The notes below the pieces were generated by a model, which saw only the letters and a program-made list of their open reading frames with translations, ran no database searches and was not told the origin of the DNA. A DNA stretch of 63,524 nt, filler included, from Hyphochytrium catenoides (lineage: Eukaryota > Protista > Hyphochytriomycota): assembly GCA_900088475.1 (NCBI GenBank). It is 9 parts of 9 records of this genome, joined end to end, with 100 filler letters (N's around TTAATTAATTAA, not from the genome) between each part and the next. Parts side by side here need not be neighbours in the genome. Positions count along the whole stretch, not along the records: positions 1 to 27,096 come from FLMG01004220.1; 8 more parts are not named here. One strand, given 5' to 3'. This document shows positions 1-63,524 of this stretch, one piece after another (the first letter of the stretch is position 1; each line of letters begins with the position of its first letter). Both the position numbers and the translations under genes were made by a program.

Positions 1-126
1 GAGAGAGAGAGAGAGACAGGGAGGCGAGTCTGGAGGGGAAGAGAAAGAGAGAGACAAGAATGCAAGGAGAGAAAAAGAAAGAGAGAGGAGGACAGAAGAA
101 GAGAGCAAGAAAAGAGAGCTACTTAC

Positions 127-823
127 CAGCCTTTGGTGCCAAACTCCTTCTCCATCTTAGCGCGAATGTAGGAAGCCATGGCCGTATATACCTTCCCTGT
201 CTGAGAGAGCGAGAGAAGGGGGATGGGAGCCAGGTTTGAGTCAATTGCAGGAAGGGGCTACGCTGCTGGAGAGGAAGGAAGAATGAAGGGAAAGAGATAG
301 GAAGAAGTACGAGGGACAAAGCTGGGTAAGGTCAAGGAATCTGCACAGAGAGAGAGAGGGACGAGAGAGAGAGAGAGAGAGTGTGTGTGTGTGAGAGAAC
401 AATAGCGGGAAAGAGTGCCCGTGAGAGAGAGGACCAGAAAGCTGATAGGACGACAAAAGGAGAAAGATCTGTAGGACGGAAAAAAAGGAGTGGCCATCGC
501 GACTCTTCCGGCTCTTCCACTTTCTTCCTCTCTTTCTCTTCTATGGACCCTACCTCTGCTCTTTCACTCTCTGTCTTTCCCTCTTTTCCCCTTCCTGTTG
601 CTGATCTCTATTCCTCTCTGCCTGCCTTGTCTGATTTCTTGCTAGAAGTAGCTATTCGCCCTACTCTTTCCTCCTTCTCTCTCACCACTGTCTGGCTCTG
701 AAAGGCCTCCTTGGCAATCTGCACAACCGTCTCCAGCACGTTATCTGCCATATCTTCAGCGTAGACTGTCGTCTTATAGAAGCTGTCTCCGCGCTCTCTG
801 TCGGCCTTCACAAGCTCCGCCAT
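127..823 (-). CDS. Dynein light chain type 1 (LC8-like), 5' part; the remaining exon(s) lie outside the window
   Basis: Exon 1 (ATG at 823) reads MAELVKADRERGDSFYKTTVYAEDMADNVLETVVQIAKEAFQSQTV. After a GT-AG intron, exon 2 (~201-127) reads TGKVYTAMASYIRAKMEKEFGTKGW and ends at a gtaagt donor. This matches the LC8 pattern DM...A..A...A.YI+..+++.FG..W. Confidence 0.75.
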
Positions 824-872
824 TCTTTCTTTGACCTCCTTCTTCCTCGTTGGCTTACTCTTGCTCTCTGCG

Positions 873-904
<32 letters not shown>

Positions 905-2343
905 CTTCTTCTCTTTCCGCTGCCTGTTATCGTCGTGAAGTTGCTCTCTGAAGGTTGGTTAATATTCGCTTCTCTCTTCAGTAAGATCACCAGGGGAGCT
1001 AGTATAGAAGTCAAAGGGCAGTTCCAGTGCTTCTTCTTCTCCTTATGCTGTCTCTATGGCGCCCCTACAGCAGAGGATAGATGATTGAGCTCATCCTCCT
1101 CAGGTCCGCAGCGCAGCAGTCAGCAGCCTCAGCGCTAGTGAGAAGAGAGAAGGGAAGGTTCGACTCTTATGCTGAAGAGAGATGTTGGATGACTTGTGGA
1201 GACCTTGGGTTGTGCCTCTTCAGAGGCTGCGCTTCTCATCAACAGCTTCCTTTCCTTTCCTTTCCTTTCTGGTTTTTTTGAGTGTCTCTCTCCTTTCTCT
1301 TCTTCTTCTTCTTTCTCTCTCTCTCTTTCGGTCTCTGTTTCGTCCGTGCGTGTCTCTCTTTCTGTGGCTGTTATCTCAGTTAACCCTAAGATATTGTGTC
1401 TCTGTCTTACTTTTTGTTTCTCTGTCTCCCCTCTCTTTGTCGTCCTCTCTCACTCTTTCTCTCTCTTTCACGAAACGGCATCAGCTGGAGGGACTACAGG
1501 ACTGTCCGAAATCCGCTAAAGTACGAAATCCTCACTTTTAGACATGACTTTGTACGATTTCAATGTTTAATCTCCCTTGACTTCATAGCAACAGGTAGTA
1601 CTTGTAAGTGTAATAAGTCTCGTTTAGTCGGCTTTAAAACCGTACAAGAGACGGTTTCGCAGCCTGCTTCACTCCATTGTCTCCTCCTTCCTCTCTCTCT
1701 CTCTCTCTGTCTCTCTCTCTTTTCCTCTCTCTCTCCTCCCTCTATCTTGCCCTTATTAACTCTTTCTCCCTGTGACTCTTCGTTCGTGCTGTGTCATCGC
1801 AGCCGTTCTTTCACCCAGGACAAAATGCTGCTGCTGGTGGCTCAGCTAGTTATTGCGGTTGTTGTCTCTTCCATCCAACGGAGACGACAAGGTTAATGCT
1901 TCAACAAGGTAATGCCCCGCACCCAGAGCGTGGCAGCCGGGATATTGTTAGCATTAGGGAGCAATAAGAAGGAAGTAAAAAAGCTAATCACCGTCGATGA
2001 TAGGGAGAACTGTTGTTTGAAAGAAGGGAGGAAGAAGACTTTTAAACCAGCAACGAGGAAGAGAGAGAGTAGTAGCAAGGAGGGGATCGTAGCAGGTGGT
2101 GGCAGAAGACATGACTGATTGGGCAAGCGGGAAAGGAAGAAGATAACTTTGATGCAACAAACAGTCGCCATGGTGCATGCTCAAATCAGCACCACGCGGG
2201 TTAGCAAGGAGAAGTAGAGACGGACGGGAACATAGCGACGACACCACGAGCGAGAGAACCAGTTCCGCCATTAAACAGACCAACAAGAGAATGGCTCCTA
2301 TTAATTCTAACGGCGATAGAGGGGACTATAGTTCACAGCGTCA

Positions 2344-3432
2344 TCAGCGGTCGTCAGAGGACGAGAGAGCCCGCGCCATGACAATGACAACGTCACTTGG
2401 CAAAGAGAAACCTTCTTCTCTGATTTTCTCTTTCTCTCCTCCAATGTTCTCTACTAGCTTCTCTAGGAAGATTCTTTCCCAGGCCTCCTCTGTCTTCTTG
2501 TTACTCGCCTGCTGGCCTTCATAAAAAGCTAAGAAGTCTTGCACTTTGTCAAACCTCATGGGGAGAGACAGAGTCTCCACTTTAAGTACTTCAAAGCCAG
2601 TCTCTTGTAAGAGAGACAGGTACGGCTCCAGTTTCCACAGAGAGAACGAAGAAAACGGTGTCTCTTCCATCTCTTTTACTGTCAACGGCTCCTCCCCCGC
2701 GAACCAGCCCCTCGCCTGCTTTAAGACTCTGAGAAACGGGACTTTGGAGGGGTGGGGCCAGTGAGAGGAGAGAAGTACACCTCCTTGCCCTCTAAGCAAC
2801 GTATGAAAGATGCCCAAGGTTTCCTTAAACTCCCGAACGTAGGGAAGACACAGAGAAGTTACGATGGCATCGTAGTTGCCTCTCCTCCCCTCTTCTTCCT
2901 CTCTCTCTGTCCCAGCGCCACGAGCAGCTCCGTTCTGCAGTTGGTCCAAAAGAGGACTGTCGGGGTCTATCCTTAGCAATACCATAGAAGAGGAAGCCTG
3001 GGCAGCTGAAGGGGTGGAAGAGGAAGATGAAGGAGAGGCATGTCTCGCTTCACCTTTCCTATCAAGGGCTAGGACCAGAGCGGCGTGTCTCTCCTTTGCT
3101 CTGGCCAGCATCTCTTCTGACCAGTCCGCCGTCACCACGTGAATGGGCCGAGAGACCAATCCATCTAACGCTGCATTGAGGATGGTGAGGGAAGGCTCAC
3201 CTGTTCCTGCGCCAAAGTCTAAGACGACCGCTCCCTTGTTTCTCTTTAGTCCTTCTCCCTTCTCTTTCTCTTCCTTTTTCTCTTCTTCATGATGCCTATC
3301 CAGCCCTTGATCTAGAAGCTCTGTCATGCGCGTATAGAGAGGCTGGAAACGGGTACGGAGTATCGGGTCATACTTTGGCGCCAGAGCGTTCCAGTCTTGC
3401 ATTGCAGCTTGATCCTCCTCTAGCTGGGGCAT
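2344..3432 (-). CDS. Class I SAM-dependent methyltransferase, intronless, 362 aa
   Basis: Motif I VVLDFGAGTGEPS, post-I VVTADWSEEMLARAK, motif II YDAIVTSLCLPYV, and motif III-like FHTLLRGQGGVLL. Confidence 0.85.
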   Translation of the reverse strand: MPQLEEDQAAMQDWNALAPKYDPILRTRFQPLYTRMTELLDQGLDRHHEEEKKEEKEKGEGLKRNKGAVVLDFGAGTGEPSLTILNAALDGLVSRPIHVVTADWSEEMLARAKERHAALVLALDRKGEARHASPSSSSSTPSAAQASSSMVLLRIDPDSPLLDQLQNGAARGAGTEREEEEGRRGNYDAIVTSLCLPYVREFKETLGIFHTLLRGQGGVLLSSHWPHPSKVPFLRVLKQARGWFAGEEPLTVKEMEETPFSSFSLWKLEPYLSLLQETGFEVLKVETLSLPMRFDKVQDFLAFYEGQQASNKKTEEAWERIFLEKLVENIGGEKEKIREEGFSLPSDVVIVMARALSSSDDR

Positions 3433-4948
3433 CCTTACGCTTCTTCTCTGCTGTTATCTATCTTTTCGCTTACTTTGTCCTCTCCCTCTTTCAGCCGTTG
3501 CACAGGCGGGCCTTGGGCTCTTTCTCTCCCGGTGGACCTTCAGTCCTAATGACTGTCTCCAAGTTCTATCTTCACTCCTCTGTACTGCCACTTGCACAAT
3601 TGCGAGGAAGATTGAAAGTGGAAAGAGTGACAGAAGAGGACCAACCCTGCCGGACCAGCAACGAAACGAACATGAAAGAATAATATGAGAGTAAAAGATG
3701 TAGCTGGACTGTCTGTCATTGGTCATTGGTGGCCTTTGCCACCGGGAGGAGGGAGCAGCAGGAAATAGAGATGACAAGACAAGAAAGAGGAGGAGGGAAA
3801 GGAAGCGGAGGATAGACAGACAGAATAATACTGCACTTCTCCTCCGTTGACAACCAGCTGGAGGGGATGATGGTTGAAGATGCCAAGAGCAAAGCATGCC
3901 GCTAACGGGCTTATCACAGCTGTTGTGTGTGTCTCTTTCTCTCCGAAGATCCACGCCTCCTCCTCTCTCCAAAGAATAGGAAAAATGCACCACTTCTTCT
4001 GCCTCCGTCCTGGATCAGAAGCTGGCCGAGAGAAGGGTTCTTTGGGTAGAGAGAGAGAGAAGAGAGAGAGAGAGTATGGCGTTGGTAGGAACTAGGGTTT
4101 GAACCCCGTGTTAGCGGATGTCAATCAGGCCTTGTAACCACTGCTGGGTTACTAGAGAGGTCAAGAAGTGCCATAGGCCCAAGAATCTCTCATGGAGAAG
4201 AGGGATTCCTGCTTATCATAAGTACTAGGGCAAATCTCGTATCGTCCCCTCTGCCCGCTTACTCTCTCTCTTCTTGGACGCCTCATTGCAGCTGCCTCCT
4301 GCCCCTATCCTGGCATCCTCTCTGACTCTACCCCTTCTTTCTCTTACACTGCGCCACTCTTTTCTGTGCATCGACAGTACGGATGTGCAATATCGATAAC
4401 ATCTTGTCTTGGGGACTTTCCTGTCTTCATTCTTCTGCCTCTTCCCGTATGACCTGATCCGCAGGGCCTACCCTAGTCCTTCAACTGCTTCGCTCAAGCC
4501 CCTCTAGGTTAATCCTATATGCCACTTCGAGACTACGAGCCGCGATCTCCATCCTCTCATCTACTTCCGCAGACATCTAGAGATTCATGGCGTGTCGGTC
4601 ATGGCGTATCGGTACGGGCGTTAGAGAGAGAATCTAACCACTGCTGGCACTATAAGTTCCAAGAGATACCAATGCCCTCGACCTTTCAAGGGCCTTGCTC
4701 TTTCTCTTTGCTTGCTGCACCTTCACGTCGGTAGGATTTTGAGTTCAGCCCGCATAAGGAGCTCTGCGAAGCTCCGGGATAGTGAGTCTTCCGTTGCCCG
4801 TCACCAGGAGAGAGGATGCTTCCAGCATGGCCTTCAGCATCTTGCTGATGCTAATTGCCGCGCTTGTTTTGCTTTTCACGCTGTTCTTCAGCTCCTCTCC
4901 GCGCCGTATCCCGCGAAATAGGTAGAAGCTGCTTAATCTTCAAGAACT

Positions 4949-6058
4949 TCATCCCCAAGCGCTGTTCATGCTATAGTTCATCACCAGGGTACCATTCACC
5001 TGAAAGCACTAAATTACGAAGAAAATTTCTTAGCCCATCGAGAAAAGCTCTAACGCCAAAAAAGAGAGAGTGCATCGGTGGTAATTGTATTATAAAGTGC
5101 AAGAGATGCATTTGCTCAGAGGAAATTTTTTAGACCGCCGGACGGTGGAGGTGGCCGGGCGCGAACAAGCCAAAGCAAGACGGCGTAGAAGGAACTCTCA
5201 CCAAGCAGCGAAAGGTCACGAAGACGGCAGAGCCGGCAAGAGCACTACTTATTAAGAGCAGCAACAAAGTAGAAACAGATTGGAGGTGGAAAGGGATGTA
5301 GGAACAGCAAGAAGGCACAAGAGATGAGAGCAGAATGGAAACAAGATGGATCAGCAAACCTCATATAGCTGAGCGAGTGTGTCGTCGGGGCTCGGCGCAA
5401 AGGCAGCATTTACATAGAGGATCTATAACAGCAGAAGGAGTGGGTTTTGTGAGCCCTGCTTCTAGGTTCATTGATTGAGAAAGACATGAGACTTTGTCGA
5501 AGTAGACTTTGAGGGCCAGACTTCTACAGGTGTGAAGAAAGAGAGGTAAACGCGCACCAGCGGATCAGACTCTGAAAGCTTCAGCTGCTTTCTAAGAAAT
5601 GCAATGACCTGGGAGAGTTGAAGAGCACCATTTATGAGTGAATAGACGAAACATCGGGGGCGGAATGGTAAGAGATTGATTGAGGTGATGCAAAGTGGAA
5701 AGAAGGGTAACAGAGAACAATTGGATTCTATGAAGGACAGGCTACACCAAAGGCTTAGGCTAAGTGTGATGCGCACGATGAGGTTGGGAGGACCCGTCTT
5801 GCATACCACATGTACCGAATCCGAGGAGCTTACAAGGAACTTGTTCTTCTTCATGATGGGTGCACTCCCCACTGCCATGAACTGAAGCTTAACTGAGGAA
5901 GTTCCTTAGTTCCTCGTCTCCTTCTGCTCAACTGAGTGCTAGTTACCTTTCTCTGGTGCCAACTTTCTCCCATGAGAACTCACAGAAGCAGCAGATACAG
6001 TCCCTGGTAGACCTTCACTAGTCACCTGGTTAGCATCGCCAGCCTTTTCTTCTTCCAT
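4949..6058 (-). CDS. ATG12: Ubiquitin-like autophagy protein ATG12, 5 exons
   Basis: GT-AG splicing gives MEEEKAGDANQ...KVKLQFMAVGSAPIMKKNKFLVSSSDSVHV|VIAFLRKQLKLSESDPL|ILYVNAAFAPSPDDTLAQLYE|CFQVNGTLVMNYSMNSAWG*. It has the ATG12 motifs AVG.APIMK, F.PSPD and the terminal AWG. Confidence 0.95.
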
Positions 6059-6957
6059 CCTCAGTGCCGCTTAACTCACGCTATGTCGCGCGGTAACCGT
6101 AAGTAATCGTAGAGAAACTGTAATAACTGTCTTCCTTCTCCCCTGGTAGCGATTCCTCGGTCTCGAGGTGAATGCTTGCTACTGAAGTGCGTGGCAAAGT
6201 GTTCTGATCTTCAAGATCTTCTTAGGACCTTGCGGCTGCTCATTCAGACAGAGCTTTCCTGCAGCTGCCTGCTCCTGCATGGCAAAAGCTGGTGATGTTC
6301 TGAAGCTTTCTCAGTTGCTGTATGAGGCTCTTCCTGATCTTGAGCTTTCCTCTACACCGCAACCCTAGTTATGTTCAGCCGCTAACGGTATTATAATGGT
6401 AGCTGTGCTCAACCTCAATGTTGCCAAGGCAGATCGTTAGCAAAGATGAAAGACGGATGCATGGAGGGAATATGTTCTACACGGTCAGTCGAGGATGCTC
6501 TTTTATCGTGTCCTCCTCTTGTCATGACCACTGACAAACGCTGTTCCCCTGTAGGCATTGGATCCTGGTACAAAGGCGTGTTGAGTAGTGGTAGCGACTA
6601 AGTATTAACTCTGCAGGAGATGATGATAGTCTTTAGAGGTTCTCAGACAACGGATAAGTCATGTCTGCAGTTGCTGTGAGGGCTTTGTGCCATGTACATT
6701 GTGCGGAAGTGGCCTTATGAAGAAAATTAAACGACACTTGTTCATCAACTATCCTCCTTCGCCCAAATGAAGAAGCATGAGCAAGGACGTTGGCTTTTAT
6801 GGGCCCTCAGCTAACTTGGAAGCGCTCTGAGCTCTATGACTAAGCAGTGCATGTGGCCAGCTTCACTCTATACGAGGGCCAACCGTATAAACCATAAATA
6901 AGTAACTAGACTCTAGGCCAACAGTTTTTGGTTCCATATGGCAGACTAGCCTCACAA

Positions 6958-7552
6958 TTAGGCGGCAGCAGGATCTTTTGCCCTGTATGGGATGCCCTTG
7001 TCCCTTAGATAGCGAAGTATGTGATCAGGTAGAGTTCCATTCACCTCAACGGCATAGCAGCCAGGTTTGAAGCGTGCTGTGCCAATATTTGGCGCCAATG
7101 CAGAGTAGTGCATGGAGTGGGGAGATAGAGTTAGGAGAGTTATACGTTATCCTAGATATAACAGTCAGCACACTGCGTACCTATTCTTTGCCACTTCGCA
7201 ACCCAGCTTTCAGTAGGATAGAGAACCGAGATCATGCTAAAGAAGGAGGTGAGGGTGATGTCCCTTAAGCCCAATAAATCAATCGCGAAGCTCTACTTAC
7301 CCGTCAAAATATGGGCTCGTGCATTCAGAAACGCGATCTTTGTTCTCCTCCATCTCTAAGAAAGGGCAGTTGTCGCAGCCCTGCTCATAGAACTGCAAGG
7401 GTTGTCAGCAATATCGATGGAAATAACTAACAGAAACTACCTGCCTGAGAAAAGCCCTTGATGAGAGAGCAAACGAGGCAAGCTCTCAATTGACGCAAGT
7501 CTACGGGTATCTCCGCGTGTTCAAAGTCTTCTTCGTCATCGTTATAGTTCAT
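6958..7552 (-). CDS. SPT4: Transcription elongation factor SPT4, multi-exon
   Basis: Exons encode LRQLRACLVCSLIKGFSQ, FYEQGCDNCPFL...RVSECTSPYFDG, MISVLYPTESWVAKWQRI and GCYAVEVNGTLPDHILRYL...KDPAAA*. These include the SPT4 zinc-finger CxxC pairs and the SWVAKWQR motif. Confidence 0.93.
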
Positions 7553-8383
7553 GATACCCCTTGAACGGCGTTGCCACAGACAGGCGTTGAACCCTCCACA
7601 AAGGTCGGCGTCGAATGACTTCTGACTTGTTGACGCCAACAGTCGAGAGCTACTTGGGCGGAAGGGCTAGTGGGCAAGAGAAGAGATCATCCCTAGTACA
7701 GCTGTAGCCTCACGAAGACGCACAGCTTATTTATACTACCGAACCCCGGCCTCTGCAGACAAGAACGGAAAATCTGCAGACCGACGAAGTTCAGGGAAGT
7801 AATTTGTGGCAGGGAACAGCCTTCGATAACCAAAGATATACTTTGACGAGTGATCCTTTTTATAGTTATCACCAAAAGAAAAACAACTATGCTGGATAGA
7901 GCCTAAGCTATCTGGGATAAGAATATTTCCATTCCGTATAGCAGCCTCACCTTCGTCAACCTTGATCATCATGTTGATTTTGGGTGTGAAGCAGAAGAAA
8001 GGAAGGAAGAAAGAAAGCAGAAAGAAAAGAAAGCCATGGAATTGGAAAATTGGAATTGTCGACCTGCCGCGCAATCGAAAAGCTCAAGATCCGAAAAACT
8101 CAACACGGCGCAACAAGGACTAAAAATCCTCATTGCGAGCTTAAAGACCGAAGGAAGACCAAGACCAGTTGCTTGAGAAATGGAGCCGCGTCTCGCATAG
8201 CTGGAGCTCGAGCAAGAGCGTTAGACTGAGCGCCAGTCTCCTAGCTCAAAAGAAATAATAGTCTTTCCGGTTACGCTGGAGGAAGCTTAGGAACTTTTAG
8301 GTTTAGTGACATTCGACCTCGCCAGCAGTGAGGCAGGGTTTTGTACCACCTGGCGCCACTGACGGCGGGAAAAGTAACAGAAC

Positions 8384-11300
8384 ATGGCGACAACCTTAGA
8401 GGAGATAGGAGCAAAGCTCTTAGACTTTTCAGTGCCGTTTGACCTGGACGCACTTGAGTCAGTGGTGTCGACCTGCAATGAAGCCAACAACCCACAGGTA
8501 ACCAGCCAGTTAGGCTTTGAGGCCATCAATTTCCTTTATCTCTGACTGCAGACCTCGACCCTTCTAGCGTCCTCTGGCCAATAAGATCATGATGGCCCTT
8601 CAGGAGCATCCTGAGTCATGGACAAGGGCAGATGTGATTGTAGAACAGGCCAAGCTACCAAATACACGCTTCTTCGGCCTGCAGGTGAGTCTCTTGAATT
8701 CGTAGTTTCGATCGCCACTTTGCTTAGGTTGTTTTGCCACAGTTATTAGAAGATACCATAAAATATAGGTGGAATGCCATTGGGAGTAAGCAGAGGGACG
8801 GCATCAAGAACTATATCGTCTCTAAGATTATCGCGGTAGGCTCCCTATTTATTGTCCTAGTTGATCTTATCGGGTTGGGCTAACGCGTTAATTCCTCTTT
8901 CTGGCCTCTGTTGGCGGGCATGTTTCCTGTCGTGGTACGGAACAGCTATCGCAGGATGAGGCCACTATGGTCAAGGAGAAAGTGTTTCTGAACAAGCTTA
9001 ACCTAGTCCTTATCCAGGTAAGTCTCTTCTCTAGCTAGCCCATGGAAGAACGAAGAGAACAGCACCATTGAATCTTTGCTGTCAAACAGATCTTAAAGCA
9101 CGAATGGCCCCATAACTGGCCAACCTTCATCTCCGAGATTGTCACTGCGAGCAAGGTAAAGGATGGCGTTCATGTTCCCGTAGCTAGCAGCATAATGGTT
9201 TCGGCGTGCGCGCCATCGGCCGTTCTGTCTTCCTCTGTCCAGGAGTTTTGCAGTTCTGAGTTGTCGACTCCTTCCTTCACAGCCGCCAACTTTCCGTCGT
9301 TCCGCCTTCTCACTTGGTAATCTTCTTTCGCGTCGCATCCTGCTGCAAAGAACCTTTCCTCTCTCTCTTACATTATTGCCTGGAACTTTGTATCTTGCTA
9401 CCCATCAGACAAGTGAGATCATCTGTGAGAACAACATGAAGATACTGAAGCTTCTCAGTGAGGAGATCTTTGACTTCTCCAAGGACCAGATGACCTCACA
9501 GAAAATAAAGACAATGAAGGAGAGCCTTAATCACGAGTTTACTTTGATCTATCAGGTATGCGCATTTTTGTACTCGTACACCAGGATGATGACCTTACGC
9601 AAACTCTTCTTTGGCAGCTCTGTGAGTTTATCCTTGAGAACACTCAGCGGCCCTCCCTCGTGATTGTCGCACTGCAAACCTTTCTTCGCTTCTTATCCTG
9701 GATCCCTTTGGGTTACATCTTTGAGACTCAGATTATCCCGAAAATTATCAAGTACATGCGCATCCCCATGTTTCGCATTGATGCTGTGAGCTGCCTCACA
9801 GAAATTGCGGGTCTCACGGATGTTGGCACACAGTATGACCCTGTACTTCGAGAGCTCTATCTCAGCTTCATTACCCACCTTTCTCAGATTGTTCCTCCTG
9901 AAACCAACATTGCTGCCGCCTTTGATCAAGGGACGGACGCGGAGGAGGTGTTTATACAACGTGTCAGCTTGTTCCTGACCACCTTCTTTAAGGATCACAT
10001 CCGGGTGATCGAGGGGCAAGTTCAGACCTTGGGAGATGCCAACCACAACTCTCTTTTGATAGGGATGTCCTATCTCGTGAAGATTTCTATGGTGAACAAC
10101 GACGAGATCTTCAAAATTTGTTTAGATTATTGGCACTTCCTCTCTTCTGAGCTCTATACTTCGGACTCTTCCTTCAAAGGTCCTCAGCAAGTCCTGGCAA
10201 TCGGCCTCGGGTCTGCCCCGTCTCGTTCTCTGAAATTCCGAGCCATTCTTTCGCAAGTCCGAGTGGCGATGATCTCTCGCATGGCAAAGCCTGAGGAGGT
10301 TCTCATTGTGGAGGACGAGAATGGAGAGATTGTAAGAGAGACGACAAAGGACACCGAAGCGCTAGCTCAGTATAAGACGATGAGAGAGGCGCTAGTGTAT
10401 CTTACACACTTGGACTATGAAGATACAGAGAATATCATGCTTGACAAGCTTGCTAAGCAGGTAACACTAGATAGCACCGATTCCAAGAGGGGGTAGAAAC
10501 AGCCATGAAGCATTCACTAACCGCTACAGTGCAGCCGCGTAGATGGTATTTAGGCCTTGGATGGAGGAAAGTGGGACTTTTCAATAGTAGGCACAGATGG
10601 CGGGACAGAGTTCGGGAACGGTGCAGATTTTTGGAAGCGAAGCCTAGACTCAATTGGTTTCTGTTCTCCTGTTTGTATGGACAGTGCGATAACACCGAGT
10701 GGTCGTGGCATAACCTCAACACTCTGTGCTGGGCAATCGGTTCTATTAGTGGAGCCATGAGCGAAGAGGATGAGAAGCGGTTTTTGGTGATGGTAATCAA
10801 GGTGAGTTGAGGTCGTGCTCGAAGAGTTTAAGTAATTGGCTAATGTTTGGGGTGCACAGGACCTCTTAGGCTTATGCGAGATGAAGCGTGGAAAGGACAA
10901 CAAGGCGGTGGTGGCGTCTAACATTATGTATGTGGTGGGTCAATATCCACGCTTCCTGAGGGCGCACTGGAAGTTTTTGAAGACCGTGGTTAATAAGCTT
11001 TTCGAGTTCATGCACGAGTTGCATCCGGGCGTGCAGGTTAGACGCCCGCCTCTCTCACCCTTTTTGGCTTCAATCACTCTTGCTAATTATCTCTTGGCCA
11101 ATAGGATATGGCTTGTGACACCTTCTTGAAGATCAGTCAAAAGTGCAAGAAGAAGTTTGTCATGTTGCAACCCCAGGAGACAGAGCCTTTTGTGATGGAG
11201 CTACTGCACACGCTGCCAGCGATCATTTCTGACCTGGAGCCTCACCAGATCCATTCCTTTTACGAAGCAGTGGGATGTGAGTCATGTGCTTGGGAGCAGG

Positions 11301-13558
11301 ACGCACACTTGCTTCCTGTTGGCTCCTCACGGAGTCCTATTTCGCTTGTTGCCCCCTCTCTTTGCTGGCGCCGTGGCCTTTCCGTTCTGGCTTTATGGGG
11401 CGCATCATTTGCTCTCTACTCAACTACACAGCTCATGCATATTAGAATAACGTTCTCTCTGGCTCCTCCCGATAGGTATTATCTCTGCAGAGAATGATCC
11501 CCAGATGAGAGAACACCTTCTTCTTCGGCTGATGGCCCTTCCAAACGCCTCTTGGAAGAGCGTGATGTTGAACGCATCGCAAAGGATGGAGACGCTATAT
11601 GATCCAAACACGATCAAGGAGGTCTCCAAGATCATCAAGACCAACGTTAGCGTTTGCTCCACGGTCGGCCCATCGTTTGCTGCGCAGATGGGCGTCATTT
11701 ACATGGACATGCTGAATGTGTATAAGGCGTACAGCGAGCACATCTCAGCCACGGTGGCGGCAGAAGGGGAGCTTGCAACACGGAAGACATTGATCAGGTC
11801 AATGAGGTCAGCGAAGAAAGAAGCTCTGAAGCTTATTGAGGCCTTTGTAGAACACTCGACAGATCCTCAGGTGGGAGCTGTTGCAGGTTGATGGGAAGTA
11901 GCTTATCAGATGCTTAACCATCGCTTCCCTTTCCTCATAACCCTTTTCCTTCAAACCTTTCTGACAAAAAGATGGTCCGCAAGAACTTCATACCACCCAT
12001 GCTAGATCCTGTGCTTGGTGATTATCAGCGGAACATTGCACAGGCAAGAGATCCAGAGGTCTTGTCTCTGTTCGCGGCTATCATCAATAAGCTGAAAGCC
12101 ACGGTGGCAGAGGACGTGCCGAAGGTGCTAGAGGCCGTGTTTGAGTGCACGCTCCAGATGATCACACAGAACTTTCAGGATTTCCCCGAACATCGGATAA
12201 ACTTTTTCAAGTTGCTACAGGTAAACTTTTACTAGGCAAATAAAAAAAGCTACGGAGGCTACATCTCCTACGCAACGATGAGGAGGAAGAGACAGCTGAG
12301 ACGATAAACTTGCTAAGACGGAGACATTAGAAAGGCTGGGCCACAATGAGCGCCAGAATCGGAACGTGCCATCTTTCATCGATGTAATACCTGACCATTC
12401 TCCTCTCTTCAGGCTGTGAACTCCCACTGCTTCAGCGCTCTATTTAACATTCCTGCCAGCCATCAGAAGCTAGTGGTGGACTGCGTCGTGTGGGCCTTCA
12501 AGCATACAGAGAGAAATATTGCCGACACGGTAAGCAGCATAAAGAGTAGGTTCTGTTTGTTAAACTCTGCTGACGTACTGCTATTATTCTCCCTTCTAGG
12601 GTTTGGATATCCTCTATTCTCTGCTGCTTAACGTCCAGCAGAGCCCGGAGGTGGCCCAAGGATTCTACATGTCGTTTTATCTCTCTCTGTTGCAAGACGT
12701 GCTGAGCGTGGTGACTGATCGGCTGCATAAAAATGCCTTCAAGATGCACGCTACTATCCTGAAGCACCTGTTCCATCTCGTGGAGATGGGCCAGGTCACT
12801 GTGCCGCTGTGGGAGAGCATTGGGCAGAGCCAGCCTCAGGGCCAAACAAATCAGGGCTTTATGAGAGAATACGTGATGCATCTTTTAACCACTGCCTTTC
12901 CCAACGTCTCAAGGTAAGTCAATAGGTATACATTGATGAAGGAGGATGACAGTGTTGAACCATTTACCGTCTTGCCGCTGGCGTTTGTCAAAAATAATCT
13001 TTGATTCCCTTGGTCACTGAGAGAATCCTGTCACGGTCCTCGCTGTCTTTATGTGTGACAACCTTCTCATTGTCCTGGTGCTGATAATACTGCAGGCACC
13101 AGATTCAGGCCTTCGTGGTTGGATGCTTTAATCTGAAAAACGATCTTCCGGCTTTCAAGATGCATCTTAGGGACTTCCTTGTCCAACTTAAGGTAGAAGC
13201 GGCTTGCGGCCAGAGATAGTGATGATTGACGGAGAGAATGGGAGACGATACGCCAAGCATTCCCTATTGGGGAAATGGCTGGAGGGAAGGAGCAGTCCAT
13301 GGCAGGGTTACAGGGTTTGACCGCTTCGAGTTGTGGCTGGCTGAGGCAGTCGGCAAAAGAAACGAAGGGCAATAATGAATGCTAGATCAATACTAACATG
13401 ATCTGCAGGAGTTCTCGGGTGAAGACAACGCCGACCTCTTCAACGAAGAGCGGATAGCAGCACAGAAGCTGGAATCAGAGAAGCTGATGGCAGCGAAGCT
13501 TGCAGTGCCTGGGCTGGTGAACCCACATGAACGCCCAGACGATATGGCAGACTTATAA
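8384..13558 (+). CDS. XPO1: Exportin-1 (CRM1) paralogue A, complete, 16 exons; keeps the LMB-target Cys (TGC at 10875-10877)
   Basis: All 15 introns can be traced as GT-AG from [16 protein letters not shown] to [21 protein letters not shown]. Conserved CRM1 blocks include [10 protein letters not shown], the acidic loop [75 protein letters not shown] and [12 protein letters not shown]. Confidence 0.97.
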
Positions 13559-15006
13559 TGAGGACGCCGGAGGACGGGTATCGGATAGACAGAGACACAG
13601 AAGGAGGCGTTTGATGTGTCCGAAAGGGAATCAGGCAGGGTTGATGGAGGGGAATGGAGAAATAGTTATTTTATTTAGCTAGGCATACCCGGTGCCATGC
13701 TGGACTTCAGAGGCTGAGGGACCTCAGTATTCTTGTTTGCTGCACCAGAGTAACATAATGTGGTCCCAGCGGGTTTCACATTGATTGTTGTGGAGACGCA
13801 GCGCTATGATATCAGAACGTTTACCCTCTATCCCTCAGCTCCGATCACAATCTCTTCCCCTCTACTTTTCTGGGCCTCATCAAGCTCTCTGAACCAGCCG
13901 CGCCTTGGGGCCGAAGCGATAGGAGACCGCTTTGTCATTCAACTAATCCTGTTCATGGTGCTCACCCTCTTTAGACTGAGGTTATCAGCTGATAGCATTC
14001 ACTTCCTAAATAAGAAGCTACATGCCCAGGGCGGCCGACAGTGAGTGTGCCTCATGAACATGAACATCCCGCTGCTTTCCTGGGCTCCGACGTCAACAGC
14101 AAGAGTGTGGCAGTGGGGCGACTGCAGCTTCTGCGTTGGCAGCAACTTGGTGAACTGCTGGTGGCGTGGGAACTCGGTGAAGAGATAAAATAGTGCATTC
14201 TTTTATCAAAGGACCATTTCTATTTATTTATTATTTCTAAGTTATCCCTGATGGAATGATGTCAAATTATGCCGATTCTTTACTTTATTTAGTTATAAAT
14301 TTCCCAAGGAACAAATCATCATAACTTTATTGGAGAGCGCATATTTTTGGAATCCAAAAAGTAAGAAATCAAACTTTCATCAGAAGATCTGTGGGGAGCG
14401 TGGAAGGTGAGACGTGGGAAGAGACAGAGCGACTAGAGATGAGGACGCCTATCGGGATTGTAGGTATTGAGAACAAACAGAGTGATAAGAAGAGACGAGG
14501 GAAAGGAATTCTGGATAGGAAGTGGACTGCCGAGAGAGAAATGAGAGAGAGAAATGGGGAGAGAGAGGAAGAGAGAGGGAGAGAAAGGGAAAGAGGAAGA
14601 GAGAGAGAGACAGAGCGAGAGAGAGAAACGAGAGAGAGAAGAGGGGGAGAGCGAGAGAGGACCAAGAGAGAGGGAAAAGAGAGAGGGAAGAGAGAGGGCA
14701 AAGAGAGGCACAGGAGAGAGGCAGGAGAAGAGAGGGACAACGAGACAGAGGGCGGCACCAGAGAGACAGTTGATCCAAGCATTATTGCAGACGAAGAACG
14801 CCAGGAAGCTGGACGGACAATTTGCTTCTCACTGGCCGGGCAGACGTCGAGCTCCGGACACCGCACCAAACATTCTTAGCGCTGCCGCAGAGAGAAAGAG
14901 AGATTCTGGTCTCTCTTCCACGTACAATCGAACACTTCGTTCTGGAAGCGAGGTAGAAGGTTGAGGCCTTCCTCTCTCTATTTGTCGGGAGGAAGCTAGC
15001 GCTACC

Positions 15007-15286
15007 ATGGGTTCAATAGAAGAGGCAGGGAAGAAGCTTCTGGACTTCTCTCAGCCTTTTGAACTTCCTCTTCTCGAGAATGTTGTCAGCGCCTTCAATG
15101 ATCCTCACCACCCACAGGTATGGAGCTATGGATCTTCCGTCGTACCGTAGGAGAGATATTACCTTGGGTCAACTTTTTCTGTCGTCTCGCTTGCTGCATC
15201 TCGTTTCCACCCGGGCAGTCATTCTCCGGGGACTCCTGTGGGCGTCTTCACCAAGCTTTCCCGTCTTTTCTGCCTTCTGCTTTCGA

Positions 15287-15321
<35 letters not shown>

Positions 15322-18300
15322 CTCTCTCTTTCTCGCTCTCTCTCTCTCCGGTCGAGATGCCCCTCTTTCCGAATATGGGGTGGCTAACCTAACTCGCTCG
15401 TTCGCCTGCTACAGAGGGCCGTGGCCAACAAAGTGCTGATGGCTCTGCAGGAGCATCCTGAAGCCTGGACTAGAGCGGACGTCATTCTTGAAAACTCTTC
15501 TAGTACTAACACGCGCTTCTTTGGACTGCAGGTAAGCCTCGTGCTCTGTTCCTCTCTTCCGCATGTTTACGCTGAGCCCTTGCTCTCTCTCTCTCCCTCT
15601 TTCTCTCCGTTGGTCTCTGTCTGTCTGTCTATTTGTCTGTGTCTCTTCTCTGTGCGCTGCTCCTTTTTTGTAGTTGTTAGAAGACGCGATTCGTTACCGC
15701 TGGAAGATTGTGCCAGCAGAGCAGCGACATGGCATCAGGAACTATATCGTGCAGAAAATCCTCGTGGTGAGTCTTCTAACTTTGCTTGCCGTGAACAGGT
15801 TCATCCCTGCTTCCTCTTGATTGGTTCAGCCTTCCTAGTCTATTGCCATAGTCGGACACGCTGGTTGAAGCTCTCTTCAACACTATCCTCTTGTTGTTGA
15901 GGTGGTTGTCTTGAAATGCTCCTGTTTCCTCGCTCTTTGGCTCTGCTCATGCCCTTCTCTCTCTCCCTCTCGCGCGCGGGTCTTCTTCCTCTCTCTCGCT
16001 GCTCTCCCTCTATGTCTCTGTTGCTCTGCGTGTGGCCGTTCATCTACCTATGGCTTGCCGCCCTGGCTTCTTGCCTGCTATCTTATTCGATCCTGGTTGG
16101 TGGTGCAGCTATCAAAGGACGAAGCAACCATGTCCAGAGAGAAAGTGTTCTTGCATAAGCTGAACCTTGTTCTTATTCAGGTGAAGCACCTTCCCTGACC
16201 TAGGCACCTGACAGTCTACCTTTCTAGCCACTCTCTGAGATCTCTCTCTCTCTCTCTCCCCATATATTTATATGCTCTCTTTCGGCTTTCTGCCCTCAAT
16301 CTCTAAACCTTTTTTAGTCCTATCCTCTCCATTGAGAGTTTTGGTCAGCCTTCTCTTTAGTCTACACTGCGCGATTTTGCTTCTCTGCTTCGCCGCCATC
16401 CCAAGTCCGCTCTAATATTAAATCTCTTCACCACTATTCCCTATCTCTATGCTAATATTCTCTCTGCCTTTTCTCTTTTCCGCTATAGATTCTTAAGCAC
16501 GAGTGGCCTCACAATTGGCCTGAGTTTATCAGTGAGATTGTCTCAGCAAGCAAGGTATGCTCTGACTCTCTCTCCCCACACTTATTCTCCATGGTTTCCT
16601 GGTCCTGGAACGACGAACCTCTTTATAGTCTCTATTTTTTCAGCTTTCTGTCTCATCTAATGCACTACCATTCCCCCTCTCCAGGTTCTGTCTATCTGAC
16701 TTCCCTCTCATTCACGCCTCATCTCTCTCTCTCTCTCTCCCCTCTCTTTTCCCCACTGACCTCTATGAACACACAATGTCCTATAGACTAGTGAGATTCT
16801 CTGTGAGAACAACATGCACATTCTGAAGCTTCTGAGCGAGGAAGTGTTTGACTTCTCCAAGGACCAAATGACCACCCAGAAGACAAAGACTATGAAGGAA
16901 AGTCTTAACAGTGAATTTACCAAGGTTTATCAGGTATGCCGACTGCTGATCTTTGTATTAATTGGGCTTTTTCTAGGGGATCTCCTTTTTCTCTGTCCTC
17001 TCTTTCCCTCTATCACTCCCTCTCTCGTGTGGTGGATACCAATTCTCCGTCTCACCTGAGGCAGCACTAATCCTCAAAAACTCTGCTGAACCCCAAAGCT
17101 CTCTTCCACGATCTTTTGCCACTCTTCTTCTATCCATTTCTCGGCAGGCTGAATGGTAGTGAGGACATTCTTTCCCCCTAAAAAGCTATCCTCGTCGTTG
17201 AGCGTTCTACCTCCCTCAGATCATCTATCCTCTTCCTTTTTCTCACATAACACATGTTCTTTTCTTCTCTCTCCCTCTCTGTGTGTCTCTCTCGCCTGTT
17301 ACAGCTTTGCGAGTTCATCATTGAACACTCCCAGCGGCCCCAGCTTATCACCATCACCCTGCAGACGCTACTTCGCTTTCTCTCCTGGATTCCTCTTGGC
17401 TATGTCTTCGAGACCAAACTCATTCCCACGCTAGTCACCAAGTTTCCTCCAGCTCCCGCCTTCAGATCGGACGCCGTTAGTTGCCTTACAGAGATAGCCA
17501 ACCTCTCGGACGTAGGGGAGAAGTACAACCACGTCTTTCTCTCTCTTTATCTTAGCTTTATAGGGCAGCTCACGAGGATCGTATCTCCTGACTCTAACAT
17601 TGCTGCGGCGTTCGAGAGAAGCTCCGATGCTGATCAGATCTTCATACAGCGTCTCTCTCTCTTTTTCACCTCTTTCTTCAAGAATCACATCAAGGTCATT
17701 GAGTCACAGATAACCGCCCTCGGGGATGAGCACCACAAGGCACTTGTCATCGGACTCACGTACCTCGTACGGATCTCTGAAGTACAGGATGACCAGATTT
17801 TCAAAATCTGTCTCGAGTATTGGCACTATTTGGCCAATGATCTCTACCTGAATGTGAAGATCCCGCAACAGGTGGTTCTTTTAGGCATGAAACCCCAGGG
17901 CGTAGCAAACAATCGTATTGCAAAGTTTGCGGCCGTTCTCTCTCAGGTGCGGCTGGTGATGATCTCTCGCATGGCCAAGCCCGAGGAGGTTCTGATTGTC
18001 GAAGATGAGAACGGAGAAATAGTGAGAGAGACAACCAAGGACACGGAGGCTTTGGCTCAGTATAAGACGATGCGAGAGGCGCTGGTCTATCTCACGCACT
18101 TGGACTATGAAGATACAGAGAATATCATGCTTGACAAGCTTGCTAAGCAGGTAATGTGGGCGAGACTAGGACAGCGTCCGCATTTTCGCGGAAACTAGGG
18201 GAGAGACGTGGAAGCGTTCAATAGAAGAAAGAGATTTTTAAAGAGGAAAGAGAAAGGCAGTAATGTGGAAGGCTCAGCGGTAGAAGAAAGAAGAACAATG

Positions 18301-20231
18301 GCGGACGAGATGGTAACGGTAGCGAGGGAGGAAGTCGCTCTCTCCACCTTTACCTTAGCCTTGCTGCTTCCTTCTCCCCCTTGTCTTCAGTGTGATAACA
18401 GCGAGTGGTCATGGCACAATCTGAACACTTTGTGCTGGGCCATCGGTTCCATCAGTGGGGCGATGAGCGAAGAAGATGAGAAGCGCTTCTTAGTCACAGT
18501 CATCAAGGTAAGAGCTTCATCTACTCTTGCTCTCTCTAGATGTTTGGTTATTCCATTGCAGGTCAAACACGTTTTCCGAATCCCTTTCCTCCTCTCCCTC
18601 TTTCCAAGATAGTGCTGCTCCTTCCCTTCCTTCGAATATCACTTTTTCCCTCTTTGCTTGCTGACTCGATCTCTCCAATGTGCATATGCTCGCAGGACCT
18701 CTTGGGGCTGACGGAGATGAAGCGTGGAAAGGACAACAAGGCGGTGGTGGCGTCTAATATTATGTATGTGGTGGGCCAATATCCACGCTTCTTGAGAGCC
18801 CACTGGAAGTTCTTGAAGACTGTGGTCAACAAGCTATTCGAGTTCATGCACGAGCTGCATCCAGGCGTGCAGGTGATAGCCACAGATCTCTTTTAGCTCT
18901 TGGAACCACTTTCCCGCTTCCCTCCTCTGTCTTTTATGTCGCTTGCTTCAGGAAGCTATACTCTCACTCTTGGATGTCACCTCCGTCGTCACTCTGTTCG
19001 GTAGTGCGTTCGCTTTCTTCCTCTACAACGTCCGGCCCGGGTTGCTATTCTGCTTTCGCTCTCTCTCTGTCTCTTTCTGTCTCTTTCCTCTCACTTCTGT
19101 TCACTACATCACCTTGCGGTACAATGTAGGTCCCCTATCGCTGAATCATCTGCTCTAGTTCTGCCTCTGTCTCCGTTCAAACGCTTCCAACTGCTCACGA
19201 CCTCTCTGTGCCACGGCAGGACATGGCGTGTGATACTTTCCTGAAGATTAGTCAGAAGTGCAAGAAGAAGTTTGTTACGCTGCAGCCTCAGGAGACAGAG
19301 CCTTTCATCGTAGAGCTTCTGCAGACCCTCCCAGCCATTATCTCAGACCTGGAGACCCATCAGATCCACTCATTCTATGAAGCTGTTGCTTGTACGCCCA
19401 GCACACCAGCGCCTTTCTAGCTGTCGTTCCAACTTCTCCTTCGCCACACTGAGCCTCCTCTTGTCCTTGCGAGCCTGCAGTTGCTCCCGTTTCTCGGCCT
19501 TTCCCTCCTTCGTACATGTTCCTCTAAGCCTCCTTTTTCTCACAGGCATGATCTCGGCTGAGAATGACCTTCGCGTTCGAGAGCAGCTCCTTATGCGGCT
19601 AATGGCCCTTCCTAACACTGCGTGGACCAACGTCATGCTCGCGGCCTCTCAGCGTATGGAAACTCTATACGAGGCCAACACTATCAAAGAAGTCTCCAAG
19701 ATCTTGCGAACAAACGTGGCTGTCTGCGCATCGGTTGGGCCATCATTTGCCGCGCAGATGGGCGTCATATATATGGACATGTTGAACGTCTATAAGGCTT
19801 ATAGTGAGCATATATCGGCCACCGTTGCTGCAGAGGGAGAGCTGGCAACACGAAAGACGCTTATTCGGTCGATGAGATCAGCGAAGAAAGAGGCGCTCAA
19901 GCTTATTGAGGCCTTTGTGGAGAACTGTACCGACCCGCAGGTAAAGCTAGGGAGATAAAGAAGGGCGAGAGGTGGAAAGGGAGCGTCATGCTTGAGGAAG
20001 AGACTGAAAAAGGGACAATGGGACAGCATCAAAGAAAGCAAGACGAGACAGGTTTGGGAGGTGAAGAGTTTAAGCGGCAGAGCACCTTTTGGGAGAGATT
20101 GAGAGGTCGTCTCTCCTCTGCCGCGTTGTCTCCTGCAACTTTGATCAATCGCTCCAGATGTCTCTCACCTCTCCCTACCGGACTAGATTACCTGTAGTTG
20201 ACACTGTTGGTTCCTTGTTTCTCTCTCTCTG

Positions 20232-20265
<34 letters not shown>

Positions 20266-22049
20266 TCTGTCTCTCTCTCTCTCCCTCCCTCGTCCTTTAT
20301 TACATAGATGGTTCGTCAGAACTTCATACCACCGATGCTGGACCCTGTGTTGGGAGATTATCAGAGAACAATTCCTCAAGCGAGAGACCCAGAGGTCTTG
20401 TCTCTGTTCGCGGCTATCATCAATAAGCTGAAGGCCACGGTGGCAGAGGACGTTCCGAAGGTGCTAGAGGCCGTGTTTGAGTGCACGCTCCAGATGATCA
20501 CACAGAACTTTCAGGACTTCCCCGAACATAGGATCAACTTCTTCAAACTGCTGCAGGTGCGACTGACTGTGAACGAGAAACACGGGGGAAATAAAGACAA
20601 GGACAGGCGCATGAAGGGATAAAGGGAGAGGAGGAAGAAAGAATGAGTGTCGTTGCATTTCCCTTTAAAAGTGGAAGAGGACGACACACACATCTTCTCA
20701 AGTGAAAGAGAGCCAGAGAAATACTTCCTGAGTATGAATGAAAGAGGTGTGATAGCAGACTTAGGTTGGCAAAGAGTGCAGAGGCCCTCTTGTCATGCCT
20801 TTCTCAGCCCTATTGCGTGGTCCTCATCCTTTTCTCCTCCCTTGCTTCATGTGCTCTGTCCCTGTAGGCGGTCAACTCGCACTGTTTCCGAGCAATTTTC
20901 AACATTCCTGCCAGCCATCAGAAGTTAGTAGTGGACTGCGTGGTCTGGGCCTTCAAGCATACAGAGAGGAACATTGCTGATACGGTAAGCAGCGTTAAGA
21001 AAATGAGAGATGGTTGCCTAAACTCTGCTCACGATTGGCTGTTGTTCTCCCTTTCCAGGGCTTGGATATCCTCTATTCTCTGCTGCTTAACGTCCAGCAG
21101 AGCCCTGAGGTGGCGCAAGGATTCTACATGTCGTTCTACCTCTCTCTGTTACAGGATGTGCTGAGCGTGGTGACTGACCGGCTGCATAAGAGCGCCTTCA
21201 AAATGCACGCCACCATTCTAAAGCACCTGTTCCATCTTGTCGAGATGGGCCAGGTCACTGTGCCGCTGTGGGAGAGCATTGGCCAGAGTCAGCCTCAGGG
21301 CCAGACAAATCAGGGCTTTATGAGAGAATACGTGATGCATCTCTTAACTACTGCCTTCCCTAACGTCTCTAAGTAAGTGTTGGCCCTGAAGCAAGGGCAC
21401 GCTCCAGAAGGGAAGATGATGGATGGGGATGAGAGACCAAATGAATAGATAGACAAATAGCTACTAAGGAAGACACTGTGGAGAGAGAGAGAGATTCAGT
21501 AGGAGGTCCAGCCTTGGTTTGTTTAAGCTTAGACCTTCTGTCTAACAGGCAGCAGGTGCATAACTTCGTGGTGGGCTGCTTTGACATCAAGAAAGATCTT
21601 CCCGCCTTCAAGACCCATCTTCGGGACTTTCTCGTGCAGCTCAAGGTGAGATAGATTGGCCCTAGGCGCAAAGGAGTGTTTGCCCTCTGTGCGAGGCATC
21701 TCTCATGGTTGCCTCGTTATCTACCTGTGATTCATCGGCAACCGCTCTTCCCGGTTCTCTCTTCGTGCTCTTAGATTTCCTGAACCACTGCTTCTCAATT
21801 TCTAGGATCGCCTACTTCTTTCCCTAGTTTACCTTTTTCAGTCAAATCTTGCTCATTTCTGACCTCTGTGTTATATGGACTACTGTTCATTTGCTGTAGG
21901 AGTTCTCGGGTGAAGACAATGCCGATCTGTATCATGAAGAAAGAGCCGCAGCTCAAAAGCTGCAGACAGAGCAGGCTATGGCAGCCAAACTTGCTGTCCC
22001 AGGGCTGGTAAACCCGCATGAAAGACCAGATGACATGGCAGACCTTTAG
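15007..22049 (+). CDS. XPO1: Exportin-1 (CRM1) paralogue B, complete, 16 exons; Thr at the LMB-target position (ACG at 18711-18713)
   Basis: The same 15 intron positions as copy A give an uninterrupted frame from [15 protein letters not shown] to [21 protein letters not shown]. The CRM1 blocks match copy A, except [15 protein letters not shown]. Confidence 0.97.
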
Positions 22050-22747
22050 GCCAATGCTGTGCCTCAGAGTGTCAGAGAAGGACACAGCGAGAGAAGCGCG
22101 ACGGAAGGTGCACGGACTTAGATGTCGTTTTATGGTACAAGCTGTTGTTGGAGAGTTCTTTAAGTGTAGCTGGAAAGCCATCTCTATCTCTCGCTTCTTC
22201 TTCTTCTTCTCTCTCTCTCTCTCTCTCTCGCCGCGTGCTCGCTTGTGGCGGCTGGTTCTAATGATCTTGGTCTTGGGTCTGGTCTTTTCGCTCCTTTAAA
22301 ACTCTTGTTTCTCTCTTCCCCTCCTGTCAGTTAAGAGGGCTAGATCATTGATCTTCAGGGATAACTATCCAAATAGACAGACTGTAGATAGACTCTGCCC
22401 GCACCAGACTGTCGTTATCAAGCCACCGATATTGGAGAGAAGAGGAAACGCAATGACAGAACCGCTATGTACAGAAAGGCGCTTTGAAGTCTCTTCTGCG
22501 TCGCCTTCTATGCGAGTCGAACAGTGGCAATCCAGCACCGATTTTAGCACCACTGTTCGCCTAGAGACTGGGGTCTGCTTCAAAGGCCCAAGGATTACTG
22601 GGAGGTGGGAGAGAGCCCAGAGTTAAGGGAAGTGTAGGGCGAGTGTTCCATCGCGTACTAGATGAGAAGGGAGAGGGCAATAGTCTGACAGAGACATCTG
22701 CACGGTGGGAGGCAGATGCCTTGTCTAAGGCTAGAAGGGAGAGAAGA

Positions 22748-25340
22748 TCAGCAGAGAGCGATTGGTAAGCCGTGGGGAAAAGGATACGCATCAAGGAAGG
22801 CGTTAGCGCATTGCCGCAGAGCCAGGTTGGGAATGAGCATCTCTCGCTGTAGCCGCTGTCTAGATATAGGGTCTGTTGGTCCATTTTGCTCCAGATGCTT
22901 CTCAATCCACTTCTTCTCGTAGCTAGAATAGAGAAAGCAGATCACGTCGATCAGAGCACCGTCCTGGGCAGAAGCGCCCATTAAGCAGGAAATACTGGAT
23001 GAAGGGAACTTATAGAAGCTTTGTGCAAGGAGGAGCTTGTGAATGCAATCAGAGCGCTAAGCCAGTCGGGAAGAAAGATGGTGAACAAGGAGAGAAAAAA
23101 AGCTTACGTGACTCCGCTGGGCGCGATGACAGGCTCTCTAACTATGTCCATAGTTATGGCACAGCAGAGGTGGTCAGGGATCTCTTGCCGAGAAGCGAGC
23201 TGCAGAGTGGTAAGACAGAGACGCAAAAACATTAAAAAGATAAAAACGATAGACATCACGAAGACGAGGGAGAGAAGCGAAAGAGCAAAGAAAGAAGAAC
23301 AGACAGAGAAAAGAACACACGGACGGGAGACATAGGATGAGAAGGTAGGCCACAGTACGACAAGGAGAGAAGAGTTGAGAGACCGAGGTTGAGTGACAGA
23401 GACAAACGAACCAGAAGAGAGAGGGAGAAACGAGGAAAGGCAGAGCGGGCATAGTAGAATATCCACTAGTGAAAGTCTCTGCTAATAAAGATGAAAGATG
23501 GGACCGTGACAGTATCAGGAGACTCTGAACCGCGTTTGAAGCAGCCTACTCTCCTACCTGCGACTCGACTAGATTGTGCAAGAGTCTTCTCCGACGATTG
23601 AAGCTCTTCCTTATCCTGCTCCCAAGACATTAAAAAGTAGCGCGCCAAGGCAACAGAGGCGAGAGCCAGAGAGCGAGGGCTGGAGTAGAAAGAAAAGGGA
23701 GTAATTGTAGCTAAGGAAAGAGACATCGGGGCCAGTAGGGAGCTTGAGGAGAGCAGCACACGGCTGCAGAAGCCGTTGAGAGAATCCCGCAGAAAGCAAA
23801 GCCCGAGGAGAAACATGGTAACCGAGATAAACAGGCATAGCAAGCAACTGAATCTACGAAGATAGTATTGTGACAGACCTGTCTACCGCTTCCTCCTTCT
23901 CAGCAGCGGAGAAGCTAACATTCTCCAGTGCTTTTCTAGTCTCTTCCTCCTCTTTCTCATGGAGCAATGGGAAAGCATAAGCGCTCAGCTCCTCGAGGTC
24001 TTGCCTCCGAGTCTTCTGTTCCAGCTCCCACTTTCTTTTCATAGCCCTGAGAGAGAGAGAAAGAGAGACACGCATACAAGAGAAGGGCCCGAGAAAACGT
24101 TAGACAGATAGAGAGAGAATGAAGCAGAAGAAGGTAAGACCCAGGATCTAGAAAAGACACTAAAGATAGGAGGCTATAGCCGAGCCAAGAGCAGGAACAG
24201 GTTTATTATAGATAGAGAGAAAAAGAAGTGAACAAGATACTTCTCAAACAAGCAGAAGGAGACAGAAGGAGCACGAGCATCCTTACCGTCTCATCTCTGT
24301 CTCTATCTCCTCCCACATGGCTGCTCCCTTGGGTTGCTTGGAGGCTTGCATCTGCGCCTCCTTGAGAAGCTTCACTCCGTCTTCCCAGTTCTCTCTCTCA
24401 CAAAGAGCCAAGCCTAAGAGATAACTTCCTTTGAAGTTGTTCCGGTCCAGGTCAAGAGCCTTCTTGCAGTCATAGACGACTGAGTCCCAGGACTTTAGCT
24501 GCCGCGGGATGAACAGCCAGAGTGGAGGGTCGAAGGGAAGGGCAGAAAGAGGAAGAGTGAGAGAGATGAGAAAGAGAGAGAGAAGATACGCAATGGGAAA
24601 GAAAGAGAAGATACGCAATGGGAAAGAAAGCAAGAGGAACAGGAGGGAAAGAGAAAAGACACCTGAGCACCAGATGAGGCGCAGTGACAAGAGCGATGAA
24701 GCGGAACAGATAGGTAGAAATGGGAAAACAAGGAATCTCTGGGTCGATGAAGTGACAAAAGAGTTGGGGAGACGGCAATCGCTAAGGCCCTCGTGTCTCT
24801 CTCCCTCTTTCTTTTGACATATCTTCTTCTTCTCTCTTCCCTCCCGTCTTCTTCATCTCTCTTTTTTTCCCCTCTCTCCTCAGTTACAAGCTCTTCTTTA
24901 AGCCCCCACCTGTCCCACACCCGCTAGCGGAGCAGGTTGGCTTACCTTCATATGACAAAGAGCTCTATTCGTGTACAGCGTAGAAGTCTTGGAGTCGAAG
25001 CACTGCAAAGGAAGGAAGAAGGAAGAACCTTAAGAGGACAGAGCTCAAAGAGGGCCTCAGAACAAGAGCTAGGGAAGGTGGTCCCAGCTGGTATGGTTGA
25101 CAGAAGCCAAAAGTCAAACCGAGCCAGAGACAGAGGCGTGAGACACAGAGACTAATAGCAGGGACAAGGGAGTCACCCATGGGTAGTTCTGGGCATGAGG
25201 AGTCAAAGTGGGATACAGCGAAGGTGTTCCTGAGGTTGAGAACTTACGATTGCCTCGGTATAGGCCTCTATGGCAGCTCCATATTTATGTCTCTTGAAGA
25301 GGGCATTGCCTTTATCTTTCAAACTCTCAGCCACCGACAT
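22748..25340 (-). CDS. STUB1: CHIP/STUB1-like TPR + U-box E3 ubiquitin ligase, multi-exon
   Basis: TPR exons read MSVAESLKDKGNALFKRHKYGAAIEAYTEAI, CFDSKTSTLYTNRALCHMK and LKSWDSVVYDCKKALDLDRNNFKGSYLLG. U-box exons read EIPDHLCCAITMDIVREPVIAPSGVT and YEKKWIEKHLEQNGPTDPISRQRLQREMLIPNLALRQ. Middle exon boundaries are approximate. Confidence 0.9.
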
Positions 25341-26058
25341 CTTGCTCGTCCAGGCTTTCCTCGTAGCTTTGTGTCCTAGGTATGTCTATCGGCGGCGTAG
25401 CCAGACGTCTTCTCTACTTAGGCAGCCGGCAGCAGCGTGGAACTCCAGCTTCTACAGGGCGCCTGCTGCCTCTCTGCCGCCCCTCAGAATACCTGTCCCT
25501 TAACACCAGCCGTCCCTTTCCTGCTCAGGTCTGGCCTCCTTCTACCCAGCTGGCCTAAGCTTCACTAGCAAACAAGAGCCTTGGACAGGGGGCTGCTTCC
25601 GTCCGTAGAAAGCCGATAGCAGCGGGCGAAGAGCTGAGAAATGTCGCTGCTGATGCTGCCACGGGCGCTGGAACTGATGAGGAAGAGTGAGGGAGGAAGG
25701 AGGAGGAAGGAGGAGGACAAACAACAGCAACAATGGGGGTGGAGATCATGTGATGAACTAGACATATGATAATCACATACGTTGATCTATTCTTTGATTG
25801 AACCAGAAAACAGCGGATGGGGGTAAGAGACAGAGGAACTAAAAGACTGTACATATGTAGAAGAAGAGAGAGAGAGATATTGACACAGACAGAGTGAGGG
25901 GATTATAAGAGAGAGGTTTGTTTTAGCGAGACAGAGACAGAGGAAGTCAAAGGAATCGAGCAGAAAGAGTGACAGAGAGAATCGGACGCAGAGAGAGAGA
26001 GAGAGACACCAGCAGGGAGAGAATTAGGAAACAGAGAGTGAAGTAGCCAGGGGAGAAG

Positions 26059-26106
<48 letters not shown>

Positions 26107-26452
26107 TGCTATGCATTCTGAAGATTTGTTCAGCGATCAATCATGCATCACGTCTCCTCGAGCACTCCGTGGTCACGGCGAAGGTCAACAGAGTGCAGGC
26201 CACGCTTAGACCAAGCGGTACGAGTAGTGAGAGGAAGGAGGAGAGAGAGAGAGAGGAAGAGGACAAGCGAGAGGAAGTGGCAGAAGAGAGAGGAAGAGAG
26301 AGAGACAGATGAACCGGGAAGGCAATATCAGTTTTAGCCAACGAGACTCCTAAACTGACAGCCTTCCGTCGCCTCTTTAAAATCTGAAGAAGGTATACCT
26401 TGGGGGGAGAGGACGAAAGACAAAGAGGACAGACGCGGAGCTGTATCCTGCC

Positions 26453-26943
26453 ATGCTGTTGCCAGGGAGCCATGCCATGGCCTCTAATGCCTTTGACTTC
26501 GTTGAAAGAGGGCAAATAGCCCGGCTGCATGCACATTTGGCAGACGACATCTGCAGACTCCCAGCTCCAGATCTTCCGGGCTTGCTATTGCTTCTCTTTA
26601 GAGAGCGTAAGCGTTCTTCTCTCTCTCTTCAATCGTCTGAGGGGGCAGCCTCAGGCAACAAGGGAGGCCTAGATATATCCTTTGATCTCTCGGAACTCAG
26701 CGATGAGGCCTGTGCCAGAGCCCTTAGCTACGTCTATGACTGTCTCTATAGAAGAAACCCTAAGAAGGAAGATGTACAGGAGGAAGAGCTACAGATTCAC
26801 AGAGAAGAGGCAGAGCATCCACCGCCTATTGCTCCCCCGCCCCCTCCGCAGCGGTCTCAGAGAACAGAAGCGCAACAGGCAATCCTTAATGGCCCAACAG
26901 CGGAGACGATCCCAGCCATTGGAGGTAAAGCTCAACAGAGCCG
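26453..26943 (+). CDS. Extra-terminal (ET/NET) domain-like protein; gene is cut by the contig end
   Basis: LHAHLADDICRLPAPDLPGLLLLLF...LDISFDLSELSDEACARALSYVYDCLYRR follows the BET ET-domain pattern L..DI..LP...L..++.+I...I.+D+..L.......L.YV..CL. The start codon is ambiguous (26453 or 26477). Confidence 0.5.
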
Positions 26944-27096
26944 GTTTACGCTATCCTTTCCTTCTCTTCAGCCCGTAGATGTCTTTTTGCTTAGTCCTCC
27001 CGTGTGGTCTCCCGTCCTCTCCGACTCTCAAGCTCCTAGAGCTACCTTCGCCTGTCAAGCTTTATTTTTCACCATTTCTCTTCCCCCTATCTCCCC

Positions 27097-27196
27097 NNNN
27101 NNNNNNNNNNNNNNNNNNNNNNNNNNNNNNNNNNNNNNNNTTAATTAATTAANNNNNNNNNNNNNNNNNNNNNNNNNNNNNNNNNNNNNNNNNNNN
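27097..27196. other. Artificial contig linker N44-TTAATTAATTAA-N44; identical linkers at 37178-37277, 40132-40231, 43660-43759, 44955-45054, 47117-47216, 58730-58829 and 60389-60488
   Basis: The same 100-nt construct, with stop codons in all six frames, occurs eight times, and genes are cut at these positions. Confidence 0.98.
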
Positions 27197-27724
27197 GAGA
27201 GAAGAGAGAGAGAAAATGACTGAGGATCGCTTCTTTATCAAGGTTTGCGGGCGTCTTCCGCCTATGATGGATGGAGAAATCTGAAGACTGGAGCGGCATT
27301 TTTGGGAGAAGTGAGGCGAACGGGAGAGAGAAGAGAGAGAAGAGAGAAAACGGAGATTCACACAGAGCGAGAGTGTGATGGTCTAGGGAAAGAGAGTAAG
27401 TTGTGCACAGGAAGAGAGAGAGAGAGAAGGAAAGAAGCAAGAGAAAGAGAAAGCGAGAAAAGATATACTTCATCGCCTCGTAGTTCTTAGTGGAGAGGGA
27501 AGAGAGGAAGGACAGGGAGAAAGGGAGGACGCACCGCCTGGTGCAGAGGTGACGGTTCCTCGTCTTCCCCAGCTTCTGACTCCAACCAAAGAGAGAGGGA
27601 GAGAGAGAGGAGGAGATGAGAGAGAGAGGGAGAGAGAGAGAAAGAAAGAGAGAAGCGACCTTCATGGGCCTGCTATTGCGCCGCTGCCCTTGCTAACATT
27701 CATCATCAGCTGCCTCAACGAAGA

Positions 27725-27989
27725 AACGGAGAACGCAGGGAGAGAATAACTTGGCTTGACTCCAGACCACCNNNNNNNNNNNNNNNNNNNNNNNNNNNNN
27801 NNNNNNNNNNNNNNNNNNNNNNNNNNNNNNNNNNNNNNNNNNNNNNNNNNNNNNNNNNNNNNNNNNNNNNNNNNNNNNNNNNNNNNNNNNNNNNNNNNNN
27901 NNNNNNNNNNNNNNNNNNNNNNNNNNNNNNNNNNNNNNNNNNAACGGAGAACGCGGGGAGAGAATAACTTGGCTTGGCTCCAGACCACC
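27725..27989. repeat. 47-nt direct repeat on both sides of an N gap (collapsed minisatellite or overlap)
   Basis: AACGGAGAACGC(A/G)GGGAGAGAATAACTTGGCTTG(A/G)CTCCAGACCACC occurs at 27725-27771 and 27943-27989, with 2 mismatches. Confidence 0.85.
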
Positions 27990-28047
27990 ACCTACTCTCT
28001 CACTCCTGACTCTCTCTGTCTCTCTCTGTCTCTCTCTCTGGCACCGC

Positions 28048-28079
<32 letters not shown>

Positions 28080-28104
28080 TTTTCTCTCTCTCTTTCTCTC
28101 TTTT

Positions 28105-28136
<32 letters not shown>

Positions 28137-28213
28137 TCTTTCTATCTCTCTTTCTCTCTCTCTCTCTTCTCTCTCTCTCTTCTCTCTCTCTCTTCTCTCT
28201 CTTTCTCTCTTTC

Positions 28214-28282
<69 letters not shown>

Positions 28283-30370
28283 GTCGACGCGTTATGGACA
28301 AGAACCCCTCCCACGTCCTATTAATATGCCACATACAGCACTCTTCAAATGACCATTGCCTTACTCAAATATCCTAAACATCAGCCTTATGGCCCTTCAA
28401 TATCTAGCGTTTTGGCCTTTATCAACCTGATCATAAACCGATTGTTAAGTTTCATAATGTGCGAGTTTGGTGTTATTGGCTATCTGATCCTATGCCGCCT
28501 GCCTTGGTAGACGAGAGCCTGGGAAAGCCTCTCTTGGACACAGAAACTGATTCTACTTTGGAGGGGTGGCTCTCCTGGATATGTTTCTATGAAAGGAAAT
28601 CATGAAGTATTCGATCAAAGAGCGGTAACTCTTGATAATAAACATATATTTCTGAAAGGTAATAGTGAAGCTTTCAATGGCAGGTGTAGCATCCATTGTG
28701 TGTACCAATTTTTTGCGTCCCCTCGTCCAGCATCCGTCTATTCAAGATATAACCCCAATTTATAGAACAGATTCTTAATAGTAGGGTTTTATATCTCTTA
28801 TTAATGGTATAAGACCTCTGAGCACAGGTGCAGGCTTCTGATTGGCCAATAACGATGAGCAAAGTCATGGAGGCCTTTGGCGGCTTATTATTAGGCTATT
28901 CTCCTAGTTTGTACCTGTATTATGGCAAATGTGCGGCCTATTATCAGATAGACCTTTAAGCTGAATCATGATTGGAAAATCGAGACAGAGGGTGAAAGAG
29001 CTGATCGAAACTGTGAAAGAGAGGTTCACGAAGAACCATTTTCTACGTCATATGGAGAGACAGAGGGATAAGTTGGAGAGACAGAGTAGGCGGTGATGTA
29101 GGGTCTGGGGGCAGAGAAGAGAGCCAAGAAAGAAAGGTTGGAAAGGACAGGAGGGGAAAGGACAAGATAGGGGAAGAATAAGAGAGAATAAGAGAAAGAA
29201 GAGAGAGAGAGACAGAGAAAGGAGAGAGACAGAGAAAGAAAGAGTAGCAGAATAATAGGGGAACAAAAGAGACAAAGAGAGAGAGAAAGAGAGAATAAGG
29301 AAGGGAGAAAGACTCTATGAAAAGTAATGGCTAATGCGACAAGGGGCGGGCTACAGGGCTGACCAAAAAGCCTTGTTAGGAATCTGTAGCCTTTCTCCCA
29401 CCTAAAGAAGAGTGAATGTACTATCAGATATCTCCAATCGCTATTACACTTATCATTCATAAGGAGGATAATAGTCATACTATTGCGAATAGCAACAGTA
29501 GGAAAGATTTAACGACTAGGAAGCCCACTTTCTCTCTCTCTCTCTCTTTCGCTCTCTCTCTCTTTCTCTCTCTCCCTCTTTTTCTCTCTCTCTCTGCCAG
29601 TCAAGAGACACACACTCTCCTTTTTTCTTGGTCACCAGGTCACACTCTTTGAAAATTGACGGTCGTACGAGTACAATAGTAGTCATCTTGGGAAGCAGGA
29701 ACTCGACCTGGTGATGATTGGTGATGATGTGGACGGAGAGAGAGAGATGTATGAGGAGAAAGAGGGAGACAGAGCAAGAGAGAGGAGATGATTGACAGTG
29801 AATAGAAGAGGAGAAAGACGACGACCGAAACACAAAAAAAGAGAGAGAGAGAGAAAGAACCGAGGAGAGAGAGAGAGAATGAGATGAGACCCACTCAGCC
29901 ATGACCAGAATAAGATGGAGACAAGGAGGAGCGAGGACTGATGGGTGGCTGGTGGTGGTGAACCCTCCTGTGGGTCGCGCAACTATCATGACAACAACCA
30001 GCAGGAGAAACAACTCTGTTCTTGCTTGCTCTTTTGATGAGTCTCTTCTCTTCTCATCGGCCTCTTCTTCTTCATCAGTGTCTCTTCTTCTCCGCTTCAT
30101 GGAAAGCTGGAGAAGAAAAGAAAGTGCAAAAGTGAAAGACTTGCCTTGGACAAGTGAACAATGGCCGTCAAGTCTTACACCTTGGCACTTTCTTTCCTTT
30201 TCCAACTTTCCATAGGCAAGCGTGCGGACAAATGTTGAGAGCCATCGTCACTTGTTGGCACACTTGATGTGCTATTGTTATCAGGAAGAGAGACGGTAGA
30301 CAGAAGGAGAGAAAGACGAGACAGAGAGAAGATCCTAGAGAGAGAAAAAGAGAAAGGACAGAAGAAAAGA

Positions 30371-30411
<41 letters not shown>

Positions 30412-30504
30412 CGAAGTCTTGTTGTCAACAAACTGTCCTCTGTTCCTGTCACAGCGTTCGAAGCTCAAGGGCAAACAAAGCAGGAGACATTAGAACTGAA
30501 ACGA

Positions 30505-30540
<36 letters not shown>

Positions 30541-30606
30541 TAGAAGAGAAAGAAAGGGAAGGGAAAGTGAAGGACTGCATCTCAGGGTCCCCGTCCAGAG
30601 AAACAG

Positions 30607-30667
30607 ATCCTCATGGTTCTCATCCGAGACGCTTCGGAGAAAGAAGAAGAATGAGAACCATGAGGAT
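30607..30667. repeat. Perfect 17-bp inverted repeat
   Basis: ATCCTCATGGTTCTCAT (30607-30623) pairs with ATGAGAACCATGAGGAT (30651-30667). Confidence 0.9.
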
Positions 30668-30710
30668 TTTATCTGTGCTTCTGTTGATAAAGAGCTAGCT
30701 CGTTGTGGTT

Positions 30711-30846
30711 CCCATTCTTCACGTTGAACAGCAATTTCATCTTATCACGCGCCTGCTTCTCCTTCAACCCTCGAGTCTTTATTGTCCATACTGCTTCTGA
30801 AGGCGCGTGATAAGATGAAAAATTGCTATTCAACGTGCAGAGTGGG
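30711..30846. repeat. ~45-bp imperfect inverted repeat (pre-miRNA- or MITE-like foldback)
   Basis: CCCATTCTTCACGTTGAACAGCAATTTCATCTTATCACGCGCCT (30711-30754) pairs with AGGCGCGTGATAAGATGAAAAATTGCTATTCAACGTGCAGAGTGGG (30801-30846), with 2 mismatches, one G-U pair and a 2-nt bulge. Confidence 0.9.
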
Positions 30847-31170
30847 ACTTTACGGGTACATCTCCTCGATCCCTTTTGGCTCTTCGTCTCTCCCTCGTTT
30901 TTCTCTCTCTCTCTCTCCTCCTCCCTGAGATCGATTGGCTTCTGCTAACAATGTTAATCAGCCAATTAATGAAGTTCGATCTAAGAAGAGAAAAGTCCTT
31001 GGAAGAATCGCCTTAAAAGTCTTCTTCCCCTGCGAAGCCTTTGTCGGAGCTGAGGACTGGCCAACAACCGAACCGAAGACACCTGAGCTAAAAAACCCAT
31101 TGACTCACTCTTTTCTCTATATCACTTCATATATGTACACTCATCATAGGACTTTGGTTGCTCTGGCTCA

Positions 31171-33230
31171 CTATGATCGGTAGTTAGGGACAGGGAGGAG
31201 GACAAGAAGAAGCAGCAGGAAGAAGAGACACCACGACGATCATCACTCTTAACAAGTTCCTTTTATCTTATTTCTTTTTCTATAAAAGAAGAATACTAAT
31301 AACTACTAAGAAGAAGGAAGAAGAAGTAATAGAGGATGAAGCTAAGAAGGAGTAAGAGTAAAAGAAGAGGAAGAAGAAGAAGACAGAGGAGAAGTAGAGG
31401 AGACGCGAGCTACAAAGCCCTGGACTCTATAACGCATTCTCCTTCACCTCCCTCGCCACCAATGTCGGAACAGGAAGATGAATTGTAGTTAAAACTTTAG
31501 CAAGCAATGATTTATAAGGAATGACGAGTAGACGCCTGTTTTTTCTTAGAAGACAATGCGCTCCTAGTCTATGTTCATCTTATTTAATAATAATAAAAGG
31601 CCAAACTATTGTCCACACACAGAAAAACTGAGAAGAAGAAGAAAGAAAGAAGAGGATAAACGTAAGCCAGCAACTAGAACAAGAAAAGAAGGAGAAAAAG
31701 AGTCTTCGTCTCTTCAACTCTCTCTCCCCTCCTCCTCCATCATTATTGTCAGCAGTAGTTAGGGACAGGGAGGACAAGTGTAACTGGAAGCCTGAGCTGA
31801 AGCAGCACTTCTCTTTGCGGATTCTTATCGGTATCTGTCGGCCGGTATCTGGAGCTTATCGTGGCTTCAGAAATCAATCTGCAGATTCGATCCATGGCGC
31901 AGTCTTGGCTAATCAAGAGACTGTTTCAACAAGAAGAAGCAGGAGGAAGAGACACCACGACTAACATCACTCTCAACAAGTTCCTTTTATTTTACTTTTT
32001 ATTGGTTGATGTGGCTTTTTATAATTATCCAGGAATAGTAAGGAATGTATAATCGACTACTCTTTTTATAACGGTGCCCTGCGAGTCTATGTGTTCATTT
32101 ATTATTTGATCATAAAATAAAGGCCACCAAATTACTGTTTATTTATATCTCTTTTTAGTCTTCGTGGTACATATCTGCATCTCTTCGTGTCCTTCAAACA
32201 GTAGTGAATTTGGAAATACTCTTTACCATTTTATGAGTAATAAAGGCCGCAGCAACTAAATTTTATTAAATAGTCGATCGAGAAGAAAAAAGAAGAAGAG
32301 GATAAAGTTAACCAATAACTAGGGAGAAAGGAGGGGAAACAGAGTCTTCGTCTCTTCAACTCTCTCCCCTTCTCCTTCACCATCATTGTCAGCAGGGAAA
32401 GGAAGAGTCATAGAATTGGTGTCTGTGGCGCTATGATCAGTAGTTAGGACAGGAAGGACAACAAGAAGCAGCAGTAAGAATTGACACCAGGACTATCATC
32501 TCTCTCAAGTAGTTCCCTTTTTCCCTCTTATAAACAGCGCGCTGCTAGTTTATGCTCATTATTATTTGATCATAGAGGCCAATTCTCTCTTCAGAATATC
32601 TGAGACGAAGGAAGAAAGAAGAGGATAACGCTAACCGGCAACCAGGGGCAAGAAAAGGAGGGAAGAAAGAGAGTCAAAGAAAATAGAGATTAAAAAGAAA
32701 AGTCAATAAGTTTTGTTAGTTTATTATTAGGATGGTCATAGCTACTACTACTAGAAGAACACTACTAGCTAAGAAGAAGATCGAAGAAGAAGAAGGGGAA
32801 GAGGAAGAAGAAGGAGGGGAGAAGAGAGAGAAGAAGAAGAAGAAGGAGGGAAGGGGAAGAGGAAGGGGAAGAAGAAGAAGAGGAAGGAGAAGAAGAAAAA
32901 GAGAAAAAGAAGAAGAAGGAGGGAAGGAAGAGAAGAAGAGGAAGGAGAAGAAGAATGGACGCAGAGAAAAAGATAGAAGATAGAAGAAGAAGCGGAGGAA
33001 GGAAGAAGAAGAAGCGGAGGAAGGAAGAAGAAGAAGAAGATGGAGAAGAGGAAGAAGAAGAAGAACAGGAAAGAAAATGAAGAAGAGACGAGAGTTACAA
33101 AGTCCTGGACCCTTCATCTACACGCTCTCATCCTCCCTTCACCATCATCACCGGAAAAAGAAGAAGAATCATAGTTGATCAACTCTTCGGCAATGACGAT
33201 AGCAGACGGAGGAGGAGAAGAAGCAAGAAG
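31171..33230. repeat. Diverged tandem segmental repeat, about three copies with a period of roughly 0.6 kb
   Basis: The block GTAGTTAGG(G)ACAGG...AGAAGCAG...GACACCA.GAC...CATC.CTCT.AA..AGTTCC recurs near 31180, 31755 and 32440. The block GAGTCTTCGTCTCTTCAACTCTCTCCCCT recurs near 31700 and 32342, and GAG.TACAAAG.CCTGGAC near 31407 and 33091. Confidence 0.8.
31779..31928 (+). mobile_element. 150-bp solo-LTR-like insertion with a 5-bp target-site duplication ACAAG
   Basis: It begins TGTAAC and ends GTTTCA, flanked by ACAAG at 31774-31778 and 31929-31933. The sister repeat copy near 31200 shows the empty site GGACAAGAAGAAGCAG. Confidence 0.8.
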
Positions 33231-33726
33231 GCGCAGCGCCGAGACCATTAACAACGTGACGCTCAAAACTGTAAGCTAGGGCGGGCTCTAACTGATGAAA
33301 AGGAATGATAAGCTTCAGAATCTGTACCGCGTTGTCTTCATGGATCGCGACAGAGAAGATCCTTTCAGAGAAGATCCTTTCTGCTTTTATCCCCCTGGAA
33401 CTGTCACAGCGTTCTACATTGTGAAGGCAGTGAATGAAGGAAGAAAGCAGAGAAAGAGTAAAAATTGGCAGAGGAGGAGAGAGAGAGAGACTGACATACT
33501 TTCTCTACATTTTCACTTCTATTATTTGCCTTAATATAACTCATCCTCGTCTTCTCTAGAAATCTGATGGTTCTCTCCATAAAATGTCAGGAAAAGGGAA
33601 TGAGAGAGACAAATAAGGACAGAGGATCAGAGGAATGAGAGACTTTATGTTTAGTCCTTCTTCCTCTGCGGCCTGATGGGGAGGAGAAAGATAGAGAGGA
33701 AGAAAAGAGGAAGGGATTGAAGATAG

Positions 33727-36010
33727 GACGCCTGATCTGAAGCAGCTGCGGGACCTTGTGAAGCTTCTGACTGGCCAATTTGCGATTTAGATGAGAAGAT
33801 TCTGGGAGTCTCTCATGCTAACGGGAGATGGCTGCACCGTACTGCATGGTCCGTCACTTCCGTCAGTTGATCCTTTGTATGATGCCATTCCACTCCTCGT
33901 GGCTCATACCCGTAAGAAGTAAGATAGAAAGGACTGAATCCATTGGCTGAATGCTTCGTGCTGTTGGTTGTAGGCAAACTCCACTAGCGGTAAAGCTGCC
34001 TCCCAGTTCGATTGATCGTAGGTAGCGAAGCATCTGAGCGTGTCCATCAGCGCTCTGATAGCGCTTTCACTTTGCCCATCAGTCTGAGGATGATAAGCCG
34101 TTGAGAGCTTTACTTTTGTCCCACAAGCCTTCTGTAGCTGCTGCCAGAAATCACTGATGAACCTGGGATCTCTGTCTGAGATGATAGCTTCTGGTAAGCC
34201 GTGTAGAGGAAGGATGCTTCTCATGTAAGCCTTAGCAATGTCCTCTCCTCCATCCGTTTTGCGAACAGGCACAAAGTGTCCTTGCTTACTCAGACTATCT
34301 AAAATAACCCAGATACCGTCAGAGCCTTCAGGAGACAGTGGAAGATCATCGAAAACAAAGTCCATTGTAATCGAGCTCCACCAGGTCTTGGGCACTGGTA
34401 AACGGTGCAAGAGTCCTGCCAATTTACTGTTCCTAGCCTTGTTTTGTCCTGTCTTCTCCTTCAGCGCTGCCATCACCTCACGAAAATAGGTAGTATCTTT
34501 GTCATAGCCTTTCACTATCCTTCTTCGTGTTTTTTCATCATCAATAGTAAGAGTAGAGATGCTTAGACTGGATAGATCTTGGATAGTCTGAGTAAGCAAG
34601 GACACTTTGTGCCTGTTCGCAAAACGGATGGAGGAGAGGACATTGCTAAGGCTTACATGAGAAGCATCTTTCCTCTACACGGCTTACCAGAAGCTATCAT
34701 CTCGGACAGGGATCCCAGGTTCATCAGTGATTTCTGGCAGCAGCTACAGAAGGCTTGTAAGACAAAAGTAAAGCTCTCAACGGCTTATCATCCTCAGACT
34801 GATGGGCAAAGTGAAAGCGCTATCAGAGCGTTGATGGACACGCTCAGATGCTTCGCTACCTACGATCAATCGAACTGGGAGGCAGCTTTACCGCTGGCGG
34901 AGTTTGCCTACAACCAACAGCACGAAGCATTCAGCCACTGGATTCAGTCCTTTCTATCTTACTTACGGGTATGAGCCACGACGAGTGGAATGGCATCATA
35001 CAAAGGATCAACTGACGGAAGTGACGGGCCATGCAGTACAGCGATTTGTGGAGCACTGACAGACGGTCACTCTTCTTCAAGCCAGAGAACGGCTACTGGA
35101 GACCCAGGAAAGGCATGAGCGCTATGCTAATCAACGCCGTCGCACCGAGGTTTTCCAACCAGACGACTTGGTATGGCTGTCTACAGAGCACATCAGAGAT
35201 GACCTCAGTCGTCTGCGGCCTAGGAGGAAGCTCATACCTAAATGGATTGGACCCTACCTTGTGGCAGAGACTCTTCCTCATGATGTGTACCGCCTACGAT
35301 TGCCAAAGACCCTTTCTAGAGTGCATCCTGTCTTTCACGTGTCCCAGTTAAAGCGGTATCACTCTGGACAGCGCTTTTGATCAGGAGGAAGAGCCAGCCA
35401 ATGCGGACCAGGACAGCAGCAATAGGCCTTTTGTGGACCCTGAGACAGGAGGAGAATTGGTATGGCACATTGAAGGCATTCTGGACAAGCGCGTGCGCTA
35501 TCGCAGGACAAAGTATCTGGGTAAGTGGCAAGGACTGCCAGTCTCCAAAGCTTCTTGGGAGCCTCTCAAGCATCTTCTACCGCATGCAGCCCAAGCAGTA
35601 GCAGAGTTTGAGCAGGTCTGCGATGAGGACGACGGAGAACGCCGTCCAGTCTGGAGAGCGGGGCAGTGTAACAAGACGCCTGATGAGCTGGAGCAGCTGC
35701 GGGACCTTGTGAAGCTTCTGACTGGCCGATTTGCTGCTTTAGATGAGAAGATTCTGGGATTCTCTCATGCTAATTGGAGATGGCTGGAGCTTCACAGTGC
35801 ATCATCATCTCAGAAGATCAGAACAGGCCAGGGACTGGGAGCTGTCAGAAGGTAAGGAAGGAAGCAGGAGAGGTCATCAGCAAGGGAATCAGGGAGTGAT
35901 GGTCAGAACCTCAGAAGGGAGAGATCTTTTGGTGTGAAGATCAGTAGGGAAACTGGGCCTCAAAAACAATATTTTCCAGACCGCCATTTATGCCCACCTT
36001 CTATATTACA
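33727..36010 (+). mobile_element. Decayed, rearranged Ty3/Gypsy chromovirus LTR retrotransposon
   Basis: Elements in order: partial LTR copy 33727-33834; integrase core (LHGLPEAIISDRDPRFISDFW, STAYHPQTDGQSE); GPY/F region (PKWIGPYLV, VHPVFHVSQLKRY); chromodomain (WHIEGILDKRVR...YLGKWQG....ASWEP); purine tract GGAGAGCGGGGCAG; 3' LTR 35667-36010 bounded by TGTAA...TTACA. Frameshifts are present and gag/PR/RT are missing. Confidence 0.93.
33835..34578 (-). pseudogene. Inverted integrase segment inside the LTR element
   Basis: The minus-strand ORF contains AGLLHRLPVPKTWWSSITMDFV and the same integrase core. 33835-34302 is the reverse complement of 34579-35043. Confidence 0.9.
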
Positions 36011-37277
36011 CTTAGATATAGTAACCAAACGGGAAAAAAAGCTGGTATGGAATAAGAAAAAGCCCTTTTAATTAAATCGGTTGTGGGGTGGACACTTGTC
36101 GTAGGTTACGCCCGAAACTTTCAAAATAGGGTGGCTCACTTGAGGAAAACTCCCATACATTCTCTAACAGATCTAGTGATTAATTTCTCTGCAAGTAAAA
36201 AGGATATTTACAATCCGCCTGGTACCGTTTGAAAAGCCCTCACTTATAAAAAATATAAAGGCTTGCTCCACCGGCAATGGAGGCAAGTCCTTCTGTTTTA
36301 TTTATACAGGCTGATCTGGTGTAAAAGCTGTATATTCCGTCCACAGTACGGCCCCTGTGTTATGTCGAACGCTCCAATACACAGACCATAAGAACAACTC
36401 TCTAATATCTTGGATGTAGCTTGTCCCCATTTACAATTAAGTGAGGTTTCAACTGATTCGTAATATATTGCTATTTGCTGTTCCAATTCAAAATGCCTAG
36501 AAACACTCTACAGTAATAAATGACAGACGTGAAATATATAGACCTTATCACGTCTATCTTTCCCAAAAATGCAGCTAAGGAAATGAAACTCGGCATAGTG
36601 GCAAATCTCATTGGGGGAAAGCGATTGACGAGGGCACTTTGTCAAAGTTCATAATTCCAACCTCTCAGAATGAAAGTTTCGAAGGATTCAAAAAATGAAA
36701 CTTTCGAGATCACCTGGAAGGAAGCCAAACAGAACGAAGTGCCTTCGTGAATCGATAGAGCATACCAAATTAGGGGGCTATGCAAGGTTTCAGCTTGATT
36801 AGTTAAGTACTCCGGAGTATTATTGACAAAACTACTATCACAGGTGGAAGGAAAGTACAAACTCTAGACCAGATCAGCCTGTAGAAAGTTCTATCTCTCG
36901 CCCCAGAAAGCAAGGTTGCTGCTGGAACACAGACAAACCTAGCACAAAATAAACTCAGATCAAGCCAAACCCATTGCATCTGCTTCACATAGTTCTAGTG
37001 CTCAAAATCACACTAAAATGAAAACCCACAACTGCCTGCAATAGAGACTGAGAGCCGTCAACCGATAAAGGCGGTCTCTATAAGAGCATCTCCACCGGGG
37101 AGCAGTAAACAGTATTTATAGCACCTTCAACGGCCACCTAATGCTGCGATCTGATTGGCTACAATATAGAATTGCCGNNNNNNNNNNNNNNNNNNNNNNN
37201 NNNNNNNNNNNNNNNNNNNNNTTAATTAATTAANNNNNNNNNNNNNNNNNNNNNNNNNNNNNNNNNNNNNNNNNNNN

Positions 37278-37703
37278 TGTCACCACATTTGTATGGCAGT
37301 GACGCCATGCAACGATACCTGGAAGAAAGGAAGAAGGAGCGGAAAAGGAGAAACAGTGAGAAAGAGGACCAAGAGACAACTATGTGGAGAGGGAAAACGA
37401 ATGGGAATTTTTCTAGAAACTAGCTAGATAGATGGAAGAATGTGAAGAGCGGTAGGTGGAAGAAGCAAACGACGGAAGTATGAGTCTCCCCAGGAAGCTG
37501 CGTAATTTTTCTTCTCCTGCTTACAAGCCTGCTTGCCGTTTCGCCTCAACTCTCTCTTTTCTCCCTTCTTCACTCCTCTCGCTCGTGCTCCTCTCTCTCA
37601 CATGGATACACAGACCAAAACTCACTCTCCAGGCCCTTACTCTCCTCTTCTCTAGCTGGCGCCGGCGCCGCACCTTCTTTCGCTGCTGTCCTCTCTCTCT
37701 ATC

Positions 37704-37737
<34 letters not shown>

Positions 37738-38036
37738 CCCTCTCTCTCTCCCTCACTCTCTCTCTGTACCTGCTGCATTATCCATGAGCTTCATGATGTG
37801 GCCTCCCTAAGGTCCAAATCGTAAATTGGGCATTAGACCTGAAGATAAGACGATTTAATGCCCACTGATAGCCATCATCTACCTGCACTAAGCCCGTGAT
37901 GTTGCAATCTGAAGGCAGGATGAGACTGTTTAGAATCGCAATGTGCTCTTTCGAGTTCTTGGCCGGCAGCGTGCCGCTCTGTCTCTTGCGAAGCTCCTGG
38001 AGCTTCTTCCCAATCTCCTGAGAGTGATGCTAACGG

Positions 38037-38115
<79 letters not shown>

Positions 38116-38306
38116 GAGCGGGACGGAAGTGTAGAGATCACAGGGAGAAAGAGAGAGAAAAGGGAGGACGGTGAGAGGAGGGAGGGAGGCAGAAAGAGAG
38201 AACAAGGAAGGAGATAAGAGATCGTATACCGCAAGAGAAGAAAGGCAGAAGAGGTTTGTCAATTGAGAGGGTCATAGTATGAGAATCGAAAGAACCGAGA
38301 ATACAA

Positions 38307-38350
<44 letters not shown>

Positions 38351-38705
38351 GGAGAGAGAGAGAGAGAGAGAAAGAGGGAGAGAGAGAGAAAAAGAGAGAA
38401 AGAGAGAGAGAGAGAAAAGAGAGGGGAAGAGAGAAGCGAGCGAGAGAGAGAGAGAGAGAGGAAGAGAACAAAAAGGAAAACGAAAGCCCCACGCCAGACA
38501 TCGAAAAACTAAAGACAGCAACGACTTTCCCTCTGCCCACATATCCTCACAGGACATAAAAAGGTTACTGTGTCCAAGAAAGACTGAAGAAGAGAGCGGA
38601 AGAGAAAGAAGAGGACAGGGGAAAAGGACGGAAATCAAAAAGAGAGAGAGGGGGAGACGAGAGAGATAGAGCGTGTGAGATAGAGTAAGGGAGAGAGAGA
38701 GAGGC

Positions 38706-38738
<33 letters not shown>

Positions 38739-39045
38739 NNNNNNNNNNNNNNNNNNNNNNNNNNNNNNNNNNNNNNNNNNNNNNNNNNNNNNNNNNNNNN
38801 NNNNNNNNNNNNNNTATCCTGCATTCCTCTCTCTTTCTCTTGCTCGTCTCATAGAGTCTCCTTCCTTCTTCGTAGAGTTTCTTCTCCAGGGGAGAACGCG
38901 GGTGGAGAGGCGGGACAGGGACTGGCGTCTCTCCCTCTCCTTTCACTCTGTAAGCGACATACCATAGGTTTGCTCTGTTGGTGACGCGCTTTGTCCCCGT
39001 CATGACATCCTCTACAAAGGAAAGAGAAGAGAAGAGGAAGAAGGA

Positions 39046-39081
<36 letters not shown>

Positions 39082-39637
39082 NNNNNNNNNNNNNNNNNNN
39101 NNNNNNGTAAAAGAGAGACGCATAGAGGTAGAGAGGGAGAGACAAGGGGAGAGGGAGAGCGAGAGATACAGAAGAAGAAGAAGACACGAAAAGAGAAAGA
39201 AGTCGTCAGAAGAAGGGAGGAGGAAGAGACGGGAGAGCTAAGGAGCGATCAAATGAGGGAGAGAACCGAGAGAAAAAGAGAGCGAGAGACATAACGGGAG
39301 ACAGAAGCTAGAGAAAGAGAGAGAAAGTACGAGAAAAAGAGAGAGTAATAAGGGAACAGAGAAAGAAGCAAAATTGGTGAAGCTATATGCAGGACATTTC
39401 GGCAGATTTCTCTCTCTCTCTTTCCAATCCATAAAATTCCTATCTCTTTCTCTCCCTGGCACAATCTTCAGGTTTAACCATTCTCTTTCTCTCTTATTTC
39501 CCTCACTCTCTTTCTTTTCTCTCTCCCTCACCTGCCCAGACAGTGACGGTGACGCTCATGCTTCTCCTGGAGGCGAAGGTCACTCTCGCCTGAAGTTTGG
39601 CCACATCTCCAATATGCATCGGGAAGAGAAAGTCGAC
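37278..39637 (-). CDS. Double-hotdog cytosolic acyl-CoA thioesterase (ACOT7-like), partial at both ends
   Basis: Exons read VDFLFPMHIGDVAKLQARVTFASRRSMSVTVTVWA, EDVMTGTKRVTNRANLWYVAY...VPPL...EEGRRLYE, LILPSDCNITGLVQ, GGHIMKLMDNAA and GIVAWRHCHTNVVT. These match both hotdog folds of the ACOT7 family. Confidence 0.88.
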
Positions 39638-40055
39638 CTAGGAAATCAAGGAACAAATTAGAGAGCGAAAGAGAGAGAGAGAGAGAGAGAGAGAGGGAAA
39701 CGGATAACGAGGGAAAGAGAGGTAGAGGGAGACGAACACAGGGACTTACCGCGGGCAAGAGAGAGAGAGAGAGAAGAGTGAGAGAGAAAGAGAGAGAGAG
39801 AGAGAGAAATAGAGAGAGGGAGAGAAATAGAGAGAGAGAGAGAAATAGAGAAGAGAGAGAAAGAGGGAAGAGTAGGTTCCAAGGCAAGGGAGAGAGAAAG
39901 AGATTCGGTACGAAGGAGAAGAGAGACAGACGGTAGAAAGAAGAAAAAGAGACCAGAGAGAGAGAGGGTTCAACTCTAAGATAAGAGAGATGGAGACAAG
40001 GAGATAGAACGGAGAGAGGTGAGAAAAGAAATGGACAGAAAAAGAGGAGAGAGAG

Positions 40056-40115
40056 AGACACACTAGAGAGAGACACACTAGAGAGGGACACTCTAGAGAG
40101 GGACACACTAGAGAG
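40056..40115. repeat. 16-nt minisatellite, about four copies
   Basis: The unit GACAC(A/T)CTAGAGAG(A/G) repeats up to the contig end. Confidence 0.8.
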
Positions 40116-40231
40116 AGAGAGAGAGAGAGAGNNNNNNNNNNNNNNNNNNNNNNNNNNNNNNNNNNNNNNNNNNNNTTAATTAATTAANNNNNNNNNNNNN
40201 NNNNNNNNNNNNNNNNNNNNNNNNNNNNNNN

Positions 40232-40816
40232 GAGAAGAAGCTCCTTCTCGTCGTCAACGTAGCTAGCAAATGCGGCCTTACTCCTCAGTATGAGGGACTT
40301 GAGAAGCTCTACAAGGGTTACAAGGACAAGGGACTGTCCATCATCGGCTTCCCATGCAACCAGTTTCTCTTCCAAGAGCCAGGAAGCAGTGAGGAGGCAG
40401 CAGCAGCCTGCAAGCTTAACTATGGCGTCAGCTTCCAGATCATGGAGAAGGTGAGTTCGCTATGTTATCTTGTTAACTCTCAAGAAAGACAGGGAAAAAA
40501 AGTGAGAGAGAAGGGCCTGAAGCTAGTGAAAGATAGATCCCTAGTGTACCGCGTATGTAAACTGACGGCTCCCCGTGTTTCGTCTTCTCTTCCTCAGATC
40601 AATGTGAACTCTACCATGTTCGGCTTCGGCAGCCAGGAGCACGAGGTGTATCGTTACCTGAAGAACCAGGTGCCAGGCACCGTCACGTGGAACTTTCAGA
40701 AGTATGCCGTAGATGGCAATGGCAAGGTCTTGAAGAAGTGGGGCCCTAAGACAACCCCTGACGAGATGGAGGCGGAGATCAAGGCCTACCTTGAGTCTGG
40801 TGCCGAGCTGAAGTAG
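40232..40816 (+). CDS. GPX: Cys-type glutathione peroxidase family protein, 5'-partial, intron 40451-40597
   Basis: Motifs LVVNVASKCGLTPQY, GFPCNQFLFQEPG, CKLNYGVSF and VTWNFQKY are present. The peroxidatic codon is TGC. Confidence 0.93.
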   Translation, partial: EKKLLLVVNVASKCGLTPQYEGLEKLYKGYKDKGLSIIGFPCNQFLFQEPGSSEEAAAACKLNYGVSFQIMEKVSSLCYLVNSQERQGKKVREKGLKLVKDRSLVYRVCKLTAPRVSSSLPQINVNSTMFGFGSQEHEVYRYLKNQVPGTVTWNFQKYAVDGNGKVLKKWGPKTTPDEMEAEIKAYLESGAELK

Positions 40817-42478
40817 AGACGGAGCACTGCTCCTATTTATTTGAAGACTCTCTCTCTTGTTTTACTTTCTCAAGAGAGAGGAGAGGCGCAGGAGACGCAA
40901 AGCACCTATGTGCAGGGTTATGGATCTTAGAATGTCCTCTTGGTAGCTATCTAAGTGCTTGAAGATCCATCATCTATGTCAATCGGTGTGACGTCTTTAG
41001 CAGCTGGCCTCACTATATTGCACCTTTTTTATAATCCTAGAAAAATAAACGATTCTTCTCAAGCATATCGTCGTCCGCGTCATTTGTCCTCTCCGACTAG
41101 CTAGTAAGTCGGTGGATGTCTCCCCTCGGGTCATTCCACGAATAAGCATTAACTTTCGACAGTCAGGATTTCCTTGTGAGAAGGAGGAGATCGTAAGTGG
41201 TTTATTAAGAAGAGCTTCTACCACTGTGTTACGTGGACAGCGATCGTCGTCAAAGCTGTTCAACCCAGTAGAAATGACAAGCATCGTTCCCTTTTCTTTC
41301 CTTGCTTGCGAAGACCTCTCATCCACGCTCTAAGGATTGCCGCCATCAGACTATCTCACATGTCCATGGTGATGAGCTTTAATGAAACTTCATCAAGCTC
41401 ACGCTCAGATGTCTCTACGTTTCCGCTCTGCTTGCTAGAAAGAGTCTTCCTTACTATCTGAGACCTTTCCCCATCTATCAAGAAGGACCGTAAGACTTCT
41501 TCATCCCCCAGTTATTGCTCCATCCGATAAACAAAGATAATGATAATAGCTGGTAGCTGACAGCCAAGAATCAGATGCCTATCTTCTCTATTTTGCCTCT
41601 CGCTTAACTGCCCAGGCATAGCAACAATCTACTACTCAGCGGGTTTATCCTCCCTTTAGACCGACAACATGAGTCACGGAGACCGCCCACCACTACTGAC
41701 GATCCAGAGAAGGTAGGTATGCGGGGACGGATGATTGAGTGGTACAATGCTCGTTCTTGTCAATAGTAGCTCACGCTCTACTACTGTACGTACAACCTTG
41801 CTGCTCTCACTGACCCAGACATTAGCCCGCCTTATAAAATTGTTCTGGTTGAAGAGAGATGTGAGGAGGATGATCTCATAAAAGTCTTCCTTGTTACCGC
41901 TAGAGAGCGGGAAAGAGGTATTATTCTTATAAGAATGGGACGAGGCCAAGATTGATCGGTACAGCAGACGACAGAGACTCCACCTATCCCATCCAGTATT
42001 ATGATCATCATCATCATCATCATCTTGATACGAAAGAGGTCGTCACGGTAGCGCTCATCAGTCGAGAAGCAGAGCACCAGTCAGCAACAGCGAGTGTGGG
42101 CCTCCTCCTAAAGTAACGTGATGATTCTAACTCTGTAGAAAGTCATCCTCCTCCTCCATCACAGTTCAAGTTATTCGGCTTCAGATCCGTTCTCCTTTCC
42201 CTGCGTATACTCGATCTGCTGCTGCGGGTGTAAGTTGTCTGAAGCTAATGGTGACGCTTGCGGCTTTCAAGGACCTGGGCTATACGGGCATAACAAAGGT
42301 ATCTATCCATATCCTGCCGCAAGCGCGCCTGGATGATGCAAAGCCCTTCAACAACAGATAGAACTTGAGCTTCCATTGTTACGTTTTGAGCTACTGAAAA
42401 GAAGGCAGAAATAGCCCGTCCTGGTTATACATTGTCGTCCTCGTCCTGCAGGGATACCAAGAAGTACCTCGAGGATGA

Positions 42479-43564
42479 TCAGTCCTCCTTCAGCTGGGTG
42501 GCAGACATGGCTTTTCTGACATCTTCTTGTGCATCATGAGACAGGTAAGTCCTCTGGCAATGACGACCTCCAGAGTGAGGACGAGGAAGGAGGTTGACCA
42601 GAAACGCAAGCGCAATAACTCCTACGATAAGGTGCACCTTGGTAAAGATTGCATCCAACATGGCCTCCCGTCCTTCCTTTTCAGTTTGGGAGGCAGGTAG
42701 GGTACTCAGAGAAGTAGGTAGATCAAGAACCGTCGTGAGCGCGGTGCTGACACAAGTGATCGTAGAGACCACCACGGTATCCGCAAGGCCAAACCAGAGG
42801 CTAACATCCGATGAGCGTTCCTTGTTGCTGTTAGAACTACCATAGGCCGAGCTTAAGAGAAGCATAAGCCCTAGGGAAGCAGGCTCCATTATCAGATAAC
42901 GTGCTGTGTCAAAGGCAGGAAGAGTTATCATCCCAAGTCGGTAGAAGGCGTGGCAGAGGACCCAGGAGAGAGGAGACGCGGTGAAGATGAATAGGCCGTC
43001 CCGGTACCTCACGGTCTGCCACCGCTCTTTCCGCATCTCCATCACCAGCCAGCTGACAAGAATCACGCAAACAGCGCGGTGAGTTTGGCCCCTGAGGGTC
43101 CCTGCTGCGGGAACGAAGAACATCATGGCGATATTGCCCAGGACGGCAGTGTTCACGTATATCGTGAACTTGCGAATGTGCGTCTTTTGCAGGTGCTCTG
43201 GCAGTAGTCCGAAGGAGACCAGGGAGCCAAGGCCAAGAGGCCACTCGCAGAGAAGTTTCAAGAGCGCACTCCAGGCTTCAAAGGACCAGTTACCGGCGGA
43301 GAAGAACCGCGCACACTCCACGAACGAAGTCACGAGAATGAGCAGGAGAAGAGTTCGGGAAGAATGGCGCCATAAGAGCCAGACTCCCAGTGTGGAGACG
43401 AGGAAGAGCAGGTTAACCAACAGAATCATCTTGCTTCCTCCACCCTCCGCTGCTGATTCAACAGCAGCGGCAGCGACCAGCAGCATGATGTTGGTGCGGT
43501 TAGGGTACTGTCTCCTCCTACCGTTTATCCTCCTCTTCTGGTGTGAATAGGAGGAAGCACTCAA
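42479..43564 (-). CDS. Intronless multi-pass membrane protein of unknown family; true start uncertain
   Basis: A long ORF of normal complexity in otherwise repetitive DNA, with several hydrophobic segments (e.g. ILLVNLLFLVSTLGVWLLW, VHLIVGVIALAFLVNLL). Confidence 0.6.
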   Translation of the reverse strand: MSASSYSHQKRRINGRRRQYPNRTNIMLLVAAAAVESAAEGGGSKMILLVNLLFLVSTLGVWLLWRHSSRTLLLLILVTSFVECARFFSAGNWSFEAWSALLKLLCEWPLGLGSLVSFGLLPEHLQKTHIRKFTIYVNTAVLGNIAMMFFVPAAGTLRGQTHRAVCVILVSWLVMEMRKERWQTVRYRDGLFIFTASPLSWVLCHAFYRLGMITLPAFDTARYLIMEPASLGLMLLLSSAYGSSNSNKERSSDVSLWFGLADTVVVSTITCVSTALTTVLDLPTSLSTLPASQTEKEGREAMLDAIFTKVHLIVGVIALAFLVNLLPRPHSGGRHCQRTYLSHDAQEDVRKAMSATQLKED

Positions 43565-43759
43565 TTAGTAGTACTCCTATAAACAGAGAGAAGATGGGGT
43601 GAGGTCACCGAGAGTTATGCCGAGGTCTAGGAGAAACAAGAGGGTGACGAGCAGGACACNNNNNNNNNNNNNNNNNNNNNNNNNNNNNNNNNNNNNNNNN
43701 NNNTTAATTAATTAANNNNNNNNNNNNNNNNNNNNNNNNNNNNNNNNNNNNNNNNNNNN

Positions 43760-43968
43760 CTTGATGACAAAAGGATGATCGGGGAGAGAGTCCAGAATCT
43801 TTCTCTCATTCTGCAGGTGCTTCACCTCCTTACTCTTTGCCATGTGGTTCTTACTGATCCTCTTCATCGCAAGCACCTAGAGAGGGATTAAGAGCCCATA
43901 CGAAGGGTATGAGATGGCGGGAGAGGGACATTTCAGAAATGAAAGAGTGCCGCCGGAAGAGTGGCGGG

Positions 43969-44004
<36 letters not shown>

Positions 44005-44626
44005 GAGAAAGTGAGAGAGAGAATGTGGGCCAGAAGAGAGAGAGACTCTGAGGCTAGAGGCCATATATAGAGCTGGCAGGGCTCTAGCCATGAACCTCAA
44101 ACGAGTATAAAGAGAGAGAGGTACACCAGAAAATATAAGAAGGATCAGGAAAGATTGTGGCTTACCAAGTCCTGTCCATTGTCTCCTCCTCCTACCACGC
44201 GCACCATGGACACTCTTCCATAAGAGCCAGCACCTAACACCGCCACCTCTTGAATGGAGTTGGAAGAAACCTTCTTTCTCTCTCTCTTCTCTTGCTTCTT
44301 CTTTGCCTTAGAGAAGAGATAAGCATCAGCCAAATTGTCGCAACGATAGAGATGAGGCTCAAAGCAACTACAGAAAGAGAGAAAAGGGAGAAAGGAGAGG
44401 GAAAGATAAAGTGACAAAGAGAGGCAGAGAGAGGTCAAGCCAAAGAGGAAGAGGTTCCAAGACGGCAAGGCCCGACGCTCTCACCAACATATCCTCCTTC
44501 TTGGTGAAGACTTCTCTCCAGATGTCCTGGTGCAGCCTCTGGCACTGGACCTCCGCCGATGATGCGACTGAATGGACGGCGTACTTCGAGAAGTTAAAGA
44601 GCTCGCTGCCTACAAAGTTATTGACC
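43760..44626 (-). CDS. AGC-type (PKA/PKG-like) protein kinase fragment
   Basis: Gly-loop VAVLGAGSYGRVSMVR, followed by the exon VLAMKRISKNHMAKSKEVKHLQNERKILDSLPDHPFVIK (subdomains II-IV). The gene is cut at the linker. Confidence 0.85.
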
Positions 44627-44902
44627 TTGAAAGGTAAATTGGCAGAGAGGCAGAGCAAGTGAACAAGAGTGAAGAGGCCCAGGTCGGAGACAGTGGAGGC
44701 ATGGGAAGGGAGAGTGGAGAGAGGGGAACACGGGCAAAGAGGAGAGAGGTAACGGAGGGAACTAAAATAGAGTGATGCGCTATGAAGCGACGGCAGAGCG
44801 TGAATAGGACTGCAAGGTAGAATATTAGCGACATACTGCATGGAGAGAGTCATGCAGAAGTGATGAGAGAGTGGAGAGAGAGAAGAGACAGAGAGAGGCT
44901 GA

Positions 44903-44945
<43 letters not shown>

Positions 44946-45335
44946 GGATCGCTTNNNNNNNNNNNNNNNNNNNNNNNNNNNNNNNNNNNNNNNNNNNNTT
45001 AATTAATTAANNNNNNNNNNNNNNNNNNNNNNNNNNNNNNNNNNNNNNNNNNNNGCCAAAGTATAAATATCAAGTGACTCCTTCTTATGCGGCCCCTAGT
45101 CATTCTTCTTTCATCAGTATTGCCTCACTTGTACCAATTCGCTGGACCTCTTATTCAATAAGCTGCGGGAGAAACTCCCCGCTTCTGCTATCCGCAGAGG
45201 GCTTTGCTTATGCCGCGATCCGAGGTTGAACGTGGGAGGCAACTAATCCACTACTTACCTATCACCGCATGTGCCTTCACTCTGTGGGGTACCTCCATGC
45301 TTTCTTTGATATGAACTCTTTCTTTGTGCTTTCAG

Positions 45336-45578
45336 ATCTCGGTCCAGGACTGCGATTACTTGGTTGACTTTGAACAACGAGACCAGAAAGAACAGAGCTT
45401 GACCCAAAGCAAGGACTGGGAGGTAGTGAAGCAAGAGTCCTTCCTTAATGCGGGACTCTCTCCCTCTCTTCTCCGCGCTTTCTATGTGCCTAAGTACACG
45501 CCGCAAGCAGTCGTTTATGACAAGTATGTGCTCCTCAAGAGGAGGCAACCACAAAGGAAGACCGGGTGGTTGACGTAG
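45336..45578 (+). CDS. ALG9: Last exon of an ALG9-like alpha-1,2-mannosyltransferase
   Basis: After a ttcag acceptor it reads ISVQDCDYLVDF...DWEVVKQESFLNAGLSPSLLRAFYVPKYTPQAVVYDKYVLLKRR. This matches the ALG9 C-terminal pattern C.YLVD...FL.A..S..LLRAFYVP. Confidence 0.75.
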   Translation: MSVQDCDYLVDFEQRDQKEQSLTQSKDWEVVKQESFLNAGLSPSLLRAFYVPKYTPQAVVYDKYVLLKRRQPQRKTGWLT

Positions 45579-47888
45579 GCGATNNNNNNNNNNNNNNNNN
45601 NNNNNNNNNNNNNNNNNNNNGCTTATGGGCACAGCAAGCGGCTGCTCTTTCAGTCTGTTGTTGGCTCCCGGCTACGAAGTCTGGCACTACGAGGCTTCGA
45701 TTCCGACTCAGGCCAAAGAGCTGCTTGCTCACTTTGTCAATCTGCTTACCTAGAAATCTGTTGATTTGCAGTAGCGACGTCGCCATCCTTTTGCGGTTAA
45801 GACAACAGCTTGTCCTTCAGTGACTTTGTATGAGTTCGTTTTCATTCTTTGTAACTATATAATAAATCCCTCCGCAGACTAGGTTGGTTTAGGGCCTGTG
45901 CCGTATCTTGTCCTTAACAATACCAAACGGAGTTTCCAGCATCGCTGAGTAAGATAGACTTTATTTCGAGAAAGATGAGCACGGGAAGCCAANNNNNNNN
46001 NNNNNNNNNNNNNNNNNNNNNNNNNNNNNNNNNNNNNNNNNNNNNNNNNNNATTTAAACAGAAGGCTGTCTGATGGGCTACACATTTGATGAACCACGTG
46101 TTCACCGCCGTTGGCTACCACATTACTGAAGTTGACGCATGTATGACAGTTGCAAAGGTTGGTGTCTCCAGCAGTGATGCGGGCACTCTTGGTGGACTCT
46201 GACAAACTAGTAGACTCCAGCAGTAAGAGCTCTGGCTGCGCTGATTGATGAAGACAACGAGAAGCTAAGAATGGAACTCAGGCGTCGCTCATTTTCCAAG
46301 AGTCATAGAGCATAGCGTGATATGAAGAAACAGTGATGCCAAAGATATTGTGTCCCTGCTACTGTATTATCCAAGGGAAAGAGCCGTTGTGAAGAAATAG
46401 AAGCGTACGGCCCCTCTTCTAATAATATCTATGACTTATAGCCGTTGGCAGTCCCTCTGTCTCTCTAAACAAATGACAGCACATTGACAGGGCCTTTCCC
46501 GCGCAAAAAATTACAAAATTACGAAATGCAACGAATGAGACGAGACATCACACAACAAACCTCACCACCATAAAGGGTCGATGACTGGCCATCAACTGGT
46601 CATTCATATTCCGTATATGTTACAGTACCTCGTTCATATTTACTATAATAGCCAATGGCAGGGAATACTGGTAAGTGGCCCACCCACCCCCAGGAGTTAG
46701 ATGACCTATGAAGAATTTGAATTCAAACGAATCCAGGTCAAGGACCAATCAGCCAATCAGAATGCAGGAATCGTGGTCTTTCCCCCAATAATCTGCGAAA
46801 TTCTTCATACGACCGCCAGATTGCGAACCCCAGCAGCCAGACAGACGAATGATGATGATTCACAGCCGACCGCCCACCCGCGTACTACGAGAATGGCTAA
46901 TTAAAGCCATGGACTTGTCAAGGAGGATGTGTAGGACCTCTGCTCAGGGGTGAGCTCTCCCAGTCATCGCGTCTCCAAGTCTGAAAGCGTCAAAACTTGT
47001 CTGAAAGTGGATGGTTTTGCGGTGCTTTACATACTGTATGTACTTGAGCAAATACTTGTACTTGGTCCAGTCTCTCTACTTGCACCACATGACAGGGAGT
47101 GCTTCGATCAGCTTTANNNNNNNNNNNNNNNNNNNNNNNNNNNNNNNNNNNNNNNNNNNNTTAATTAATTAANNNNNNNNNNNNNNNNNNNNNNNNNNNN
47201 NNNNNNNNNNNNNNNNCCTCTGGGACATACCACTCTGTGATTGTCCCGCAGCCACCTTTGGAACAATACAGTTGTACAAGTACTATAGTAGTAGTGAGGC
47301 GAGACAAACCCAGTGTTATTATTAGGCAACAAGATCCACCAAGATCCTTCGTCGAAGGACAATCAACGACACTTATTCCTAACGCGGTGCATCCTATTCT
47401 TGAGTTTGGCGCTGGATGAAGGTGTTATTTGGAAAGTATGCTACGGGTTACAGATACAGAATCTGAGCATGTGTAAACTACCAGCGTATAATGCAGCCTC
47501 ATTTGCGGTAAATAACGGGATATAACTTAAGTCTTTCTCTGTCTCTCGCATTCCGAGATGGGACAATTCTGAATTTTACTCCACTTGGTTGAAGATTTTT
47601 ACAGTACGTTTTGTTACACCCATTGGTAGGAATCCCAATTGTGCGGAAAGTATTCAGGGTCAATCTTGATACAGTACCTATGGAAATCAATCGTATGTTT
47701 TGTCGTTTACTGGTTGATACTGGCCTCAATGGCCGCCTGAAATGACTGTTGCGCTGTGAAACAAACGGCAAAAAGGCGTGCAAAAGAGCTTCAATCCCCG
47801 ATAAAATCTGCAGATCAGAAACTTCAGCTTTTGATTTTCCTCTGACCAACTTCAGGGCTATCGTGTCCTTTCTCCTGCTGTTCTCTCT

Positions 47889-47924
<36 letters not shown>

Positions 47925-48186
47925 TCTCCCTCTTGCTCCTGAACTTCAACATCGAAGTTTTGCAGGCTCAGAAGCTTTTGATCAGCCGCCCAGTGCCTGC
48001 TGCCACCATCGGCCGCGGCACGACATGGCTGGTTATTAGGGGCACAACCTCTTAGTCTGTGGCGAGACCTTAGAAAGAGGATCCGTAGCAAGTGCCGTGG
48101 TGTCACTGCTTTCTCCTAGAGAGCAAGAAGTTGACCAGCCCCTTCTAAGAACTCTTAGCATAGAGCCAAGTACTGAGGTCAACAGG

Positions 48187-48717
48187 ATGGGCCGTCCTAA
48201 GAGCTGGGTATGGCAGTTTTTCAATCCTAAACAGGATGACTCCAATCGAGTCAAATGCACTTTCTGTCTTGCCAATATTTCCAGCCAGCCCCTACGTCTC
48301 ATGCGCCACCTCATAAACTGTGAGGCTTCCACGCTGACTGCCAAGAGGAGCGCCAGGCGAGGCCTCGAAGAAAGCAAGAATAAGAAGAGGGGCCTCTCTT
48401 CCGAGGGAGCTGATGAAGATGGAGCAGGAGGACGAAGAGGTAGATTCCGCTCTCTCGATGAAGAAGAAGAAGAGAGAGACAGACGGCCTGGGAAGGTCCG
48501 ACGCTCTCGCTCTTCATTTGCAGAACAGGAGACAGTGCGTAGGCTTTATGCAAGCTGTCTTCTGCAGACCGGAGCTTCCCTCTCTGTCTTTGATACGCCG
48601 CAGTGGGATGAACTCTTCCTTCGGCTTAACCCTTTGTTTGTGAAGCCAACATTAGAAGAGATCAACTCACTCTACGGAGGCGCTCAAGAGGAGAAGGGCG
48701 ATGCGAGCTCGGTGTAG
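48187..48717 (+). CDS. BED zinc-finger protein derived from a hAT transposase N-terminus, 176 aa, no catalytic domain
   Basis: MGRPKSWVWQFF...RVKCTFC.........LMRHLINC is a BED finger. SLSVFDTPQWDELFLRLNPLFVKPT resembles the hAT N-terminal PF..+E...F..L+..LNP.+..P motif. Confidence 0.75.
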   Translation: MGRPKSWVWQFFNPKQDDSNRVKCTFCLANISSQPLRLMRHLINCEASTLTAKRSARRGLEESKNKKRGLSSEGADEDGAGGRRGRFRSLDEEEEERDRRPGKVRRSRSSFAEQETVRRLYASCLLQTGASLSVFDTPQWDELFLRLNPLFVKPTLEEINSLYGGAQEEKGDASSV

Positions 48718-49752
48718 CCAGCCGAGCAGTAGGTCCGCAGACAAGCGGGAAGAAAGAGCGGTTCACAGTTGACGAGAAGATCATGCCAGTCTTCACTCGT
48801 TGTAACTCTGCAGAAGCCGCAGCCCCGAAAGCGCTTCCTCTCTTCTTCCCTCCTCACGGACAGAGTATAGCTCAAGAAAAAGGAGGAGAAGAAAGAAGCT
48901 GCAGGACGTCACTGGAACATGGCTTTAGCTCTTAGTCCCGCTCCTGCTGTTCTCTCCTCTCCTCATCTCCTTAGAGGTGTGAAAAGCTCATTATAAGGTC
49001 AAAAGGGTTCAGGAAGTCTCGAACAGGTTTATCTCATGGCGCTCCTGCCGTTGGTTGATCATTGTCCTTCTTCCTACCGCCTCGTTACCACATTCTTCTC
49101 TATCATCTTCCTCACATTTAAAATTGGCAGTGCTGTGAGAGCTGGTTCTTCCTTATCTTACTTAATGCCGTCTCTTTACTAAGCTGATAAACTGGATGGT
49201 GGCAACAATGTTATAACTTAACTCCGCTGCCTCAAACTTGCTTCAATCCGCAAGTGCCTCTGCCTTCTACTGCGCTCTCTCTCTCTCTCTCTCCCTCTCT
49301 CTTTCTATCTTTCTCTCTTCGTCTCTCTCTTTTTTTCTTTCTTTCTCTCTCTCTCTTTCTTTCTCTCTCTCTCTCTCCTTTTCTCTCTCTTTCTCTCACA
49401 CACGCACGAACACGCATTTTTTGCTTTCCTCCAAAGTTATAGCAGTAGGGCGGGTTCGTTTTTGTCTGCTTCAGCTTTTTATGGATAAAAAGGTGAGAAG
49501 ATGACGAGAAGAAACACGGAGCTGGGCTCTATCTAACGAGGCACTGCTGTCCCTCTGTCTTCTTCTTCCGTCTCCATCTTCCCATCATGCTTTATCATTC
49601 GATGCTGTCGCTCTCATAAAATAGAATCTTTGCTCGGCCCATTCTTTGGTTCTCTCTCTCCTTCTTACACTTCGATCTGGCTCTTCTTCCATAAAAAGGG
49701 CCACCTAACACCCTAATTACCTGCTACGCTATTAGAATATGTCCAGGTGCTA

Positions 49753-49788
<36 letters not shown>

Positions 49789-50192
49789 GCTTTGCTCCTC
49801 GTAGTGGCTGGCACTCCCTCTCTCTCGTTCTCTCTCTCGCTCGCCTCCAGTGACAAACATGATCATTGGTGCTGCTGCGACAGCGTGAAGAAGAAGGAGG
49901 AGATAATAGCACCAGCAATAGCAATCTTTTGTCAAAAGCCCGACGTATAAGATTTCTAGGAAGTAGAAAGAGAGAGACAGTTGATTCAGCAAGAGAGAAA
50001 AAAGGAAGAAAGAGAGAGAGGAGTTGAGTGAGTGAGAAAGCGGGAGAGAGAGGTGTTTGTGGTCTGGGAAGAGAGAGAGAGAGAAAGAGAGAGAAGGAGA
50101 GAGAGCGAGAGCGAGCAAGAGAAGAGAGAGAGGGGGAAAGAGAGATAAAAGGAGAGAAGGGGAGCGAGCGAGCAAGAGAAGAGAGGGAGGGG

Positions 50193-50239
<47 letters not shown>

Positions 50240-50357
50240 NNNNNNNNNNNNNNNNNNNNNNNNNNNNNNNNNNNNNNNNNNNNNNNNNNNNNNNNNNNNN
50301 NNNNNNNNNNNNNNNNNNNNNNNNNNNNNNNNNNNNNNNNNNNGAGAGAGAGAGAGA

Positions 50358-50396
50358 GGTTAGGGTTAGGGTTAGCCCTAACCCTAACCTAACCCC
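50358..50396. repeat. Head-to-head telomeric repeats (TTAGGG)n-(CCCTAA)n
   Basis: The sequence is GGTTAGGGTTAGGG-TTAG-CCCTAACCCTAACC-TAACCCC, a perfect 14-bp inverted stem. Confidence 0.8.
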
Positions 50397-51307
50397 AAGA
50401 GAGAGAGCGAGAGAGAGGGAAACCACGAGAGATGGGGGTTCACGAGAGAGAGAAAAAGAGAGACACACTCCGCTCAGGGAGGAGGAGAGAGCAGAGACAG
50501 AGAAGAGGAATGAGTGGGAGAAAGAGAAAGAGAAAGCGAGAGAGAGTGTGTGTGTGTGAGAGCGAGAGAGCGCGAGAGAGAGACAGACGGAGAGAAAGGG
50601 AGGTTGGAGAAGGTGAAGGGTCTATGATGAGTCTGGCTGGTCTGCAGGTTTAAAAGGCCTTCAAAAAAAAAAAAGCAAGCAGCAGATGGACAGTGTAGAC
50701 CGTTATCCATTGCTAGTGCAGCAGCCCAAACTCCCGGAGCTGACGATGAAGGAAGTTGAATGCAGAGAGAGAGAGAGACAGACGATTGCACGAGGAAGAG
50801 GGAGAAAGAGGAGAGAGGAGGGGAAAGGGATTGTGCTGGGTAAATGATATAGAAGAGAAAGGAAAGAAGGGAGAGAGAGGATCTTCTCCCAATCATCTTC
50901 TCTTCTCTCTGTTTTTTTTTGCAGGCAAATTTGTCGTCCTCAGCAGGCAGAAGCAAGCCGTTGAGTTCAGACGCCTCTCTTTTATTGGTCCGCCACGGTT
51001 GTCTTTTTCTCTCACTGGTTCCTCTCTCTCTCTCTTTTCTCTTTCCTCTCTTTCGCTGTTTCTACTTTCTTCTTCATCCCCTCTTCTCTCTCTTCTCTCT
51101 GCTCTTCTCTTCCACGTCTGTTTCTCCTGCTTTTTTCTTTGCTACGTCCCGTACCCGGTGCTGCGGGGTGTCCGGATCTCTCTCTCTCGCCACCGAAGCA
51201 TCATGGAGAGACAACGAAAGAAGAGAGAGGAACCTGCAAAGACAGATGGGAAGTTGACCCTGTCAGAGTTTAGAGCCGTCCATAATACATAAAAGCAGCG
51301 CTAAAGC

Positions 51308-51344
<37 letters not shown>

Positions 51345-51665
51345 ACAGGCCTATAATTGGAGAGAGCCACCCAAAGTCAAAGTCTCATTCATCTCTGTAA
51401 TGCGCGGGCTAGAGACCTGAAGCAGACGCAAGACGTAGGAAAGGAGAAGAGGAAAAGATCTAATGGCCCTACCAAGAGGAGGAGACGCAACTGGAGATTT
51501 TGGGCAAGAGAAAGACACCTTTCTCTAGCCTAATCTTCTCTTCATCTCTTCTCTTCTGTTTCAAGGCTGACTCAGCGCCCGCCTTTTTTGGTGTTCGGCC
51601 TCTCTCATCAACGACCATCTTCCCACTGAGAAGAGGACGGAAAAGAGAGGGAGAGAGGGGGCGAA

Positions 51666-51713
<48 letters not shown>

Positions 51714-51865
51714 AGAGGATTATAAATGTGAGAGAGAAATCGCGCAAAAGAGAGGAAGGGAACCTGATACTGATACTACGGATAGTAAGCAGACAGGCAC
51801 GGAAGAAGAGAGACAGAGAGAGACAGAGAGAAGAGAGAGACAGATACACTGCCCGGTTAGACACC

Positions 51866-54592
51866 ATGCGACGGAAGAGAGGGAGAGAGAGTCGATGGGA
51901 GAGATGGAAAGCTCTCTTTCCCAGCATTATCTCTTTTCTCTTAGAAGCCATCACTCTGGTCTTTGGAGGCTTTCTCATCGCGATGTTTACCCTCTCCGCT
52001 TATACTCTTCTCTTCTTCTACTTTCCTTCGCCACCAGTCCCAGAGCACATTGAACAAATCTGTCAGGCTTACGCTGCGCCCTCTTCTTCTTCTTCTTCTT
52101 CGCTCTCTTCTTCTTCTTCTTCTTCTTCTTCTTTCTCTTCTTCCTCTTCTCCTCTCTCTTCTTCTTCGCTCTCCTCGTCTTTCAGCATCCCTTTCAGCTC
52201 CTACGAGTGGTTTGTCTGCCAGGCCAATGCAGAGAACGGAAGCGTGGGATACATTCTCTTCAACTCTTTTCTCTCTGTCCCTCTCTCTCACTACGGCGTG
52301 GTTGCCGTGTATAAACTATGCTTTCCAAGAGCTTACTCTCTCTCTCGAAAGAGAGCGTTTCTCTTTCTTTTCTTGGATGCACTTGCCTTTTATCCTGTCT
52401 ATATCTTAGGGATCTTCCTCAGTTCGGGGCCTCTGATGAGCTTTGGCTATCTAACGTACGGCCTTCTCTTCTACGCCTGTCATAAATGCATAGATCAGGT
52501 CCAGAAGAGAAGAAAAGAAGAAGAAGAGAGAGACATTGACAGAGAGAAGAAGAGCAACCCTAAGGAGGAAAAGAGAGAAGAAAAGACAAGAAGAGAAGCA
52601 GTAAACCAAGAGAAGAAGAGAGACAACGAAAAATTCTCCTTCCCACACGACGACGCTCCAGAAGAAGGGCAACCTATTACAGCTGAACAGGAGGAGGAGG
52701 AAAGAAAACGAAGAGAGACACAGCAAGCTCAAAAGGAAGGAAGGCTGCGGCTGCTCTCTCTCTCCACTCCTACTCCTACTCCTTCTTCCTCCGCCCCCCC
52801 TACCTTTCCTCCTCTCGCGCCTCTCTCCTCGTTCAAGAAAGAAGGAGGAAACGACGCAGCCTCAGGAGAGAAATGGAGGAGCAAAGCAGACCAACAGCAG
52901 CAGAAGAAGAAGAGAGAGGAATCAGGCCATTTACGGCTGCCAGAAGGAGAAAAAGAAGAGAGAAAGAAAGAGGAAGATAATAGTGTGAAAGTAGGAAGAG
53001 AGACGGCTCCAAGCGGACGACGCATACTGAAGACAGATGAAGGAGGAAACAGAGAAGAGAAAGAGAGAGAACCTCGTCCTTCTCCTTCTTCTCCATCTCT
53101 TCCTCCTCTCCGTTCTTCTCTTCTCTCTTCCTCTCGTCTCCCTCAGCGGCCGCTAGAAGCCAAGCATCACCTCATGCTGAACATGACGAACATCTTCCCT
53201 CCTCTCTATGGGATGATCACTCTCCGTATTCTTTTCCCTTTCCAGTTCAATCTCATTGAGAATGGTCTCTCTCTCTCTGCGGAGGCTGTCTCTCTCTTTC
53301 TTCTCCCTCTCCTAACGCTTCTCGTCTCTCTTCTTTCCAAGCGTTGTCTCTCTGGCGTGACCTCTAGACTTGGACCGGAGTTTGACCCTAGCTCTCTGCT
53401 GGTCAAGGTACATATGTCCAGCCAAATGCTGCAGGTGGTGTCCAACATGGCTTTAGGAACAGAAATCATCCGGATGGTCTCTCTCACGACTTTCTCTTCC
53501 TGCGCGGGCTGTACGCTAACATTATTATGGCACAAGGCCATGCTAGACAGAGCGCAGAGAAGGCTTGTGGCTGTCGGGGGCGAAGGAGCAGGAGAGAAAG
53601 AAGGAGAGAGAGAGGCGGGAAGAGAGAGAATAACTTCGGGAGAGTGGAGGCAAGAGTCAACGAGAAAGGTCAGAGGAGAGAGAGAGGAGACAGGAGAAGA
53701 GAAGGAAGAACGAGGAAACCAGCTACAAGGAAGCTCTTCCCTCTTTCTTTCTGGCTCTCTCTCCTCCTCTCGGCCAGCAAAGGGCTCTACCTGCTTGCCT
53801 TCCGCTCAGTCATCTGCCGGTCCTTCCCTTAGCATTGTACGCGGGGATGATGCGAGAGACGCGAGAGGAAATGGTCTTGCAAGCAGGTACTCTTTGTCCT
53901 TTCTTCCCTCTCTTCTGTCTCATCCTCCTCCTCGTCACGCTAGTGAAGATGAGCAGACAAGTGCTAAGGAAAAAGAGAGAGCAGACGACCGGTTATCTCA
54001 AGAAGACGAAGATAGAAAGAGAAGAAGAGACACAACAGCAGGACAGAAAGAGAGAACCAAACGGGACGGAGATGCGTCCTTCTCTCCTCTTACGGCCCCC
54101 ACTTCTTCTTCTTCCTCTTCCCCTCATCATACTGACCCAGCAGAGGGGATCCTTATCTCTTATCTTCCTACGGACTGGTCTCTCTCCTCTCGAGAGGTAG
54201 AGTATCAGAAGCTCTCTGTCTATCTCTGGGGACGGATCTCTCTCTCGGTCATGACGTCTACTCTCTGCTCTATTGGCACTCTTGTGGCGCTGCAGATCTT
54301 CCGCTCTCTCTATCTGACAAAAATAGTGAGAAATGAAGAGTGTTTCTCTCCCTCTCTCTCTCCTCTCCCCTCTCTTCATCTCAGGGGAGAGTATCTCTTG
54401 TACGTTGTCTACTCGGCGCTGTTTATGGTTCTCTTTCTCTTTATCATGGAGGAGATGGAGCTCAAGGTGCTCCAGAGATGGAAAGAAGTCCGTTCTTCTT
54501 CTCTACGGACCATTCTTCTCTTGCAGTTATTCAATGCTCCCTACTCTCTCCCTTGGCTGCTCCGAGTTATTATCCGGCACCCGCATTGCTAG
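51866..54592 (+). CDS. Large intronless low-complexity multi-pass membrane protein; the open frame extends upstream to 51500
   Basis: A 3-kb uninterrupted frame contains three hydrophobic helix clusters separated by charged and Ser-rich linkers. 51866 is the first in-frame ATG. Confidence 0.6.
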   Translation: MRRKRGRESRWERWKALFPSIISFLLEAITLVFGGFLIAMFTLSAYTLLFFYFPSPPVPEHIEQICQAYAAPSSSSSSSLSSSSSSSSSFSSSSSPLSSSSLSSSFSIPFSSYEWFVCQANAENGSVGYILFNSFLSVPLSHYGVVAVYKLCFPRAYSLSRKRAFLFLFLDALAFYPVYILGIFLSSGPLMSFGYLTYGLLFYACHKCIDQVQKRRKEEEERDIDREKKSNPKEEKREEKTRREAVNQEKKRDNEKFSFPHDDAPEEGQPITAEQEEEERKRRETQQAQKEGRLRLLSLSTPTPTPSSSAPPTFPPLAPLSSFKKEGGNDAASGEKWRSKADQQQQKKKREESGHLRLPEGEKEERKKEEDNSVKVGRETAPSGRRILKTDEGGNREEKEREPRPSPSSPSLPPLRSSLLSSSRLPQRPLEAKHHLMLNMTNIFPPLYGMITLRILFPFQFNLIENGLSLSAEAVSLFLLPLLTLLVSLLSKRCLSGVTSRLGPEFDPSSLLVKVHMSSQMLQVVSNMALGTEIIRMVSLTTFSSCAGCTLTLLWHKAMLDRAQRRLVAVGGEGAGEKEGEREAGRERITSGEWRQESTRKVRGEREETGEEKEERGNQLQGSSSLFLSGSLSSSRPAKGSTCLPSAQSSAGPSLSIVRGDDARDARGNGLASRYSLSFLPSLLSHPPPRHASEDEQTSAKEKERADDRLSQEDEDRKRRRDTTAGQKERTKRDGDASFSPLTAPTSSSSSSPHHTDPAEGILISYLPTDWSLSSREVEYQKLSVYLWGRISLSVMTSTLCSIGTLVALQIFRSLYLTKIVRNEECFSPSLSPLPSLHLRGEYLLYVVYSALFMVLFLFIMEEMELKVLQRWKEVRSSSLRTILLLQLFNAPYSLPWLLRVIIRHPHC

Positions 54593-54600
54593 NNNNNNNN

Positions 54601-54643
<43 letters not shown>

Positions 54644-55436
54644 GAGGAGGGAGAGAGAGGGAGAGAGCCAGAAGAGAGAAGGATAAATAAGAAGTCTTGT
54701 TGACGTAGAGACCAGGTTGAGAGTTAGGTTTAATTCTTAGCCTGGCACCACGGAGGAGACATGTCCCTTCAATAATTGTGCTATCAAGACATTACTTCCT
54801 CTCTCCTCTCTCTTGGGTCCTCTCTCTCACTTTCACTCTCTCTTTCTCCCTCTCTCTCTCTCTTTCGCAAAAAAGAAGATACGCAGTATTGGGCCCATCT
54901 TTAGGCTTTCCCTCTTAGCCTTTCATTTTCCTCTTCATCCCAGCTGCACATGTCTCCGTCGTGGTGTCTGCCCGACAACCAAGTCAGGGCACTGACACTG
55001 CTAAGCTTCATATGTTGTTTCTTCTTGCGCTAGCTCATCCCATTCTTTCCTCTCTCTAGTGCACATCCTCTTTCTCTCTCTCTTCTCCTATTCACCAGTA
55101 GTAAACAGAGTGCCTCTCCTCTTCCTCCAATCATGAGCCTGAGAAAGGCCTACTACTAAAAAGAAGAAAGCAAAAGGGAAGAGGAGACCAGAAGAGACAT
55201 TCGCCTCAGTTCTAGCGGCGGTTGATTTCCTGATGGATTGTCGGCAAGCATCATCATCCTGTTGTCTCTTCTTCTCTGTCCTCTCAGCTTTGTTCTTGAG
55301 CTTGCTGCTTCCTTCTGACAGAATCTCAGCCTCTTCTCTTCTTCTCTCATCATTTATGTGCTTGCGCCGATGAGCAGGAGCGATAGGAGAGACAGAAAGG
55401 AGGATGAGAGGGAAATGGCCTGCCAGAGCAGACAGA

Positions 55437-55476
<40 letters not shown>

Positions 55477-55850
55477 CGAAGGAAAGAATGGGAGGGACTT
55501 GGGGTGTCCTACTTTAGGTTTTATAACCGACCGTATATTCCTCTCATTAAAGACAAAAAGAAGCATCATCAATGTTGTCACTGATTGGATACCACTTCCT
55601 CTGATGGATAGAAAGGTAAAAGGGGAACAAAAGCTAATTTGGGACCAGAATAAATCCCCACTAAATATAGAAGCGGCTTGGCCAAGAGGAAAACAATGAG
55701 GGCTTCTCCGACAAACTTTTAATACATAAAAACTTTTAGGCCAAGTGCGTGAATAAGAAGGAAGAGGAGGGAGGATGTGGAACGGCTGGGCAGGTGTTTA
55801 TTTCTTCCCTCGCTCGCTCTGTTGCCTGCTGCAGGCTCTCTCTCTCTCGT

Positions 55851-55892
<42 letters not shown>

Positions 55893-56172
55893 TTCCCTTC
55901 CCCGCCCTCTTCTGTCTCTAGAAGTGAACCCTCCGCCTTTCTTGGCGGGATCCTTATTGAAACATCTTCCCTCGCTCTGTTGTAGAAGAATGAAGGTCAA
56001 TAATCAAGAATCTTTTTATTCTCCTTCTTCTTCCTCTTTCTCCTGTTGTTGCTCCTCTTCCCCTCAGTTCTCAACTTCCCCTTCTACTTATACGGTCAAC
56101 AGCACTACTACTGCGAAGCTCACAGGCCTTTGAATCGAAGAAAGAGGAGAACGATCACTTGAGAGGATTACC

Positions 56173-56550
56173 ATGGGACCTCTCAGAGCCAAATGCCACT
56201 GTGGAGCCACAGAGTTCGAGGTAGCAGAGCCTCCCAGCAGCCTAACCGAGTGCAATTGCACGTTCTGCTTCAAGAAAGGCTCGCTGTGGGCTTACTACCC
56301 GCCAGATCAGGTCAAGTTTCTAAAGAATGACAGCGTTACGAGCTATACCAAGGACAAGAATCTCTACCAGCACATGCACTGCTCTGTCTGTGGCTGCACT
56401 GCTTACAATGACTGCAAGTGCTCTTGGGATCTGACTACCTTTCAACCTGACTTCTCTAAGCCTAGGATTGCTATCAATGCCCGCCTTCTTGAGGATTTTG
56501 ATATCTCTGTCCTCCCGATCACGAAGGTGGACGGCCGCAATCAATGGTAG
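56173..56550 (+). CDS. GFA / CENP-V family Zn-binding protein, intronless, 125 aa
   Basis: Motifs CHCG, CNCTFC.K.G.LWAYY and HMHCSVCG, ending INARLLEDFD.......DGRNQW. Confidence 0.92.
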   Translation: MGPLRAKCHCGATEFEVAEPPSSLTECNCTFCFKKGSLWAYYPPDQVKFLKNDSVTSYTKDKNLYQHMHCSVCGCTAYNDCKCSWDLTTFQPDFSKPRIAINARLLEDFDISVLPITKVDGRNQW

Positions 56551-56985
56551 GGAGAAGGAAAAAGAAGGAGGTCAGCAGAAGAAAGGAAGGTAAATAGTGT
56601 GGCATTAGATACTCGTGCTGAGCAAGCACTATCTGGATTGTCGACATGTAAAAGAAAGTAGGCGACGTAGTGGGCCAGCCACGTGCTGCAGCGAGCGCAG
56701 ATTCAATAAAAGTAGAATCGCGTTAACCTTAGAGAAGAGCCGATATCCTTGTCATACTGTCTACTACTTTGACGCTGAGCGCTAGAAGAGGGTCCTTCTT
56801 TCTTCTGATGGAGCGAAGAATGCCGTTCTGGTAAGTAGACAATGCCATCATTAGCTGAGTTACCTAGCAGCTGCCATTGAACACCTTCAACCAAAAGAGG
56901 TAGAAGGGCAACCTAGTCATTTACTCTCCTCGTCCACCCTCCACCAGAGCATACTATTATTGCTTTATCCGCATTCGTCCGCTGC

Positions 56986-57858
56986 TTAAGCGCCTTCAGC
57001 ACTCTTCGTTGTCAGGAAGAGCTTGACTGTCTTCCAGACCTCAGAGGCAGGATCCAAATGTTCCATGTGTCCTTCTCCATCCACGATCTCGAGCCTCACG
57101 TTCTCTCTTCCTTCTTTGGCTTCCTGAGCAGCCCTGTGGAAGCGCTTAGACTGTTCCGCAGGCACATCCTTGTCCTCACTGCCGGTAATGAGGAGAACAC
57201 GGATATCAAACGGTAAAAGCTGAACAGGATCTGCTAGACGATATCGGTGAGAGAGTTCGGCAGGCCAACCACCTAATAAGGCTTGGACGGCTCCATCTTC
57301 AAACCCAGGACGGCTAGGCTCAGCTCCTAGGCCTGCATCTGCCGCCGCCACCAGGTCAGCTACCGCGGCCTGGGCTATTACGGCTGTAGGACGAACCCTA
57401 GGACGAGAACCTGGTGCTTCGTCCGGCAGACGGTGCCGAGCTCCTGCCCAGAGGGCCAGATGTCCTCCGGCTGAGTGACCAAAGACGGGAACTTGGTAGA
57501 GAGAGAGATGGTACTCCTTTGCCGCTTTAGCAAGCAGATCGATGGCATCTGCCACGTCCTGAAGAGTGGTCGGCCAGCCACCACCGGCTCCCACGGCCCT
57601 ATAGTCAATGTTCCACACGGGCCAACCGTCCTTCAATAGATCAGCCAGGACAGCATTCTGGAGAGAACGGTCATAGCCTGCCTTCCAGAAGCCCCCATGA
57701 ATCATAATGGCTACGCCTGGCTGTGTATACTCAGCGGGAAGATGGAGGTCGGCTGCCTGGGCTGCATCGGGGCCATACGTGAAGGTTATTATCCTCTTTG
57801 GTCCTGTCCCTTGTTGCTCTTGATCACTGTTATCACTGGTGATGATGGCTGAGCTCAT
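56986..57858 (-). CDS. Alpha/beta hydrolase (HSL-type esterase/lipase), intronless, 290 aa
   Basis: Oxyanion motif IHGGFW, WNIDYR, nucleophile elbow GHSAGG, acid GSEDKDVP and His EGHMEH. Confidence 0.93.
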   Translation of the reverse strand: MSSAIITSDNSDQEQQGTGPKRIITFTYGPDAAQAADLHLPAEYTQPGVAIMIHGGFWKAGYDRSLQNAVLADLLKDGWPVWNIDYRAVGAGGGWPTTLQDVADAIDLLAKAAKEYHLSLYQVPVFGHSAGGHLALWAGARHRLPDEAPGSRPRVRPTAVIAQAAVADLVAAADAGLGAEPSRPGFEDGAVQALLGGWPAELSHRYRLADPVQLLPFDIRVLLITGSEDKDVPAEQSKRFHRAAQEAKEGRENVRLEIVDGEGHMEHLDPASEVWKTVKLFLTTKSAEGA

Positions 57859-58269
57859 CTTCTTCTATTAATTGTTTCTTTTCGTTAACGTTAGTTCTTG
57901 CCCTGCTCTTGACGACAGAGAGGAGTTAGGATGAAAAGATCAGAAGAAGAGGATACTACAAAAATAAGGCACAGCCAGCAGGTAATGGCAAGAAGGGAGA
58001 AAGAAAGAAGCAAGTGATGGCACGGAAGACCAAGCAGCTAAGCTGTGAGTTGGAGGAAGTCTAAAGCCTCGCAGTTGAGGAGCACATTCTTGCCAAGGAT
58101 GATGCACGCACCACAGTCGTTGAGCCCGCAGCATGTTCTGCTAATGCTGTTGTTGATGAGAACCTTCCTCTTCTGCAACAACGCCATCGTTGATCAATCA
58201 ACCAGAGAAGAGAGAGAGGAGGGGAAGTGAAAGAGAGAGAACCAAAAAAAAGAAAAAAGGCAGGCAAAG

Positions 58270-58308
<39 letters not shown>

Positions 58309-58336
58309 GAGAGAGAGAAAGAGGAGAGAGAGAGAG

Positions 58337-58385
<49 letters not shown>

Positions 58386-58642
58386 AGAGACAGAAGGGAG
58401 GGGAGAACTACTAAGCTTTCATAATAGGAGGAAGGAGCTGTCATTGACAAAAATGATCTTCCACCTCCCACCCCCAAAATACAACAGGAACAGCCGCTAA
58501 CGTCCACAACCCTAGAATAAAATGAATAAACAACGATGCAGGAACTTCACAGAAGAGACGTAGAACTACTGTACTTCCTAGATACAGCAGTGTACGCGTA
58601 CAATTGCAGATGCAACTCGAAGAAGTGGAGGGCAAGAAGTTT

Positions 58643-58729
58643 CTCGCCGGTAACCGCTCTATTAATAGAGGGTTAGTGCCACCGCCATTTATCCCCAAGA
58701 AGTGGTATAATAGAGCGGTTACCGGCGAG
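58643..58729. repeat. Perfect 22-bp inverted repeat at a contig end
   Basis: CTCGCCGGTAACCGCTCTATTA (58643-58664) pairs with TAATAGAGCGGTTACCGGCGAG (58708-58729). Confidence 0.9.
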
Positions 58730-59151
58730 NNNNNNNNNNNNNNNNNNNNNNNNNNNNNNNNNNNNNNNNNNNNTTAATTAATTAANNNNNNNNNNNNNNN
58801 NNNNNNNNNNNNNNNNNNNNNNNNNNNNNCTCATGTACTGGAGCGAGTACATAGCACAGGAAGTGAGAGGTGCTCAATCTCTACTCTTCTCCCTCTGTTT
58901 TTCTGTCCAAATCTTTCTCCCACCGTCGCTTCGAGCGGCGGTTCTTTGTTCCTCCGCCTTTCCCTTCCACCGTTGTCAACTAAGGGCAAAGAGATGATAT
59001 TTAGCTCCTTTTATTATAAAGCTGGTTGTTTATGGGAGATAATGAGAGAGACAGAGAGAAACCAACGCTCTCATACCTTAGTTCCCATAACCTCTGGTAA
59101 GTTGAGAGAGAGGAGGAATAAAGACTCTTCTTTCTTCTCTTTATTTTCTCT

Positions 59152-59194
<43 letters not shown>

Positions 59195-61680
59195 NNNNNN
59201 NNNNNNNNNNNNNTCTCTCCTTCTCCTCTTTCCTGTTCTCTCTATGCTCGCTCATCTCCTATCTGATTGCTCTTTCCTGACTTTGTCACAGGGAGTGAAG
59301 CAGTAACGAGCTGCTAGAGTGGGTCTGTGCCATGGATTGATTAGCAGACAACGTGACCTATGGCTCTCTACTAGAGGAGAAGATGCCAGAAAGTGCAGAA
59401 TGCTCTTCTGCCGAGTTCATAGACTGCGGTGGCAAAGGAAACATTCAGCTCTATCAAGTACTACTACGGAAGAGCGACAAAGCACCACGGAAGAACGACA
59501 ATGCGCGGAAGAAGAGAGAAAACGGCTTCATTGACAGCTGTGCTCCTACTATGTGATGGGAAGCGAGGACTTGTTGACTACTAATGTTAGAGCTATAGGA
59601 AGAAGCTCCTCTTCACTCATTTTCCTTGTATCGACCACCACTGAGGAACGTTGTTCCTAATAGTCACTCTTTAGCCCCTGTACTTTGCTACTATCTAGAG
59701 CGTCTACGACCTATCTTCTCCTGCTACAGCTCGATTCGAGCGCGTTTTCATAAACCTCAAAAATGTCGTTATTGATCAGGCCATCCATGTGCTACAGACA
59801 TTGACCGTTTCATCAGATCATTATATATCATCTAGGGTACAAAGGTCACTTCAGCTTTGAGCCCATAAGCGAACTCTGCCTTGCAGCTAGTCGTCGTTCG
59901 TACTACTTCTAGTTAGTACTTACCCGTAGGATGAGAACCGGCAGCGAGTGTATGGGACATATTGCGCCCAAGATTGAGGAGGCAGCCTCAACCGCTCGGA
60001 GTCAGGGAGTGGCTGCCAAAAAGGAGACTTCTCCTTCGCTTTTCCTCTTCGCGTTTTCTCAAGACGGCCGCTAATAGTGCCCTCGTCTTACGCTTTACTA
60101 TTCTACTGTTTCTTTTGGGGTTAGGGTTTCTAGCCCTCCATCAAAGGCTGGGGGCATGTAGGCTCGCATTTGCCTCCCTCCTTGTCTTGCCCTGTCTTGG
60201 TCTCCTAATAACCTCTTTTGGTGTCCTCTCTTGTCTTAGGGGCTAGGACAACCCTACCTCTCCCATTCTTTCCAGGCAGGCTTTTCTGTCCTTACTTAGC
60301 CTATTCTATCCTTTTCTTCTTTCCTTGTAGCTGATCACCGTTTAGATGACTTCCGTAACTTCTGATTGTTACCACTTCCCCTGCTCCCNNNNNNNNNNNN
60401 NNNNNNNNNNNNNNNNNNNNNNNNNNNNNNNNTTAATTAATTAANNNNNNNNNNNNNNNNNNNNNNNNNNNNNNNNNNNNNNNNNNNNTGGGTTGAAATT
60501 GAGGCTCGCCCTTCGGGCTCGCAATAAGCCCAACTGGGGTCCCATAATAGGGTAGTGCGTTTTCACAGACACTTTGATAACGACAGCAAATGGACCCGCA
60601 AACGGCCTAATTTTTTTATTTTCGGCTGTGCGGTTGGGCTGACATCTTGCTGACACTTTGCTGACACTTTGCTCACAATCACATATAGCCGGCAAACGGC
60701 TAGATTTGCTGAGTTTGTGATCACACTTTCTGTCATCCCGAAATCTAGCTCTGACACTTCGCTGACGTTTAGATTCTACATCTGAAGTTTCCCTATTACG
60801 AATCCGTGAGCAACAGAAAATAAAGAGGGAACCAGAAAAAGTCAACCGACACAGATGACGATGATAACGGAGATCAAGGGCGAAATCTGCTCTGCTCTTC
60901 TAGATGGCTGAGATCCATCATCCATCGTCCTCCATCTAAGGCCTTATTTAGCTCTGCTGCATCCCAGCAGTTAGAAGACTCAAACTTGAGCTGAGGTGGT
61001 TACTGCTTAGGAAAGCTTTACTTCTCGTTTCCTCTCTTCGGAAACATGGAAGCTGCACCATCTCCTCTTTCTATACTTCGCGAAGGACAAGGCCTCGCCC
61101 TATCCTCTTATGGAGCTCCTTCGCATTCCAAGGACAGCGCGAAGCTCTTATCGCACGACAATGACTAGGAGTGTCGGCAATAGCTATGGCCACCCTAGCG
61201 CTCTGCCATCAATTCGGGCAACAAGAGCAGAAAAAAGAAAGCAACGAACAACAGAAAACTCCGGGGGAGGCTGATCTGATACTATTCTCTGGAAAAGTGG
61301 TGTCTCTAAGTACGTTGCTGACCACACTGCTAGCAACGGAGGAGGCTGCTACTGTGTATAATCCCCCTTTGACTGTGCATCAGCTATGCCATCGGCTCGA
61401 CGCCATTTAATGGCATTGATGCGGCTAACTGCGACGCTTTGTTGAGAAATCTAACTAGGACTAAACTACTACATAAGAGCAAACAGCGGGGAAAAGAGCG
61501 TAAGGGCACATGGAGGCATTTGGTCTCCGATCCCAACATGCTCAGGTTAGTCGTCCATCCTCGATAAGGACTAATTAATAAGAGCTGGACTTCTTGCTTG
61601 AAATAACCTACTTCACTATTCACGTCGTGGTGCCTCTAACTACCTTTGACACCTTCGATTTCTTGTTGGTTTTGACTTAG

Positions 61681-62073
61681 ATGAGTTCACTCATCTATAA
61701 AATGGTTGGACCTACGCTATTAGCTGGGGCGTTCCCCCAAACAGAATTGGACCGGTCACCGGAGGACTTCGCTGAAGAATTCAACAAGCCACGTGTCACT
61801 TTGAAGATGTTTCTTCTCCGTACCCTCATGATGCTCCGACACCATATCCCAGATAGCGCCCTACAAGCGCTGACAGGCTTATCCTTCAGTCACATAAGCG
61901 AGCGCTGCAATAGAGTAGAAAGACTACTCAGGGAGTGCCTTATACAGGGCGGATACCTCTATACCCCTTCTCTAGGCGAGCTCAGAGCTGACGCCGAAAG
62001 CTTCTACCAACACAATAGCTTTAGTGGGCACCGGCTTTCAGGCATGAGGACTGATGCACGTGAAGTAAGTTAG
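61681..62073 (+). mobile_element. PIF/Harbinger-ISL2EU-like transposase remnant (HTH plus first catalytic Asp region)
   Basis: LLRTLMMLRHHIPDSALQALTGLSFSHISERCN fits the HTH_Tnp_4 pattern LL.TLM.LR...P...L....G+S.S.+S. It is followed by TDAREV and, out of frame, LQRPS (compare IDCTE+.I.RPS). GACACTTTG repeats cluster near both ends of the contig. Confidence 0.5.
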
Positions 62074-63524
62074 CTGTACCTTTGCAGCGGCCTTCTTATA
62101 TAACTTATATCGGATACGTCGCCCTCCCCTGGTCGCCCAATCGTACTCTTTTTCTAGATCCTCCGGCTCCGGCCGTGGCCCCTTCTTCTGCTGTCGGTCT
62201 TCTCTTCTCCAGCGAGGTCACCGTTATCAGATTCATCTAACTTGTTATCAGGTTCTGCTAGGGAAGACGACCCTACTTGAGAAGCCGAGGCACTTAGAAT
62301 ACTCTCATCTTGTAAAGTAACCCTTTGGGGCTTATCACTAGTCTTCCTTCTCTTCTTCAAACCAGCGTTGCTAGCTGTACGTCGCTTGGCTGATCCAGCG
62401 CGCTGACTAACAATCATGTTCTGCTTATTCAGTGATATAGGGTCAAACGGGCTTTCTATTCTCGTTGTCGTTGTCGTTGCCATCAAGCTCCTCCCTGGCT
62501 AACTGTTCAGTTTGCTCTATGAACGCAGGAGGATAGAAAGGCCATAGTCAAGCAGAAGGCGTTATCACTCATGCAAAACTTTTCTTTTGGCTTGCTCAAA
62601 CGACTATCTCACTAATAGACTAAAACATCTAGTGCTCGACTTACCATAATATACAATGCGGAGGAAGAGGGTAAAAACTATACGCCTCAGCTGGATAGGA
62701 GCCAGCCACTGGGAGTTCCCTGGGGAGAATGCCAGGTCTGTTAAGTAGGCGTAGCAAATCCTGAGCCGGATCCTCTTCGTTTACTCGAAAGGGCCTATAA
62801 CCACCTCCCTCACAGAGCAGGGGAAGCCGGGCCCAGATCTGTTGTTCGACCAAAAAGAAGCCGAGCCGCACATAATTGAAACCAAGGCTCTCATCAAGGT
62901 ACGTAAATACTGCTGACTGACTGACCTGTTCCATGCCTCTCCGAGCTTCAGCAATTCTCCGAGCGAGTCTTCTTGCTTCTTCTTCCACTTCCCTAGAAGA
63001 TGATTACTGTCGCTGCCGCACGCCAGTTTGTCTAAGGAAAACCTGGCGCAAGTAATCTTCTACTTCCTCCAAAGTTGCACCATCATTTTCGTCGCCTTCT
63101 CCACCTCCTTAAGTAGGAGGTCAACCACTAAGTATCTATTACTCTGCGCTGATCTAGCGGAATCAAGTCGAAAACGTTCCTCATCATTATAGCTCTGATT
63201 GTTTCTGATTCCCAGTCGCAATGGAGCTTTTCACACGCCTTCACTCGGTCGCCCTTGAGCTCTCAACAAGCAGCGCTCTAGCTCTCAAAAGTTCTGGCAG
63301 CAGCAGCCTACCAGATGGAAAACTGACTGAAGAAACTGCAGGAGGTTCTGGGGCAGAGTTCTCAAAAAGTGCGTGACCACTGTTCCTGGAGGTTCACTGA
63401 AAGTATCACCAAAGTGTGATGACACTTTGTTGGGGAGCCGAAAAGACCCCAAAATAGCTTCCGATATTACCCGTTTGTAAGGGATTTGTCAGCACTTTGT
63501 AAGCACAACTCCATCCCCATGCTG

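Follow-up and report, generated by a model that had tools for sequence, protein, structure and literature searches.

Tandem exportin-1 genes with cysteine and threonine at the inhibitor-reactive position in Hyphochytrium catenoides

The genome of Hyphochytrium catenoides contains two complete exportin-1 (CRM1/XPO1) genes, arranged head-to-tail on the + strand and 1,448 bp apart, which differ at the residue targeted by covalent CRM1 inhibitors: copy A has Cys529 and copy B has Thr529. The explanation that we prefer, with a probability of roughly 60%, is an old, lineage-specific tandem duplication of CRM1/XPO1, in which both copies were kept by purifying selection and partly homogenised, and in which the Thr of copy B is most likely incidental. 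CRM1, the single essential export receptor for NES cargo, has been validated as a drug target, and one and the same cysteine is exploited by all of its inhibitors. All positions below refer to the window, that is, the whole stretch of 63,524 nucleotides analysed here.

Copy A (8384–13558, + strand) and copy B (15007–22049, + strand) each comprise 16 exons encoding 1079 amino acids, based on splice models, PF08767 and PDB matches. The exons of copy A are located at 8384–8497, 8568–8684, 8743–8835, 8946–9017, 9090–9155, 9409–9555, 9618–10460, 10685–10801, 10860–11036, 11105–11276, 11476–11870, 11972–12220, 12413–12529, 12600–12913, 13096–13192 and 13409–13558 (stop codon included). Those of copy B are located at 15007–15117, 15415–15531, 15674–15766, 16109–16180, 16489–16554, 16787–16933, 17305–18150, 18391–18507, 18696–18872, 19220–19391, 19546–19940, 20308–20556, 20868–20984, 21059–21372, 21549–21645 and 21900–22049 (stop codon included), and most of its introns exceed those of copy A in length. 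Using HMM-guided splice choice and top-scoring junctions, all 15 introns of each copy were modelled as GT–AG, with positions and phases that match between the copies, and all 30 splice sites of copy B are canonical. Each coding sequence is 3240 nt long and ends in one terminal stop, without internal stops. Self-BLASTN and TBLASTX recovered 16 collinear conserved blocks between A and B, and the introns between these blocks are unalignable except for intron 13.

The spacer from the stop codon of A to the ATG of B (13559–15006, 1448 bp) contains a low-complexity tract and no N, and its ORFs gave no Pfam match. These splice models and the spacer length bear out the earlier note, which had described two intact 16-exon XPO1 genes lying 1.45 kb apart on one contig. 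A search of the whole 61-Mb assembly recovered no CRM1 locus other than these two, both on contig C2273. The tandem join rests on this one gap-free contig. The upstream regions of A and B are unrelated beyond approximately 18 nt before the ATG, so that separate regulation of the two genes would be possible.

Both 1079-aa models align end-to-end (residues ~3–1078) with full-length CRM1s at 45–62% identity, and both have the complete exportin-1 architecture (Xpo1, CRM1 repeats and CRM1_C, about 1070 aa), with exon matches to PF08767 (CRM1_C) above the cut-off. Exon 9 of each copy matches human CRM1 and PDB exportin-1 chains with E values of about 1e-32. The HEAT-9 acidic-loop region (residues ~430–470) is identical in A and B, both putative RanGTP-dependent exporters of NES cargo.

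The Cys/Thr difference lies in exon 9 (A, 10860–11036; B, 18696–18872; both + strand), which encodes NES-groove helices of HEAT 11–12. The 59-aa exon-9 peptides of A and B differ at a single residue, 529, which is encoded in copy A by TGC (10875–10877, + strand, inside gacctcttaggcttaTGCgagatgaag) and in copy B by ACG (18711–18713, + strand, inside gacctcttggggctgACGgagatgaag). The two codons differ at all three positions, just as had been noticed on first reading, and 14 further differences in the exon 9 sequence tell the copies apart. When phmmer was run against PDB chains, residue 1 of each peptide aligned with K522 of full-length human XPO1 (3gb8_A), so the Cys of A and the Thr of B fall on human C528, as the earlier note had proposed; the same site is C529 in Schizosaccharomyces pombe and T539 in Saccharomyces cerevisiae. 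The reactive Cys is thus present in copy A and absent from copy B. Over the larger interval of residues 425–601, the copies differ only by T488S, M520T and C529T. The residues named for the human NES groove are I521, L525, K537, M545, V565, K568, L569, E571 and F572 (PMC10374058), and A and B both have the counterparts of all of these (human number +1), without any difference between the copies.

A and B are sisters with a support of 100 in the 66-row tree and in the 138-row tree alike, and they form their own lineage inside the ochrophyte/stramenopile clade. Cys occupies the site in 118 of the 122 sequences of a stramenopile-rich list, and the position of the pair inside this Cys clade implies that copy B gained its Thr later than the duplication. 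We therefore regard Cys as the ancestral state of the lineage and Thr as derived in copy B, a polarity that the sequence comparisons support. The closest database relative of the pair shows approximately 60% identity, and a search with exon 7, in a collection that lacks the window's own ORFs, gave no match above 52% identity. In a protein search with a CRM1 query, the matches were all from green plants and algae; plant CRM1s are slow-evolving, and the result is uninformative on the host.

The two proteins share 82% of their amino acids, with dS of approximately 1.9 (saturated), dN of 0.12 and dN/dS of 0.066. A saturated dS together with a low dN/dS indicates that the duplication is old and that both copies are under purifying selection; these values support the conclusion that both are intact and maintained by selection. 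Most of the 18% protein divergence is located in the N-terminal half, and the differences are concentrated in columns that vary across the family (p ~9e-20). Copy B has a shorter branch than A and more often retains the family-consensus residue; it is the more conservative copy overall, and not a specialised offshoot.

These data also bear on the possibility that the pair is an artefact, either a mis-assembled tandem that joins unlinked or foreign copies, or a functional gene followed by an unexpressed relic. The region was found in low-coverage DNA runs of one study only, probably the assembly's own data, which leaves some room for this reading. However, the contig contains no N, and 64–87% of sampled 31-mers from 12900–18899 were present in each of three runs. 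Moreover, the 15 shared intron positions and phases, the similar GC3 (0.63 in each copy) and the sister phylogeny indicate that both copies belong to one genome, and a gene that had long been a pseudogene could not have kept a 3240-nt ORF and 30 canonical splice sites at dS ~1.9 and dN/dS 0.07. We consider an artefact or a dead copy very improbable; copy B could nevertheless be silent or condition-specific in its expression.

Synonymous divergence between A and B is a mosaic. Exons 13 and 14, together with intron 13 between them (A, 12413–12913, + strand; B, 20868–21372), form the only stretch in which an intron can still be aligned, at 86.7% identity over 513 nt. The 4-fold divergence of exon 14 is low (0.27), and the segment is a likely gene-conversion tract. 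A second candidate tract is located in exon 12 (A, 12053–12178, + strand, residues 799–840; B, 20389–20514), where runs of 14 and 19 synonymous sites are unchanged, the 19-site run being significant in a permutation test (p = 0.007). The change at codon 529 is situated at the margin of a stretch with little divergence and is the sole amino-acid substitution in an otherwise invariant 59-aa exon, a pattern that would also fit selection holding the Cys and Thr states apart. Such a split could be actively maintained if conversion repeatedly homogenised the C-terminal two-thirds of the genes while selection purged any overwriting of codon 529, but we think this quite unlikely. The unchanged synonymous run that follows codon 529 does not reach significance (p = 0.21).

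S. cerevisiae is not known to have more than one CRM1 gene, which encodes Thr at this site. As the earlier note had stated, its wild-type protein (Thr539) is not inhibited by LMB, and the T539C form is (PMC4256259). Like copy B, yeast Crm1 carries its Thr at the exact position and in the conserved DLLGL-x-E context, so that by sequence B would fall in the naturally insensitive class that the yeast protein typifies; here, however, the Thr copy stands in tandem with a Cys copy, and its insensitivity is argued by analogy. When a human XPO1 allele without the Cys (C528S) is placed beside a Cys allele, resistance to covalent inhibitors is dominant (PMC5356594). Heterozygous C528S cells resemble the present organism in having one Cys and one non-Cys exportin-1 per cell, but those alleles are engineered and one residue apart, whereas A and B are paralogues of natural origin that diverge by 18% and have separate upstream regions. 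Given Thr at the C528 position, yeast T539 and the dominance of human C528S, copy B is very plausibly insensitive to these inhibitors, and by the same analogy it should protect the cell from them if it is expressed. Two exportin-1 paralogues are also retained in one genome in Arabidopsis (XPO1A and XPO1B), and entries named EXPORTIN 1A and 1B-like were found among the plant CRM1 matches. These two plant genes are not linked to each other and each retains Cys, and we know of no inhibitor-sensitivity split described between them. The literature that we searched contained nothing relevant on a Cys/Thr pair of CRM1 paralogues or on the pharmacology of stramenopile CRM1.

The site proved to be labile across eukaryotes. 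Among 102 CRM1 cluster representatives, the position of human C528 is occupied by Cys in 71, Val in 15, Thr in 12, Ser in two, and His and Gly in one each, so that 31 (about 30%) are without Cys, and at least 21 state changes were counted on a 66-tip CRM1 tree. In a plant-rich match list, Cys was found in 116 of 119 sequences. Natural non-Cys CRM1s include Aspergillus nidulans AN1401 (Thr) and those of Auxenochlorella (Thr), Klebsormidium (Val), Adineta (Val) and a diatom related to Nitzschia (Thr); Thr was gained independently in this diatom and elsewhere. The earlier note had held that its interpretation would fail if Thr were common at this site in single-copy orthologues of relatives. This is borne out in part: across eukaryotes, loss of Cys is frequent, but this does not extend to the nearest, stramenopile relatives. 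Within HEAT 11–12, the variability of column 529 is middling (rank 31 of 101), so that to call the site nearly neutral is an assumption.

Like copy B, the natural non-Cys CRM1s have a conserved groove apart from the Thr or Val at this site; unlike B, they are lone genes, without a Cys copy nearby, on the contigs inspected. No second CRM1 was found within the contigs examined around three of the Thr or Val carriers, where an unlinked copy elsewhere is possible, and a duplicate is thus not needed to lose the Cys. The recurrence of Cys/Thr pairs that the earlier note had asked about was therefore not seen beside other carriers, and the closest relatives available for comparison are only about 60% identical. 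An apparent fused tandem CRM1 pair in another organism is a gene model with an internal repeat and two identical Cys segments; it is probably an artefact and was set aside.

The earlier note had read the pair as a case of target-duplication resistance. In a fuller form of this reading, B would serve as a toxin-proof back-up when bacterial polyketide CRM1 inhibitors alkylate A, and the Cys form would be retained because it performs better or can be regulated. Several observations agree with this: the Thr of B is a derived state against a background of Cys, resistance of the non-Cys form is dominant in human cells, the codon differs at all three positions while the rest of the exon peptide is invariant, with an unchanged synonymous run beside it, the unrelated upstream regions would permit separate regulation, and both copies are under strong constraint. 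On the other hand, the site changes very often, and other lineages simply replace the Cys, with no second CRM1 on the contigs examined, which makes a duplication unnecessary. In addition, B is the more conservative copy, A and B differ at 191 positions besides 529, and the synonymous run falls short of significance, as given above. The intact, maintained copies, the Thr at the C528 site and the ancestral Cys all stand, but the adaptive account is weakened by the labile site and the lone carriers, and we regard it as unlikely. A related possibility, self-resistance of a producer with the resistant target beside a biosynthetic cluster, was rejected, since the flanks of the pair contain a methyltransferase, an ATG12 fragment and a TPR and U-box gene, and no PKS/NRPS-like genes or other biosynthetic cluster were found in them.

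A different division of labour would rely on redox chemistry. The groove Cys of A would be reversibly modified by S-nitrosylation, oxidation or endogenous electrophiles, keeping stress factors in the nucleus, and B, constitutive and blind to such modification, would sustain housekeeping export, for example of ribosomal subunits. Inhibition of CRM1 by S-nitrosylation is reported in a review (PMC6769533, citing Wang et al. 2009), engagement of Cys528 of XPO1 by metabolite-type electrophiles has been modelled or demonstrated (PMC10374058), and the N-terminal divergence between A and B could reflect different partners. This evidence comes entirely from mammalian cells, however, and the lability of the site and the single-gene carriers count equally against this proposal, which we judge decidedly improbable.

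We thus return to an ancient tandem duplication of CRM1/XPO1 in a poorly sampled, stramenopile-affiliated protist, a duplication that is unlikely to have begun as a dedicated means of resistance. Purifying selection has kept both paralogues, and gene conversion has probably homogenised, in part, stretches of their C-terminal two-thirds. Copy A has kept the ancestral groove Cys and copy B exchanged it for Thr after the duplication, leaving the other named groove residues unchanged. Judging from yeast and human genetics, B would still bind NES cargo and would not be alkylated at 529 by leptomycin, ratjadone, anguinomycin or SINEs, nor modified there by electrophiles or NO; resistance at this site being dominant, expression of B should be enough to make the cell tolerant of these agents. 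The exchange of Cys for Thr is most likely another case in which this residue, as it often does across eukaryotes, turned over at low cost, and the pair may owe its retention to something else, such as dosage, differential expression or subfunctionalisation of the N-terminal region.

What has been documented is a natural paralogue pair with a predicted pharmacological difference, for which a purpose-built resistance system is a possible reading. If the split were actively maintained, a sensitive or regulatable A beside an electrophile-proof B would give a eukaryote natural protection from thiol stress or from bacterial inhibitors of CRM1; no built-in target-duplication defence of this type for CRM1 was described in the literature searched. 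The occurrence of Cys and Thr forms side by side offers a ready-made isogenic comparison of the cost or benefit of the cysteine, in kinetics or redox control, and the pair could show whether microbial toxins shape the eukaryotic transport machinery. For the family as a whole, the supposedly conserved cysteine has been lost many times and is missing from about 30% of the cluster representatives, which matters for the use of LMB and SINEs in non-model eukaryotes.

Two copies of the exportin-1 (CRM1/XPO1) gene, here called A and B, lie in tandem on contig FLMG01004220.1, which occupies positions 1 to 27,096 and contains no N in its 27,096 bp. A self-comparison of the contig resolved 16 collinear blocks with 64–91% DNA identity, separated by unalignable sequence. 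Splice models were built with an HMM of 52 full-length CRM1 representatives, scoring all in-frame GT/GC...AG junctions between neighbouring blocks; for 15 of 15 introns in both genes there was a clear top junction, always GT-AG, at homologous position and in equal phase. The resulting models, A at 8384–13558 and B at 15007–22049 (both plus strand), each have 16 exons, a 3240-nt coding sequence and a 1079-residue product with a stop only at the end, as expected from the two intact 16-exon genes described in the earlier note, and the separation of 1.45 kb given there was measured as 1448 bp from the stop of A to the ATG of B. The span of B (7.0 kb) exceeds that of A (5.2 kb), and introns are mostly longer in B. 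Both genes are unambiguous members of the exportin-1 family, and searches with Pfam CRM1_C and the exon-9 peptide found only these two CRM1 loci in the 61-Mb assembly of 4,759 contigs; their linkage is read from this one gap-free contig. Introns and intergenic DNA are dotted with many short CT/GA-rich low-complexity tracts, which cross-match in self-BLAST (approximately 340–400, 860–925, 1680–1760, 15286–15350 and 20212–20302; 24536–24586, 25962–26111 and 26229–26311; and about 14.5–14.75 kb in the A–B spacer, including 14545–14586).

Re-reading the sequence located the Cys codon of A (TGC, 10875–10877, within DLLGL-C-EMK) and the Thr codon of B (ACG, 18711–18713, within DLLGL-T-EMK) exactly as noted earlier, with all three codon positions changed. 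Against all PDB chains (phmmer), both exon-9 peptides match exportin-1 with E values of about 1e-32 to 1e-35, and their first residue aligns with K522 of full-length human XPO1; thus the seventh residue (529 in A and B) is human C528, the identity given in the earlier note. In the human protein the groove residues include I521, L525, K537, M545, V565, K568 and L569 (PMC10374058). A and B both retain the equivalents of these, and of E571 and F572, with no difference between the copies, and over residues 425–601, which extend from the HEAT-9 acidic loop to include HEAT 11–12, only T488S, M520T and C529T separate them. With its groove otherwise intact, B should bind cargo normally, and Michael-acceptor inhibitors should not alkylate it; cells in which both A and B are expressed should tolerate them. 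These predictions rest on two precedents: wild-type Crm1 of Saccharomyces cerevisiae, with Thr539, is not inhibited by leptomycin B (LMB), and the T539C mutant is (PMC4256259, which bears out the earlier note), and in human cells heterozygous C528S confers the same selinexor resistance as homozygous C528S, so that resistance is dominant (PMC5356594).

The two proteins are 82% identical (883 of 1075 aligned residues). Synonymous divergence is saturated (pS 0.69, dS about 1.9), with dN 0.12 and dN/dS 0.066 (Nei–Gojobori), and therefore the duplication is ancient and purifying selection on both copies has been strong through most of their history. Pseudogene status was rejected, since a 3.2-kb ORF and 30 canonical splice sites could not survive such divergence. 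Both a maximum-likelihood tree of 66 rows and a FastTree of 138 rows place A and B as sisters with support of 100, in a lineage of their own within a well-supported clade of pelagophytes, diatoms, Pinguiococcus and other ochrophytes. The best database identities, to diatom and pelagophyte CRM1s, are only about 59–62%, so the host is a poorly sampled, stramenopile-affiliated protist; a search with exon 7 gave no match above 52% identity. A stramenopile-rich match list has Cys at site 529 in 118 of its 122 sequences, and B groups with no other Thr-bearing sequence in the 138-row tree. Thus Cys is the ancestral state of the site, and B acquired its Thr once the duplication had taken place, by a minimum of two non-synonymous steps and one synonymous step.

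The odd copy of the pair is not B. Its terminal branch is shorter than that of A in both trees (0.08 versus 0.12, and 0.084 versus 0.16), it scores higher than A against most outgroups, and at differing columns it carries the family-consensus residue 58 times, compared with 44 for A. The 192 amino-acid differences are concentrated at residues 1–420 and 600–700 and fall overwhelmingly in family-variable columns (Mann–Whitney p about 9e-20), which is the mark of ordinary divergence under constraint.

Exons differ in their divergence at 4-fold degenerate sites (chi-square p = 4e-5), with values of 0.26–0.32 in exons 9, 12 and 14 and of 0.57–0.89 in most others. Intron 13 is the sole intron still alignable between the copies (local score 29, shuffled maximum 13), and exon 13, intron 13 and exon 14 form a single 513-nt BLASTN match of 86.7% identity (A 12413–12913, B 20868–21372). 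Further tracts of the mosaic were delimited by synonymous divergence at A 12053–12178 (B 20389–20514) and A 10407–10460 (B 18097–18150), and runs of unchanged synonymous sites exceed the permutation expectation at residues 821–840 (p = 0.007) and 467–484 (p = 0.02). Together these features suggest that gene conversion once affected parts of the C-terminal two-thirds of an otherwise saturated pair. Around the Cys/Thr site (10863–10919 in A, 18699–18755 in B), all four codons 526–529 differ, and the 13 synonymous sites at residues 530–543 are unchanged, a run that is not significant alone (p = 0.21); the low-divergence stretch thus has codon 529 at its edge. Such an arrangement would be expected were conversion prevented from overwriting residue 529, and we offer a "protected island of divergence" purely as a hypothesis.

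Among 102 CRM1 representatives (50% clusters) covering the column, the site is C in 71, V in 15, T in 12, S in 2, H in 1 and G in 1, so that Cys is missing in 31, with Val about as common as Thr. Non-Cys carriers include Aspergillus nidulans and Auxenochlorella (T) and Klebsormidium and Adineta (V). The rarity of Thr in relatives, on which the earlier note depended, therefore holds for the stramenopile-rich list and not family-wide. On a tree of 66 tips, parsimony requires 21 or more changes of state, and site 529 is among the evolutionarily flexible groove positions. A Thr-bearing diatom CRM1 (P0513) is separated from the Cys-bearing CRM1 of a Nitzschia (P0481) by only about 0.09 substitutions per site and represents a very recent, independent change from Cys to Thr; no second CRM1 is seen on the 6-kb Logan contig that carries it (L014). 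One EukProt gene model (P0204, 1431 aa) has residues ~347–697 twice, identical and with Cys in both; this is probably an assembly or annotation artefact rather than a real internal duplication.

The earlier note read the pair as adaptive target-duplication resistance, which we do not accept as demonstrated. Besides the flexibility of the site, three Thr/Val carriers with inspectable contigs each have one CRM1 gene among unrelated neighbours, indicating that Cys loss needs no nearby back-up copy, and the locus occurs in three low-coverage DNA runs of one study and in no RNA run. Nor was a biosynthetic cluster found in the flanks examined. Upstream of A, on the minus strand, are a 362-aa single-exon class I SAM methyltransferase ORF (2347–3432; Methyltransf_23, E 2e-8) and an ORF fragment of ATG12, a ubiquitin-like autophagy protein (5471–5878, E 8e-7). 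Downstream of B, minus-strand U-box (23107–23466, E 1.5e-5) and weakly matching TPR (24286–24690) ORF fragments suggest a CHIP/STUB1-like E3 ligase gene at 22564–24690. We put the probability of a selectively maintained sensitive-plus-resistant exportin pair at about 15–20%. Another possibility is a redox reading, in which the Cys would make A regulatable and B would be constitutive: CRM1 is reportedly inhibited by S-nitrosylation (PMC6769533), but the evidence comes from mammals only.

In the literature searched, we found no description of a natural genome with tandem Cys and Thr copies. Retained CRM1 paralogues are known from plants, a natural Thr at the site, as in B, was already known from yeast, and dominance of a non-Cys allele was known from engineered human cells, whereas A and B are a natural pair. 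They constitute an exportin-1 pair with a predicted pharmacological difference, and the frequent absence of the Cys across the family bears on the use of LMB and SINEs, the covalent inhibitors aimed at it, in non-model eukaryotes.
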